DNA from: Candidatus Parvarchaeota archaeon
Lineage (GTDB): Archaea; Nanobdellota; Nanobdellia; Parvarchaeales; Parvarchaeaceae
NCBI GenBank assembly: GCA_023378865.1
Contig: JAMCSP010000026.1
Coordinates: 1-53,797, forward strand
Length of the DNA stretch: 53,797 nt
Direction of reading: 5' to 3'
Shown piece after piece: positions 1-53,797 of the stretch. The translations under genes and the position numbers were made by a program. The notes under the pieces are model-generated. The model searched no databases. It was not told the DNA's origin and worked only from the letters and a program-made list of their open reading frames with translations. Position 1 is the first letter of the stretch. Every line of letters starts with the position of its first letter.

Positions 1-464
1 GTTGGGCAATACTGATCATAGTCATCGTAGCTGTAATCCTGTACTCTATGGGTATTTTTAACCCTAGAGCAAGTGTAACCGCAAGTAGCAGTGGGTTCAG
101 CCCATTCGCAGCAAGCGCAGCAATATGCAGTACATCGGGCTTAAAGGTATCCTTCTCAGTAGGAGGATTACCTGATGGAGCGACTGCAGCGATATTGGAT
201 AATTTGACGTTGAGTTCCCCAAGTGGGTTTACGTCGGGTATTCCAGCGACCGTCTACAGCGCAACAGGCGTGGCGGATGGCGATGCATTCAGTTCTACCA
301 CTGTAGCATCTGGAAACAGTTTTACAGTTAACGACTCAACTGCAATTTGTTCTACAAGCGGAGTACCTTTCACTGCTAGTGGGAAATTGGACTACTCTGT
401 TACAACAGCAGCAGGCACTGCAGTGTTTACAGCAACGGGTACAATAGCAGGAACAAGCAGCTAA
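1..464 (+). CDS. Archaeal type IV pilin, copy A (5' end outside window)
   Basis: Frame is open from nt 3 (WAILIIVIVAVILYSMGIFNP...). Nt 1-127 are identical to nt 628-754 of the complete pilin downstream. Confidence 0.85.
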   Translation, partial: WAILIIVIVAVILYSMGIFNPRASVTASSSGFSPFAASAAICSTSGLKVSFSVGGLPDGATAAILDNLTLSSPSGFTSGIPATVYSATGVADGDAFSSTTVASGNSFTVNDSTAICSTSGVPFTASGKLDYSVTTAAGTAVFTATGTIAGTSS

Positions 465-500
465 AAATGATTTGATTTTTTATTTTTTCTTTTTTATTTT
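465..500 (+). terminator. Oligo-T archaeal terminator after pilin A (repeated at 1065-1096)
   Basis: T-runs directly after the stop codon in both copies. Confidence 0.6.
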
Positions 501-584
501 AAAATAATGCAAGTTATAAAAAAGAGAATATCTTGTAGGCTCTTCGAATTTTAGACTTAAATACTATCATTTTTTATTATAATT

Positions 585-1064
585 ATGGCAAAAGGACAGT
601 CAGCATTGGAATATATGATGACTTATGGTTGGGCAATACTGATCATAGTCATCGTAGCTGTAATCCTGTACTCTATGGGTATTTTTAACCCTAGAGCAAG
701 TGTAACCGCAAGTAGCAGTGGGTTCAGCCCATTCGCAGCAAGCGCAGCAATATGTAATACTACCGCAACATATGTATCCTTCTCAGTAGGAGGATTACCT
801 GATGGAGCGACCGCAGCAAGTCTGGTAAATTTGACGTTGAGTTCCCCAAGTGGGTTTTCATCAACTTCATTTCCCGTGACTGAAACATTTCCTACAGGCA
901 CAACAGTGTCATCAGGTAGTAGCTTTAAGGCTATAGTAGCGGCAACTTGCTCAACAAGCGGAGTGCCTTTCACTGCATCGGGTGCATTATATTATGGTGT
1001 TACAACAGCAGCAGGAACGGCAACTTTTAAAGCAACGGGTACAATAGCAGGAACAAGCAGCTAA
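585..1064 (+). CDS. Archaeal type IV pilin, copy B (class III signal peptide)
   Basis: MAKG/QSALEY with E at +5, then a hydrophobic helix, a Ser/Thr-rich head, two Cys and N-glycosylation sequons. Confidence 0.88.
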   Translation: MAKGQSALEYMMTYGWAILIIVIVAVILYSMGIFNPRASVTASSSGFSPFAASAAICNTTATYVSFSVGGLPDGATAASLVNLTLSSPSGFSSTSFPVTETFPTGTTVSSGSSFKAIVAATCSTSGVPFTASGALYYGVTTAAGTATFKATGTIAGTSS

Positions 1065-1210
1065 AAATGATTTGATTTTTTATTTTTTCTTTTTTTAAAT
1101 TTACTAGCAGGTTATCTTTTAATTTTAGTTATTGTTTAAAGACAAACTGCTTAAATTACTGTTAGATATAATAAATTAACGTTTTTAACCTAACCTTTAT
1201 TAGTTATTAT

Positions 1211-1714
1211 ATGAAGAAAGCAGTTTATGCCGGCAGCTTCGATCCCATAACAATAGGCCATGAATGGGTGATTGAAAAAGCTGCATCCTTATTCGATGAA
1301 TTAGTAATAGCGGTAGGGGAGAATCAGCAGAAAAAAGAGGATTTTTCACTGGAAGAAAAGAAGAAAATGCTTGCATCCGTAACAAAAAACTATAAAAACA
1401 TAAAAATAGATGCTTTCAAGGGCGAATTTCTTGTGGATTATGTCAAAAGGATAAACGCTTTGTATATAGTAAGAGGAATAAGGACCGAAACTGATTTAGA
1501 GTATGAAAAAGGGATACAATACATAAATAGCAGGTTAAACGAGAACATAACAACTATTTTTCTTATACCGCCGGAGGACCTGTCAGTAGTAAGCTCCAGT
1601 CTGGTAAGAAGCTTAGTTGGAAGCAAAGGCTGGGAAAAAGTTGTTAGAAAATTTCTTCCAAATGAGGAATGTTATAGAATATTTGTAAACCATTATTCAG
1701 GCACTAAAATTTAG
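1211..1714 (+). CDS. coaD: Phosphopantetheine adenylyltransferase, bacterial type
   Basis: AVYAGSFDPITIGH, IVRGIR, DLEYE and VSSSLVR motifs. Confidence 0.9.
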   Translation: MKKAVYAGSFDPITIGHEWVIEKAASLFDELVIAVGENQQKKEDFSLEEKKKMLASVTKNYKNIKIDAFKGEFLVDYVKRINALYIVRGIRTETDLEYEKGIQYINSRLNENITTIFLIPPEDLSVVSSSLVRSLVGSKGWEKVVRKFLPNEECYRIFVNHYSGTKI

Positions 1715-1718
1715 TCTT

Positions 1719-2399
1719 TTACTTTTTATCCGGCTTATCTTTTACTTTATACAGCAGGCTTCTTGCAAGATTGTTATTTAATTTGTTTAAGTAGTTTTCA
1801 GCTTTTTCTGATATTTTAGCATAGTTTTCATTTGAAAGTTTAAAGCTACTTTTCGCATTTACAGAGTTTCTTTTTTCTTGGTTTAGTATATCTGAATTGG
1901 AAAAATGTTCTGAAAATGTATCAATTGCTGTTTTAATATCGCTTTTATATAAAAAACTAGAGATTGCAAGAAATCCGGCAAGTGCTTCCACGTAATTCTT
2001 TGACTTTGAAATTGCATACCTGGTGGCTTCAGATTCAGGGAAGCAGTCTACTATATAACTGCCGCTGTTAATGTAAAGCAGCCTATTAAAATAATCTCTT
2101 GCGTTTTTGTTTTTATCTTTTATTTCATGGAAATGCCCTAATTCATGCCGTATTATGAATCTGCATCCCTCTCTTAGTTCACTTAATTCATCCTTTTCTG
2201 CTATAAAGTAGATTATGCGCTTGGTTTCATAAGATAGCCATATCTGGTTGTATCCTAAGGAATATGCCATGCCGTTGATATAATGCGGGAGTATATTCTT
2301 AGAGAGTTCAATGCTTTCGGTTATTCCAAGTTTTTGTGATAATAATGATTTGTATTTTTCATCATCTTTAAGGATTTTGTTCAACTTGCTGTTTTTCAT
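1719..2399 (-). CDS. Hypothetical protein with HExxH zincin-like motif
   Basis: IIRHELGHFHE followed by ESEATRYA. Confidence 0.55.
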   Translation of the reverse strand: MKNSKLNKILKDDEKYKSLLSQKLGITESIELSKNILPHYINGMAYSLGYNQIWLSYETKRIIYFIAEKDELSELREGCRFIIRHELGHFHEIKDKNKNARDYFNRLLYINSGSYIVDCFPESEATRYAISKSKNYVEALAGFLAISSFLYKSDIKTAIDTFSEHFSNSDILNQEKRNSVNAKSSFKLSNENYAKISEKAENYLNKLNNNLARSLLYKVKDKPDKK

Positions 2400-2498
2400 C
2401 TATTTTCTAGATTTTAAATGATATAAAAATGTTTATTTAGGAGTGAGCAATGGGATATAAAACAAGTATATAATGAATGGATTACTAAATGATTCTTT

Positions 2499-3590
2499 AT
2501 GAAAGGAGAAGTAATTTACAGCTATTTTTATGATTTTTCGGATGAGATAGATCTTAAGGATGTTAAGAACTATTTTAGAGGGGCAGAAGAGTTTTCATTT
2601 TATGAGTATGGGAAGGCAGTGCCAGAAGGATTAAACCCGTTTGAACTTCCAATAGTGGTAAATACGGGCAAAAAAGAGATAGGTTTTGACAGTATAAACT
2701 TACCGGTCAACATACAGTGTGTAATATACTCGGTCGGAGCCATGGCGGTAAGGGTGCGTTCTCCCATTGAAAATCTTAATATTTCTTTATTAGAAAAGAT
2801 TACATTTGACAAAAGATTTGAAAACAAATTTAAGGAACTGGCAGAGGATACAAAAGCAAGGGTAGAAAAAACTCTTTCTAAGCACATTCAGATAAAAGAA
2901 AAAAGAGTATTTGAGATGTACAGGTCTTACTTTTTAGAGCAGTGTGCAGACAGTTTTGTAGATAAAAATAAGTGGTTTATAGCAGGTATCCTGTTAGACG
3001 AACAGAATTACAAGGAGCTATCAAAAGAATATGTAGCAAATACAATAAAGAGAAGTTTGTCGTATTACGGCTGTGATTCAGTCATAGTGGACTGGGATGC
3101 GATGTTTCTGATATCGAATACAAGCAATTATGAGAATGAAATAATGGTAGCGGATACTGCAAACATACAGCTTTTGGAATACAGGGTATACCAAAATGAG
3201 GTAAACAAGATGATAGATGCCGTAAATAATCGTTTTCTGAAAATGAACAGGAACCCTTTCTACATAATATTCACAAGGAGGAATATGATAAAGTTAAGCA
3301 AGGAAATAAGCGATTTCTATGCCGAGTACAAGGATCTTGTTGAGGGTATAAACCAGATAATCATGAGTTTTGGGGAATGGTATCTTGCCAGGATTTATTC
3401 TCTTCTTTCAGATGCCTTTCGTCTTACTGACCTAGCAAAAAGATTAGAAACTACGTTTGATATGCTTGTAAATATACGTAGTTTTATACAGAGTCATGTT
3501 TCGGAGGATACCAGCTCATTTTTAGAGTGGGTTGTTATACTTTTGTTTGTAATTGAAATAATTCTTATTATAATCCCCTTCTACAAATAA
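2499..3590 (+). CDS. Conserved protein, RMD1/DUF155-like, with C-terminal TM helix
   Basis: C-terminal LEWVVILLFVIEI helix preceded by a helical region, resembling the RMD1 family. Confidence 0.5.
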   Translation: MKGEVIYSYFYDFSDEIDLKDVKNYFRGAEEFSFYEYGKAVPEGLNPFELPIVVNTGKKEIGFDSINLPVNIQCVIYSVGAMAVRVRSPIENLNISLLEKITFDKRFENKFKELAEDTKARVEKTLSKHIQIKEKRVFEMYRSYFLEQCADSFVDKNKWFIAGILLDEQNYKELSKEYVANTIKRSLSYYGCDSVIVDWDAMFLISNTSNYENEIMVADTANIQLLEYRVYQNEVNKMIDAVNNRFLKMNRNPFYIIFTRRNMIKLSKEISDFYAEYKDLVEGINQIIMSFGEWYLARIYSLLSDAFRLTDLAKRLETTFDMLVNIRSFIQSHVSEDTSSFLEWVVILLFVIEIILIIIPFYK

Positions 3591-3653
3591 AGTTATTTTA
3601 ATGCTTGGCATAAAAAGAAAGGCTTAATAAGGTGTACACTTCTTAAATAATTA

Positions 3654-4382
3654 ATGCTTACTAAGAGCAGAATTGATTTTAAGGGCGTAGTATTTGATTT
3701 TGATAACACATTAGTAGACACGAAAAAAACCATCTTGGAAGCATATACTAAGGTCTTTTCCGAAATGGCCGAAAAATTCAATGTAGACAAAGAAAGACTT
3801 ATTTCTGAAGCGGATGCTTTTCAGCAGGAAAAGATAAGAGAACTAGCAGAATCAAAGGCATCCTACAATCATGCAGACTGGATACCATTGATAGCGGAGA
3901 AAGGATCTATAAAATTAAATGAAAAAGAAAAGGAGTACTACAAACAGGTATTTTACTCTTATGTGATTGAGAACCAGAAGTTCTCAAGCGAAACAGAGGA
4001 ATTGCTCAAAGAATTGAAAAAAGATGGTAAAAAGCTGGCGCTTTTAAGTGAAAGGGACTCAATAAGCGGTTTAAAGGCCGAGAGGATAAATAAAGTTCCT
4101 TTTCACAAATATTTCGATGTTGTAGTAATAGCTGGAGAAACAATACCTTTCTCAAAAGCGAAGGACGGAGCTAAACCATTTATAGAAACCGCAAGGCTTT
4201 TGGGATTAAGCACGAAAGACATAATAATGGTTGGAGACAGGCGGGATTTAGATATACAAAATGCGAAAGAATCCGGAATGAAAGCGGTTCTGTTTACTGG
4301 CTATAATAATTCCCAGGAAAAATGCAATTATGAGCCTGACTTGGTAATAAGCGATATCTCAGAATTTGGCAGGATACTGTAA
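3654..4382 (+). CDS. HAD-superfamily hydrolase
   Basis: FDFDNTLVDT motif I and MVGDRRDLDI motif IV. Confidence 0.9.
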   Translation: MLTKSRIDFKGVVFDFDNTLVDTKKTILEAYTKVFSEMAEKFNVDKERLISEADAFQQEKIRELAESKASYNHADWIPLIAEKGSIKLNEKEKEYYKQVFYSYVIENQKFSSETEELLKELKKDGKKLALLSERDSISGLKAERINKVPFHKYFDVVVIAGETIPFSKAKDGAKPFIETARLLGLSTKDIIMVGDRRDLDIQNAKESGMKAVLFTGYNNSQEKCNYEPDLVISDISEFGRIL

Positions 4383-4430
4383 AAAAATAAAGAATGAAAT
4401 GCATTTTAAAAGCTAAAGTCTGATAGCATA

Positions 4431-5678
4431 TTAAACTGCATATGGAAACAACCGATGGAAAGAATACGCTGCTAGCAGTACTAGAATAGCGGCAAACATT
4501 ATTGCCGAAGAAGATAAGAACACTAAAAATATATTGGACCCGTAATCAAACAGTCCGTTTCCTAATATCGGTCCAAGGCCGAAGGCTATTGGCTGCAGGG
4601 TATTATAAATGCTTATGTATTTAACCCTTTTGACATCTGTGTTATTAAGCATTTCATTGAATATTGCAAGCGTAACTCCCCCTCCGAATATTCCCATAAA
4701 GACCGCCGGAATCAAAAGCAGATATACACTTTTTATGGCAAACCAGACGAATGGCATAATGCCAAGTACGATACCGGAAAGGATAATCGCACGTGCTGCG
4801 GAATATTTTAAGATGAATTTTCCCCAGTATATTTGAGTGGAGATTGTTGACAATGCTATAATCAGGAAGATGATGCTGAACCATTCATCTCCGGCATTGA
4901 GGAACCGGCTACCAACTATGTACAGCGAAAAGTAAGGCTGGCTCATCTCATAGCCTAAAAACCAGATAAAAATGAAAAGCATGAAATGTGAAAAGCGTTT
5001 TATCGTTTTTACTGTTTGATAGTTTTTTCTCTTTTCAATTGGATAATTTGGTATGCTTTTCATAACCAGAAGCGACGCCATGGAAAACACGAACCCTACT
5101 ATGAATACTATCAAAAAGCTGTAAATTTTTGCATTTTCTGTAAGGTAAAATATCATAAGTGCCAGGATGTAACCTAACAGGCCGAATATTCCCATCATGA
5201 AATTCCTAAATGAAAAATATGTTGGTCTATGCTTCTTTTTGATTAGACTTGGGACCCACAGTGTCCAGGTGGTACCTGAGAAATAAGCAAAGAAAAACCT
5301 TAATGAAAGCAATGTTATTATCAGATAAACCAGGAAGGAATAGCCCTCAAACAATGACAGCAATGCAAGCGGTATCCATATAAATCTATCCAGAAAAGTT
5401 ATCATTACAGTAAGATTCCTTATGTTTTTAGTCCTTTCGCTGTATCTGTATGCAAATAGCTGGGCTATTGGGGTTATAAGCACAGGAATTCCTGTTATCA
5501 ATCCTATTGGCGCGTTTGAACCTATAAGAAAAACAACGAATGGAACTATGTAAGGAGTGGTCATGTTTGAATATACTGACCATAAAGAGCCATCTGTTAT
5601 GGAAAGGTTCATTGCAGCCTTCTCTTTCGAACCGCTCGGTAAAAAATATTCTTTTAGTATCTTTTTAAAGTTCAGCAT
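4431..5678 (-). CDS. MFS transporter
   Basis: 415 aa with about 12 hydrophobic segments in two halves. Confidence 0.8.
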   Translation of the reverse strand: MLNFKKILKEYFLPSGSKEKAAMNLSITDGSLWSVYSNMTTPYIVPFVVFLIGSNAPIGLITGIPVLITPIAQLFAYRYSERTKNIRNLTVMITFLDRFIWIPLALLSLFEGYSFLVYLIITLLSLRFFFAYFSGTTWTLWVPSLIKKKHRPTYFSFRNFMMGIFGLLGYILALMIFYLTENAKIYSFLIVFIVGFVFSMASLLVMKSIPNYPIEKRKNYQTVKTIKRFSHFMLFIFIWFLGYEMSQPYFSLYIVGSRFLNAGDEWFSIIFLIIALSTISTQIYWGKFILKYSAARAIILSGIVLGIMPFVWFAIKSVYLLLIPAVFMGIFGGGVTLAIFNEMLNNTDVKRVKYISIYNTLQPIAFGLGPILGNGLFDYGSNIFLVFLSSSAIMFAAILVLLAAYSFHRLFPYAV

Positions 5679-5738
5679 AATAATATACTAAACAAATGGA
5701 AATAAATAGCGAAAGCAATAAATATTATGCTGTGATAT

Positions 5739-6728
5739 TTATAATTCTATTATAATTCTTCCGTCTTTTTCTTTGCTGCTATTCTCTTTAAATGCTTCCT
5801 TTGTTTCCTGAAAATTGAATTTTTTCCAGGTCTTTATCTTTAAATCTTTGGATTTATTTACCACTTCGGAAAATTGTTTAACTGAGCCACTTGTTGATCC
5901 TAGTATACTAAGCTGCTTAGAGTATAGCTGTGAAATATCTATTTTAGCATTACTCCCGGTTTCCGTTCCAAATGCAACCATTCTGCCGTTTTTACCTAAA
6001 AGCGAATAGCCTAAATCCCAGAATTTCTCTCCGATTGATTCTATAACTACGTCTGCCATATGTGAGTTAGTTATCTTTCTTACTTCTTCCAATGCATTTT
6101 CGTATCCAATTACATAATCCGCACCGAAATCCTTAACCCAATTCTTGCTTGAAATTGCAATGGTTTTTGCGCCCAGCATTTTGGCAAATTGTAGTGCAAA
6201 TACGCCTGTATTGCCGGATGCGCCAATTACGACAACAAATTCGTTTTTCTGTACTTTTGCTCTCTCCAAAGCATTGTAAGAGGTAAGTGCAGCTACAGGC
6301 AAGCTTGCGGCTAATTCAAAATTTACAGAATCCGGCAGCTTGAATGCATTCCTTCCATCAATGACAATATACTCTGCCAACCCGCCGTTCGATCCTATGC
6401 TGAATATGTATCCGTTATCACAAAGCATTTCGTTTCCACTTTTACAGTAAGAACATGTACTGTCAAAGTATCTGTTATAAATGCTTACTCTATCTCCTTT
6501 CTTTAATTCCTTTACCCCTTCACCCACTTCTTCTATTTCACCGGCAAATTCCGCACCGGGTATTTTTTCCGAATTTACAGGTATAAGATCAATAACCATA
6601 GAATCGACAGGATTCAATCCCACTGCCTTAACTTTTACAAGTACCTGCCCTGCTTTAACTTGGGGTTTTTCAACTTCCTTTAAATTTAAATTATCTATTC
6701 CGTTCTTGCTTAGAATCCAGGCTTTCAT
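5739..6728 (-). CDS. Zn-containing medium-chain alcohol dehydrogenase/oxidoreductase
   Basis: Start MKAWIL, GLNPVD, PGAEFAGEI, DxxCxxC-x7-C structural Zn loop, and GASGNTG Rossmann motif. Confidence 0.88.
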   Translation of the reverse strand: MKAWILSKNGIDNLNLKEVEKPQVKAGQVLVKVKAVGLNPVDSMVIDLIPVNSEKIPGAEFAGEIEEVGEGVKELKKGDRVSIYNRYFDSTCSYCKSGNEMLCDNGYIFSIGSNGGLAEYIVIDGRNAFKLPDSVNFELAASLPVAALTSYNALERAKVQKNEFVVVIGASGNTGVFALQFAKMLGAKTIAISSKNWVKDFGADYVIGYENALEEVRKITNSHMADVVIESIGEKFWDLGYSLLGKNGRMVAFGTETGSNAKIDISQLYSKQLSILGSTSGSVKQFSEVVNKSKDLKIKTWKKFNFQETKEAFKENSSKEKDGRIIIEL

Positions 6729-6990
6729 ATCGTATAAGATATATGTTACCATATAAAAGCTTTTCTAATTAAATCAAGAGTTTTACTGAATATGTAAAAA
6801 TCTGTAAGCGATAAAAATCTATGTCAGTTATTATCTCTTTCTATAAAACATCCAGATTCAGTATTACCGTTCTTTAATGTTATTTCCTTAATATTTTGCG
6901 AGAAGATGTACTTACATTTTGACTTGGCTTAAGATCATATAATGTCAAATCTTAGGAATATTTAATATGTAAATTTCTTATATCTATGTA

Positions 6991-7021
6991 TATACAAAAG
7001 TATAAATATAAGTATACAAAA
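6991..7021 (+). promoter_or_regulatory. TATA-like box flanked by TATACAAAA direct repeats upstream of abiEi
   Basis: TATACAAAA at 6991-6999 and 7013-7021 (22-bp period) around TATAAATA at 7001-7008. Confidence 0.4.
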
Positions 7022-7029
7022 TATATATT

Positions 7030-7704
7030 ATGAAAGCAAAGGATTTCATGCGTGTACTCAATGATAATAACCTAAAAGTGTTCACGCTTAATGATGCAGT
7101 CAAAATAATACGGAAACCATCGAATTATGTTTCATTATTTCTATCCAAAATTGACTCAATAAAGCATCTGGAGCGTGGTAAGTATTATGTAGAAGGAATA
7201 GATCCAGCTAAAATAGCATCGAATGTAATCCATCCCTCTTATATAAGCCTTGTATACGCGTTAGCATACTACAAAAGCATAACGCAGATCCCTGTAACAA
7301 TAGATATAATGGCCTTGAGACAGCACCGGCCATTGAGAATAGAGGGCTTTAGTATAAGGTTCGTAAAGTTAAAGCGTAGTAGGTTCTTCGGTTATAGAAA
7401 TGATGACGGAGTTTTCATTGCAGATCCAGAGAAGGCAATCATCGATTGTCTGGTTTTCAATGTTGATTTTTTCTATGTATCAGAAAGTTTTATCAGCATG
7501 AAGGACAGGCTGGATATGAGCAAGCTTAAAGAGTATGCTAAGATAACAGATGACCGGGCGCTGATAAACCGTTTAGGGTTTATGCTGTCAAGAAATGGCA
7601 TAAATTCAGATGATCTACTCCCATACCGCTCTAATGTGTATGTGCGTTTATCTGCAAACGCTCGCGTAAAGGATAAAAAATGGAGAGTATTGTATGCTGA
7701 CTAA
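7030..7704 (+). CDS. AbiEi-like antitoxin/transcriptional regulator (type IV TA)
   Basis: N-terminal wHTH with ERGKYY, SYISLxxALxYY and IADPEKAIID motifs; overlaps the next gene. Confidence 0.85.
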   Translation: MKAKDFMRVLNDNNLKVFTLNDAVKIIRKPSNYVSLFLSKIDSIKHLERGKYYVEGIDPAKIASNVIHPSYISLVYALAYYKSITQIPVTIDIMALRQHRPLRIEGFSIRFVKLKRSRFFGYRNDDGVFIADPEKAIIDCLVFNVDFFYVSESFISMKDRLDMSKLKEYAKITDDRALINRLGFMLSRNGINSDDLLPYRSNVYVRLSANARVKDKKWRVLYAD

Positions 7705-8455
7705 AAATGAACTTTTGGAATATAGAATCTGGCCTAATCGTTACCAGCTGGAGAAGGACTACCTACAGTATATAGTACTCGCGGAGATATTCAAGAGGTC
7801 TAAGGGAAAACTAGTCTTCAAAGGTGGGACTGCATTGCAAAAATGCTACGGGCTTGACAGATTTTCTGAGGATTTAGATTTCACCGCTGATTCTATGGAT
7901 GAAATAAAGGGGGTAGAAGAGGCATTGCAAGCCATTACAAGGCTGTATGGTGCTTCTTTCAAAAAATCTGAAAATGAAGTTTCCGTATCGTTCAACTTGA
8001 AGATAGAAGGGCCTCTTTTTGAGAAACCGCAATCGATGCAGACAATAATCATAGAGATAAGCAAAAGGGAGAAAGTATTACGTAAGCCACTGCTTATTCG
8101 ATTAATACCTAAATACCGTGACTTGGAGGCTCAATTAGTTGTAGTAATGGATAAGGATGAGATATTAGCAGAGAAGGCAAGGGCGCTTCTAACAAGAAGA
8201 AGAGCAAGAGACCTGTATGATACATACTTCTTATTGAATAAAGGGGCAAAAATAGACTTCGAGTTAATAAACAAGAAGCTCGAATATTACTCAAAAAAAT
8301 TTGATCTTTCTGTTTTAGTCAGCAGAATAAACGATTTGAAATCCGAATGGAACAAAGAACTTGGAATACTTATGGAATACCCTCCTGACTTTCAAGAGAT
8401 GGCAGAATTCGTCCTTAGATCCTTTAGAGAAGCAGAGAAAGCAGTTCGTGGATGA
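7694..8455 (+). CDS. AbiEii-family nucleotidyltransferase toxin
   Basis: LEKDY, FKGGTAL, RFSEDLDF, ILAEK and RARDLYD motifs. Confidence 0.92.
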   Translation: MLTKNELLEYRIWPNRYQLEKDYLQYIVLAEIFKRSKGKLVFKGGTALQKCYGLDRFSEDLDFTADSMDEIKGVEEALQAITRLYGASFKKSENEVSVSFNLKIEGPLFEKPQSMQTIIIEISKREKVLRKPLLIRLIPKYRDLEAQLVVVMDKDEILAEKARALLTRRRARDLYDTYFLLNKGAKIDFELINKKLEYYSKKFDLSVLVSRINDLKSEWNKELGILMEYPPDFQEMAEFVLRSFREAEKAVRG

Positions 8456-8461
8456 AATAAT

Positions 8462-8481
8462 GAGTGGTTACTATCCCACTC
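8462..8481. terminator. Small hairpin between convergent abiEii and tRNA-Glu
   Basis: GAGTGG-N8-CCACTC. Confidence 0.35.
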
Positions 8482-8486
8482 TAAAA

Positions 8487-8559
8487 TGCCCCGACCGGGA
8501 TTTGAACCCGGGTTTCCGCCTCGAAAGGGCGATGTCCTTGGCCTCTAGACTATCGGGGC
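8487..8559 (-). tRNA. tRNA-Glu(TTC)
   Basis: Reverse complement GCCCCGA...TCGCC CT TTC GA GGCGG...GGTTCAAATCC...TCGGGGCA forms a cloverleaf. Confidence 0.95.
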
Positions 8560-8613
8560 ATAGTTTATCTAAAAACTATTTAAACATTTAAAGATTGGGG
8601 CGTATAAATAAGT

Positions 8614-9834
8614 ATGCCAAATGTAACATTTTATTTTGAAGTACACCAGCCTTACAGGCTAAAGAGAGTTTATTCTTTTATAGAGAACAAGGAATTCATA
8701 GACGTAGATAGGAACAGGGAGATATTTAACAAGGTTGCAGACAAATGTTATATACCCATGACAAAGCTGCTGATAGACCTTGTAAAGGAATATCCCGAGT
8801 TTAAGGTCAATTTTTCTTTGACAGGCGTTTTTATGGAACAAGCAGAGATGTTCAGGCCAGAGGTTATCCAGCTTTTTCAGGAGTTGTTTGACACAGGGAA
8901 TATGGAATTGCTTGATGAAACATATTATCATTCTCTTTCATATCTTATAGACAAGCAGGAGTTCATAGAGCAGGTAAAGCAGCATAAATCATTGATGTAC
9001 CATTACTTTAAATTCCATCCGAAAATATTCAGAAACACCGAAGCGTTGTACTCAAATGATATCGCCGAAACAGTTGGAAAAATGGGTTATAACGGCATAA
9101 TAGCAGAAGGCTGGGAAAGAATATTGGGGTGGCGTTCACCTAACTATATTTACAGGGACCCCGGAGAAAATATAAAGGTTCTTCTAAGAAACTATAAGTT
9201 AAGCGATGACATAGCCTTCAGGTTTTCAACTCCTACGTGGAATGAATTCCCATTGACAGCTGATAAGTATTCCAACTGGGTAGCAAACAACGAAGGAAGT
9301 ACGGTAAACCTTTTTATGGACTATGAAACTTTTGGTGAACATCAATGGAAAGAAACAGGAATATTTGATTTTATGAGGGATCTGCCGGGCAAGCTAATAA
9401 GCAAGGGGGTCGGGTTTAACAAGGTATCAGAGGCAGTAAAACAAAAAGCAGCAGGCGTTGTAGACGTTCCATATTACCTTTCATGGGCGGACATGGACAG
9501 AGATTTATCTGCATGGCTTGGAAACCAGATGCAGGATGCAGCGTTCAATAAACTAAAAGCAATGGAAAGTGAAGTCCTACTTTCAGGGAATGAGGAACTA
9601 ATAAAAAGGTGGAGGATATTGCAGACCTCTGACAACTTTTATTACATGTGCACAAAATGGTTTTCCGACGGTGATATACACAAATATTTTAATGCTTATT
9701 CTTCTCCGTATGTAGCCTATTTGAATTATATGAACATAATATCACAGCTTGATTCTATGGTCAAAGCCTTCTTAAAGCAGCGTCATAAGCCTCAAGATAA
9801 ACAGGAAGGAACTTATCCCAGCCAAACTGACTAG
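8614..9834 (+). CDS. Glycoside hydrolase family 57 (alpha-amylase-like)
   Basis: FEVHQPYRL, ETYYHSL, FRNTE, LSDDIAFRFS, FMDYETFGEH and LQTSD motifs. Confidence 0.93.
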   Translation: MPNVTFYFEVHQPYRLKRVYSFIENKEFIDVDRNREIFNKVADKCYIPMTKLLIDLVKEYPEFKVNFSLTGVFMEQAEMFRPEVIQLFQELFDTGNMELLDETYYHSLSYLIDKQEFIEQVKQHKSLMYHYFKFHPKIFRNTEALYSNDIAETVGKMGYNGIIAEGWERILGWRSPNYIYRDPGENIKVLLRNYKLSDDIAFRFSTPTWNEFPLTADKYSNWVANNEGSTVNLFMDYETFGEHQWKETGIFDFMRDLPGKLISKGVGFNKVSEAVKQKAAGVVDVPYYLSWADMDRDLSAWLGNQMQDAAFNKLKAMESEVLLSGNEELIKRWRILQTSDNFYYMCTKWFSDGDIHKYFNAYSSPYVAYLNYMNIISQLDSMVKAFLKQRHKPQDKQEGTYPSQTD

Positions 9835-11530
9835 CCAGATCATTCGCAGATATCTTCAATTTCAAAAGATCATCATCATCCATAAGTGCTATCTTAAGCA
9901 TATCTTTAGCTATCTGCACTATGCAATCTTCTCTTTTTCTTCCGAGCATTCTTTCAACAAAAACTCCCTTGTATCCATTATTGTAATCATTTAAAAGGTA
10001 CTGGCCAAAGCCGCTGTAATCCGATGTGAATGAGATTGACATGTATGCTGCCGCTTCCAAAGGAGTGTAGCCGAAAGGCTCATATTTTGAAAGGAAAAAT
10101 CCTGCAGTTGAAAGTGCAAGCATCTCATAGTAAGTAAGGTTAAGCAGTTCATCTCCTACTGCAAGGTACTTTGGATAGAATACAACCTTTACATGGTTTT
10201 CTACGGAATTATTAAGGTTGTTTTCTTTGAGTTTGTTTATTATTGCATCGTCGTTTTCAGAGTACGAAAGTATAAAAGGAGTAAGCGGGGGGTTTGTTGG
10301 CTTAGGTCTTCTAAGCTGTTTAATCAGCCTTTTTGAGTCGTTTATTATCTTGCTGTAAGCTTTGTCGATAGTGCCCTCCTCCATCTCTATTGAAGAAGCT
10401 ATAACGGAATCAAAGTTCTTCACGTCTTCATCCAAAGCTGATTTTATGCTCATATAAGTAAGATAGTTTGCCACTACATCATTTCTTACTCCTATCGTAC
10501 CAGATGGAACCGCTATAAGTGCTATAACGTAGCTGCCGTCTGTAAGCATTTTATCAAGTTTACCGAGCGCATCTATGAAAACATCATAGCCTTTATCATA
10601 AAATTCGTATCTGCCGCTTGTTATGAATACCCTTATGTTGCTTGGGTTAAGATCGTAATAAGGGAGGAAGTATGCATTCAGGAAATTATCAAGTTTCTTC
10701 TTTGCGTTTACCCTCATGGCAGTGAGTTCATCTGTCAACGGCAGGTTATCAGTGTCTATTCCATTTATTGTCACAAAATCTGGCTTTTTACCAAGTATTA
10801 TATTTGCTTCCTTTGCCACTACTCTGCTTACAGCTGTGAATATAGTTGCGTTGAATGCACCTGCTTTTTCCGTAAAGTGTTTTGCAGCTACCCCATATTT
10901 ATAAGGCATATCCGGTGTTATTCCGGTGTTTGCAATTACATATGCATTAGTGTTTCCGCCGGAATATGATATAGCTCTTCCAAGCACTGTAGCATGGACT
11001 GTAAACACCGTCGGTATTTTCACGTTTTTGTATTTTAAGTAAAGTATTGCTCCTGCAGAAAGCCATTCATGTACCTGTACTACTATGGGCTGCTTAATTG
11101 TTTTGCTCAATGCTTCTATTACAGCTCCTGCAGCATATGACCATGCAAGTGGTTCATTGTAATCCTCCGGCGAATTTAATGAGTCTATCTTGAAGCTGTC
11201 CCAAAAATCCTTTTTTATCTCGTTTATGTGTTTATTTTCAAATTCCTTTGCATCTATTAATATGAGGTTTACATCATGAGCAGAAGACCATTTTCCGAAG
11301 TATACCTTTACTCCGTCAAGCTTTACGTCTCCCATTGCATCTTTTATATATTGGGGAGGAGGGCTTTCCATGAATTCAACGGCTGCCTGATTTGGGTTAT
11401 AAAAGCCTATTGCTAGATAATTGTCCCCAAATTGTTTTTTCATGTATGCTGATTTAGAAGTCAAAACTGTCCATATCCCTCCCACCTTATTGCCGGCTTC
11501 AAATGATACCTCTATTAGAAATTTGTCCAT
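9761..11530 (-). CDS. Glycogen synthase, GT3 family
   Basis: EVSFEAGNKVGGIWTV, HEWLS, FTVHATVLGR, SGRYEFYDKG and SKYEPFGYTPLE motifs. Confidence 0.88.
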   Translation of the reverse strand: MDKFLIEVSFEAGNKVGGIWTVLTSKSAYMKKQFGDNYLAIGFYNPNQAAVEFMESPPPQYIKDAMGDVKLDGVKVYFGKWSSAHDVNLILIDAKEFENKHINEIKKDFWDSFKIDSLNSPEDYNEPLAWSYAAGAVIEALSKTIKQPIVVQVHEWLSAGAILYLKYKNVKIPTVFTVHATVLGRAISYSGGNTNAYVIANTGITPDMPYKYGVAAKHFTEKAGAFNATIFTAVSRVVAKEANIILGKKPDFVTINGIDTDNLPLTDELTAMRVNAKKKLDNFLNAYFLPYYDLNPSNIRVFITSGRYEFYDKGYDVFIDALGKLDKMLTDGSYVIALIAVPSGTIGVRNDVVANYLTYMSIKSALDEDVKNFDSVIASSIEMEEGTIDKAYSKIINDSKRLIKQLRRPKPTNPPLTPFILSYSENDDAIINKLKENNLNNSVENHVKVVFYPKYLAVGDELLNLTYYEMLALSTAGFFLSKYEPFGYTPLEAAAYMSISFTSDYSGFGQYLLNDYNNGYKGVFVERMLGRKREDCIVQIAKDMLKIALMDDDDLLKLKISANDLASQFGWDKFLPVYLEAYDAALRRL

Positions 11531-11607
11531 TACTTTATTGATTTTTTGTTGAATAAAAAACTATCTTAGTAGAAAGCTTTATTTATATCGCACGACATAT
11601 AAAAAGA

Positions 11608-12528
11608 ATGGTAGAAAAATTAATAATAATAGGTTCTGGTCCCGCAGGGTATACTGCTGCAATATACGCTGTAAGAGATGATTTAAATCCTTTGTTAATA
11701 AGGGGATTTGAAGTAGGCGGTCAGCTTATGCTTACGTCAGCAGTGGAAAACTTTCCCGGTTTCAAATCAATCTTAGGGCCGGATCTTATGGATAAGGTGG
11801 CAGAGCAGGTTAAAGCACTGAACTGCAGAGTAATAGATGATAATGTTTCCAAAGTTGATCTTAACGTTTATCCCTACAAAGTTTTCGTTGGCGATAAGGA
11901 ATATGAAACATATTCCATAATAATATCAACCGGTGCATCAGCCAGGTGGCTTGGATTGGAGAACGAGAAAAGGCTGATAGGAAAAGGAGTTTCCGGTTGT
12001 GCAGTCTGTGATGGGGCATTCTTCAAAAACAAAAGCGTTGTAGTGGTAGGAGGCGGGGACAGCGCAATGGAAGATGCAAGCTATCTTTCTACTCTTACAA
12101 GTTCAGTAACTTTGATTCACAGGAGGCATGAATTTAGGGCAAGCAAAATAATGCAGGACAGGGTTCTTTCTAACAATAAGATAAAAATAATCTGGGACAG
12201 TGAAGTGATAGATGTGTTGGGAAAAGAGCATGTAGAAGGCGTTAAAATAAAAAACCTGAAGACTAATGAAGAAAGCGAATTAAAGACCGATGGGCTTTTC
12301 CTGGCAATAGGCCATAATCCAAATACAGAGATTTTCAAAGGCTATCTCGATTTGGATGAAAACGGGTACATAAAGACAAGGGAGTTTACAAAGACCAGTA
12401 AAGAAGGTGTGTTTGCAGCGGGCGATGTTCAAGACAAACGTTACAAGCAGGCGGTTATCGCAGCAGGTTGGGGAAGCATGTGTGCAATAGACGCAAGAAA
12501 ATTCTTAGAAGAAAAAGGCCTAAACTGA
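11608..12528 (+). CDS. trxB: Thioredoxin reductase
   Basis: GSGPAGYTAAIY, CAVCDG, GGGDSA, HRR and FAAGDV motifs. Confidence 0.95.
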   Translation: MVEKLIIIGSGPAGYTAAIYAVRDDLNPLLIRGFEVGGQLMLTSAVENFPGFKSILGPDLMDKVAEQVKALNCRVIDDNVSKVDLNVYPYKVFVGDKEYETYSIIISTGASARWLGLENEKRLIGKGVSGCAVCDGAFFKNKSVVVVGGGDSAMEDASYLSTLTSSVTLIHRRHEFRASKIMQDRVLSNNKIKIIWDSEVIDVLGKEHVEGVKIKNLKTNEESELKTDGLFLAIGHNPNTEIFKGYLDLDENGYIKTREFTKTSKEGVFAAGDVQDKRYKQAVIAAGWGSMCAIDARKFLEEKGLN

Positions 12529-13491
12529 TTTTGTAATTTCCCTGAATTTTTTAACGTAATCCTCAGGTACCATAGTATTTACAAATACATTCTGGCCAAG
12601 CTCTATGCCCGCTAAGTTTGAAAGCCTTGGATAGATTTCTATGTGCATGTGATAATCCTTTTCTTTCTTGTTTTCGTGTATCACAAAGTTGTATGCCTGT
12701 TCCCCGAAAAGTTTTTTGTTTGTCTGTATTATTTTTTTAAGTCCTTCAACAAGCTGTTCTTTTTCTTCCTGGCTTAAATCCATTATATAGTTAACATGTC
12801 TTTTCGGCAGTATCATAGACTCACCTGAAAATCTTGATCCGTATGGTGCAATCGCTGCTACCTTTTCAGTTTCAAATAATACTCTTTGTTCTTCTTTTTT
12901 TATCGCATCCTCGTAGATGCAGGAATGGTTTTCTTTCAGATATTTCTTTGCTATATCTATCTCTACTGCAGGCGTGCCTAGGATTTCCGGCCAGGCTATT
13001 ATCTGCGTATGCGGGTGGCCTATGCTTGCCCCTCCAGAAGCTCCATAATTTTTGAAGACCATTACGTGCTTTATGTAATTCCTTGAATACAGGTCTTCTT
13101 CCCTTTCTATAAGTGTATTTAGCCATTCAAGTGATTTTTTGAGATCCATATTTTCAAATTTATCGAAATGCTTTGGGCTTTCTATCAAGACTTCATTGTA
13201 TCCATATCCTGCTATTGATGGGAAAAAGCCGTCTTCGTACTCTAAAGGAGTGTGTCCGTCCAATTCTGGAAATTTGTTTCTTATTACCATGGTTGTCCAA
13301 GGCTCATTTACGTGCATTATCTCTAGGTTAATTCTATCCACAGTATCCGGTTCAAACGGGCAGTCTTTAAGATTCTTTGCGCCTTCATCTTCTGTTTCCA
13401 GTTCCTTTGGCCTGTGTTCTCTTCCAGGAACTATGACTGAATAATAGCCTGTTCTATAGTCTCTTCTTATCTCGCTGTATTGGCTGTCCAT
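12520..13491 (-). CDS. galT: GalT-family sugar-1-phosphate nucleotidyltransferase
   Basis: CPF, NKFP, FKNYG..GGASIGHPHTQI and HMHIEIYPR motifs. Confidence 0.88.
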   Translation of the reverse strand: MDSQYSEIRRDYRTGYYSVIVPGREHRPKELETEDEGAKNLKDCPFEPDTVDRINLEIMHVNEPWTTMVIRNKFPELDGHTPLEYEDGFFPSIAGYGYNEVLIESPKHFDKFENMDLKKSLEWLNTLIEREEDLYSRNYIKHVMVFKNYGASGGASIGHPHTQIIAWPEILGTPAVEIDIAKKYLKENHSCIYEDAIKKEEQRVLFETEKVAAIAPYGSRFSGESMILPKRHVNYIMDLSQEEKEQLVEGLKKIIQTNKKLFGEQAYNFVIHENKKEKDYHMHIEIYPRLSNLAGIELGQNVFVNTMVPEDYVKKFREITKSV

Positions 13492-13616
13492 TTCTTATTA
13501 AAGTAATTTTTTAATTTAAAGTTTTAATTGATGCTATTTAAATAAATGCTTTGTAAGAAAAGCTGTTAACGTTAATAGGTGTATGAGCTGCAAAACCTAT
13601 TAAAACAGTGGAAAAC

Positions 13617-13695
13617 TTTAAATATAACACTAAACTCTATTAGAGATATCAATGCAAGCATGCATTGAAGATATCTAAGTTATTAGAAGGAGGTA
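13617..13695 (+). promoter_or_regulatory. Thermosome promoter, leader inverted repeat and Shine-Dalgarno
   Basis: TTTAAATA at 13617, AGATATCAATGCA-AGCA-TGCATTG(AAG)ATATCT at 13644-13676, and GGAGGT before the ATG. Confidence 0.6.
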
Positions 13696-13699
13696 CAAT

Positions 13700-15340
13700 A
13701 TGGCAGAAGGAATTCAACCAATTTTCATCTTACCAGAAGGATATAATAGGACAAGCGGAAAAGATGCACAGAGGAATAACATAGCTGCGGCTAAAGCTGT
13801 AGCAAACGCAGTAAAATCTACTTTAGGCCCAAGAGGAATGGACAAGATGCTTGTTGATAATATAGGAGATATAACAATAACGAATGATGGCGTGACTGTT
13901 TTGAAGAGCATGGAGATAGAAAATCCCGCAGCAAAGATGATAGTAGAAGTTGCAAAGACACAGGAAGAAGAGGTCGGGGATGGAACAACTACTGCAGTTA
14001 TAATCGCGGGAGAACTGCTTAAGAACGCAGAAACTCTTCTGGACCAGAGCATACATCCAACATTGGTTGCAAGAGGCTACAGGCTTGCAGCAAACAAAGC
14101 ACAGGAGATTTTGGACAAGATAAAATTGCACCTTGACATAGCCAATAAAGAAGATCTTAGCAGGATAGTCAAAACTGCAATAGTGGGTAAAAGCACCGGG
14201 GCGGATGCTCATATAGTTTCATTAATAGTAGATGCAGTTCAGCATGTAAAGTCAATGTCAGGCAAGAATGATACTCTGGATTTGGATGACATAAAAGTCG
14301 AGAAGAAGGTAGGCGGCGGTCTGCTGGATTCAAGACTGATAAAAGGAGTAATAATAGACAAGGAAAAAGTACATCCTGATATGCCGGATGAAATTAAAAA
14401 CGCAAAGGTTGCACTTCTGAATCTTGCACTTGAAATAGAAAAGACAAACATAGATGCACAGATAAGGATAGAAAAACCGGAACAATTACAGGCATTCCTT
14501 GATGAAGAGGAAAACATGCTAAGGGAGATGGTTGAGAAAATAAAAGCATCCGGAGCAAATGTAGTTATAGTACAGAAGGGAATAGACGATACGGCACAGC
14601 ACTTTCTTTCAAAAGCAGGGATACTGGCATTCCGCAGGGTATCTGAAAGCGACATGAAAAAGATTGGAAAGGCAACAGGCGCAAAAGTTGTAGCAACTCT
14701 TGATGAATTGGGCAAAGAAAGCCTGGGAGAAGCAGGAATCGTGCACGTTGAGAAACTTGCAGGAGAAACGCTTGCATTGATAGAAGAATGCAAGAATCCA
14801 AAGGCAGTAACAATACTAGTAAGGGGCGGAACAGAACATGTTGTAGATGAAATACAAAGGGCTATAGATGACAGCCTTGGAGATCTTAAATCAGTTATAG
14901 AAGATGGCGGTTCCATAGTAGCTGGCGGGGGAGCAGCAGAACTTGAGGTATCAAAGAACCTCAGGGACTTTGCAACCGGTCTTGAAGGCAGGGAACAGCT
15001 TGCAGTGAATTCATTTGCAGATGCATTGGAAGTAGTTCCTAAAACATTGGCAGAAAACGCAGGCCTGGATCCTATAGACATACTTGTTGAATTAAGAGCG
15101 GAGCATCAAAAAGGAAAAACCTGGGCAGGTGTAAACCTTTTGGACGTATATAAACCACAGGTGTCTGATATGTATAAAGAAGGAGTAATCGAGCCTTTAA
15201 GGACTAAAAAACAGGCGATAAAAAGTGCAAGCGAGGTCGCCGTTATGATCCTTAGAATAGACGATATAATAGCAGCAGGCAAGTCTGCAAATCAGCAGCC
15301 GCAGATGCCACCTGGTGGAATGGGAGGTTACGGAGATTAA
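13700..15340 (+). CDS. ths: Thermosome (group II chaperonin) subunit
   Basis: [26 protein letters not shown] and a GGMGG tail. Confidence 0.97.
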
Positions 15341-15342
15341 TT

Positions 15343-15579
15343 ATGTCAGAAAATGTTTTGAGTAGGCCATTGGATCTTTTGAATTCGGCAAAGGGAAAAA
15401 TGGTTTTAGTAGAACTTAAGAATGGTCATGCTATAACAGGTAAATTGGTAGCATTTGATGTTCATATAAACGTTACTTTGGAAAACGCGGAAGAAAAGAA
15501 AGACGCAGATACTCTTAGAAAGCTGGGAAACGTATTTGTAAGGGGTGACACTATAATCCTTATTTCTCCAACTATATGA
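15343..15579 (+). CDS. Sm-like (Lsm) protein
   Basis: RPLDLL, GKLVAFDVHIN and VFVRGDTI Sm motifs; conserved Lsm-L37e order. Confidence 0.93.
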   Translation: MSENVLSRPLDLLNSAKGKMVLVELKNGHAITGKLVAFDVHINVTLENAEEKKDADTLRKLGNVFVRGDTIILISPTI

Positions 15580-15758
15580 GCACAGCATCAATGGGTTTGC
15601 ACAATAGAAAACAGCCGCATGTAACATGCAGAAGGTGCGGCAAGGAATCCTACTTAAAGAGAAAACATTACTGTTCACATTGTGGTTATGGCAGAAGTTC
15701 AAAATTGAAGGCTTACGCCTGGAACAATAAAACCGTAAACGGTAAAAGAAAAGACTGA
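15576..15758 (+). CDS. rpl37e: 50S ribosomal protein L37e
   Basis: HVTCRRCG...YCSHCGYGRS motif. Confidence 0.95.
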   Translation: MSTASMGLHNRKQPHVTCRRCGKESYLKRKHYCSHCGYGRSSKLKAYAWNNKTVNGKRKD

Positions 15759-15762
15759 TTAA

Positions 15763-16479
15763 ATGTCAGAGAAGATTAAAGCAAAGGCATTGATATTTGA
15801 TTTTGATAATACTCTAGTAGATACACATTCCGCTATAAGCGGAGCATACTCAAGGATTGTTGAATTGATTTCTCTAAATTCCGGAATGGACAGCGGCTAT
15901 CTAATGCAGCAGCTTTTAAAGGCGCAGAAGGAAGTAATCGACGATGTTCCGCTGGTTTCAAGGCAGTATGACAGGAAAGCAGTCATAAAGAAAATGAATG
16001 AAAACCTGTCGCTTAACATGGATGAAAAGCAGGTAGAGGAGCTTTCTCAAATATTCTACAATTTTATACTGGAAAAAATAAGCTATTCAAGCGACACCGA
16101 AGAAATTCTAAAGGCCTTAAAAACAAGGGGCAAAAAGCTAGGGCTTTTGACAGATACAGATGTAAGGCCTGGTTTAAAGAAAAGGAGGCTTAACAGTTTA
16201 GGCTTTACAAAGCTGTTTGACGCAGTTTTAATCGCAGGAGAGGATATTCCTCAGAGAAAGAACAGTTCCATACCCTTTATCGAGCTGGCTAGGCTATTAA
16301 ATGCAGAGCCGGAAAGCACACTTGTAATAGGAGACAGGATGGATGCAGATATAGACAATGCAAAAGAGGCTGGCATGAAAGCAGTACTTATAGACAAGTA
16401 CTTGCCTCCAAACACAGGAATCCATGAGCCTGATGCAGTTATACACGAGCTTAAACAGCTTTTAGAGATTGTAGATTAA
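15763..16479 (+). CDS. HAD-superfamily hydrolase (paralog of 3654-4382)
   Basis: FDFDNTLVDT and IGDRMDADI motifs. Confidence 0.9.
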   Translation: MSEKIKAKALIFDFDNTLVDTHSAISGAYSRIVELISLNSGMDSGYLMQQLLKAQKEVIDDVPLVSRQYDRKAVIKKMNENLSLNMDEKQVEELSQIFYNFILEKISYSSDTEEILKALKTRGKKLGLLTDTDVRPGLKKRRLNSLGFTKLFDAVLIAGEDIPQRKNSSIPFIELARLLNAEPESTLVIGDRMDADIDNAKEAGMKAVLIDKYLPPNTGIHEPDAVIHELKQLLEIVD

Positions 16480-16512
16480 TGATTATTAATATTTAAAGGG
16501 CTTTAAAATTAA

Positions 16513-17661
16513 ATGGAAAAGCTTAATGTAACGCCTTGGGAAGTGAGCGGTGAGCTAAATGATAATGCTTATTCTAAGTTAGTAGAGAGGTTCGGCGTTG
16601 ATCTAATAAATGATAATCTTCTAAGCAGAATAAAAAAGATTGCAAACGGAAAGCTTCACCCCTTACTTAGCAGAAATGTTTTCTTTGCCCATAGAGAGCT
16701 TAATCTTGTTTTGGATGACTATGAGAACGGTAAACCCTTTTATCTTTATACAGGAAGGGGCCCATCAGGAAAGATGCATATAGGCCACTTGCTACCGTTT
16801 ACATTTACTCTTTGGCTGCAGAAAACTTTCAACGTGGATTTGCTTATACAATTAACAGACGATGAAAAGTTTCTGGTAGGCAGCAGGGAGAAAAGCGAGA
16901 TAGAGAAATTTACAAATGACAATATACTTGACATAATAAGCTTAGGTTTTGATCCGAAAAAGACGCACATAATAGCAGATTACAAAAGCGCTAAAACTCT
17001 GTATTATTATGCAACAGATGTTGCAAAGCACATCACAGTGTCAACCATAAAGGCTGTTTTTGGCGTTAATGACAGCGATAATATAGGAAAGCTATTCTTT
17101 CCTTCAATGCAGATCACTCCCGCTTTTCTTCTTTCAGCTTTAAGAGGCAAAAATATGAGATGTCTTATACCCTATGCAATAGATCAGGATCCGTACTTCA
17201 GGGTTGCAAGGGATGTGCTTCCGAAATTAGGGTATTACAAGCCCTCTGCAATAATCTCAAAGTTTTTACCGTCATTGCAGGGCAATTCAGCAAAGATGTC
17301 TTCGTCAAAGGAAGAAAGTGCAATATTCTTAGAGGACAGCAAGGAGCAGGTCAGGAAAAAATTAATGAAATATGCATTTTCCGGCGGCAGGGATACACTG
17401 GAAGAGCAGAGAAAGTACGGCGCAAATCCAGATATAGACTTTGCATTTCTTGAATACAGCTTTTTAGAGGAAGACCAGGGAAAGGTAGACAAAGTATACC
17501 AGGAATACAAATCAGGTAAGATACTAAGCGGGGAAATGAAGGAGATAGCGGCTGAAAAAATATCAAGCTTTCTAGAGTCATTGAAGACTAAAAAGGAAAA
17601 GATGAAAGACAAAGTAGAAGAATATATGTTTAATCCAGAGAAAATAAAACTTTCTAACTAA
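16513..17661 (+). CDS. trpS: Tryptophanyl-tRNA synthetase
   Basis: VTPWEV, YTGRGPS..MHIGH, AIDQDPYFR and KMSSS motifs. Confidence 0.97.
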   Translation: MEKLNVTPWEVSGELNDNAYSKLVERFGVDLINDNLLSRIKKIANGKLHPLLSRNVFFAHRELNLVLDDYENGKPFYLYTGRGPSGKMHIGHLLPFTFTLWLQKTFNVDLLIQLTDDEKFLVGSREKSEIEKFTNDNILDIISLGFDPKKTHIIADYKSAKTLYYYATDVAKHITVSTIKAVFGVNDSDNIGKLFFPSMQITPAFLLSALRGKNMRCLIPYAIDQDPYFRVARDVLPKLGYYKPSAIISKFLPSLQGNSAKMSSSKEESAIFLEDSKEQVRKKLMKYAFSGGRDTLEEQRKYGANPDIDFAFLEYSFLEEDQGKVDKVYQEYKSGKILSGEMKEIAAEKISSFLESLKTKKEKMKDKVEEYMFNPEKIKLSN

Positions 17662-17719
17662 GCACGTACTTTATTTTCTTCCATAAAACTTATATTCTTG
17701 GAAAACTACAATTAATAGT

Positions 17720-18208
17720 ATGCAGTTTAATCAAGCAAGGCTCAATCTGATTGTACTTATAATAATAAGTGTGATAGCAGTTATAGCAGTGGGCGGAGAT
17801 ATAGCTGCTTCTTTTTCAGTGGTGTTCAAGCCAATCAGTATTGTAAGCTTTACCTATTTCGTTGAAATTGCACTGATAACCGCTAGGATAGCAACGTTAG
17901 CAGGGGCATTAGTAACGGTTGTTTTTGTAGCACTGATACTGCTTGTTAACGCTAAACATACAAAAGACAGGGCCCCCTGGACAGGTTTTTTTCTGAATAA
18001 GGAGAGATCAAAGCAGTTTATCAGAAGAATAGAGATTCTGCTTTTATTCGGCTTCTTGGCTACAGTTGTTTTTGCTGTAAATGCAGTTACAAAGTTATTT
18101 CTTGCATACGGTTTGGTTGCAGCTTTTTGGCTTCTTGCCGTTTTATCGCTTCTAATAGCCGGCTTTTCATACGATCTTTACTTTAATTACTTTAGGAGGT
18201 TCTCATGA
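17720..18208 (+). CDS. Hypothetical membrane protein
   Basis: About 4 TM segments; ATGA overlap with the next gene. Confidence 0.65.
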   Translation: MQFNQARLNLIVLIIISVIAVIAVGGDIAASFSVVFKPISIVSFTYFVEIALITARIATLAGALVTVVFVALILLVNAKHTKDRAPWTGFFLNKERSKQFIRRIEILLLFGFLATVVFAVNAVTKLFLAYGLVAAFWLLAVLSLLIAGFSYDLYFNYFRRFS

Positions 18209-18534
18209 GTTTCAGCATCCCGCTTCCAGTTGCGCTTTTGATTGCGGCCGCATGGGTTATAGCCTTCTTTATGTTTTATGCTAACATGCGTAAGATGGAT
18301 AGATTTTTGGTTCTTTTCTTTGCAAATCCAAAAAAGAAGGTATTGGGTTTAATTATTATACTTGCAAGCATGGTTGCTATCTCAGCAAGTTATATCGTAA
18401 CTCTGATTCAATACTTTTTAAATCCTGCATTAGTTACTTCTTCATTTCTGCAGGGAACCTATATATCTGGGTTTTACGGCGATGCAATTGCATTGCCATT
18501 AATTGTTTTGGGCTTTATCCTGTTTTCAATGTAA
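18205..18534 (+). CDS. Hypothetical membrane protein
   Basis: About 3 TM segments; GGAGGT SD upstream. Confidence 0.65.
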   Translation: MSFSIPLPVALLIAAAWVIAFFMFYANMRKMDRFLVLFFANPKKKVLGLIIILASMVAISASYIVTLIQYFLNPALVTSSFLQGTYISGFYGDAIALPLIVLGFILFSM

Positions 18535-18605
18535 TCTTTTTTTGTCTTTCAATCTTAAAAGGGAAAAGTATTTATATTGGTAATTATATATAATTATTAG
18601 TAATT

Positions 18606-18827
18606 ATGGAAGAACAAAAATTTACAACGGTTTCAATACCAAAACCCTTGGCGGATAAAGCCAAGAAGCTTATAGAGAAAACGGGTTTTACATCGCTTTC
18701 AAGCTTTGTAGAATATCTGCTCAGGGAGATAGTCTCTGAAAGCAGTGAAGACAAAAAGAAAAGCGAAGAAAAAGATGAGCGGGTGCTCGATCTTGAGGAC
18801 AAACTTAGGAAACTGGGTTATATGTAG
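18606..18827 (+). CDS. CopG/ribbon-helix-helix protein with C-terminal LRKLGYM
   Basis: FTTVSIPKPLADK...GFTSLSSFVEYLLRE fits the RHH pattern. Confidence 0.82.
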   Translation: MEEQKFTTVSIPKPLADKAKKLIEKTGFTSLSSFVEYLLREIVSESSEDKKKSEEKDERVLDLEDKLRKLGYM

Positions 18828-18836
18828 GAGGTTAAC

Positions 18837-19667
18837 ATGGAAAATGAACAGTATTCGGTAAAAAAACAAAGGGTAGAAGGGGGATTAAGCCTGGAAGCAA
18901 AGGAGGAAATTGCGCTTATAGTAATAAAGGATGCACTGAAAAGATATAATCGGCCAACAGTTGTTTGGAGTGCTGGAAAGGACAGTACCGTGGTTTTGGA
19001 CTTAGTAAGAAGAGCATGCAAGGATCTGGGAATGCAGTTACCTCCTGCATTATTTATAGACCATGGCCAGCATTACGATGAAACCATGAAGATGCTTGAA
19101 GACATAAGCAAGGAATGGGGATTTAAGATGGTATACGCAAAGAACGAAGACGTTATCAAAAACGTAGGAAAGGATAACAAGATAAAGCTTAGCACTCTTA
19201 ACAAAATTAACCAGGAGGAAGCTAAAAGAATAGGGTTCAATGGAGAAGAGTTTGAGTATAGCCTGGAAACAGAAGTCGGTAACCACCTACTGAAAACAGT
19301 TGCAATGAACATGGCAATTGAAAAATACAGATTCGATGCCCTGTTTACTGGTGTTAGGTGGGATGAAAACGAAGCCAGATCTATGGAGGTTTTCATAAGC
19401 CCGAGAACACATCCGGATCATGTGAGGGTGCAGCCTATACTTCCATTTGCTGAGAGAAACGTTTGGGAGTATATATTCAAGTACAACTTGCCAATGCATC
19501 CGTTATATAAACTTGGGTACAGGTCAATAGACGGCAAATTTGATTCAAAGAAGACAAGCGATTTACCTGCATGGGAACAGGATCTTGAACATACCAGGGA
19601 AAGGGCAGGCAGGTCACAAGACAAGGAAGGAGTAATGGAAAAGCTCAGACTTTTCGGCTACATGTGA
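18837..19667 (+). CDS. PAPS-reductase-family PP-loop protein, CysD-like
   Basis: WSAGKDS, FIDHG, GVRWDE and GYRSI motifs. It lacks the C-terminal ECGLH catalytic Cys of CysH and ends ER.GR.QDKE..MEKLRLFGYM. Confidence 0.8.
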   Translation: MENEQYSVKKQRVEGGLSLEAKEEIALIVIKDALKRYNRPTVVWSAGKDSTVVLDLVRRACKDLGMQLPPALFIDHGQHYDETMKMLEDISKEWGFKMVYAKNEDVIKNVGKDNKIKLSTLNKINQEEAKRIGFNGEEFEYSLETEVGNHLLKTVAMNMAIEKYRFDALFTGVRWDENEARSMEVFISPRTHPDHVRVQPILPFAERNVWEYIFKYNLPMHPLYKLGYRSIDGKFDSKKTSDLPAWEQDLEHTRERAGRSQDKEGVMEKLRLFGYM

Positions 19668-19668
19668 A

Positions 19669-20154
19669 ATGGAACAGCAGTTACGCGATATTTTGATGAA
19701 AGGAAATAAATGTTCCGCAGAAGAGTTAGACAAGCTTCTGAATGAAAAATCGCTTTATTATCTGCTGGTAAACACTGCCAGAAACAGCAATTCTTCAATA
19801 AGTATAACTAGAAAGTATGCCAGATTTTATACCGATAATTCTGCAGAATACTGTTTGAATCCGAAGTACTTTGAAAACAACAACAAACTTAGGCGGGCAG
19901 TTTATTCAATTGTTAAAAGCGCTTTTAAGGATTACAGTAGCATGAGAAAGGAAAACATCGAGATACTGTTAAACCATGATTACCAGGCAGATAAAGTTAA
20001 GGAAATAAAAAATGAGCTTGAGGAAGCATATAGCTTAATTGGCACTGATGCAGGCATGTATGAGGTTCCTGTTCTTGGAGATGCCCTCCAATTTTCCGTT
20101 AAAAAACTGTCGGTAAAAGCAATTAAAGACGGTGCACTTACAGAATACATTTAA
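19669..20154 (+). CDS. Hypothetical protein
   Basis: 161-aa ORF starting 1 nt after the upstream stop; no motif recognised. Confidence 0.6.
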   Translation: MEQQLRDILMKGNKCSAEELDKLLNEKSLYYLLVNTARNSNSSISITRKYARFYTDNSAEYCLNPKYFENNNKLRRAVYSIVKSAFKDYSSMRKENIEILLNHDYQADKVKEIKNELEEAYSLIGTDAGMYEVPVLGDALQFSVKKLSVKAIKDGALTEYI

Positions 20155-20204
20155 GCTATTAGGTAATTATAAATATTTAAAGTATCTATTAAAGTAATCA
20201 TTGT

Positions 20205-20303
20205 GGCCTGGTAGCTTAGCCCGGTAGAGCACTGCTCTTATATGAGTATGCTCCAACATTTTAGGAAAAGCAGGGGTCCCGAGTCCAAATCTCGGCCAGG
20301 CCA
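20205..20303 (+). tRNA. tRNA-Ile(TAT) with 25-nt intron at 37/38 (20243-20267)
   Basis: Acceptor GGCCTGG/CCAGGCC, anticodon stem CTGCT/AGCAG, anticodon TAT at 20239-20241, and BHB helix CTTA/TAGG with 3-nt bulges. Confidence 0.88.
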
Positions 20304-20370
20304 ATATTATTCACAAAGTTTAAATAATACTATTGCTCTATTCTTTATCTGTAAAATAAAGGAGGTAAAA

Positions 20371-20697
20371 ATGGGAAAAAATTCTTTAGAAAAAATAGTG
20401 GATGAAATAAAGTCGTTGGATGCAGCGAATTACTCTTTTACCATTGAAAAAGAGCTTTACACTACCTACAATAAATTAGGTGAGAAGGCCGCTTTAGACC
20501 TTGCAGGCAAGATTCTGGAAAATAAGGCAGATTCTATCCTTACATCAAATAACCTTAAAACGATAAGCGGTACTGCAAAGATAATAAGCTATGTAAACTT
20601 GTATAATGAAATAAAAACGATGAGCGCTTCTTATAAGAATGAAGAGAGTAAAACAAGTGAAAACTGGGTTTTTTACTTGGCTAATCACAATAGATAG
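20371..20697 (+). CDS. Hypothetical protein
   Basis: ATG at 20371 follows GGAGGT. The longer ORF-track start lies inside the tRNA. Confidence 0.6.
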   Translation: MGKNSLEKIVDEIKSLDAANYSFTIEKELYTTYNKLGEKAALDLAGKILENKADSILTSNNLKTISGTAKIISYVNLYNEIKTMSASYKNEESKTSENWVFYLANHNR

Positions 20698-20732
20698 GTT
20701 TATAAATAGACCAGTTCTTATACATAAGGTAG

Positions 20733-20812
20733 AGGAATGATGTTAGGGGGTTCTAGTAAGGGTTTATTGTTTGTTCAAACGTTCTCTTATTGGATTTCTA
20801 AACTTCGTTCTT
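20733..20812 (+). ncRNA. Long G-U-rich leader hairpin (candidate cis-regulatory RNA)
   Basis: Nested stems AGGAATGA/TCGTTCTT, TTAGGGG/TTTCTAA, TCTAGTAAGGG/CTCTTATTGGA and GTTT/AAAC. It lies between a TATA box (about 20700) and the SD AAGGAGGA (20813). Confidence 0.6.
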
Positions 20813-20822
20813 AAGGAGGAAT

Positions 20823-20960
20823 ATGGCAAAATTCGAAAGAAGAATGTATAAAGCTGTATGTTCCGATTGTGGGAAAGAGACGGAAGTTCCTTTCCAGCCA
20901 CAAGAGGGCAGACCAGTTTACTGCAGAGACTGCTATAACAAGAGAAAAGGAACACAGTAA
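20823..20960 (+). CDS. CxxC-x17-CxxC zinc-finger mini-protein (45 aa)
   Basis: Hand translation gives MAKFERRMYKAVCSDCGKETEVPFQPQEGRPVYCRDCYNKRKGTQ. Strong SD; shorter than any ORF in the track. Confidence 0.92.
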   Translation: MAKFERRMYKAVCSDCGKETEVPFQPQEGRPVYCRDCYNKRKGTQ

Positions 20961-21014
20961 TTCCTATTTTTAGTTAAATAGCAAAAATTTAAAATTTTTT
21001 TATTTTTTTATTTA

Positions 21015-22445
21015 TTAATCTTCAAACGTTCTAAGCTGCGGAAATGGTATAACTTCCTTTATGCTTTTTGAATCAGTGCCTATCATCTGTAGCCTATCAA
21101 TTCCTATGCCGACTCCTCCTGCGGGTGGCATACCATAACTCATGGCTTCTATGAAGTCCATATCAAATTCCTGCGTTTCATCTATTCCCCTGTTCTTTCT
21201 TTTCGCTTCTTCCTCAAACCTGCTTATCTGGTCCATCGGATCATTTAGTTCTGAAAATGCATTTGCTATCTCCATTCCTGCTATATACAGCTCAAATCTG
21301 TATACAAACCTAGGATCATCAGAAGTTTTCTTTGCCAGAGGGGATACCTCAATTGGAAATCTGGTGACAAATACAGGATCAATTATATTGTCGGATACCT
21401 TTGCCTCAAATATGGCATTTATAGCTTCCCCGTATGAATTTACTTTACTGTCTAGTTGCTTTCCTCTTTTTATTATTTCTTCTTCATTATCTATCCCTGT
21501 ATTTTCCTTTACCATCCCTTCCATTGTTTTTATCTGGAATTTTGACAGGTCTATCATTTTTTCCCCGAATTTGACCTTGTAAGTTTTGTTGGCTGCATAA
21601 ATTGACTCTTTTACTATCTCCTCGGTAAGCTCAAGCATTGTGCTTAAGTCACCATACGCTTGATAAGCCTCCATCATTATAAATTCAGGGTTATGCCTTG
21701 TATCAACGCCCTCGTTCCTGAAGTTTTTGCTTATATCAAAGACTCTTTCAAACCCGCCTACAAGAAGGCGTTTAAGGTAAAGTTCAGATGCTATCTTCAG
21801 GTAAAAATCTCTGTCCAGGGAATTGTAATGCGTTATAAACGGTTTTGCATTTGCACCGCCCGGTATTGGCTGTAATATCGGTACAGTAACCTCTGTATAT
21901 TTTTTATCCTCCATTATTTCCCTTATCTTAGAAAGCATCACGCTTCCTTTCTTTATCTTTTCCAGCGATTCTCTATTTATTATAAAATCCAAGTATCTTT
22001 TTCTGTACCTCTTTTCAGTGTCCTCAAGACCATACCATTTGGATGGTATAGGCAGCAGCGATTTGCTAAGAATTGTTATTTTCCTTGCGTCAATAGATAT
22101 TTCATTTGTTTTAGTTTTTACTATTGTGCCTTTTACTCCTATTATATCTCCAGTATCAAGTTCCTCTGCAATTTTTATTGATTCTTCATCAACATGCTTT
22201 TCTGAAAAGTATATCTGTATGCTGCCTTCCTCATCCTGTATGTCTATGAATTTTATCTTTCCATGATCTCTCTTTGCAATTATCCTTCCTGCTACAGTAG
22301 TTTCCTTCCCTTCAAGCTTTTCAAAGTTCTCCTTTATATCAATGGAATGCAGTTCTACATCGAACCTGCTGCCATAAGGTTCTATGCCCTCTTTTTTCAG
22401 CTTTTCGAGCTTTTCTACTCTTTCCCTGTCAAATTTAAATTCCAT
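21015..22445 (-). CDS. lysS: Lysyl-tRNA synthetase, class II
   Basis: RYRKRYLD, GGANAKPF, FRNEG..RHNPEF and YGMPPAGGVGIGIDRL motifs. Confidence 0.97.
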   Translation of the reverse strand: MEFKFDRERVEKLEKLKKEGIEPYGSRFDVELHSIDIKENFEKLEGKETTVAGRIIAKRDHGKIKFIDIQDEEGSIQIYFSEKHVDEESIKIAEELDTGDIIGVKGTIVKTKTNEISIDARKITILSKSLLPIPSKWYGLEDTEKRYRKRYLDFIINRESLEKIKKGSVMLSKIREIMEDKKYTEVTVPILQPIPGGANAKPFITHYNSLDRDFYLKIASELYLKRLLVGGFERVFDISKNFRNEGVDTRHNPEFIMMEAYQAYGDLSTMLELTEEIVKESIYAANKTYKVKFGEKMIDLSKFQIKTMEGMVKENTGIDNEEEIIKRGKQLDSKVNSYGEAINAIFEAKVSDNIIDPVFVTRFPIEVSPLAKKTSDDPRFVYRFELYIAGMEIANAFSELNDPMDQISRFEEEAKRKNRGIDETQEFDMDFIEAMSYGMPPAGGVGIGIDRLQMIGTDSKSIKEVIPFPQLRTFED

Positions 22446-23691
22446 GGTATTGTACAAACAGTGTTATTAAAAGAGCAAGGCCAACTATCATTGAATAGCC
22501 GAATATCCCCTTTCTTGTGCTTTTATCCTTTGATATCAGCCCTATAAACCCTTTCTCTATTATCGCAGCAAACACTGATATGCCTAAAAGCATTGCAGCG
22601 TAGCTTGCGCTTATTTGGTGGCCTAAGAAAAGAGTACCCAATGCAAATGCAGCACCGACTATATTTGCAAGCGCGGATAAAAACATGTCAACTATAAGTA
22701 GATTTGGCGCTACAACTGCAACTATTCTTGAAACCGAAAGAACTACGAAAAAGACAGCAGCGAATTCCAGTGTTTTTACAAGAGGAAATGGATTATTTGG
22801 CCTTTCTGCTTTTCTGTTTATTTCATCCCTTCCCATCAAATATATCATTAAAAGGCTTATTATTGAAACTGCAGTCACAGGTATCATGTAATAGATGATT
22901 TTGGAGGATAGAGTTACTATATATATTATAAGAAGAGCCTGTATAAGGACCATAGGTATGTTTGCCGCAACTACAACATTGTAGACAACCGTTTTTCCAA
23001 GTTTTTTGAATTTGTTTCCCAGATTTATAAGGGCAAATGTAATAGTCGTGCCAGTTATTAAACTGCCTATTACAGTTGAGACAAGCAGGCCAGATTTTGA
23101 TACTCTAAGAATAGCATATTGAAGGAAAAATACGGTTCCTACCAATGCTACAAGCAGCCAGAACTGGAAAGGATTAAAGAAGCCATAAGGGCCCATGTAT
23201 GTATTTGGAAGCAAAGGCAGGATAACAAAGGATATTATAAGCAGGTTTATCGCTGCAATCATCTCGCTTTTCTTTATCGAAGTTATAAAATAGAGAAATT
23301 CCCTTTTGTAGAAGCTTATTGCAGTTATAAGTATGACTATAACTATTGCGTATTCGTAGTAACCTACCCCTACTAGCATCCCTGATAAAAAAAGTATCAT
23401 TGAACTAATGTATGTCGTTGCACCCGGATTTCTGGTCTTTGCATTCTTTTCAAAGTAAATTGCGCTTGAAAAAGCAATCATAACCGCAAATCCCGTTATT
23501 ATAATGGGAGGATATTTAAAAATCTCGTAAAAGATGGCAAAGATATCACCCAATAACGCTATGAATATTGATGTTCTGAACCCCATGAATATTTTTACGC
23601 CTTTCTGCATCCTATATTCATTTTCAAGTCCAAATACTGCTCCTAATGCTATTGAAAGAACTATGTATTCAAACGTCAAATCTATATTCAT
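22435..23691 (-). CDS. MgtC/SapB-family (DUF4010) membrane protein
   Basis: GAVFGLENE, GFRT, GATT and ILPLLPN...GFFNP motifs; multi-TM. Confidence 0.78.
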   Translation of the reverse strand: MNIDLTFEYIVLSIALGAVFGLENEYRMQKGVKIFMGFRTSIFIALLGDIFAIFYEIFKYPPIIITGFAVMIAFSSAIYFEKNAKTRNPGATTYISSMILFLSGMLVGVGYYEYAIVIVILITAISFYKREFLYFITSIKKSEMIAAINLLIISFVILPLLPNTYMGPYGFFNPFQFWLLVALVGTVFFLQYAILRVSKSGLLVSTVIGSLITGTTITFALINLGNKFKKLGKTVVYNVVVAANIPMVLIQALLIIYIVTLSSKIIYYMIPVTAVSIISLLMIYLMGRDEINRKAERPNNPFPLVKTLEFAAVFFVVLSVSRIVAVVAPNLLIVDMFLSALANIVGAAFALGTLFLGHQISASYAAMLLGISVFAAIIEKGFIGLISKDKSTRKGIFGYSMIVGLALLITLFVQYHGI

Positions 23692-23735
23692 TATTATTCT
23701 AAGAAATAAGTATTAATAAAGTTTGTTTATGTCTT

Positions 23736-24890
23736 TTACTTGTTGTATACTTCTATAAATTTCTCAGCTGCCTTTTCCCATGTAATATTATCAAGTTCTC
23801 TGTATGCGTTTTTTGTAATTTCCTTGTTTGCTTCGCTGTAATCCAGCAATCCGAGTATTAAATCTGCCATTTGTTCTGTGTCCCAAAAATCCACTGTAAG
23901 GGTGTTTCTTATAACTTCGGAAACTCCAGATTGAGATGACACTATTGTCGGGACATTAGAGGCTATCGCTTCCAGTGCCACTATCCCGAAAGGTTCAGAT
24001 ACAGAAGGCATTACAAATACATTTGCAATCGAATACAGCATTTCCATCTCTGCATCCGGAACTCTTCCCAGAAATATCACTTTGTCAGAAAGATCAAGAT
24101 TTATCGACAGGTTTATCAGATTTGAAAGCTCGGGCCCCTCTCCTATTATATAAAGTAAAGCATTGTCATTTTTTTCAGATACTATCTTAAATGCTTTTAT
24201 TAGATTGTCTATTCCCTTTTGTACAGATAGCCTTCCGACATAGAGTACAACTTTCCTGTTGCTGTCTCTTTTTATGCCATTGAATTTTTCTCTGTTTATT
24301 GCATTATATATAACGCTTGTCTTTTTTTCGTCAGCATGGTATAAAGAAATAAGCTCTTCTTTAAGCCTTCTACTTACAGTTACAATGGTATCTGCATTGT
24401 CTATTAACGCTTTCTCTTCCTTTTCTATCCTTTCCCAGGGTTTACCTGCAGTTCTATCATATTCAGTGCTGTGTATCGTTGCTACCAGTTTTTTCCCCGT
24501 TCTTTTTTTTATTTCTATTGCAGCTTTGCCGGTTACCCAGTCATTTGCATGTATAACATCAAACTCTACTTTAGATGAAAGTTCTGCTGCCTTATTTTTA
24601 TACTCTTCAACTTCATTAAAAACATCCCTGTAAAGGCTTTTTTCACTGTCACTGTTCATTCCTTTTTTAGTGCTTAGATCATACATGCTTTCAAAAAGCT
24701 CGCTTTCAAACGTAAGGAAATTTACACCCTCTATCGCAGTATGCTCCTTAAATGGGAGTATTACGTTTACTATTACTCCCTTCTCGGAAAGTGCTTTTAC
24801 AATATTATATGAATGAGTACCTAACCCCCCTACAGAGTGCGGAGGAAACTCCCATCCCAAGAAAAGAACTTTCATGTTATTTTTCTGCAA
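23736..24890 (-). CDS. Glycosyltransferase family 4
   Basis: GWEFPP..GGLG, HANDW, HSTEYDR and PSVSEPFGIVALEA motifs. Confidence 0.92.
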   Translation of the reverse strand: MQKNNMKVLFLGWEFPPHSVGGLGTHSYNIVKALSEKGVIVNVILPFKEHTAIEGVNFLTFESELFESMYDLSTKKGMNSDSEKSLYRDVFNEVEEYKNKAAELSSKVEFDVIHANDWVTGKAAIEIKKRTGKKLVATIHSTEYDRTAGKPWERIEKEEKALIDNADTIVTVSRRLKEELISLYHADEKKTSVIYNAINREKFNGIKRDSNRKVVLYVGRLSVQKGIDNLIKAFKIVSEKNDNALLYIIGEGPELSNLINLSINLDLSDKVIFLGRVPDAEMEMLYSIANVFVMPSVSEPFGIVALEAIASNVPTIVSSQSGVSEVIRNTLTVDFWDTEQMADLILGLLDYSEANKEITKNAYRELDNITWEKAAEKFIEVYNK

Positions 24891-24948
24891 TTTTGTGTGT
24901 TATTACTTAAAATGATATGTTTTTTATTCTTTAAATACAATTAAATTA

Positions 24949-27084
24949 GTGGAAAAGTTAAGTGAGCTCAAGAGCTATATCCCAGAGAAAATATACGAAA
25001 GACTGAAGGAAAAAATAGAATATTTCATGCCCCCTCAGGCAGATGCAGTAAAGAGAGGGCTTTTTACCGGAAAGAACATGGTAGTGTCAGCTCCGACTGC
25101 TTCCGGTAAAACGCTGATAGCAGAGATGGCAATACTAAATTCTTTTCTTTCCGGCAAAAAATCGATTTACCTTGCACCATTGAGAGCGTTAATCTCGGAA
25201 AAGTACGAAGATTTCGTGAAGGAGAACAGAGATGTAAAAGCCATACTATCAATAGGAGATTACAATGAAAAAGATTACAACATAGACAAATACGATGTAA
25301 TCTTTGCTTCGACTGAGAAGTTCGACAGTATAATAAGAAACTCGCTGCATAAAATAGGCAATATAGGCTGCATAGTCTACGATGAAGTGCATTTGTTGTC
25401 TGATATTGGAAGAGGCCCGACTTTGGAATTCCTTGTAACATTGGACAAGCTTCTATTCCCAAACGCCCAGATAATCGGGTTAAGCGCTACTATAGGAAAT
25501 GCGGATGAAATGGCAGAATGGCTAAAGGCTGAGCTTGTAAAGAGCGATTTTAGGCCGGTCAAGCTTTCGAAGAAAAAGTACTTTGAAGGCGAGCTTATAA
25601 ATGGGAACGTGGAAAAAATAAACAGCGGTTATGAAGACCCGCTTTCAAACATAGCTTCGTGGCTTTTTAAGAATAATAAACAGGCTTTGGTTTTTTCTCA
25701 GAACAAAAGAACTGTTGTCGCAAATGCGAAGACTATTGCATCATTGATAGGAAACAAGCTTTCAGAGGATGACAGAAAAGGCCTTCTTTCCATTTCAAAA
25801 GAAGTATTGAATGTGCTTGAAAGGCCTACGACGCAGTGCGAAATACTTAGCGATCTTGTAAAGAGCGGAGTCGCATTCCATCATGCAGGTTTAGTAAACA
25901 AGCAGAGGAAGCTGATTGAAGATAATTTCAAAAAAGGACTTATAAAATTTATAGTAGCTACGCCGACACTGGCGATGGGTGTCAACCTGCCTGCAAATAC
26001 CGTTGTAATAAACTCAATAAGAAGGTACGGGGATTATGGAATGGAACTTTTACCCGCAATAGAAGTGGAGCAAATGATGGGAAGGGCAGGCAGGCCAAAA
26101 TACGATAAAGAGGGAAATGCCATAGTCGTTGCCAGGAATGACAATGATTTGGGTATAATAGAAGAGAAGTACTTCAGCGGAGAACTGGAACCGATAACTT
26201 CCAAATTCAACAGTGAAATAGCGATAAGGAAATATGCTTTAAATCTTTTCTGTCTGGGAATATACGATAAAGAAGACAGTATTCCTAATTTCTTTGATGA
26301 AACCTTTATGCATTTTAGCGGAATAGATGTTTATGATAAGATAGATGACGCAGTTTCATTTTTGGAAGAAAATGATTTTATAAAAGAGGATAAGGGAAAG
26401 ATTGAAGTTACCAGGATGGGCAAGCTTGTAAACTCGCTTTACATAGACCCATTGACAGGCTCATTGTTCATAAAATTTATTGACAGAATAAAGAAGAAGG
26501 AGAAAATTGAAGAGCTTGATCTATTGCATGTAATATTCTGCAGTGAGGAATTCAGAAATATAAGGGTAAATCAAAAGGAATTTCAGAAATATGAGGAAGA
26601 AAGCTATGAGCTTGATCTTTCAGCAGATGAAAACATCGTAGATTACGATCGTTTTATATCGGCAATAAAGATGGCGCATGTTATGCAGGACTGGATTTCA
26701 GAAATGACTGAAAAATACATGGAAGAGGAGTATGGTCTTCTTCCCGGAGAGTTCTACAACATACTTGAGAACACAAAATGGCTTGTTTATTCATTAAGCG
26801 AAATCGGTAAAGTAATGCAGCTAAGAAGAAGAGAAATAAATGAGATGGGTATAAGAATCAAAAATGGGATAAAAGAAGAGCTGATACCATTAGTATCTGT
26901 TCCAGAGATAGGAAGAGTTAGGGCAAGAAAGCTTTATTCAGCAGGCATAACGTCATTAAAAGCATTAAAAGAAGCAGGCATAGAACGCTTAAGCTCTCTG
27001 TTAGGCAGGGGAACTGCACAGAAGGTTTACGCGTATTTGCATAAAAATGAAAACACCCTGCTTGACAGAAAGGTATTTGTTTAA
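24949..27084 (+). CDS. hel308: Ski2-like helicase Hel308
   Basis: APTASGKT, DEVH, LSAT, AFHHAGL, QMMGRAGRP and C-terminal GRVRARKLY motifs. Confidence 0.93.
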   Translation: MEKLSELKSYIPEKIYERLKEKIEYFMPPQADAVKRGLFTGKNMVVSAPTASGKTLIAEMAILNSFLSGKKSIYLAPLRALISEKYEDFVKENRDVKAILSIGDYNEKDYNIDKYDVIFASTEKFDSIIRNSLHKIGNIGCIVYDEVHLLSDIGRGPTLEFLVTLDKLLFPNAQIIGLSATIGNADEMAEWLKAELVKSDFRPVKLSKKKYFEGELINGNVEKINSGYEDPLSNIASWLFKNNKQALVFSQNKRTVVANAKTIASLIGNKLSEDDRKGLLSISKEVLNVLERPTTQCEILSDLVKSGVAFHHAGLVNKQRKLIEDNFKKGLIKFIVATPTLAMGVNLPANTVVINSIRRYGDYGMELLPAIEVEQMMGRAGRPKYDKEGNAIVVARNDNDLGIIEEKYFSGELEPITSKFNSEIAIRKYALNLFCLGIYDKEDSIPNFFDETFMHFSGIDVYDKIDDAVSFLEENDFIKEDKGKIEVTRMGKLVNSLYIDPLTGSLFIKFIDRIKKKEKIEELDLLHVIFCSEEFRNIRVNQKEFQKYEEESYELDLSADENIVDYDRFISAIKMAHVMQDWISEMTEKYMEEEYGLLPGEFYNILENTKWLVYSLSEIGKVMQLRRREINEMGIRIKNGIKEELIPLVSVPEIGRVRARKLYSAGITSLKALKEAGIERLSSLLGRGTAQKVYAYLHKNENTLLDRKVFV

Positions 27085-27103
27085 CCTTTGTTATGAATAG
27101 AAT

Positions 27104-27715
27104 ATGAAAATACTTGCTGCATCAGACATACATGGAGATTTACAGGCCGCAGAGGCCCTTGCAAAGAAGGCAAAGAAGGAAAAAGCCGATTTGATAATAC
27201 TTGCCGGTGACTTATCAATATTTGGAAATGGGCTTGAAGGCTTGCTTAAGCCGTTCAAGGATGCAGACAAGAAAGTTGCATTGATTCCCGGCAATCATGA
27301 CAGCGAAGCTGATATTTTCCTGCTTAAGAAACGCTATCCAGATACAATATACGATTTACATAATTACTCTTTTAAAATCGGAGATGTTGGGTTTTTTGGG
27401 TGCGGATTAGCAAATATAGGCCCAAATGAGCTTTCAGAAGACGAACTTTACAAGAAGATACAGTCCTCTTATAATTACATAAAAAACTCAAAGAAGAAGA
27501 TAATGGTAGTTCATGTTCCTCCTTATAACACTAAACTTGACAATATAGGCAATAACATGAAGGTTGGGAGCACGGCTGTGAGAAGCATGATAGAAAAAAC
27601 AAAGCCAGATGCTTGCATATGCGGGCACATACATGAGACTTTCGGACTGGAAGACAAACTGGGTAAAACAAACATAATAAATGCAGGGCCAAAAGGAAAA
27701 ATAATAGAGATATAG
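27104..27715 (+). CDS. Calcineurin-like metallophosphoesterase
   Basis: SDIHG, AGDL, PGNHD, HVPP and CGHIHE motifs. Confidence 0.92.
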   Translation: MKILAASDIHGDLQAAEALAKKAKKEKADLIILAGDLSIFGNGLEGLLKPFKDADKKVALIPGNHDSEADIFLLKKRYPDTIYDLHNYSFKIGDVGFFGCGLANIGPNELSEDELYKKIQSSYNYIKNSKKKIMVVHVPPYNTKLDNIGNNMKVGSTAVRSMIEKTKPDACICGHIHETFGLEDKLGKTNIINAGPKGKIIEI

Positions 27716-27802
27716 ATTGATAATTTAGGTTAGGTATCAAAGCCGGAATATTATCTTCTACCCCATCAAAAGATAAATATCCTGTAATTCTTAAGATATC
27801 GT

Positions 27803-27894
27803 GGGCCCATAGTCTAGTCCGGATAGGACTGATGGCTTCGAATGCCTCAGTTGGAAGTAACCATCTGACGGGGGTTCAAATCCCCCTGGGCCCT
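27803..27894 (+). tRNA. tRNA-Arg(TCG) with 18-nt intron at 37/38 (27842-27859)
   Basis: Acceptor GGGCCCA/TGGGCCC, stem GATGG/CCATC, anticodon TCG at 27838-27840, and BHB helix CTTC/GAAG. Confidence 0.9.
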
Positions 27895-27948
27895 GCTTTT
27901 TCTCAAACTTAATGTTTTTATATTAGAGTTAATCTTGAATATTCAGAT

Positions 27949-28506
27949 ATGGAAAGCCTTGATGAGAAAAGGGAAGTTAGAGGAGAAGCATCAGAACTTC
28001 TTAAGCTTCTTCTTGAAAGTAGGAAAGAAGGTCTTGCTTACATGCATGCGATTGTAGACGGCCCTGATTTTAATTACAAAAGCCTGGAAAGGAAGGATTT
28101 AAACAGCAGAAAGTACAGCCTTGAGAATTCTCTCTCCGGCATAGCAGAAACATTAAAACAGTACATCTGGGAATGTGATAAGCTTTCATTTGGTAATAAA
28201 CTGCAGAATGAATTGAGGCAGTATCTTGTAAAACCCTATCTTAAAGAGGGGCTTCAGGATCTTTTGGATGATGTCTTATATGATGTAACCCAGATATATA
28301 AAATAGAAATGGATAATTCTCATGATCTGTTTTTAAATGTAAACCACAGTAAAGGAGGTTACAAAGAAAATAACAAAAATGAAAATATAAAGAAAATTCT
28401 CAAAGAGATAAATGAAATAGAGGATTCAACCGAATTTGTATGCAATTTAGAGGATAGCATTGATTTTGCAAGAGGATTGAAGATTATAACCTATAAAAAA
28501 TTATAA
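27949..28506 (+). CDS. Hypothetical protein
   Basis: 185-aa helical-looking ORF; no motif recognised. Confidence 0.6.
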   Translation: MESLDEKREVRGEASELLKLLLESRKEGLAYMHAIVDGPDFNYKSLERKDLNSRKYSLENSLSGIAETLKQYIWECDKLSFGNKLQNELRQYLVKPYLKEGLQDLLDDVLYDVTQIYKIEMDNSHDLFLNVNHSKGGYKENNKNENIKKILKEINEIEDSTEFVCNLEDSIDFARGLKIITYKKL

Positions 28507-28530
28507 ATACTTGCTAATCGTTTTGTAGTT

Positions 28531-28803
28531 ATGGGTTCAGATGATTCGAAAAAGAGTATAGCTAAATTGTTTCTTCACGATAAGCCCTTTCTTTTGCTGA
28601 AAGCTATAAATGAGAGCAGACAGCCAGTTTACGCTACGATGATCTCCAAGAAAATAGACTGCAGCTATGCTTACATAGTAAGACTGATAAAAGTAATGAA
28701 CAAGATGGATCTAGTGTACTTTGACGGGAGCAATCACAAGAAGATAATAAATCTCACGCAGAAAGGAAAGAAATTATTCAAGCTTCTGTCAGAAATAGAA
28801 TAA
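28531..28803 (+). CDS. Winged-helix (MarR-like) DNA-binding protein
   Basis: YATMISKKIDCSYAYIVRLI...LTQKGK pattern. Confidence 0.75.
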   Translation: MGSDDSKKSIAKLFLHDKPFLLLKAINESRQPVYATMISKKIDCSYAYIVRLIKVMNKMDLVYFDGSNHKKIINLTQKGKKLFKLLSEIE

Positions 28804-29271
28804 TTAGTCTGTTTTGTCGATTGACTTGGCGTATTCCTCTATTTTGCTTAGCATTCTGTCTATTATGTAAGGTTTTATAAAACTTGATATTATCTCATTA
28901 AGTTTCATGTTTTCCTTTATTCTATAAAAACTATTTCTTTTTTCGACTAATCCAACAGCTATGAGTTTTCTTAAATCTCTAAGTATGTTTGCATACACTA
29001 TTTTTACCTTTCTTTTATACAGCTCCTTTATTATCTCATAGCTGTCCAGTCCTTCAGGCCTCTTTTTCCTTGCTTTAAGCAGTATGTCAAGTAAGTACAC
29101 TATCGCTATCCTGCTTTCCCCAGGGCTTATAAGTCCCAATGAAATGCAGAATCTCCTTAAGTTTGTATTATAATCGTTTGTCGGCCTTTCGAATTCATTT
29201 AAAGATATGCCGCTTAATGGCCGGTCTTTGAACAGTCTTTCCCTTATTTTTTTATTTTCTTTATTGTCCAT
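28804..29271 (-). CDS. Winged-helix domain protein
   Basis: LDSYEII...YANILRDLRKLIAVGLVEK..SFYRI pattern. Confidence 0.65.
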   Translation of the reverse strand: MDNKENKKIRERLFKDRPLSGISLNEFERPTNDYNTNLRRFCISLGLISPGESRIAIVYLLDILLKARKKRPEGLDSYEIIKELYKRKVKIVYANILRDLRKLIAVGLVEKRNSFYRIKENMKLNEIISSFIKPYIIDRMLSKIEEYAKSIDKTD

Positions 29272-29277
29272 GAATCT

Positions 29278-30576
29278 TTATTTTTTCGTGTCTTGTGAAT
29301 ATAATTTGTTCTGCATTTCGACTACGTCATCCTTTGTTGCAAAGAGTGAAAGGCCGCTGTTTATTTTATTGACCGTGCCCTCCATTTCCGACAGTCTCTT
29401 GTTTAAATCATTTATTTTTGTGCTTAAGTCCATGAACTTATTCATGTTTGAATTTACCTGATTAAACATTACTTCTATTTTAGAAGTCTGTGAATTTACT
29501 CTGTTTTCACTGTCTTCTACATTTTTGTACACATTCTCCACGTTTTCAAATAGCTTTGCAGCGTTCTTTACCACAGATAGCGAATTTACCCTGTTTGAAA
29601 GCTCAGTAACCGATTTTGATAAATTATTGTTTGTATCTATTATCTTTTCGATTTCGCCCGACATAACTTCGGCTTTATCCTGCGTTTTTCTAAGTTCTAT
29701 AACAAGTTCTGCAGGGTTATAAGCTGTAACTGTGGACAAAGTTGACCTTGCACTGTTCATGAAATCATTAATATGGTTTTGCGTGTCGTTTATCCCCTTT
29801 TGTATGTTTTCAAATTCGCTGCTTACCGTTTCCATCTTCAGATTCAAGCCATTTATCTCTACGGTTAGTGAATTTACAGTATTGATTACTTTGTCAAATT
29901 TGCTTTCTGAGTCTACTTTGTATTTTTTAAGTTCATTTATGTCATCAGAAAACGAATTTATACTCGGTAATGAGGAATAAACAGTCTCATTTAACTTATC
30001 AAGCTTTTGTTGCAGTTCATTGTCGGCAGCTGATAAATTTGCGGCAGTTTCCTTCATATTCGTCATTGCCACTTCATATTGGCGTGAAAGTGCGGATACG
30101 CTGTCTTCTATTCTTTTAATGTTATCACTGTAATCCTTGTCTTTCATGTTTATGGCTTTTGCCACTCCATTAAAGTTTTCTATTGCTTTATTGACATTGT
30201 CAGAAAGCTCCTCCATGTTAGAGTGAATGAAATTAAAGGAATCATTTAATTTGTTTATTTTTGCCGCAGAATCATTGTAAGCATCGTTCATTTTTTCTAT
30301 TGATGAATTGAATGCGGATATTGCGTTATTTACAGCATTTGACAGTATAGACATATCCGAGTTTATCTTTTCAATTTTACCTTCAAGCTCTGTTGAGCCT
30401 CCTAGCTGATTTATTTTGTTGTTTAGTGCTATGTCCTGCTGGTTCAATGCATCTATTTTTTTGTATAAATCAGAAATTAATGTGCTTATGGAACTATTAA
30501 ATTTGTCAATTCCTGTAAGATATGATTCATAGTCTTTTCCTACGTTTTGATCATTATCGCTTTCCATATAAAGCAT
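29278..30576 (-). CDS. Long coiled-coil protein
   Basis: 432 aa of near-continuous heptad pattern, N/S/K/E-rich, almost no Pro, no TM and no ATPase motif. Confidence 0.7.
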   Translation of the reverse strand: MLYMESDNDQNVGKDYESYLTGIDKFNSSISTLISDLYKKIDALNQQDIALNNKINQLGGSTELEGKIEKINSDMSILSNAVNNAISAFNSSIEKMNDAYNDSAAKINKLNDSFNFIHSNMEELSDNVNKAIENFNGVAKAINMKDKDYSDNIKRIEDSVSALSRQYEVAMTNMKETAANLSAADNELQQKLDKLNETVYSSLPSINSFSDDINELKKYKVDSESKFDKVINTVNSLTVEINGLNLKMETVSSEFENIQKGINDTQNHINDFMNSARSTLSTVTAYNPAELVIELRKTQDKAEVMSGEIEKIIDTNNNLSKSVTELSNRVNSLSVVKNAAKLFENVENVYKNVEDSENRVNSQTSKIEVMFNQVNSNMNKFMDLSTKINDLNKRLSEMEGTVNKINSGLSLFATKDDVVEMQNKLYSQDTKK

Positions 30577-30601
30577 ACTGCTCTTTTTTATATTTAAACT
30601 T

Positions 30602-31513
30602 TTAAACTACAGGGCTTTTTACAAGCTCTTCTTTTAGCTTACATGCCTCGCAAATATCATTGGCAGATGGGAAACCGCAGTACCTGCATTTGTTCATCTT
30701 TATGCCGCTATCCGCACTGTACCCCTTTTTTATCTCAAGCATTGCGTTTATCACGTTTCTTTTTGATCCTGTGAATTCCGTTTCCATCTGTTTTATTTTT
30801 CTGGAAATCAGGCCTCTAAAGCCCATCCCTGCATACGGGCATGGAGTATGTATGGCATTTATCCCGTTTAGCATGGAAAAAAGCATCGTTTCTTTTTCGT
30901 TCAGGAAAAGGAAGGGCTTTATTCTTGGAACAAACCCCTTTTCTTTAATAATCCCGGAATAAGCCCCAAGCCTCACCATCTTATCAATGTCATTCTGGAC
31001 AAGATTCATTATTACGTTTTCTGCTTCGTCGTCCATGTTGTGCGCAGTTGCAACTTTGTCCGCATGGACTTCTGAAGCGGCATAGTTTATAAGGTACCTT
31101 CGCAACACGCCGCATGCAGAGCAGGGTATCCCAGTCCTTGTTTTTGTTATTGAATCCATCGTACGGCCAGCAAAATCCTTGTATGAGTAAATTTTGTATT
31201 CTACTTCGTATTTGTTGCAGTAATCCTTCATTATTTCTATGGTTTTGTCCCTGTAACCTTTTATTCCCTCATCTATAGTTATTGAAACAATTTCATTTGA
31301 TTTTTTGAAGTATTTTGAAAGTATGTAAAGCAGTGATAATGAGTCTTTTCCCCCAGAATTCGCAACTGCTATTCTCTCTCCTTTTTTAATGAGCCCATAT
31401 CTTTTAATTGTAGAGAGAGTTATTTCCTCAAATCTCTGCTTGAAGTGCTCTGCGCAAAGTGTACCATTGTTTGTGGATATAACTGCCTCTGAACCGCATA
31501 TTTCACATTCCAT
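30602..31513 (-). CDS. tRNA 2-thiolation protein TtuA/Ncs6 family
   Basis: N- and C-terminal Zn fingers, SGGKDS, CSACGVLRR, HNMDDEAE and CPYA motifs. Confidence 0.92.
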   Translation of the reverse strand: MECEICGSEAVISTNNGTLCAEHFKQRFEEITLSTIKRYGLIKKGERIAVANSGGKDSLSLLYILSKYFKKSNEIVSITIDEGIKGYRDKTIEIMKDYCNKYEVEYKIYSYKDFAGRTMDSITKTRTGIPCSACGVLRRYLINYAASEVHADKVATAHNMDDEAENVIMNLVQNDIDKMVRLGAYSGIIKEKGFVPRIKPFLFLNEKETMLFSMLNGINAIHTPCPYAGMGFRGLISRKIKQMETEFTGSKRNVINAMLEIKKGYSADSGIKMNKCRYCGFPSANDICEACKLKEELVKSPVV

Positions 31514-31716
31514 TATCCCCCTGAAAAAACCTCTACTACGTTTATTTCATCTCCTTCTCTTATACTTTGATCTTTTGTGTATATTTTTCCGTCCTTGCCT
31601 ACAAGTATTACTGAGTCATCATTAAGCGATAGTTTTTCAAGTAGCTCTGTTACAGAGTTGCTCTCTATTTTCACAGTTTTTTCTCCAAAATTTATGTTAT
31701 TGAGCTTTATTTCCAT
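31513..31716 (-). CDS. Ubiquitin-like sulfur carrier (SAMP/ThiS/MoaD family)
   Basis: 67 aa ending VFSGG, coupled to the TtuA-like gene. Confidence 0.9.
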   Translation of the reverse strand: MEIKLNNINFGEKTVKIESNSVTELLEKLSLNDDSVILVGKDGKIYTKDQSIREGDEINVVEVFSGG

Positions 31717-34065
31717 TTAATTGATTATGTTATGCATGCTCTTTAAATCCTTTTCAAAAGGCTTTAGATCCTGCGGTATTTCAATCTTTATTTCGTCCCT
31801 CAATGAAAGCTTTTTCTCCTTTTTTGAATTCCAAATTTTGCTGTTGAATTCCATTAATTTATCCCCAAGGAGCAAAATTGCATCATCATATTTTTTTGAT
31901 TCTGGTATTCTCTGGTAATGGATGGATTCTTTACCGTAAAGTACGTCCCAAAGCGTTTGCGTTATAAAAGGAGTTACAGGTGCTATCAGCAGTAGTATCC
32001 TATTAAGAACGTAATTAAGCGTATAAATCGCAGCTTTTTTCTCATTTTCAGAAAAGTTCTCGCCGTATGCTCTTGCCTTTACAAGCTCTATATAATGCGG
32101 TGCGAATACGTTCCACACAAATTCCCTTATCTTATTTGCAGGAATAAAGGGGTTTAATCCTTCATAGCCTTTTCTGCATTCTTCTGTTAATTTTTCTGTA
32201 TAGGCAATTATCCACTTGTCGCTTTCATTAAGTTCTGCTTCATTGATATCTTCGGATTTTCCGAATTGGTTTATAAGCCTTGCAACATTCCACAGCTTTG
32301 TCAAGAATTTAGCACTCCCCTGCATTCTGCTCTCAGAGAAAAGGAAGTTGCTCCCAGGCAGAGCTTCCGAAGCAGCCCAGAACCTGAATGCATCTGCACC
32401 GTATTTATCTATTACAATAGTAGGGTCAATTCCATTCCCTTTTGATTTTGACATTTTTTCTCCATGTTCATCCAGGCCCATGCCGTCTATCCAGGCCTTT
32501 TCCCATGGCAGTTTATCAGTTAATAAGTAGCACCGTAGTATGCTGTAATTAAGCCAGGTTCTTATTATGTCTATTCCCTGCGTCCTTAGGCTAAGCGGAT
32601 ACGTTTTTTCATAGAAATCTTTGTCAGACAGATATTTTGTAACATACAAGGCGGAAACACTTGAATCCATCCAGGTGTCAAATGTTCTATCATCCCCAAT
32701 GAATTCTCTCCCGCCACATTTCGTGCATACTGCATTTTGCGGAGGCTTTTCCTTCCATGGCTGGTAATACCTGCCTTCCTCCGGTATGTATGGCTCGTTG
32801 CATTTTGTGCAGTACCATAGGGGTATCTCCGTTCCGTAATATCTTCTCCTGGAGATAGGCCAATCGGTAGAGACCTTAAGCCAGTTTATCAGTATCTGCT
32901 TGTGCTGTTCAGGAATCATTGTAAGTTCGTTTGCCAGCTCCTCTAATTTATCCTTTATGTCAGTGACCTTTAGGTAATACTCATCAAGAGGGATTATCTC
33001 TATGGGTGTTTTGCTTCTTTCGCACATCGGTGTTCTGTGTTGTATATTTTCTATCTTTTCCACGTAGCCTGCTTCTTGAAGCATCGAGATTATTTCTTTC
33101 CTTGCTTCCTTCACTTTCAGGCCCTTTAGCTTTTCTCCTGCATTTTCGTTCATCCTTCCATTCGTGTCTATTATGATGTTTTCAGGAAGCTTAAGCTCTT
33201 TTATAATCATTACGTCGTTGTAATCCCCATAGCTGCATATCATAACCGCACCGCTTCCAAATTCAGCCTTTGCATAGCTATGTGCGATTATTTTAACCTC
33301 TTTGTTGTATATGGGAGTAATAGCCGTTTTATTAATTAAATCCCTGAACCTTTCATCTTCCGGATTTACAAGTATTGCAGAACATGCACCTAAAAGCTCA
33401 GGGCGCGTACTTGCTACCAGTATTTTTTTATCCGAGCCTTTTATATTAAAGTAAAAATATACAAGGTTAGTATCCATTTCTTTGTATTCTATCTCTGCAT
33501 CGGCTATTGTAGTACCGCAGTCTATGCAGTAATTGCTTGGTCGTGTGCCTCTTATTATTTTTCCTTTTTTCCACATCTCTATAAAAGTGCTTTGGGTAAG
33601 TGTCCGGTATTCTACAGAGTCAGTTCTATAAACATTTTCAAAGTCAGCTGAATATGCAAACGATCTTAAAATTTCAAACATTTCTTTTTCCAGTTCATCA
33701 AGGGATTCTCTGCACAAATCTATGAATTTGTCTCTTGGGGTATCTCTCATTTTTATGTCATATTTCTTTTCAGCGTATCTTTCTACGGGTATTCCGTTTC
33801 TGTCCATCCCAACCGGAAACAGAACTTCTTTTCCAAGCATTCTTTGTGATCTTGCAATTGCGTCTATTTTCGAGTACTGGGCTGCTGCTCCCAAATGCCA
33901 AGGTCTTCCAGATGTATAAGGTGGAGGAGTATCGATGGAGAAGATTTTCTTTTCAGAGGATGGGGAAAAAGTCCATTTAAGTGAATTTACCTTCTTCTCT
34001 GCTTCTTTCTCTAGTCTTCTGTCCCAGTTCTTGTTTTCTTCAAATATTTTGCTGTCTTCGGCCAT
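31717..34065 (-). CDS. valS: Valyl-tRNA synthetase
   Basis: IDTPPPYTSG..HLG, STRPEL, DWPISRRR, FDTWMDSS and KMSKS motifs. Confidence 0.95.
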   Translation of the reverse strand: MAEDSKIFEENKNWDRRLEKEAEKKVNSLKWTFSPSSEKKIFSIDTPPPYTSGRPWHLGAAAQYSKIDAIARSQRMLGKEVLFPVGMDRNGIPVERYAEKKYDIKMRDTPRDKFIDLCRESLDELEKEMFEILRSFAYSADFENVYRTDSVEYRTLTQSTFIEMWKKGKIIRGTRPSNYCIDCGTTIADAEIEYKEMDTNLVYFYFNIKGSDKKILVASTRPELLGACSAILVNPEDERFRDLINKTAITPIYNKEVKIIAHSYAKAEFGSGAVMICSYGDYNDVMIIKELKLPENIIIDTNGRMNENAGEKLKGLKVKEARKEIISMLQEAGYVEKIENIQHRTPMCERSKTPIEIIPLDEYYLKVTDIKDKLEELANELTMIPEQHKQILINWLKVSTDWPISRRRYYGTEIPLWYCTKCNEPYIPEEGRYYQPWKEKPPQNAVCTKCGGREFIGDDRTFDTWMDSSVSALYVTKYLSDKDFYEKTYPLSLRTQGIDIIRTWLNYSILRCYLLTDKLPWEKAWIDGMGLDEHGEKMSKSKGNGIDPTIVIDKYGADAFRFWAASEALPGSNFLFSESRMQGSAKFLTKLWNVARLINQFGKSEDINEAELNESDKWIIAYTEKLTEECRKGYEGLNPFIPANKIREFVWNVFAPHYIELVKARAYGENFSENEKKAAIYTLNYVLNRILLLIAPVTPFITQTLWDVLYGKESIHYQRIPESKKYDDAILLLGDKLMEFNSKIWNSKKEKKLSLRDEIKIEIPQDLKPFEKDLKSMHNIIN

Positions 34066-34096
34066 TCTAATACAATATTGTTTTCGTTTTTATTCT

Positions 34097-35428
34097 TTAC
34101 TCGAAAGTTATTTCCTGGCCATCAAGCAGAATGTGCGAATTTTTGTTAAGTTCATATCCAAACTCCCTTGCCAGCTCTATATTTGCGCTTAACTTTTCTA
34201 TTCCGCCGTGCGAGGGTATCAAGTGTTTCGGCATAAGCATCTTTATAAGAAGTTTATGGTCGTTCTTAGATGCATGACCGGAGACATGTACGTCATCCGC
34301 GACGTTGACATTTAGGCTTTCAAGTGCGCTTTTTAGCATCCCCTTGTTTGCTTCGTTTATCGGGGTTGGTATCGTTCTGGAAGAAAATATCACTGCATCT
34401 TCATTTGAAAGGTGATATTGATACTGGCCGGTTACAAGCTTATCCAAAAATGCGCCTTTTTCTCCCTGGTGGCCTGTGCAGATAATTACATATTTTCCAG
34501 GCCTTTCCGCAACAAATTTAAGTGCACTGTTTATCTGCTCCTTTCTTACGGTAACTTCTGGCAGTGTTCCCCTGTTTATTATACCGGTGTTTATTGCTGC
34601 TTTTATGTACATATCCATGCTTCTGCCGAATATCATAACATTTCTGTTCATTTTCCTGCTTATCTCAACAATGTTCTTTATCCGTGCTATGTGTGAAGAA
34701 AAGGTGGATATGAATATTGTTTTATTGTCCAGGCTTTTTTTGATTACATCTTCAAGCATTATCTTTACAACGCTTTCTGAAAACGTATATCCATCCACTT
34801 CTGCGTTTGTAGAATCGGATATCAAAATGAATACTCCCTCCTTTCTAAGCTCTTCCAATCTTTCATAATCCGGCTTCTTTCCAAGTGTTGGAGTATTGTC
34901 AAATTTCCAGTCATTCGCATATACTATTACTCCATACTTAGTGTGCAGTGCTATCATTGAACTGTTTGGTATGGAATGCGTTATATTCACAAGTTCCAAT
35001 TTTATGTTCTCTGATATCTTGTACATTGTGCCAGTGTTTAGCTGTACAAGATTAAGCGATCTTACCTTAAAGTTTTTCATGAGGTTTTCTATTACCTTTA
35101 TAGTAAAAGGCGTAGCGATAACCGGACATTTATACTTTTGACTAAGAAAAGGTACTGCCCAGATATGGTCTAGGTGACCGTGTGTAAGCACAATTGCCTT
35201 TACCTTTTTGCCTTCTTCTAAAAAGAAGCTTCTGTCATCAGGTATAACCCCGTTGTCTATAAGCGCCGTCAGGTCGTTTACAGTTATGTCGTTTTTATCC
35301 TCCTCAAAATTAACGAGCTTTTCTATGTCTGCACCCATGTCGGTTAATACTATTTCACCGTCAACTTCTATTGCAGTCATGCTTTTTCCTATTTTACTAT
35401 ATCCTCCAAATGCTTTTACCTTTATCAT
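34097..35428 (-). CDS. rnj: Archaeal ribonuclease J
   Basis: THGHLDH, THSIP, DWKFD, TFSSHIARI, HVSGH and PSHG motifs. Confidence 0.92.
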   Translation of the reverse strand: MIKVKAFGGYSKIGKSMTAIEVDGEIVLTDMGADIEKLVNFEEDKNDITVNDLTALIDNGVIPDDRSFFLEEGKKVKAIVLTHGHLDHIWAVPFLSQKYKCPVIATPFTIKVIENLMKNFKVRSLNLVQLNTGTMYKISENIKLELVNITHSIPNSSMIALHTKYGVIVYANDWKFDNTPTLGKKPDYERLEELRKEGVFILISDSTNAEVDGYTFSESVVKIMLEDVIKKSLDNKTIFISTFSSHIARIKNIVEISRKMNRNVMIFGRSMDMYIKAAINTGIINRGTLPEVTVRKEQINSALKFVAERPGKYVIICTGHQGEKGAFLDKLVTGQYQYHLSNEDAVIFSSRTIPTPINEANKGMLKSALESLNVNVADDVHVSGHASKNDHKLLIKMLMPKHLIPSHGGIEKLSANIELAREFGYELNKNSHILLDGQEITFE

Positions 35429-36339
35429 ATTTCTTTTATAAACTCACCTACGTTTTCATATTTCTTTTTTTTGGAAAGATCCCTAAGAAGTTTGACAGTT
35501 CCACTGCCATACTGCATAGCTTTTTTTCTTCTTTCCGTTATTTTTCCGCTTAGTCCAATGGATTTACCGATTGAACGGACCGGAAATTTATCATAATTTT
35601 CCGCTAGCTCTTCTACGCTTTTTGAAAGAGCCGCTCCTATTACCTTATCATCAAGGTAGGGGAATGCAATTGATATATCCAATTTATGGGCAATCGAGTT
35701 TAATCTCCATAAATCCAGTGCAGGCATGTAGAAAAGCCTGGATTCCCTAAATTCACCAAGTTCCTCTCTTTTCATTGTTTTGTGTTTCTGGAATCCAAAA
35801 AATAGTTCATCGCTGCCTACCCCGCTTATTATCCTTTTCAATCTCATTTTCTTTGCTCTTTCAATTGACAAAAATTCAGTTATCCCCATTATTATGTTAT
35901 AAATGTCAAGTTTCAATTCTTTTAGTTCTTTAATGGCATGGATTAGATTTTCTTCTGTTATTGTTACATTATTCAAAGAACCGTTTAATTCACCGCTTAG
36001 AATGCCTGCATAGTAAGCATCTTCACTGTCTTCAGTGCCTGCAGATATAAGTTTTACCTCCTTGAATTCTTTAACTGCAATAGCAGCCAGAACAGATGAA
36101 TCTATCCCTCCTGAAACCAGAACAGAATCGGGTTTAAATCGTAGAATGCTGTCTTTTAAGGCCTGTGCAATATCCAGCTGTCCGGTTTTCTCATTTTTTC
36201 CTAGTTTTACTTTTATAACGTTATCTGAAATGGTTACTGCGGCTCCGCCTGGAAAAATAAACCTAAAATCAAAAATCTCTTCGTTTTTTGAGGCTGAATT
36301 TATCTTATCGATCAGTAATGTGTCATTTCTATTTTTCAT
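35425..36339 (-). CDS. Asparagine-synthase C-terminal-domain (PP-loop) protein lacking glutaminase domain
   Basis: SGGIDSS, SGVGSDELFFG, FPYLD and KKAMQYGSG motifs; no N-terminal CG Ntn domain. Confidence 0.8.
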   Translation of the reverse strand: MKNRNDTLLIDKINSASKNEEIFDFRFIFPGGAAVTISDNVIKVKLGKNEKTGQLDIAQALKDSILRFKPDSVLVSGGIDSSVLAAIAVKEFKEVKLISAGTEDSEDAYYAGILSGELNGSLNNVTITEENLIHAIKELKELKLDIYNIIMGITEFLSIERAKKMRLKRIISGVGSDELFFGFQKHKTMKREELGEFRESRLFYMPALDLWRLNSIAHKLDISIAFPYLDDKVIGAALSKSVEELAENYDKFPVRSIGKSIGLSGKITERRKKAMQYGSGTVKLLRDLSKKKKYENVGEFIKEI

Positions 36340-36673
36340 ATATTTTCATCTGTAGTTTGTCTCCCACTTTTATGTCATATTTTCTGTCTACAGGAAGTTC
36401 CAAAACATGCTGTGCGTCTTCGGGCCCATTGTAAAGCCGCCATTTTCTTGCAATGGTCTGATGCACTACTTTTAGATCCTTGTCAAGCCATATAACCCTT
36501 AATTCGAACCTTACAAAATTCATGTGTATGTCCTTTACATCCGGCAGGAAAGCGCCAGTTCCAGGACTTGAAACAAACATTAAACCCAAAATCCTGCTTG
36601 AAAGCGTTTTACAGTATTTGACGTCTTTTGCTATAATTTTTCCTTTTTTGTAGAAATCACATTTCTCTTTCAT
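36329..36673 (-). CDS. DUF192 family protein
   Basis: RILGLMF, IHMNFV, VIWLD and VLELP motifs. Confidence 0.8.
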   Translation of the reverse strand: MKEKCDFYKKGKIIAKDVKYCKTLSSRILGLMFVSSPGTGAFLPDVKDIHMNFVRFELRVIWLDKDLKVVHQTIARKWRLYNGPEDAQHVLELPVDRKYDIKVGDKLQMKIYEK

Positions 36674-36741
36674 TGTTTTTTCTCCACTCTGTGCATAGTA
36701 TATTGATGTTTTTATTTGACTTTTTGCTATTCATATTATGT

Positions 36742-37341
36742 TTAAAATTCAAGTTCTTTTGATACAAAATCTTCAAGACTTACTTTTTCAAGTTTTTCTT
36801 TTTCCTCCTTCTTAGCCATGTTCATTGCAAGCAGGAATAATATCAATCCTATACTGTTTCCGCTTTTGTTGTTTCCAGGTATTATTAAGTCGATAAATGC
36901 AGTGCTGTTATCAGTATTTGTTATCCCAACAATTGGAATGTTTATCTTCTTTGCATCGTTTATTGCCCTTCTGTTTGATTTAGGGTCTGTTATTAACAGA
37001 ACTTTAGGCTCAAAGAAATTCTTATAGCTTATATTTGTAAGCGATCCGGCAAGGTACCTTCCGAAATTTACACTTATCCCCATTAGCTTGGAAAAATTAT
37101 AAACAGGATAATAAGCACTGTCAAGCGTTGATACCAACAATATGTTTTTTCTTTTGTAGCCGTTTAGGAATTTAGCAGCCAATTTTATCCTTTCGTCGAT
37201 AAGTTTTATATTCAGTATAGTAAATTTGTTTGGGATTTTCTTGAAAACAAACCTTTCAAACTCCTTATTATTGGCGTTTGCTCCTATTCTGGTTCCGTAA
37301 GTCTTGTACGCTTCCAACTTGTCTATTTTTTTAAATACCAT
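36742..37341 (-). CDS. rps2: 30S ribosomal protein S2
   Basis: GRYLAGSLTN, EPKVLLITDP and IDLIIPGNNKS motifs. Confidence 0.92.
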   Translation of the reverse strand: MVFKKIDKLEAYKTYGTRIGANANNKEFERFVFKKIPNKFTILNIKLIDERIKLAAKFLNGYKRKNILLVSTLDSAYYPVYNFSKLMGISVNFGRYLAGSLTNISYKNFFEPKVLLITDPKSNRRAINDAKKINIPIVGITNTDNSTAFIDLIIPGNNKSGNSIGLILFLLAMNMAKKEEKEKLEKVSLEDFVSKELEF

Positions 37342-37343
37342 AT

Positions 37344-38510
37344 TTAATTCAATTCAATTAGCCTATTTATTTTCTCTATTCTTTCTCCTCTATTGATTCC
37401 AACTTTTAAATACTTTGCGTTTAGCCCTGTTGCCAGGTCTGCTATTATAGGTATAGACGTTTCCTCAGATCTGTGCGATACTACCTTATCTATTTTGAAT
37501 TTATCCGCAAGTTCTGAGTATTCTTTTACTTTGTACATAAGTCCTACTTGGTTTGGTTTTATAAGTGTCGAATTTATGTATTCATGTACTTTTTCAAGCC
37601 TTTCCGGAGTAGTCGCAGTCAGGTCATCGCCCACTATGATTGAGCCGCCCAGTAATTTAAGTACTTCTCCATAGTCCTCTGCAAGCGTTTCATCAACAGG
37701 GTCTTCTATATAAAAGATATCAAATTCATCTGCCAGTTTTTTTGTAATGTCTATCTGTTCTCCCCTGTCAACTTCTTTCTTTCCGTATATCGGCCTTTTG
37801 TAGGTGTATTTTCCATTTTTGTAGAATGTAGATGCAGCAAAGTCCAGTCCCAGTCTTATGTCCATGCTGCTTTCCTTTATTGTGCTTTCAATGGCTTCTC
37901 TTACTATTTTTATTGATTCGTAGTTGTCTAGCCCGCTTATGAATCCGCCTTCCGGGTCAACTCCCCCTATAAAACTGTCTGTCCTATCCTCAAGAAGTTC
38001 TTTCACTTTTTTGTATACTTTTAAGGTTGTATTTATGCTTTCAAAATTGCTATCTGCTATTGTTGTCACAAGTATTTCCTGTATATCCATTCCCAAGCCA
38101 GAGGCATGCATCCCCCCGCCGATCATCTTACACACGGGCATAACCTTATTTTTGCCGCCAAAAAGCTCATATGGCTCTTTGTTCATATCTGCACTTAAGC
38201 CGTATATTAATGCATAAGAAAGCGAAAGCGACGGTCCGCCTACAAACTCCGGAGGTATTTCTTTTTCTATTAAAAATATATCATCTATCGAATTTATCCT
38301 CTTTCCAGCCAGCTTTTTCAAGTATTCATTGAAGTTTTTTATCTCATCGTCTATGCCCTTGCTGAACTGGTTAACTTCATATTTACTGTTGCTTTCTCCT
38401 GCAGGAGATGAGCCCCTAAACCTGCCTTTCTCAGTGGTAAGCATTACTTCTATTGTGAAATTTGAATTTGCATTTAATATTTTAAGCGCCTTTATCTCTT
38501 TTATTTCCAT
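37344..38510 (-). CDS. eno: Enolase (divergent)
   Basis: GGGMHA, EGGF, LDFAAS, IEDP, VGDDL, LIKPNQVG and VSHRS motifs. Confidence 0.88.
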   Translation of the reverse strand: MEIKEIKALKILNANSNFTIEVMLTTEKGRFRGSSPAGESNSKYEVNQFSKGIDDEIKNFNEYLKKLAGKRINSIDDIFLIEKEIPPEFVGGPSLSLSYALIYGLSADMNKEPYELFGGKNKVMPVCKMIGGGMHASGLGMDIQEILVTTIADSNFESINTTLKVYKKVKELLEDRTDSFIGGVDPEGGFISGLDNYESIKIVREAIESTIKESSMDIRLGLDFAASTFYKNGKYTYKRPIYGKKEVDRGEQIDITKKLADEFDIFYIEDPVDETLAEDYGEVLKLLGGSIIVGDDLTATTPERLEKVHEYINSTLIKPNQVGLMYKVKEYSELADKFKIDKVVSHRSEETSIPIIADLATGLNAKYLKVGINRGERIEKINRLIELN

Positions 38511-38530
38511 TTTTATTGTATAAGTTCATT

Positions 38531-39040
38531 TTATTTAAACATTTTTTCTACTTCAAGTATCTTATCGGAAAAATCAATGTTTTCCCCCCTTTCTTTTCCT
38601 TCAATTATCAACATAGCCTTTTTTACACTAATTTTTATGTTTCTTGTGTTGTTTATCTGGAAAACCTTCTTTTTCATCTCCAATGCTTCTGCATAAGTTC
38701 CGTTCATTGCCTCGAAAAGAGCGTTATCATAGATTTTTTCTTTTTTATACCCTCTTTTCTTAAGTCTCCTTATGAGTATTATAGGGTCTGTTCTAAGAAC
38801 TATGACAAGATCTATACTTTTTGATCTTATAAAGTGGGATAAATGGGAAACTACAAGCAGGTTGTCCTTTTTGTTCTTTTGAAACGCTTCGTTTACCTCT
38901 TTAAGCGTTACTTCCCTTTCTTTTTTTCCTTTTTTAAGAATTCGATTTAAATCTAATATCTCATAACCGGTTTTTCCTGCAAGTTCTTTTGCCAGTGTAT
39001 GTTTACCTGTTCCGGGCGTGCCCGATATCGCTATTATCAT
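38531..39040 (-). CDS. Adenylate kinase AK6/Fap7 family
   Basis: ISGTPGTGK, SHLSH and RLKKRGYKKEKI motifs. Confidence 0.85.
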   Translation of the reverse strand: MIIAISGTPGTGKHTLAKELAGKTGYEILDLNRILKKGKKEREVTLKEVNEAFQKNKKDNLLVVSHLSHFIRSKSIDLVIVLRTDPIILIRRLKKRGYKKEKIYDNALFEAMNGTYAEALEMKKKVFQINNTRNIKISVKKAMLIIEGKERGENIDFSDKILEVEKMFK

Positions 39041-39091
39041 AGGTTATGAAAATTTTTAATATATTTATACTGATTCCTGTCATAAGATAAA

Positions 39092-40465
39092 ATGGACTCT
39101 GTGGAAAACAGATCAAAGTTATACTCTATTTTAGCAAGCTTAGATACCGATAATTTGCAGTCAATAGACGGGATTCTAAAAGACAGTGTAGATGAATCTG
39201 CTATAAACGCTGTCAAAAACCTTAACAGGGATTTTGTATATAAAAATTACGGGAAAGAGGGCCTGGAAAGATACCTGAGAAGTGTTCTCGATTGCTGGGA
39301 TGATTACAGAAGCAATGAATACGCAAATGGCAAAGAAGTTAAAAAGAAGCACGTTCTATCAAGCATACTTCTGTCTCCCGCTAAATTCGTTGCAAAAGCA
39401 TATGATTATATCCTAAGGAAGACAAACAGCCATTTTGTATCAACGACTGCGATGGGAACGCTTGCCGGTGGTTTCGCTTCGCTTCTAACATTTATTGGTG
39501 AGACGGCCTATTTCTCATCTTCATTGCACATACCCTTTGCAAGCCTTTTTGCTGAGGAATTAATGGTAAACTGGCCCGCTCTGGTGCAGGTACCTATAAT
39601 AACAGGTTTGATATCTGCTTTGTCTGTAGGGTTTATAGTTGGCGGAACGTCAGCAGTATTCGGCCATAAAAGATTAACCATAGAAGAAATAGAAGAAGAT
39701 ATCAAAAAGTATAGCAGAGAATTCAATGATACATTTGATAAGTACAATAAAGCACTATTTAAATCGAAAGTAGAACCTTCATTGGAAAACATAAATGGGA
39801 TTTACATGCTTTCCTCTGCAATGGCATATAAAAATGCAAGTGCTTCGGAGGAAAGCTTGATAGAATTTGAAAAATCAACGCTGCCTTATATTTCAAATGT
39901 CCTTAAAAAACACGTAAATTACAGGCTGATTTTTCACCATTCTCCAAAGGGAGTCGGCGGATTTACTTTGATATACAATTCCCTGCTTGGCAAGTTCGCA
40001 AAGAAGAACTCTTACAGCCCTGTTTTTGTGAATACCGAGAGATTAAATGCGGTTCCGGAGTACATTTTCGCGCTTTTCCATGAGTTAGCTCACGGAGCAG
40101 GTGCAACTACAGAGCAGATGGCGAGTTATTACGCTGAAAAGGCCATGGATTCATTGAAAGACGATTTTTCATTGGAGGGATATGACCTTTTTCTTTCAGT
40201 TAACAGGTTAGAATCTGCGATTTCAACGCTTGCTAAGAAATTTAGATCTGATAGTGATTTCTTCTCTGAAATTGAGAAGTTAAACCTTCCGCGTTTTGTA
40301 AAGGAATCATTTAATTACAGTTTCAATCCGATATTCTCTGCAGTCTTCCCTGTAAACGAAGCATTATACGGGGGCTTAATAGAATCAAAGTTCTCTGGTC
40401 TTTATGCATCCGGGCCGTACATTGCCAAAAAGATGGTCGAAAAAGGCGTAATTAAAACCTTTTAA
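39092..40465 (+). CDS. Membrane-anchored protein with HExxH motif
   Basis: Central hydrophobic hairpin, then FHELAHGAG..TEQMASYYA. Confidence 0.6.
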   Translation: MDSVENRSKLYSILASLDTDNLQSIDGILKDSVDESAINAVKNLNRDFVYKNYGKEGLERYLRSVLDCWDDYRSNEYANGKEVKKKHVLSSILLSPAKFVAKAYDYILRKTNSHFVSTTAMGTLAGGFASLLTFIGETAYFSSSLHIPFASLFAEELMVNWPALVQVPIITGLISALSVGFIVGGTSAVFGHKRLTIEEIEEDIKKYSREFNDTFDKYNKALFKSKVEPSLENINGIYMLSSAMAYKNASASEESLIEFEKSTLPYISNVLKKHVNYRLIFHHSPKGVGGFTLIYNSLLGKFAKKNSYSPVFVNTERLNAVPEYIFALFHELAHGAGATTEQMASYYAEKAMDSLKDDFSLEGYDLFLSVNRLESAISTLAKKFRSDSDFFSEIEKLNLPRFVKESFNYSFNPIFSAVFPVNEALYGGLIESKFSGLYASGPYIAKKMVEKGVIKTF

Positions 40466-40493
40466 TTTATACAAGATTTATTTTTATCGTAAG

Positions 40494-42020
40494 ATGGAAG
40501 AGGAAAAAATTATAAGGATGCTTAATAAGACTGATAAGATTTTGCTTTCTGCTATTGAAAAGGAGGACATGTTTTCAAGCGAGATAGAGTTAAAATACGC
40601 ATTGGAGAGAGCTGCAGTAATAAACTCAGCAAGGAAGCTTTTTTCGCTGGGCCTGGTTAAAATCGATAACATAACAGCAAATAAACTAAGACTTACTCCT
40701 CTTGGGCAGAAATATCTGAAAGAAGGACTGCCTGAATACAGAGTATTTGATTTTTTAAAAAGGAATGAGACAGTGGAATACAAGCAACTTTTTTACAGTA
40801 TTCCTATGGAGAAAAATGAGTTAAACGCATCAATAGGGGTATTGAAAAAAATGTTAGCAATAAATGTCGAAGGGGGAAAAATAACCGTAAATACCGATAA
40901 ATTAGAAAAAGTGGAAGAGCAAAATGAAGTTTTACAGGCGGTAGAAAAGGAACAGAATGTAAATTACGATGGCATAGCAGATCTTATAAGGCGCGGAATA
41001 ATCGAACAAGCAAGCGAAATAAGGGAAAAATTCTCCATAACCCAGCTTGGAATAAAAATACTAAAAAACAGTGAATTTACAGTAGAGTATGTAGACAAAC
41101 TTTCTCCTGGCAACATTAAAAACTGGAATGGATTGAAATTCAGGGAATACAGCGAAAAACCCGAGATATTTGATTCTTTATCAGGTAATTTAAATGTTAA
41201 GACAAAATTCATCTCATTGATAAAAGATGCCATGATCTCTATGGGCTTCTCCGAAATGCACAGTAATTACGTCGAATCTACTTTTTGGAACTTCGATGTT
41301 ATGATGTTCAGACAGGACCATCCGGACAGAGACATACAGGATACTGTTTACTTAAACGGAGGAAAGGCAACTATCCCGGCAAAGCTTATCAAAGAAGTAA
41401 AAAACGTTTATGAGCACGGGTTTTTTTCTTCCAGGTATAATGAATCCATAGGGTATAGAAGAACGTTTGATAAATTCAAAAGTGATTCTCTTATAATGCG
41501 CGGCCACACTACTGCAACAACCTTTAGATATATTTATGAATTTATCTCAAAAAACAAGGATAAACCGGCAAAGTTTTTTTCAGTCGATAAGGGCTTCAGG
41601 AATGAAACTATGGATAATACTCATTTACTTGAGCTTTATCAGATAGAGGGAGTAGTATACGATGACAATCTTACAGTTTCTGACCTTATAGGTTACATAA
41701 AACAATTTTATAAAAAAATAGGAATAGAAAATATAAGACTCAAGCCAACTTATAATCCTTACACAGAACCCAGCTTGGAGATACAGGCTTTCAGCCCCAA
41801 GCTTAAAAGGTGGCTTGAAGTGGGAAATTCCGGTGTGTTTCGGCCTGAAACTCTTAAGCCGTTCGGCATAAATAAAAATATAGTTGCATGGGGTTTCGGA
41901 ATGGAAAGAATGCTGAATCTTAAGCTTGGTATGGCAGATATCCGGGATCTTTATGGGGCATATACCGACTTGGATCTTTTAAGGCAGATCGAATCTGCCA
42001 GGGTGTTTGGTGAATTTTGA
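40494..42020 (+). CDS. pheS: Phenylalanyl-tRNA synthetase alpha subunit
   Basis: FWNFD..QDHPDRDIQDT, FRNE, PYTEPS and AWGFGMER motifs. Confidence 0.96.
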   Translation: MEEEKIIRMLNKTDKILLSAIEKEDMFSSEIELKYALERAAVINSARKLFSLGLVKIDNITANKLRLTPLGQKYLKEGLPEYRVFDFLKRNETVEYKQLFYSIPMEKNELNASIGVLKKMLAINVEGGKITVNTDKLEKVEEQNEVLQAVEKEQNVNYDGIADLIRRGIIEQASEIREKFSITQLGIKILKNSEFTVEYVDKLSPGNIKNWNGLKFREYSEKPEIFDSLSGNLNVKTKFISLIKDAMISMGFSEMHSNYVESTFWNFDVMMFRQDHPDRDIQDTVYLNGGKATIPAKLIKEVKNVYEHGFFSSRYNESIGYRRTFDKFKSDSLIMRGHTTATTFRYIYEFISKNKDKPAKFFSVDKGFRNETMDNTHLLELYQIEGVVYDDNLTVSDLIGYIKQFYKKIGIENIRLKPTYNPYTEPSLEIQAFSPKLKRWLEVGNSGVFRPETLKPFGINKNIVAWGFGMERMLNLKLGMADIRDLYGAYTDLDLLRQIESARVFGEF

Positions 42021-43664
42021 ATGGTAATGCTCAATTATGGAATTGATGAGATAAATAAAGCAATTGGAAAGAAGCTTAAGCTTGCAGACTACGAAAGGAT
42101 AGCCCTAAAGTTCGGATTGGATTTAGATGAAGGGGAAAACGTGCTTAATTTTGAGCTTACTTCTGACAGGACGGACATAGTTTCAAAATATTCGCTTGCA
42201 CACGTATTTGCCAGCCAGCTTGGCATAAAGATGAAAAGAAATCTCTCAATCAGCAGGGGAAAGGAAGGAGTTTTAGTTGATAATACCGAGAGGAAATTTG
42301 TCAACGTTCTTCATGTTGTTCTTGATAACAAAGTAGGAGAGGACTTAAATGAGATTATCTCTATCCAGGAAAGATTGGATAGAAACGTTGGCAGGAACCG
42401 GAAAAAATCTGCCATAGGATTTTTTGACTATGAAAAAATATCATTTCCGATAAAATACTGTGAAATTCAAAAAGAGGATGTAAGCTTTATACCTCTTGGA
42501 AGTTCTTCTCCGAAAAACTACAATCAGATAATGAAAGAAGTAAAGCAGTCAGTGGAATACAAAGATTTAATTCCTAAGAAGCCGATAGTGTGGATCGATA
42601 GTAAAAATAACATAATCGCTATGCCCCCAATAATAAACGCAGATAACTATTCTATAAACGAAAACACAAAAGAATTGTTTATAGATGTAACAGGGACTGA
42701 CAAGGAAACTGTAAATGCAGTGACTAAGATACTTATATACAACTTTCAGTTCCTAGGTAAAGTTTCAATTATTCCGGCAAAATACAAGAGCAATGCGGCA
42801 TCTACTGGTTTTTCATTGGAAACGCACGGGTTTTATTTAAACGAAGATTCGATAGAATCTGTACTTGGGAAAAGAATAACAAAGGAGCAGGCAGTTAAAA
42901 TACTGTCAGCGATGGATTATAGCATTAAATCCCTAGGCAAAGACATTATTGTCAAGCCCCCTTTTTACAGACAGGATGTTATGCACCAGGTTGACATAAT
43001 AGATGATATAATGCGGTCTTTTGGAGTCGATAATATAAATGAAAAAGTTCCGCATTCATATACAGAAGGCAGTTTTCTTTCCAATCATTACCTTATACAG
43101 AACATAAAGCAGGCATTAGTTGGTTTCGGCTATCAAGAAATAGACATAAACGCACTTACGAATGAAAAATATCAGTTTGCTGACACTTTCATTGAGGGAG
43201 AAGATTACGTAAGTCTGCTACAGCTTAAGAGCGGTGATGTTACTATGGTCAGCAGGTATATATTTCCCGAGTTATTGAGGCTTATTTCAAACAATCTGCA
43301 TAAGAAATTTCCTCAAAAGATATTCTCAGTGTCAGAAATAGTACAAGAAGGAAATTCTGATGTTACCTTCAAAAATAGGCTAAAACTTTCATTTGTATCG
43401 TGTGAGAAGGATGCAAACGTAACAGATACTTTGTCAATAATTAAAAAAGTGCTTTCAGATGCATTTGCAGTTAAATCAATATCCACAAATTACGTCGATA
43501 AGAAATACATTAAAACTTTCATAACAGGAAGAGCTTACAACATAATTGCTGACGGAAAGGAAGTAGGGTTCGCAGGCGAACTCCACCCTAGGGTTTTGAA
43601 TTCTTTCGGAATAGAACTACCGGTTTCATTGGCCGAGATATACATTGACGGGTTTGAAAAATGA
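42021..43664 (+). CDS. pheT: Phenylalanyl-tRNA synthetase beta subunit
   Basis: DRTD, GRNRKK, MPPIIN, PPFYRQDVMHQVDIIDD and GELHP motifs. Confidence 0.93.
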   Translation: MVMLNYGIDEINKAIGKKLKLADYERIALKFGLDLDEGENVLNFELTSDRTDIVSKYSLAHVFASQLGIKMKRNLSISRGKEGVLVDNTERKFVNVLHVVLDNKVGEDLNEIISIQERLDRNVGRNRKKSAIGFFDYEKISFPIKYCEIQKEDVSFIPLGSSSPKNYNQIMKEVKQSVEYKDLIPKKPIVWIDSKNNIIAMPPIINADNYSINENTKELFIDVTGTDKETVNAVTKILIYNFQFLGKVSIIPAKYKSNAASTGFSLETHGFYLNEDSIESVLGKRITKEQAVKILSAMDYSIKSLGKDIIVKPPFYRQDVMHQVDIIDDIMRSFGVDNINEKVPHSYTEGSFLSNHYLIQNIKQALVGFGYQEIDINALTNEKYQFADTFIEGEDYVSLLQLKSGDVTMVSRYIFPELLRLISNNLHKKFPQKIFSVSEIVQEGNSDVTFKNRLKLSFVSCEKDANVTDTLSIIKKVLSDAFAVKSISTNYVDKKYIKTFITGRAYNIIADGKEVGFAGELHPRVLNSFGIELPVSLAEIYIDGFEK

Positions 43665-44101
43665 ATTGTGAAATATGTGGTGCGTTTGAAGAGAACCTTT
43701 TCAGGACCGAAGTCGAGGGGGCAGTAATGAACCTCTGCAAAAACTGTTCAAAATACGGAAAAGTTATAGGGGATTCTGTTCAGGCAAGCAGCCAAGTACA
43801 GAGAAAGGCTGAAAGTGAAAGCCAGCTTAGATATGATTATTTAAATGAGATAAAGCATGCGCTGAATGAAAACGGGCTTTCAATCGAAGAAGTATCGGAA
43901 AGCATAAGATGTTCTCCAAAAGACCTAAAAAAGGTAGTAAACGGAGAAATGCTGCCGGATAAAAATATAACCGAAAAGCTTGAAAAATTATTAAAGATAT
44001 CTCTATATGAAATTGATTTTGTTTCCGACTCAGCTTTCAAAAAAGACACAGATGAATTGTCATTTGGGGATGTTGTTGACATCAAGAGAAGTAAAAAATA
44101 A
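43661..44101 (+). CDS. Archaeal multiprotein bridging factor aMBF1
   Basis: CEICG..VEGAVMNLCKNCSKYG Zn ribbon, HTH and terminal LSFGDV. Confidence 0.88.
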   Translation: MNCEICGAFEENLFRTEVEGAVMNLCKNCSKYGKVIGDSVQASSQVQRKAESESQLRYDYLNEIKHALNENGLSIEEVSESIRCSPKDLKKVVNGEMLPDKNITEKLEKLLKISLYEIDFVSDSAFKKDTDELSFGDVVDIKRSKK

Positions 44102-44106
44102 ATGTA

Positions 44107-44189
44107 GCAGAGGTAACGAAGCGGTCAAACGTGTAAGGCTTAGGACCTTATGGCTTAGGCCTTCGAGGGTTCAAATCCCTCCCTCTGCA
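44107..44189 (+). tRNA. tRNA-Leu(TAG)
   Basis: Acceptor GCAGAGG/CCTCTGC, TAAGG CT TAG GA CCTTA, and long variable arm. Confidence 0.95.
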
Positions 44190-44279
44190 TTTCTTTTATG
44201 CAAAAAGCCCAATGATAAACTTAAATACTAAAATTTGCTTATCTTCTTTAGTATTAAGATTAAGTTGTGAGGTGTGAAC

Positions 44280-44684
44280 ATGGTAAATCTTCCGTTTGAT
44301 AATTTCTTGAATATATTCAAGAAGAATGTAAATGTGGATTCCTCCAATCAGGGAAATGACTACGTTGAATTAGAGGTTGAGCAAGGGGACAAGCCTATGG
44401 CTAAAATATACGTGAAATACTACAATCTCAATAAGTTTGAGGACGCGAGTGCCATATTAAATGACATTCGTTCCGGGTATACATTATCCTTCATAAAGAT
44501 CAAAGAGATAAGGGAAAAAGGAGGAGTAGATGAGCTAAAAAGAACGATTTCTAAATTAAAGAAAAGCGCAGATGCTGCAGAAGCACAGATAATCGGCGTA
44601 GATGAAGATTATCTTTTAGTAGTGCCTGATTTTGTAAAGGTTGAAAAAGGAGAAGTATTGAGCAGTCAAGACAGCAAGGTTTAA
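44280..44684 (+). CDS. sepF: Cell division protein SepF
   Basis: DYVEL, ILNDIRSG, ELKRTISKLK and YLLVVP..VKV pattern. Confidence 0.8.
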   Translation: MVNLPFDNFLNIFKKNVNVDSSNQGNDYVELEVEQGDKPMAKIYVKYYNLNKFEDASAILNDIRSGYTLSFIKIKEIREKGGVDELKRTISKLKKSADAAEAQIIGVDEDYLLVVPDFVKVEKGEVLSSQDSKV

Positions 44685-44685
44685 C

Positions 44686-45012
44686 CTACTCGGAATTTTC
44701 TGCTTCTTTCGAATAATAAGCAGAGTTTATAGCTCCCATATCTGAGTCTTTTGTTATACTCAGCATAGTAAGCGACTTAACTGGATTAGCATCTTCCTTT
44801 TCTCCGTCGATTTTTACGGTATTAAATGAAAATGAAAGATCTTCAAAAAATTCTGCGGCACTTTTATCGATTCCTACTACGCTTGGCTTTGCAGTATTAA
44901 GTATATCTTTAACCTCGCTTAAGTTCTTTACCCTGTGTACCTGCACAGAATTATTTATTATTACTGCTACTATAATTCTGCCCTGATTTACCGCTATTCC
45001 CGCTCGTGTCAT
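44686..45012 (-). CDS. Hypothetical protein, possible degenerate RNase H-like fold
   Basis: AGIAV...PSVVGID pattern. Confidence 0.45.
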   Translation of the reverse strand: MTRAGIAVNQGRIIVAVIINNSVQVHRVKNLSEVKDILNTAKPSVVGIDKSAAEFFEDLSFSFNTVKIDGEKEDANPVKSLTMLSITKDSDMGAINSAYYSKEAENSE

Positions 45013-45568
45013 ATATTTTTATAAGGATAAGCTCCTCGAAGAAAAAATTAACCGAAGATAACTTCTCAAAGCTAAGTCTTAAACGCTTTATCTCCTTATA
45101 TACTTTATCCGTATCATAAACGGTTGACAGGATGATAAATGCATTTCCCCTGTCTTTAAGGTGTGCTTTTAGTGAATGTATTAAGTCCATAGTGAGTTCA
45201 CTGCCTTCCTTTCCGCCGCTTAAAGCATGGTTTACCCACTTGCTTTCCTTTTTTTCTGGCAGATAGGGCGGATTTGCGTATATAACATCAAATTTTCTAT
45301 TTCCAAGAGAAGAGAATAAGTCTGACAGTATGCATTCAACGTTTTTAATCCCATTCCTCTTTGCATTGTATTTTATTGCCTTTATCGCATAAGGGTTTAT
45401 GTCTGCAAATGTAATCTTCTCGGCTCTATCCGCAGCATTTAATCCTATTATGCCGCTGCCTGCAAACATGTCAAGTACTTCACCATGTGCGTATTTTACT
45501 GCGGTCAAAAGAAGAAAGCTGTCTTCGGCAGGAGGGTAAACCCCTTTGAATTCCTTTATGTACACCAT
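44951..45568 (-). CDS. HemK/PrmC-like N5-glutamine methyltransferase
   Basis: VYPPAEDSFLL, LDMFAGSG and NPPYLP motifs. Confidence 0.9.
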   Translation of the reverse strand: MVYIKEFKGVYPPAEDSFLLLTAVKYAHGEVLDMFAGSGIIGLNAADRAEKITFADINPYAIKAIKYNAKRNGIKNVECILSDLFSSLGNRKFDVIYANPPYLPEKKESKWVNHALSGGKEGSELTMDLIHSLKAHLKDRGNAFIILSTVYDTDKVYKEIKRLRLSFEKLSSVNFFFEELILIKIYDTSGNSGKSGQNYSSSNNK

Positions 45569-45603
45569 ATCGAAACACTTATTAACAATCAATACTAGAT
45601 TAA

Positions 45604-46071
45604 ATGATAAATATGAAAGGATTCAGGAACTATTTATTGCTTGCTTTATTGATAGTGCTTTTGATCGGGTTTATTGCAGCTGGAAAAACTTCTCCTGCTT
45701 ACAAAGCACCGGTAGTTCATACCATAAACTGCAATTCCGTTAATCTCGGATTTAGCTATACTGCAAGTGCTAATGTAAAAGCACCTGAAAACACTAACAC
45801 ATTTTTTACCATAGGAGTAAATAACACTGGCAATGTAACTGAAGATATTGCTTTGACTGTAAAACCGTCTGAAAGCGTGCCATTTTCTGTCCAAGTTGCT
45901 AATTCTACAGAGCTTAATGTTAGTACAAGAGGATACACAAGTTTTGGAGTTTACTCTCCCTCAAAAATAGGAAATTATTCAGTTGTCGCAAACCTGTCGG
46001 CGAGTTATCTTAACTGCGTAAATTATAAGATAATACCTATAAACGTAACAGTGGTAAACTCTACCAGTTAA
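45604..46071 (+). CDS. Secreted/membrane-anchored Ig-like glycoprotein
   Basis: N-terminal hydrophobic helix, VNNTGN beta-sandwich pattern and many NxS/T sequons. Confidence 0.6.
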   Translation: MINMKGFRNYLLLALLIVLLIGFIAAGKTSPAYKAPVVHTINCNSVNLGFSYTASANVKAPENTNTFFTIGVNNTGNVTEDIALTVKPSESVPFSVQVANSTELNVSTRGYTSFGVYSPSKIGNYSVVANLSASYLNCVNYKIIPINVTVVNSTS

Positions 46072-46406
46072 TGGAAAATCAGGTAATAAAGGATACTGAG
46101 ATTAAGGAGATAAAAGAAGACAATGCAAGAATCAGGTTCGTCGGAAAAGTGATTTCATTTGATGATAAAACCGGCGTGTTTGAGGTAGAAGATGGTGATC
46201 AAAGAATCACATGCCTTCCAAATTATCAGGAAAATGTGAAGTTAGAATCTGCAGAGTTAGTTCTTGTTACTGGAAGAAGCATTGCCGCGGATTCATCTTT
46301 TGAGGTAAGGGCAGACAAGACGGAAAAGATAAATATAAATGATTACAATAATTACAAAAAGTATTTAATAATAAGAAATGATCTATTAAGTAGCAATGGA
46401 AGCTGA
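46071..46406 (+). CDS. OB-fold protein (RPA small-subunit-like)
   Basis: RIRFVGKV...EVEDG...LVLVTGR pattern; overlaps the PCNA gene. Confidence 0.6.
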   Translation: MENQVIKDTEIKEIKEDNARIRFVGKVISFDDKTGVFEVEDGDQRITCLPNYQENVKLESAELVLVTGRSIAADSSFEVRADKTEKININDYNNYKKYLIIRNDLLSSNGS

Positions 46407-47136
46407 ATTCAAGGATGCAGAAGTTTTTAAGAAGATGATGGACACAATAGGCAGTTTAATGTCTGATGTTTCTATAGACTTTAATGAAGAAGGATTTGCA
46501 ATAAAAGCAATGGATCCTGCTAACATAGCAATGGTCCTTTTTGAGGCTAAAAAATCCATATTTTCGAATTTCAACATAGAAAAGCCTGTAAAAATATCCG
46601 TTTCATTGGATGATCTAAATGGCATACTTAGACTGGCCAAGAAAGAGGATAAGATAAAGATGTCAGATTCGAAGAACAGGCTGATAATAGATATAAATGG
46701 CAGGAACAAGCAGCACTTTGGTATACCTTTAATAGATGAGAATTATACTGCACAGAAGATACCTCAGCTTAAGTTTACTGCAGAGGTTACTGTTTTAAGT
46801 TCTCTTATAAAGGATTCTGTAAAAGCGGCTTCCTTAGTTGACGATTCAATATACTTTACGGTTGACCGGCCCAGATTCATAATAAGTTCAAAAAGCGAAG
46901 AAAAGGAGTTTTCACAGGAGTTATCAATAAACGATAACAAGGAGATATTTGATTTAAAGTCCGAATCAACGACAAGGTCAAAGTACTCAATAGACTATCT
47001 TTCAAAGTTTATGTACGCCGTTGATCCAGAGAAGCCTATAAAACTTTCATTTTCAAACAATTATCCTCTTAAGATGGATTATGAAATAAATTCAGATGCA
47101 GTGATGTCGTTTATTCTTGCAAACAGGCTTGAGTAA
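46396..47136 (+). CDS. pcn: DNA polymerase sliding clamp PCNA
   Basis: AMDPANIAMV, SKYSIDYL, YPLKM and FILANR motifs. Confidence 0.95.
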   Translation: MEAEFKDAEVFKKMMDTIGSLMSDVSIDFNEEGFAIKAMDPANIAMVLFEAKKSIFSNFNIEKPVKISVSLDDLNGILRLAKKEDKIKMSDSKNRLIIDINGRNKQHFGIPLIDENYTAQKIPQLKFTAEVTVLSSLIKDSVKAASLVDDSIYFTVDRPRFIISSKSEEKEFSQELSINDNKEIFDLKSESTTRSKYSIDYLSKFMYAVDPEKPIKLSFSNNYPLKMDYEINSDAVMSFILANRLE

Positions 47137-47574
47137 TTAGAAAACGTAAAGTTCATCTTCGTATAAGTCTATGTCTTTAAGAAGAGCGGGTAGTGAATGG
47201 AAGTCTACTGCCAGCACCTTTTCTCCACCTTCTTTATGCATTAGCAATGAATTTGTTTTGTTTTTTGTAACCAGCAGTATTATGTTCTTTTTTTTCTTTT
47301 CCCCTTCCTTCTCAATAAAATTGTTGGCCCTTATCAGTTGGCTTTTCACAAATTCCCTTTCTTTCTCAGGCGGTATATATGAATGGTTTTTGCAGTCCAC
47401 AAAAAATCTTCTGTTTTTATCCTGTGCTATAAAATCAATCTGAAAACGCCTGTAAGTCTTAAATCTTATGTCCCGGTCTACTGCATAATCAAATTTTTCA
47501 AATATGTCAGCAGTATCATTTTCGAACTTTTTCCATTGATTACTGTCTTTCTTAAATTCCGTTCCGAAATACAT
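47137..47574 (-). CDS. PD-(D/E)xK restriction-endonuclease-like (Mrr-like) protein
   Basis: WKKFE, QIDFIA and VDCK motifs. Confidence 0.75.
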   Translation of the reverse strand: MYFGTEFKKDSNQWKKFENDTADIFEKFDYAVDRDIRFKTYRRFQIDFIAQDKNRRFFVDCKNHSYIPPEKEREFVKSQLIRANNFIEKEGEKKKKNIILLVTKNKTNSLLMHKEGGEKVLAVDFHSLPALLKDIDLYEDELYVF

Positions 47575-47612
47575 AAGATATATAAAAGAGGCATATTAAT
47601 AAATTGTATCAA

Positions 47613-47683
47613 GCATCGGTAGTCCAGTGGTAAGACACTACCCTGCCACGGTGGAGACCCGGGTTCGAATCCCGGCCGATGCA
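47613..47683 (+). tRNA. tRNA-Gly(GCC)
   Basis: Acceptor GCATCGG/CCGATGC, CTACC CT GCC AC GGTGG, and GGTTCGAATCC. Confidence 0.96.
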
Positions 47684-48004
47684 TTACCTTTTCTGTTTTT
47701 TTAGCATAATCTTTATGTAGATCCAGCTTTCCAGGTTTTTTATCGGTCTTGTTATTGAGCCTTCTCCGAATATAGAGAGCAAAAGAAGAACCGCAGAAAC
47801 AGCAGTTATTATGTATATGAATGGATAAAGTATATTCATATAACCGAGTATAGCGGATATTATTATAGTTACAATAAACCCTACTTCCTTTCTGTAAAAG
47901 TAAGTTATTCCTACGCCGGCTATTATCATTGCAAAGAACAGGTATGCGATGTAAGGATTTGTCTGCACCATCGAATTTATCATTATGTACAGTATATTTG
48001 TCAT
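47684..48004 (-). CDS. Hypothetical membrane protein
   Basis: About 3 TM segments; ATAA/ATGA-type overlap with pth2. Confidence 0.6.
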   Translation of the reverse strand: MTNILYIMINSMVQTNPYIAYLFFAMIIAGVGITYFYRKEVGFIVTIIISAILGYMNILYPFIYIITAVSAVLLLLSIFGEGSITRPIKNLESWIYIKIMLKKQKR

Positions 48005-48360
48005 AAAAGTTTTAGCTTTGCGGTTATTCTGTTTATTTCGTCTGTATAATAGGGCCCTATTCCGATTGCAGTTTCAGTTCCGGGAGGAACCTGCGTTTGA
48101 CCGGCATCTTTTACGACCTGAAATGGTATGCCGCTTCTTTTAAGCTTATTTTTCAGTTCCTCAAATTCATCCTGTTCGTTTACCTTCAATACTATTTTTG
48201 TTTCACCTTCTGCTAACCATTTTTTGGCTATTTCCGGATAATTTTTTTCAGTATTAAGAAAGCTCATAAGACTTGCATGAGAGCCCTGTGCTACCAATTT
48301 TCCTGCTCCCATCTTCAGGTCTTTCCTTAGTATTATAACCTGTTTTATATCTTTTTCCAT
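48001..48360 (-). CDS. pth2: Peptidyl-tRNA hydrolase Pth2
   Basis: KQVIILRKDLKMGAGKLVAQGSHAS, DAGQTQV and GIGP motifs. Confidence 0.95.
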   Translation of the reverse strand: MEKDIKQVIILRKDLKMGAGKLVAQGSHASLMSFLNTEKNYPEIAKKWLAEGETKIVLKVNEQDEFEELKNKLKRSGIPFQVVKDAGQTQVPPGTETAIGIGPYYTDEINRITAKLKLL

Positions 48361-48412
48361 ATATTATCTATAACAGAAACATATAAATATGAATCTGATA
48401 ATAAACTAACAA

Positions 48413-48598
48413 ATGGCAGAAGAGTTAGTTGAAACGGGAAAGAATTTTTGCATATCCTGCGAAAGAGATATATCAATAATAGATGATTCTGTGGTGTTCA
48501 ACTGCCCTAATTGCGGTACCAAGATTTCAAGGTGCGGAAAATGCAGGGGAAGAGGAGTGAATTACACCTGCAAAGTATGCGGTTTTGTGGGGCCTTAA
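48413..48598 (+). CDS. Zn-ribbon RNA-binding protein (DUF1610)
   Basis: CISC, FNCPNCG, RCGKCR and YTCKVCGFVGP; usual neighbour of EF-1beta. Confidence 0.88.
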   Translation: MAEELVETGKNFCISCERDISIIDDSVVFNCPNCGTKISRCGKCRGRGVNYTCKVCGFVGP

Positions 48599-48599
48599 T

Positions 48600-48869
48600 A
48601 TGGGAAAGGTAGTAATAAAAATAAAGGCGCTTCCGAAAGATACTTCTTCTAATTTAGATGATGTATCAGAAAAAATAAAATCATTTCTTTCAAAATACGG
48701 TTCAATATACAAAGTGGAAGTGCAGCCCTTGGCATTCGGCTTAACAGTGATAATGATAACACTTGTAGCAGACGAAGAACAGGGAACTTCAAAGATCGAA
48801 GAGGCATTTGCGTCATTCACTGATGCAAGTCTGAGCATATCAGAAGTAAGCAGAGCACCGGATTTCTGA
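48600..48869 (+). CDS. ef1b: Elongation factor 1-beta
   Basis: MGKVVIKIKALP...PLAFGL motif. Confidence 0.9.
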   Translation: MGKVVIKIKALPKDTSSNLDDVSEKIKSFLSKYGSIYKVEVQPLAFGLTVIMITLVADEEQGTSKIEEAFASFTDASLSISEVSRAPDF

Positions 48870-49928
48870 TTATTTTAGATTATTTGCTTCTTCCAAAAAC
48901 AGATTCTTAAATTTCTCCTTATCTTTGTAATCTATAGAGCCACCGGATGCCTTATCATGCCCTCCGCCCTCACCTTTCATCTTTTTGAATATATTGTTAA
49001 GCATTGCAGGCAATTTTATATCTACACCGTTTGCCCTTAAGTTAAGACGCATAGTTCTTCCGTTTATTTTTGTCATGAAAACAAGGACATTACCGTAGTA
49101 TTCCTTGTCAAAACTGAGCTCAGTAACAAGTGTGGATGAATACCTCTTCTTTTTCTGGTCCAATTCATAAAAGTATATTCTTCCTAATCTCTGGGCGTTC
49201 TCCCTGAAATCTTTTTTCAGTTTTTCAAGTTCTTCTCTTACTTTTTTGTCTGCAAAAACAAGTTTTTGATTATTAAGAACGTCGGCAATAGAATTACTAT
49301 TAATTATGATTCCCAGAGCTTCATCTGCACCTTCTCTATTGTATAAAGTAGTCATTGAGCCTATCATTCCGGCAGCTTTCCCAAAGTCATTGTCGTACAT
49401 AAAATCATCCTTTCCTATTTTTACTCCATATTTTTCCGCCGTCTTTTTAACAAAATCGGAATTTTCCTTTCCTCCGGAATCTCCCACTAGGCCTATTGCG
49501 GCAGCCCAGTCAAGTTCTTTTATTTCCTGTTCGAATATTCTGTAAACAAGCAGCGAACAGGGGGTATAAGTAAGATCGCCCCAGATTTTTGGATTTGAAT
49601 ATGCCGGCAAATCAGCATTTATTATCTGATGATGGTCTATTATACAAAGGTTCTTATCCTTGAACAGTTGCAACTGGTCTTCCCTTATCTGCATATCACA
49701 TACTATTATGTTCTTGCTGTATTCCTGCATGTCAATATTTTTGTAGTCCTCATAGTTAGTAGGCCTGTAATAGTAAACTCCTTTGTTCATTTTTTTTAGG
49801 GCAGCAGTAAGCAAGGCTGCACTTACTATTCCATCCGTATCAAGATGGTAAAAAACAGTAAAATCATTGTTTTTCGATATGAAATCTCTTACACTCTCTA
49901 TGCTTTCTTTTTTCTTAATCTCATCCAT
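48870..49928 (-). CDS. DHH/DHHA1 phosphoesterase (RecJ-like)
   Basis: HLDTDG, IIDHH, GLVGD and GGGHDKASG motifs. Confidence 0.9.
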   Translation of the reverse strand: MDEIKKKESIESVRDFISKNNDFTVFYHLDTDGIVSAALLTAALKKMNKGVYYYRPTNYEDYKNIDMQEYSKNIIVCDMQIREDQLQLFKDKNLCIIDHHQIINADLPAYSNPKIWGDLTYTPCSLLVYRIFEQEIKELDWAAAIGLVGDSGGKENSDFVKKTAEKYGVKIGKDDFMYDNDFGKAAGMIGSMTTLYNREGADEALGIIINSNSIADVLNNQKLVFADKKVREELEKLKKDFRENAQRLGRIYFYELDQKKKRYSSTLVTELSFDKEYYGNVLVFMTKINGRTMRLNLRANGVDIKLPAMLNNIFKKMKGEGGGHDKASGGSIDYKDKEKFKNLFLEEANNLK

Positions 49929-49966
49929 AAGAATATCTGCAGATTATATTACTAATATTTATATGT

Positions 49967-52147
49967 TCAGTTCGCGAACTTTTTAAGTAAATTATCAAGC
50001 AAACGATTATATCTTGATCCGCCATCTGTCTGCATAGTATTTCTTATTCCTTGCAGGGGTATAAGCCTGTACTTTAAGTAAGAAGTTCCTATAGTTGTAT
50101 CGGTAGGTATGTAAAGTTCACTTATTCCCTTTGTGTAATTTGGCTTATGTATTATGTAACTTTCGAAGTAAGTTTCATTTTCAAGTGCAGGCACTGTAAT
50201 TGCTGCCATAGTTTTCCATTCTTCATCCTTCTTTTTTAATGCAAATTTTATTCCAGGTTCATGACAATCGCCTGCCATTGCTATATCAACCAGATCTTTT
50301 CCGGTGTTCTTAACGGTATTCATAAGAGATGTTCTTGCATCTACTCCACCTCTATAACCCGCACTGTGCATCTGCAGCAGTCCATATCTATCCAGGTATG
50401 GTGTTTCTCCCCTCAAAAGGTAATCGTCCACGTAAACAACTTCTTTAGTGCCGCTGTTTTCGAGCTTTGGTCCTATCATCCTGCCTTCGCTTCCGTTTCC
50501 AGTAGCTCTTTCAAAATGGTTTCCGCCAACGACATATGCCTTTTCAAATAAAGACCCCAATGGTTTAAGATATCTGTCAAGTCTCTTCTCCTGTTGGCCC
50601 AGGTCTATATCTGAATTGCCGTAAACTACTTTATGCAATTCAGACATGAAATTGCTCCTTGCCCTATCCTTGTCATTATCATTTAGTATGTCCTCAAGCT
50701 TTCCTAAAAATTCCTCTGGGCTTGGGGCTCTTGGCAAAGACATTTTAGTTCTCTGTGCCTTGTCGTTTCCGCCGTCTACCATGTCACCGCCTACAAACAA
50801 TATCCTCTTGTCTTTTGGTACCTGGCTTTTATTTATTATTTCCGGAATTTTTTCCATTGCTTCGTAATCTGATGCGGCATTTCCAACATGCCAGTCCGAT
50901 ATCTGGACCATCTCATAAAGTGATCCTTTAGTCTTTTCTTTGTCTATTCTGTACGGGTTTATACCTTTTTTAATTCCGCCTATGTCAATGTGTTCTATTT
51001 CAACGCTTTTGTCACCGTAAACTGATAATAATGATATTCCGCTGTCTTCAAACTGTGACAGCCTTTTTGACACATCAGTCTTGTTTAGACTGGCCCTTAG
51101 TTTGAACTGCTTGTCTATGTCCATCAGTGGACCCTGATTTAATATCAATACAGGGTCTTTCCTGCTTTGATAATCCAAAGCAGTGAATTCAGTAGCAGAT
51201 CCTCTGCCCGTTATGTAAATGTCTGCAAGTCTGCCATACTGTGCATCCAAATTAGCGTAATCTACTATCATATTTATATTTCTGTCGCTTGGCTTTCCTT
51301 CGTTTAATCCTGCAGTAAGTGCATTTATTGCATGGAAAACCTTCACTTTGAAACCATTTATCAGTATTTCTGCATCGGGATTGTTGTCTTCCTTTTCACC
51401 CAAGAAATTTTCGAATCTTTTGTAGACTTTTATGTTGTCTTCATTTTTGCCGCCGTTTAATACCATGTTAATCAGGTGCAGATATATGTCATTTGCTTTG
51501 TCCTTTATGCCTTTTTTATCAGAGGTCTTCCACTGAGAAGCCTTAAATTTATAACTTTCAGGTATTATTGACATTATTCTTTCTATTTCATCAGGCATTT
51601 TATCTTCAAGTTTGTTCTGTTTCTTATTCTTCTTGTTTATTTTCATCTTTTCTTCTTCTTTGTTGTTTCTTCTGCTTAGCCTTTCCAGTGCCTCGATTAT
51701 CATCTTTACATTTTTGTAATCGGTAACACCGTAGATATAGTATATAGGTACGTTCCTTTTCTTTGCCTCGTATGCTATGCTTTTCATTTGAATCTTTGCA
51801 AGCCTTGCAGCTTCTGTTAAATCATCAATGGAGTCTGAATCGTTTTTACCACGTTTTACTTCGTTGTATATCTCTTCTCCGTATTTTTCCTTTAATCTGT
51901 CTTCAACTAAATCCAGCCTTTCTCCCCTTAATCTGCTGTATTTATCGGGAATATACGCTAAGCCACCATTTATTACTATTCCATCGATTTTTCCTTCATA
52001 GTTCTTTATTATCTGGCCAAGATTGTTTAATACATCTTTATTGCTTAATTTGGTTGCAAGCTCTAATTCGGACATAACAAGAAGTCTTAATTTCGAATCA
52101 GAAGCATCATTTGGTTTTATTATTTCCTCAAGTGTTTTATCCCCCAT
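49967..52147 (-). CDS. Large protein with C-terminal calcineurin-like phosphoesterase and degenerate N-terminal copy
   Basis: C-half has SDWHVG, GGDMVDG, GGNH, MHS and GDCHE. N-half has LLVMSE, IVINGG, YIYGVTD, VFH and IYITG. GGAGG SD upstream. Confidence 0.7.
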   Translation of the reverse strand: MGDKTLEEIIKPNDASDSKLRLLVMSELELATKLSNKDVLNNLGQIIKNYEGKIDGIVINGGLAYIPDKYSRLRGERLDLVEDRLKEKYGEEIYNEVKRGKNDSDSIDDLTEAARLAKIQMKSIAYEAKKRNVPIYYIYGVTDYKNVKMIIEALERLSRRNNKEEEKMKINKKNKKQNKLEDKMPDEIERIMSIIPESYKFKASQWKTSDKKGIKDKANDIYLHLINMVLNGGKNEDNIKVYKRFENFLGEKEDNNPDAEILINGFKVKVFHAINALTAGLNEGKPSDRNINMIVDYANLDAQYGRLADIYITGRGSATEFTALDYQSRKDPVLILNQGPLMDIDKQFKLRASLNKTDVSKRLSQFEDSGISLLSVYGDKSVEIEHIDIGGIKKGINPYRIDKEKTKGSLYEMVQISDWHVGNAASDYEAMEKIPEIINKSQVPKDKRILFVGGDMVDGGNDKAQRTKMSLPRAPSPEEFLGKLEDILNDNDKDRARSNFMSELHKVVYGNSDIDLGQQEKRLDRYLKPLGSLFEKAYVVGGNHFERATGNGSEGRMIGPKLENSGTKEVVYVDDYLLRGETPYLDRYGLLQMHSAGYRGGVDARTSLMNTVKNTGKDLVDIAMAGDCHEPGIKFALKKKDEEWKTMAAITVPALENETYFESYIIHKPNYTKGISELYIPTDTTIGTSYLKYRLIPLQGIRNTMQTDGGSRYNRLLDNLLKKFAN

Positions 52148-52217
52148 AATGTACCCCTCCTGTTAATAGATGGATTTTTCCTTTTATAAATTAAAGTTGA
52201 GTATTACTATAGTATTA

Positions 52218-53510
52218 CTAAATTTCGCTGAAGCCTGTGTACTTTCTAAGCACGTCCGGAATAATTATAGTTCCGTCTTTCTGTTGATAAGTATCAATTA
52301 TCGCTATCATTGTTCTTTGAATTGGCAGCCCTGTTCCGTCTAAAGTGTAAACATAATCTTTATTTCCTTTTTTATCCGCATATTTTATATTTAATCTTCT
52401 TGATATCCAGTCTGTTGTATTGTCAAACGATCCTACTTCCCTGTATTTTTCCTGAGAGTAAAGATAAGCTTCTATGTCATACTGTTTTACATCCCTAACG
52501 CCCATATCTCCTGTAGAGCAGCTTACTACCCTGTATGGTATATTTAGCTCTTTCCAGATCTCTTCGATATTTCCAAGCATTTCTTCATGGAAGCGTTTTG
52601 AATCTTCAGGCTTGCATAGTACTATCTGCTCCGTCTGATCGAATTGGTGCAGCCTAAATATTCCTTTTGTGTCTTTCCCATGCGCTCCCGCTTCCTTTCT
52701 GAAAGCAGGGCTTACTCCTACCATTTTTATAGGTAACTCTTCCTCAGGTATTACTTCATTTGAGTATTGTGCTATCATAGGGTGCTCGGTTGTAGAGATA
52801 AGAAAACGTTCTTCTTCCCCCTCTTCTTCTACGCCTGTAACCTTGTAAAGCGCATCTTCAAATGTTGCCATGTGTGCTATTCCGCTGTATATATCTCTTC
52901 TTATCATAAAAGGGGGTATGATTGGTGTATAACCCTTTGAAGCTATCTTTTGGATTGAGTACATCTCTAATGCAAGCTCTAATTGTACTAGTTTTCCTCT
53001 TATAAATACGAACCTGCTGCCCGCAATCTTTGCTGCTTTTTCAACGTCCAAAAGCCTTCTTTCCTCACCAAGATCAATATGGTTTTTAGTGGCAAAGTCT
53101 CTTTTTTTGATTTCTCCAAATTTTCTTATTTCAACATTGTCATTGTCATCCTTACCTTCAGGAGCCTCAGCACTTACAACATTAGGCAGCCATAAAAATA
53201 GATTTTTCGCTTCTTCTTCATATTTTGCTATTTCATCTTCCTCTGTTTTTATCTGCTGCATTATCTCTCTTACGTTTTTCCTTTCTTGTTCTTTCTCTTC
53301 TGTCTTATCTTTATTTTCAGCGAATTCTCTGCTTATTGTATTTCTTTTGTGTCTTAGTTCGTCTACTTCGCTTCTCTTCTTTTTAATAAGCTGATTTAAT
53401 TCGATTAATCTGTCAACAGGGTTTTCTATTGGAGGCGTTAAAAACCTCTTTTTTATAGAGGACAAAAGTTCATCTCTATGCTCATTTACATAATTTAAAT
53501 CGTAATTCAT
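52218..53510 (-). CDS. serS: Seryl-tRNA synthetase
   Basis: LPN, GSRF, STTEHP, FRKEAGAHGKDTKGIFRLHQF, YREVGS and IPDVLRKY motifs. Confidence 0.96.
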   Translation of the reverse strand: MNYDLNYVNEHRDELLSSIKKRFLTPPIENPVDRLIELNQLIKKKRSEVDELRHKRNTISREFAENKDKTEEKEQERKNVREIMQQIKTEEDEIAKYEEEAKNLFLWLPNVVSAEAPEGKDDNDNVEIRKFGEIKKRDFATKNHIDLGEERRLLDVEKAAKIAGSRFVFIRGKLVQLELALEMYSIQKIASKGYTPIIPPFMIRRDIYSGIAHMATFEDALYKVTGVEEEGEEERFLISTTEHPMIAQYSNEVIPEEELPIKMVGVSPAFRKEAGAHGKDTKGIFRLHQFDQTEQIVLCKPEDSKRFHEEMLGNIEEIWKELNIPYRVVSCSTGDMGVRDVKQYDIEAYLYSQEKYREVGSFDNTTDWISRRLNIKYADKKGNKDYVYTLDGTGLPIQRTMIAIIDTYQQKDGTIIIPDVLRKYTGFSEI

Positions 53511-53597
53511 ATGGAAATATTATAATTTATCAATAAAAGCTTTTTTGTTTGATTTTAAATAAGCTTTTATATTTTATCTGTAATTTCTAGTAATTAT

Positions 53598-53670
53598 GGG
53601 CCCGTGGTCCAGCGGTTATGACGTCTGCTTGACGTGCAGAAGACCAAGGGTTCGAATCCCTTCGGGCCCA
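53598..53670 (+). tRNA. tRNA-Val(GAC)
   Basis: Acceptor GGGCCCG/CGGGCCC, TCTGC TT GAC GT GCAGA, and GGTTCGAATCC. Confidence 0.96.
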
Positions 53671-53797
53671 CTATTTTTCTGTTGTCAGCTTCGTCCTCGC
53701 CTTCTATAACAAAAATAGATCCTTCTTGCAGTAGTCTGTGAAATCCATGCTTTATTCGAGCCATTTCATACAATAAATAACATTGCCAATTTATGCT

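Follow-up and report, generated by a model that had tools for sequence, protein, structure and literature searches.

The pilE system of Neisseria requires a G-quadruplex upstream of the expressed gene, and S. sanguinis reportedly has multiple major pilins. In the accessible part of the account of Neisseria pilE/pilS (PMC4877100), the pilins have a constant N-terminus and anchors that flank the cysteines, and the segments in between vary by gene conversion. The neighbouring type IV pilin genes pilA1 and pilA2 of the archaeon Sulfolobus islandicus are identical in 7 of 12 strains and have five alleles in one population; their diversifying selection is linked by the authors to virus evasion (PMC7217056). 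Haloferax volcanii has several pilins, PilA1-6, each of which can form pili. They share a near-invariant H-domain and differ in their heads, and the available part of the source mentions no conversion at the nucleotide level (PMC4371748). In the lpl cluster of Staphylococcus aureus, tandem paralogs coding surface proteins are reshuffled by homologous recombination at one central conserved nucleotide block (PMC2568036, partial text). The pilins of Nanobdellati are scattered, and the main text that describes them, as far as accessible, makes no mention of gene conversion (PMC13705601).

The locus compared here with these systems opens the window, the whole stretch of 53,797 nt that was analysed, corresponding to the initial 53.8 kb of contig C26 in the source genome (G000; 807 kb, 35 contigs, 91% complete). 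It resembles the Neisseria system in its constant N-terminus, its anchors next to the cysteines and the variable segments that they enclose, in the probable gene conversion, and in the presence of a homologous recombinase in the genome (RadA family, PF08423, E 1e-89 on contig C13). It differs from it in that no unexpressed donor loci were found in the assembled DNA and that complete copies carry a promoter and a signal peptide. In its working it would match the reshuffling of tandem paralogs in lpl, and it also resembles the pilins of S. islandicus and H. volcanii. The S. islandicus copies are near-identical throughout and lie on opposite strands, whereas the copies found here are arranged head-to-tail as a blockwise mosaic whose heads are identical at 58 of 92 positions. 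Unlike what is described for H. volcanii, they are tandem copies sharing genome-specific silent alleles, and where lpl has a single conserved block they have four, located at the two ends and in the interior. No report of this locus, of gene conversion or hypervariability of DPANN pilins, or of the hairpin described below was found in the open-access literature. The nucleotide-identical blocks alongside deeply diverged head segments are probably explained by homologous recombination between constant blocks, which copies or swaps segments among gene copies and strains.

Organization of the Pilin Locus

The genes and signals of the locus are listed below; coordinates are those of the window unless a locus on contig C9 (L001) is given.

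3..464, plus strand: pilin copy A, of which 153 codons are visible; the start of the contig removes its first 15 codons and the promoter
557..563, plus strand: TATA-like box TTAAATA, 21 nt 5' of the copy B ATG
585..1064, plus strand: pilin copy B, whole, 159 aa; class III signal with the peptidase site between MAKG and QSALE, hydrophobic helix 7-30, beta-sandwich head, Cys57 and Cys122
1211..1714, plus strand: coaD (pantetheine-phosphate adenylyltransferase), TIGR01510 above cut-off; downstream synteny marker outside the mechanism
L001 (C9) 3-428, minus strand: third pilin copy, C, cut by the end of contig C9
L001 (C9) 554-3907, minus strand: 1117-aa surface protein with a beta-propeller, preceding copy C

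Copies B and C each have their own TATA-like box and signal peptide, so that for copy B the difference from silent pilS noted in the original prediction is confirmed. The TTAAATA motif is found at a comparable distance ahead of the pilin in all 16 relatives displayed, and the copy B transcript is likely leaderless.

The gene order in relatives is a conserved gene coding a 217-aa pilin-like protein, one short pilin (sometimes with a divergent second type), and coaD and/or a gene coding a protein of 220-230 aa. In the source genome the first half of this order ends contig C9 inside copy C and the second half starts C26. In genome G019 a surface protein similar to the beta-propeller protein of C9 is followed by two pilins and coaD. 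Copies C, A and B therefore probably form one array of at least three copies. The earlier proposal that the array continues upstream is thus probably right, with the third copy in the syntenic position at the end of C9. The ends of C9 and C26 do not overlap, and the gap may therefore hide further copies.

Matches were obtained in 24 of 24 congeners, at 2-26 in each genome, and many of these are modular pilins of 350-580 aa with an N-terminal pilin module. The locus is present twice in genome G001, on C13 (L012), near-identical to G002, and on C42 (L067), near-identical to G011, with 1/213 silent differences each; G001 is probably a mixed bin. The coaD gene is closer to its G019 counterpart (silent divergence 0.28) than is the HAD gene nearby (0.47), a hint at transfer of the propeller-pilin-coaD block from one lineage to another. 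Another tandem pilin pair (L077) has a transposase-like ORF directly upstream (911-2011, IS110-type by eye).

Properties of the Pilins

Class III signal peptides follow the rule of a Glu at +5. The leader of copy B is short and basic and has Glu at this position. Comparable peptidase sites KGQV, KGQI and KGQL are tabulated for the Epd pilins of M. maripaludis in the accessible part of the source (PMC4371748). The AlphaFold model of B (mean pLDDT 79) has the helix at residues 7-30 followed by eight strands. Its first three Foldseek ranks are archaeal pili or archaellum (8fk7, 6w8x, 5tfy), at E 0.003-0.007, none significant, and in the VIA structural alignment the Z of 7.0 to 8fk7 is tied with unrelated Ig folds, the matches being generic Ig-like. 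The pilin has no Pfam match and no NCBIfam match above cut-off. The source genome codes for a prepilin peptidase A24 (PF01478, C25) and for two secretion ATPases (PF00437, C13 and C18). From the signal motif and the model, A, B and C are predicted to be type IV pilins of a Parvarchaeum-like DPANN archaeon. The short length, the fixed locus and the conserved promoter suggest that they likely serve as main pilins. Named homologs carry the labels Ca. Parvarchaeota or Parvarchaeum, and the sequencing runs that contain this DNA are mostly from mine tailings and drainage.

The pilin head is also found fused to the carboxyl terminus of proteins with unrelated amino-terminal anchors: L002 (contig C34 of the source genome) 2869-4308, minus strand, L073 2166-2825 and L075 1654-2316. 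The head-fusion protein of G016 (P0063) groups among heads of the source genome type in the head tree.

Identical Blocks and Variable Segments

The repeat structure of copies A and B (all on the plus strand) is the following.

1..127: constant block 1 of A, recurring exactly at 628-754; 127 nt is a lower bound
628..754: codons 15-57 of B, its constant block 1
147..184: constant block 2 of A; its 38 nt recur unchanged at 774-811 of B
201..230: constant block 3 of A; its 30 nt recur unchanged at 828-857 of B
231..345: most variable head segment of A, holding the 9-codon length difference
858..947: codons 92-121 of B, its most variable head segment
431..495: constant block 4 of A; 65 nt that take in the last 11 codons and a T-rich terminator-like tract
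1031..1095: constant block 4 in B, identical to 431-495

These exact runs of 127, 38, 30 and 65 nt had been reported in the original prediction, as had the variable segments STSGLK versus NTTATY and ILD versus SLV, which do lie between the blocks. To them is added an 18-nt identical run (398-415/998-1015) that was absent from its list. The net indel of 9 codons, 27 nt, is also recovered and shifts the repeat spacing from 627 to 600. Both cysteines are retained, two per copy, and the sequons differ as claimed (NLT and NDS in A, NTT and NLT in B). For the 231..345 segment of A, no second copy and no donor were found in the assembled source genome. Other contig pairs of this genome (C14-C20, C14-C29, C9-C28, C18-C31) overlap by exactly 126-127 nt; the 127 nt therefore probably reflect the word length used by the assembler, and block 1 would in truth extend further upstream. 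The identity was also said to extend to the terminator. It does, but on its own this says little about conversion, since terminator and gene ends are conserved in other species too.

Conserved Gene Ends and a Predicted Hairpin

Among 13 main pilins the silent divergence is 0.25 in codons 5-56 and 0.21 in codons 150-160, versus 0.59 in the head; neighbouring genes diverge from those of the source genome by 0.22-0.56. Pairs from different species can also show silent blocks of 0/11 or 0/12 (C13 of G001 versus G012). This low silent divergence of the ends across the genus means that part of the identity does not come from conversion within a genome. The terminator tract is nearly unchanged in most species displayed, and residues 1-57 and 150-159 are almost invariant in 64 aligned homologs. 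The ends are frozen genus-wide by constraint, by exchange across species, or by both.

An RNA element may account in part for the identity at the 5' end, as a constraint. Neither this element nor the low silent divergence of the ends figures in the original prediction.

614..656, plus strand: predicted hairpin of 18 pairs (-20.5 kcal/mol), encoded through synonymous codons 10-24

Its z is -3.1 versus dinucleotide shuffles (580-760) and -5.5 versus synonymous recodes. The median z versus recodes is -3.9 across 33 short pilins, where the hairpin is strong, and -0.4 across 13 long ones whose peptide is similar, where it is mostly absent; the rows are related, so that p is overstated. Covariation is weak, with both sides changed in 2 of 18 pairs (220 of 500 shuffles score as high) and 89% of cells paired. 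RNAalifold on 25 genes gave a different, looser consensus than the single-sequence hairpin, and an Rfam search of 1-1300 returned nothing at E<=1. The hairpin is a lead, not an established element.

Patchwork of Silent Sites

Recombination at the pilin locus is well supported by its silent sites. Between A and B the silent differences are 0/39 (codons 16-56), 2/15 (64-78), 2/12 (79-93), 6/7 (94-121), 10/23 (122-149) and 0/11 (150-160), with 16/30 for the pooled codons 94-149. The tandem pair of G019, which belongs to another species, gives 0/38, 0/15, 5/7, 7/12, 5/26 and 0/11 in the same bins. The expectation that the differences are clustered rather than evenly scattered was borne out by permutation of the A/B silent sites, with p ~5e-5 over the full gene (22 of 109 sites differ) and p=0.006 within the head (21 of 58). 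For the head of the G019 pair p is 1e-4, while 2 of 10 other pairs tested reach p 0.03-0.04 and 8 of 10 are not significant.

Of 36 silent sites variable in A, B and the G019 pair, 15 group by genome, 2 across and 19 neither way. Blocks 2 and 3 taken together show 4/27 silent differences between A and B, 13/23 between B and C, and 14/17 between B and the first pilin of G019; B and C differ at 4/13 and 9/10 silent sites within codons 64-93. In codons 16-56, 6/38 silent sites set copy C apart from A and B; it was thus not homogenised with them lately.

The main and second pilins of G004 and G047 are ancient paralogs, whose heads are 25/87 and 20/88 identical. In this quartet codons 5-36 have 5 sites grouping by genome, 2 by orthology and 3 otherwise, and codons 37-160 have 2, 8 and 20, respectively. 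Genome-specific silent alleles at the 5' end of ancient paralogs identify a conversion tract there that recent duplication cannot explain. Together with the patchwork and the independent G019 pair, this tract upholds the choice, made in the original prediction, of gene conversion or block shuffling over duplication and drift.

Alleles in Relatives and Metagenomes

Mixtures of A and B motifs occur among database proteins. In 14 close proteins (12 from databases plus A and B) LKV/TYV and LDN/LVN are found in all four combinations (A, B, P0001 and P0005): P0001 is B-like with the LDN of A, and P0005 joins LKV and TVN of A to LVN and YYG of B. Note that these are proteins lacking DNA or context and that the motifs are three residues long, so that convergence is possible. 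The near-identical loci of G011 and C42 of G001 (1/213 silent differences in the neighbouring gene) have one main pilin each, and within codons 79-121 these pilins differ by 14 residues and at 9 silent sites. Segments can therefore be replaced without need of an array.

The spacer from the A terminator to the B start is present in contigs of three studies (X1 508-607, X5 452-586, X6 453-586; four runs examined), of which run X1 may be the source sample. The tandem junction is thus not a stitching artefact. Positions 828-971 of B are unchanged in contigs of two further studies. In run X5 one contig equals B exactly over 828-971 and another has 8 differences in 725-842, these contigs being unphased. 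Scans of metagenome contigs for DNA of close alleles gave 0 matches with a first pattern and 1 with a second, L077, a more distant pair. No relative was found among 62 pattern matches in viral contigs, and hence no sign of virus-borne donors there. The evidence for recombination consists of contigs and proteins, with no recombinant phased on a single read.

Proposed Mechanism and Alternatives

Ordinary homologous recombination, presumably of the RadA type, would start in the constant blocks and overwrite segments between adjacent copies, and segments from other strains would also be imported. Constraint on the protein, together with the 5' hairpin, may keep the ends alike enough to serve as crossover anchors even between species. 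The head differences would be maintained by selection from host surfaces or viruses, a cause proposed by analogy with S. islandicus. All copies would be expressed from their own promoters; the TATA-like box of each full copy points to mixed or alternative filaments per cell, not to switching of one expressed gene. A diversity-generating retroelement was considered and rejected: the source genome has no match to the reverse transcriptase PF00078, and 52 of 95 A/B substitutions involve A, which is not an adenine-only pattern.

The alternative closest to this mechanism differs from it in the donor only. After a recent tandem duplication, other strains or species would have supplied foreign head segments, and A and B would have exchanged nothing with each other. 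Replacement of the middle at a single-copy locus in near-identical genomes fits this account. So does the head tree, a rough guide as it is built from mosaic sequences, which places A, B, C, 13 database proteins and the head from C34 in a single lineage pool (support 94/91) and joins the two G019 heads (98/81). The alleles shared by the ancient paralogs of G004 and G047 stand against it, showing that intragenomic conversion occurs at this locus in the genus, and the account is unlikely. Rather unlikely as well is a genus-wide exchange of pilin heads in Parvarchaeum, in which frozen ends and hairpin are dedicated anchors and segments move at high rate between tandem copies, strains and species and even onto other surface proteins; such an archaeal antigenic variation would have no silent cassettes and would adjust the host range or the escape from viruses.

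It is quite improbable that recombination is unnecessary, A and B being old duplicates whose protein, mRNA hairpin and terminator are under purifying selection while the middle drifts. The near-invariant terminal residues, the hairpin score against recodes and the terminator kept across species are what such selection would leave. The hairpin, however, spans codons 10-24 only, blocks 2 and 3 are free to vary, as their comparison with C and G019 shows, and the 15 versus 2 diagnostic sites and the quartet counts largely refute this reading.

Programmed variation of the pilE/pilS kind at high frequency, with unassembled donor cassettes in the C9-C26 gap, is very improbable. The gap could conceal copies, and assemblies break or are scrambled inside the gene in the source genome, G002, G011, G023 and G041. 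In the last four a gap (an N gap in G002), break, stop or frameshift falls within the same pilin gene (L071 in G002, L076/L015 in G011, L074 in G023, L070 in G041). Two 3' segments that resemble A and have comparable depth moreover occur within one sample (records 3 and 4 of X1). Against this, a TATA-like box and a signal peptide are present on every complete copy seen, and tblastn of the 91%-complete source genome at E<=1 found no short headless or 5'-truncated pilin copy (the assembly covers neither the C9-C26 gap nor the 5' end of copy A). Neither strand of 1-1300, a region that begins inside copy A, has a G4 motif. In most of the relatives inspected the main pilin is single, at times beside a divergent second type, and the single-copy locus also swaps its middle. 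The likeness to Neisseria drawn in the original prediction is not supported at this level.

An assembly artefact, by which alleles of two strains were stitched in tandem or identical blocks collapsed, can practically be dismissed: the first difference does come right after the 127 nt with which the contig opens, a length equal to the overlaps in this assembly, but the A-B spacer recurs in three studies (X1 with the reservation made above) and the G019 pair, fully assembled, repeats the pattern in the same gene context.

Biological Meaning

Concerted evolution of tandem pilins is a familiar kind of evolution; what is new is the lineage. The patchwork locus explains why genome bins break at this gene. 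Were the frozen ends and the hairpin dedicated anchors, this would be a fast exchange system. Pili are prime candidates for host recognition and virus evasion in the DPANN symbionts. The locus offers a small bounded marker of ~90 variable codons flanked by frozen ends; amplicon or long-read sequencing could type its alleles, which could then be compared with the communities of hosts or viruses.
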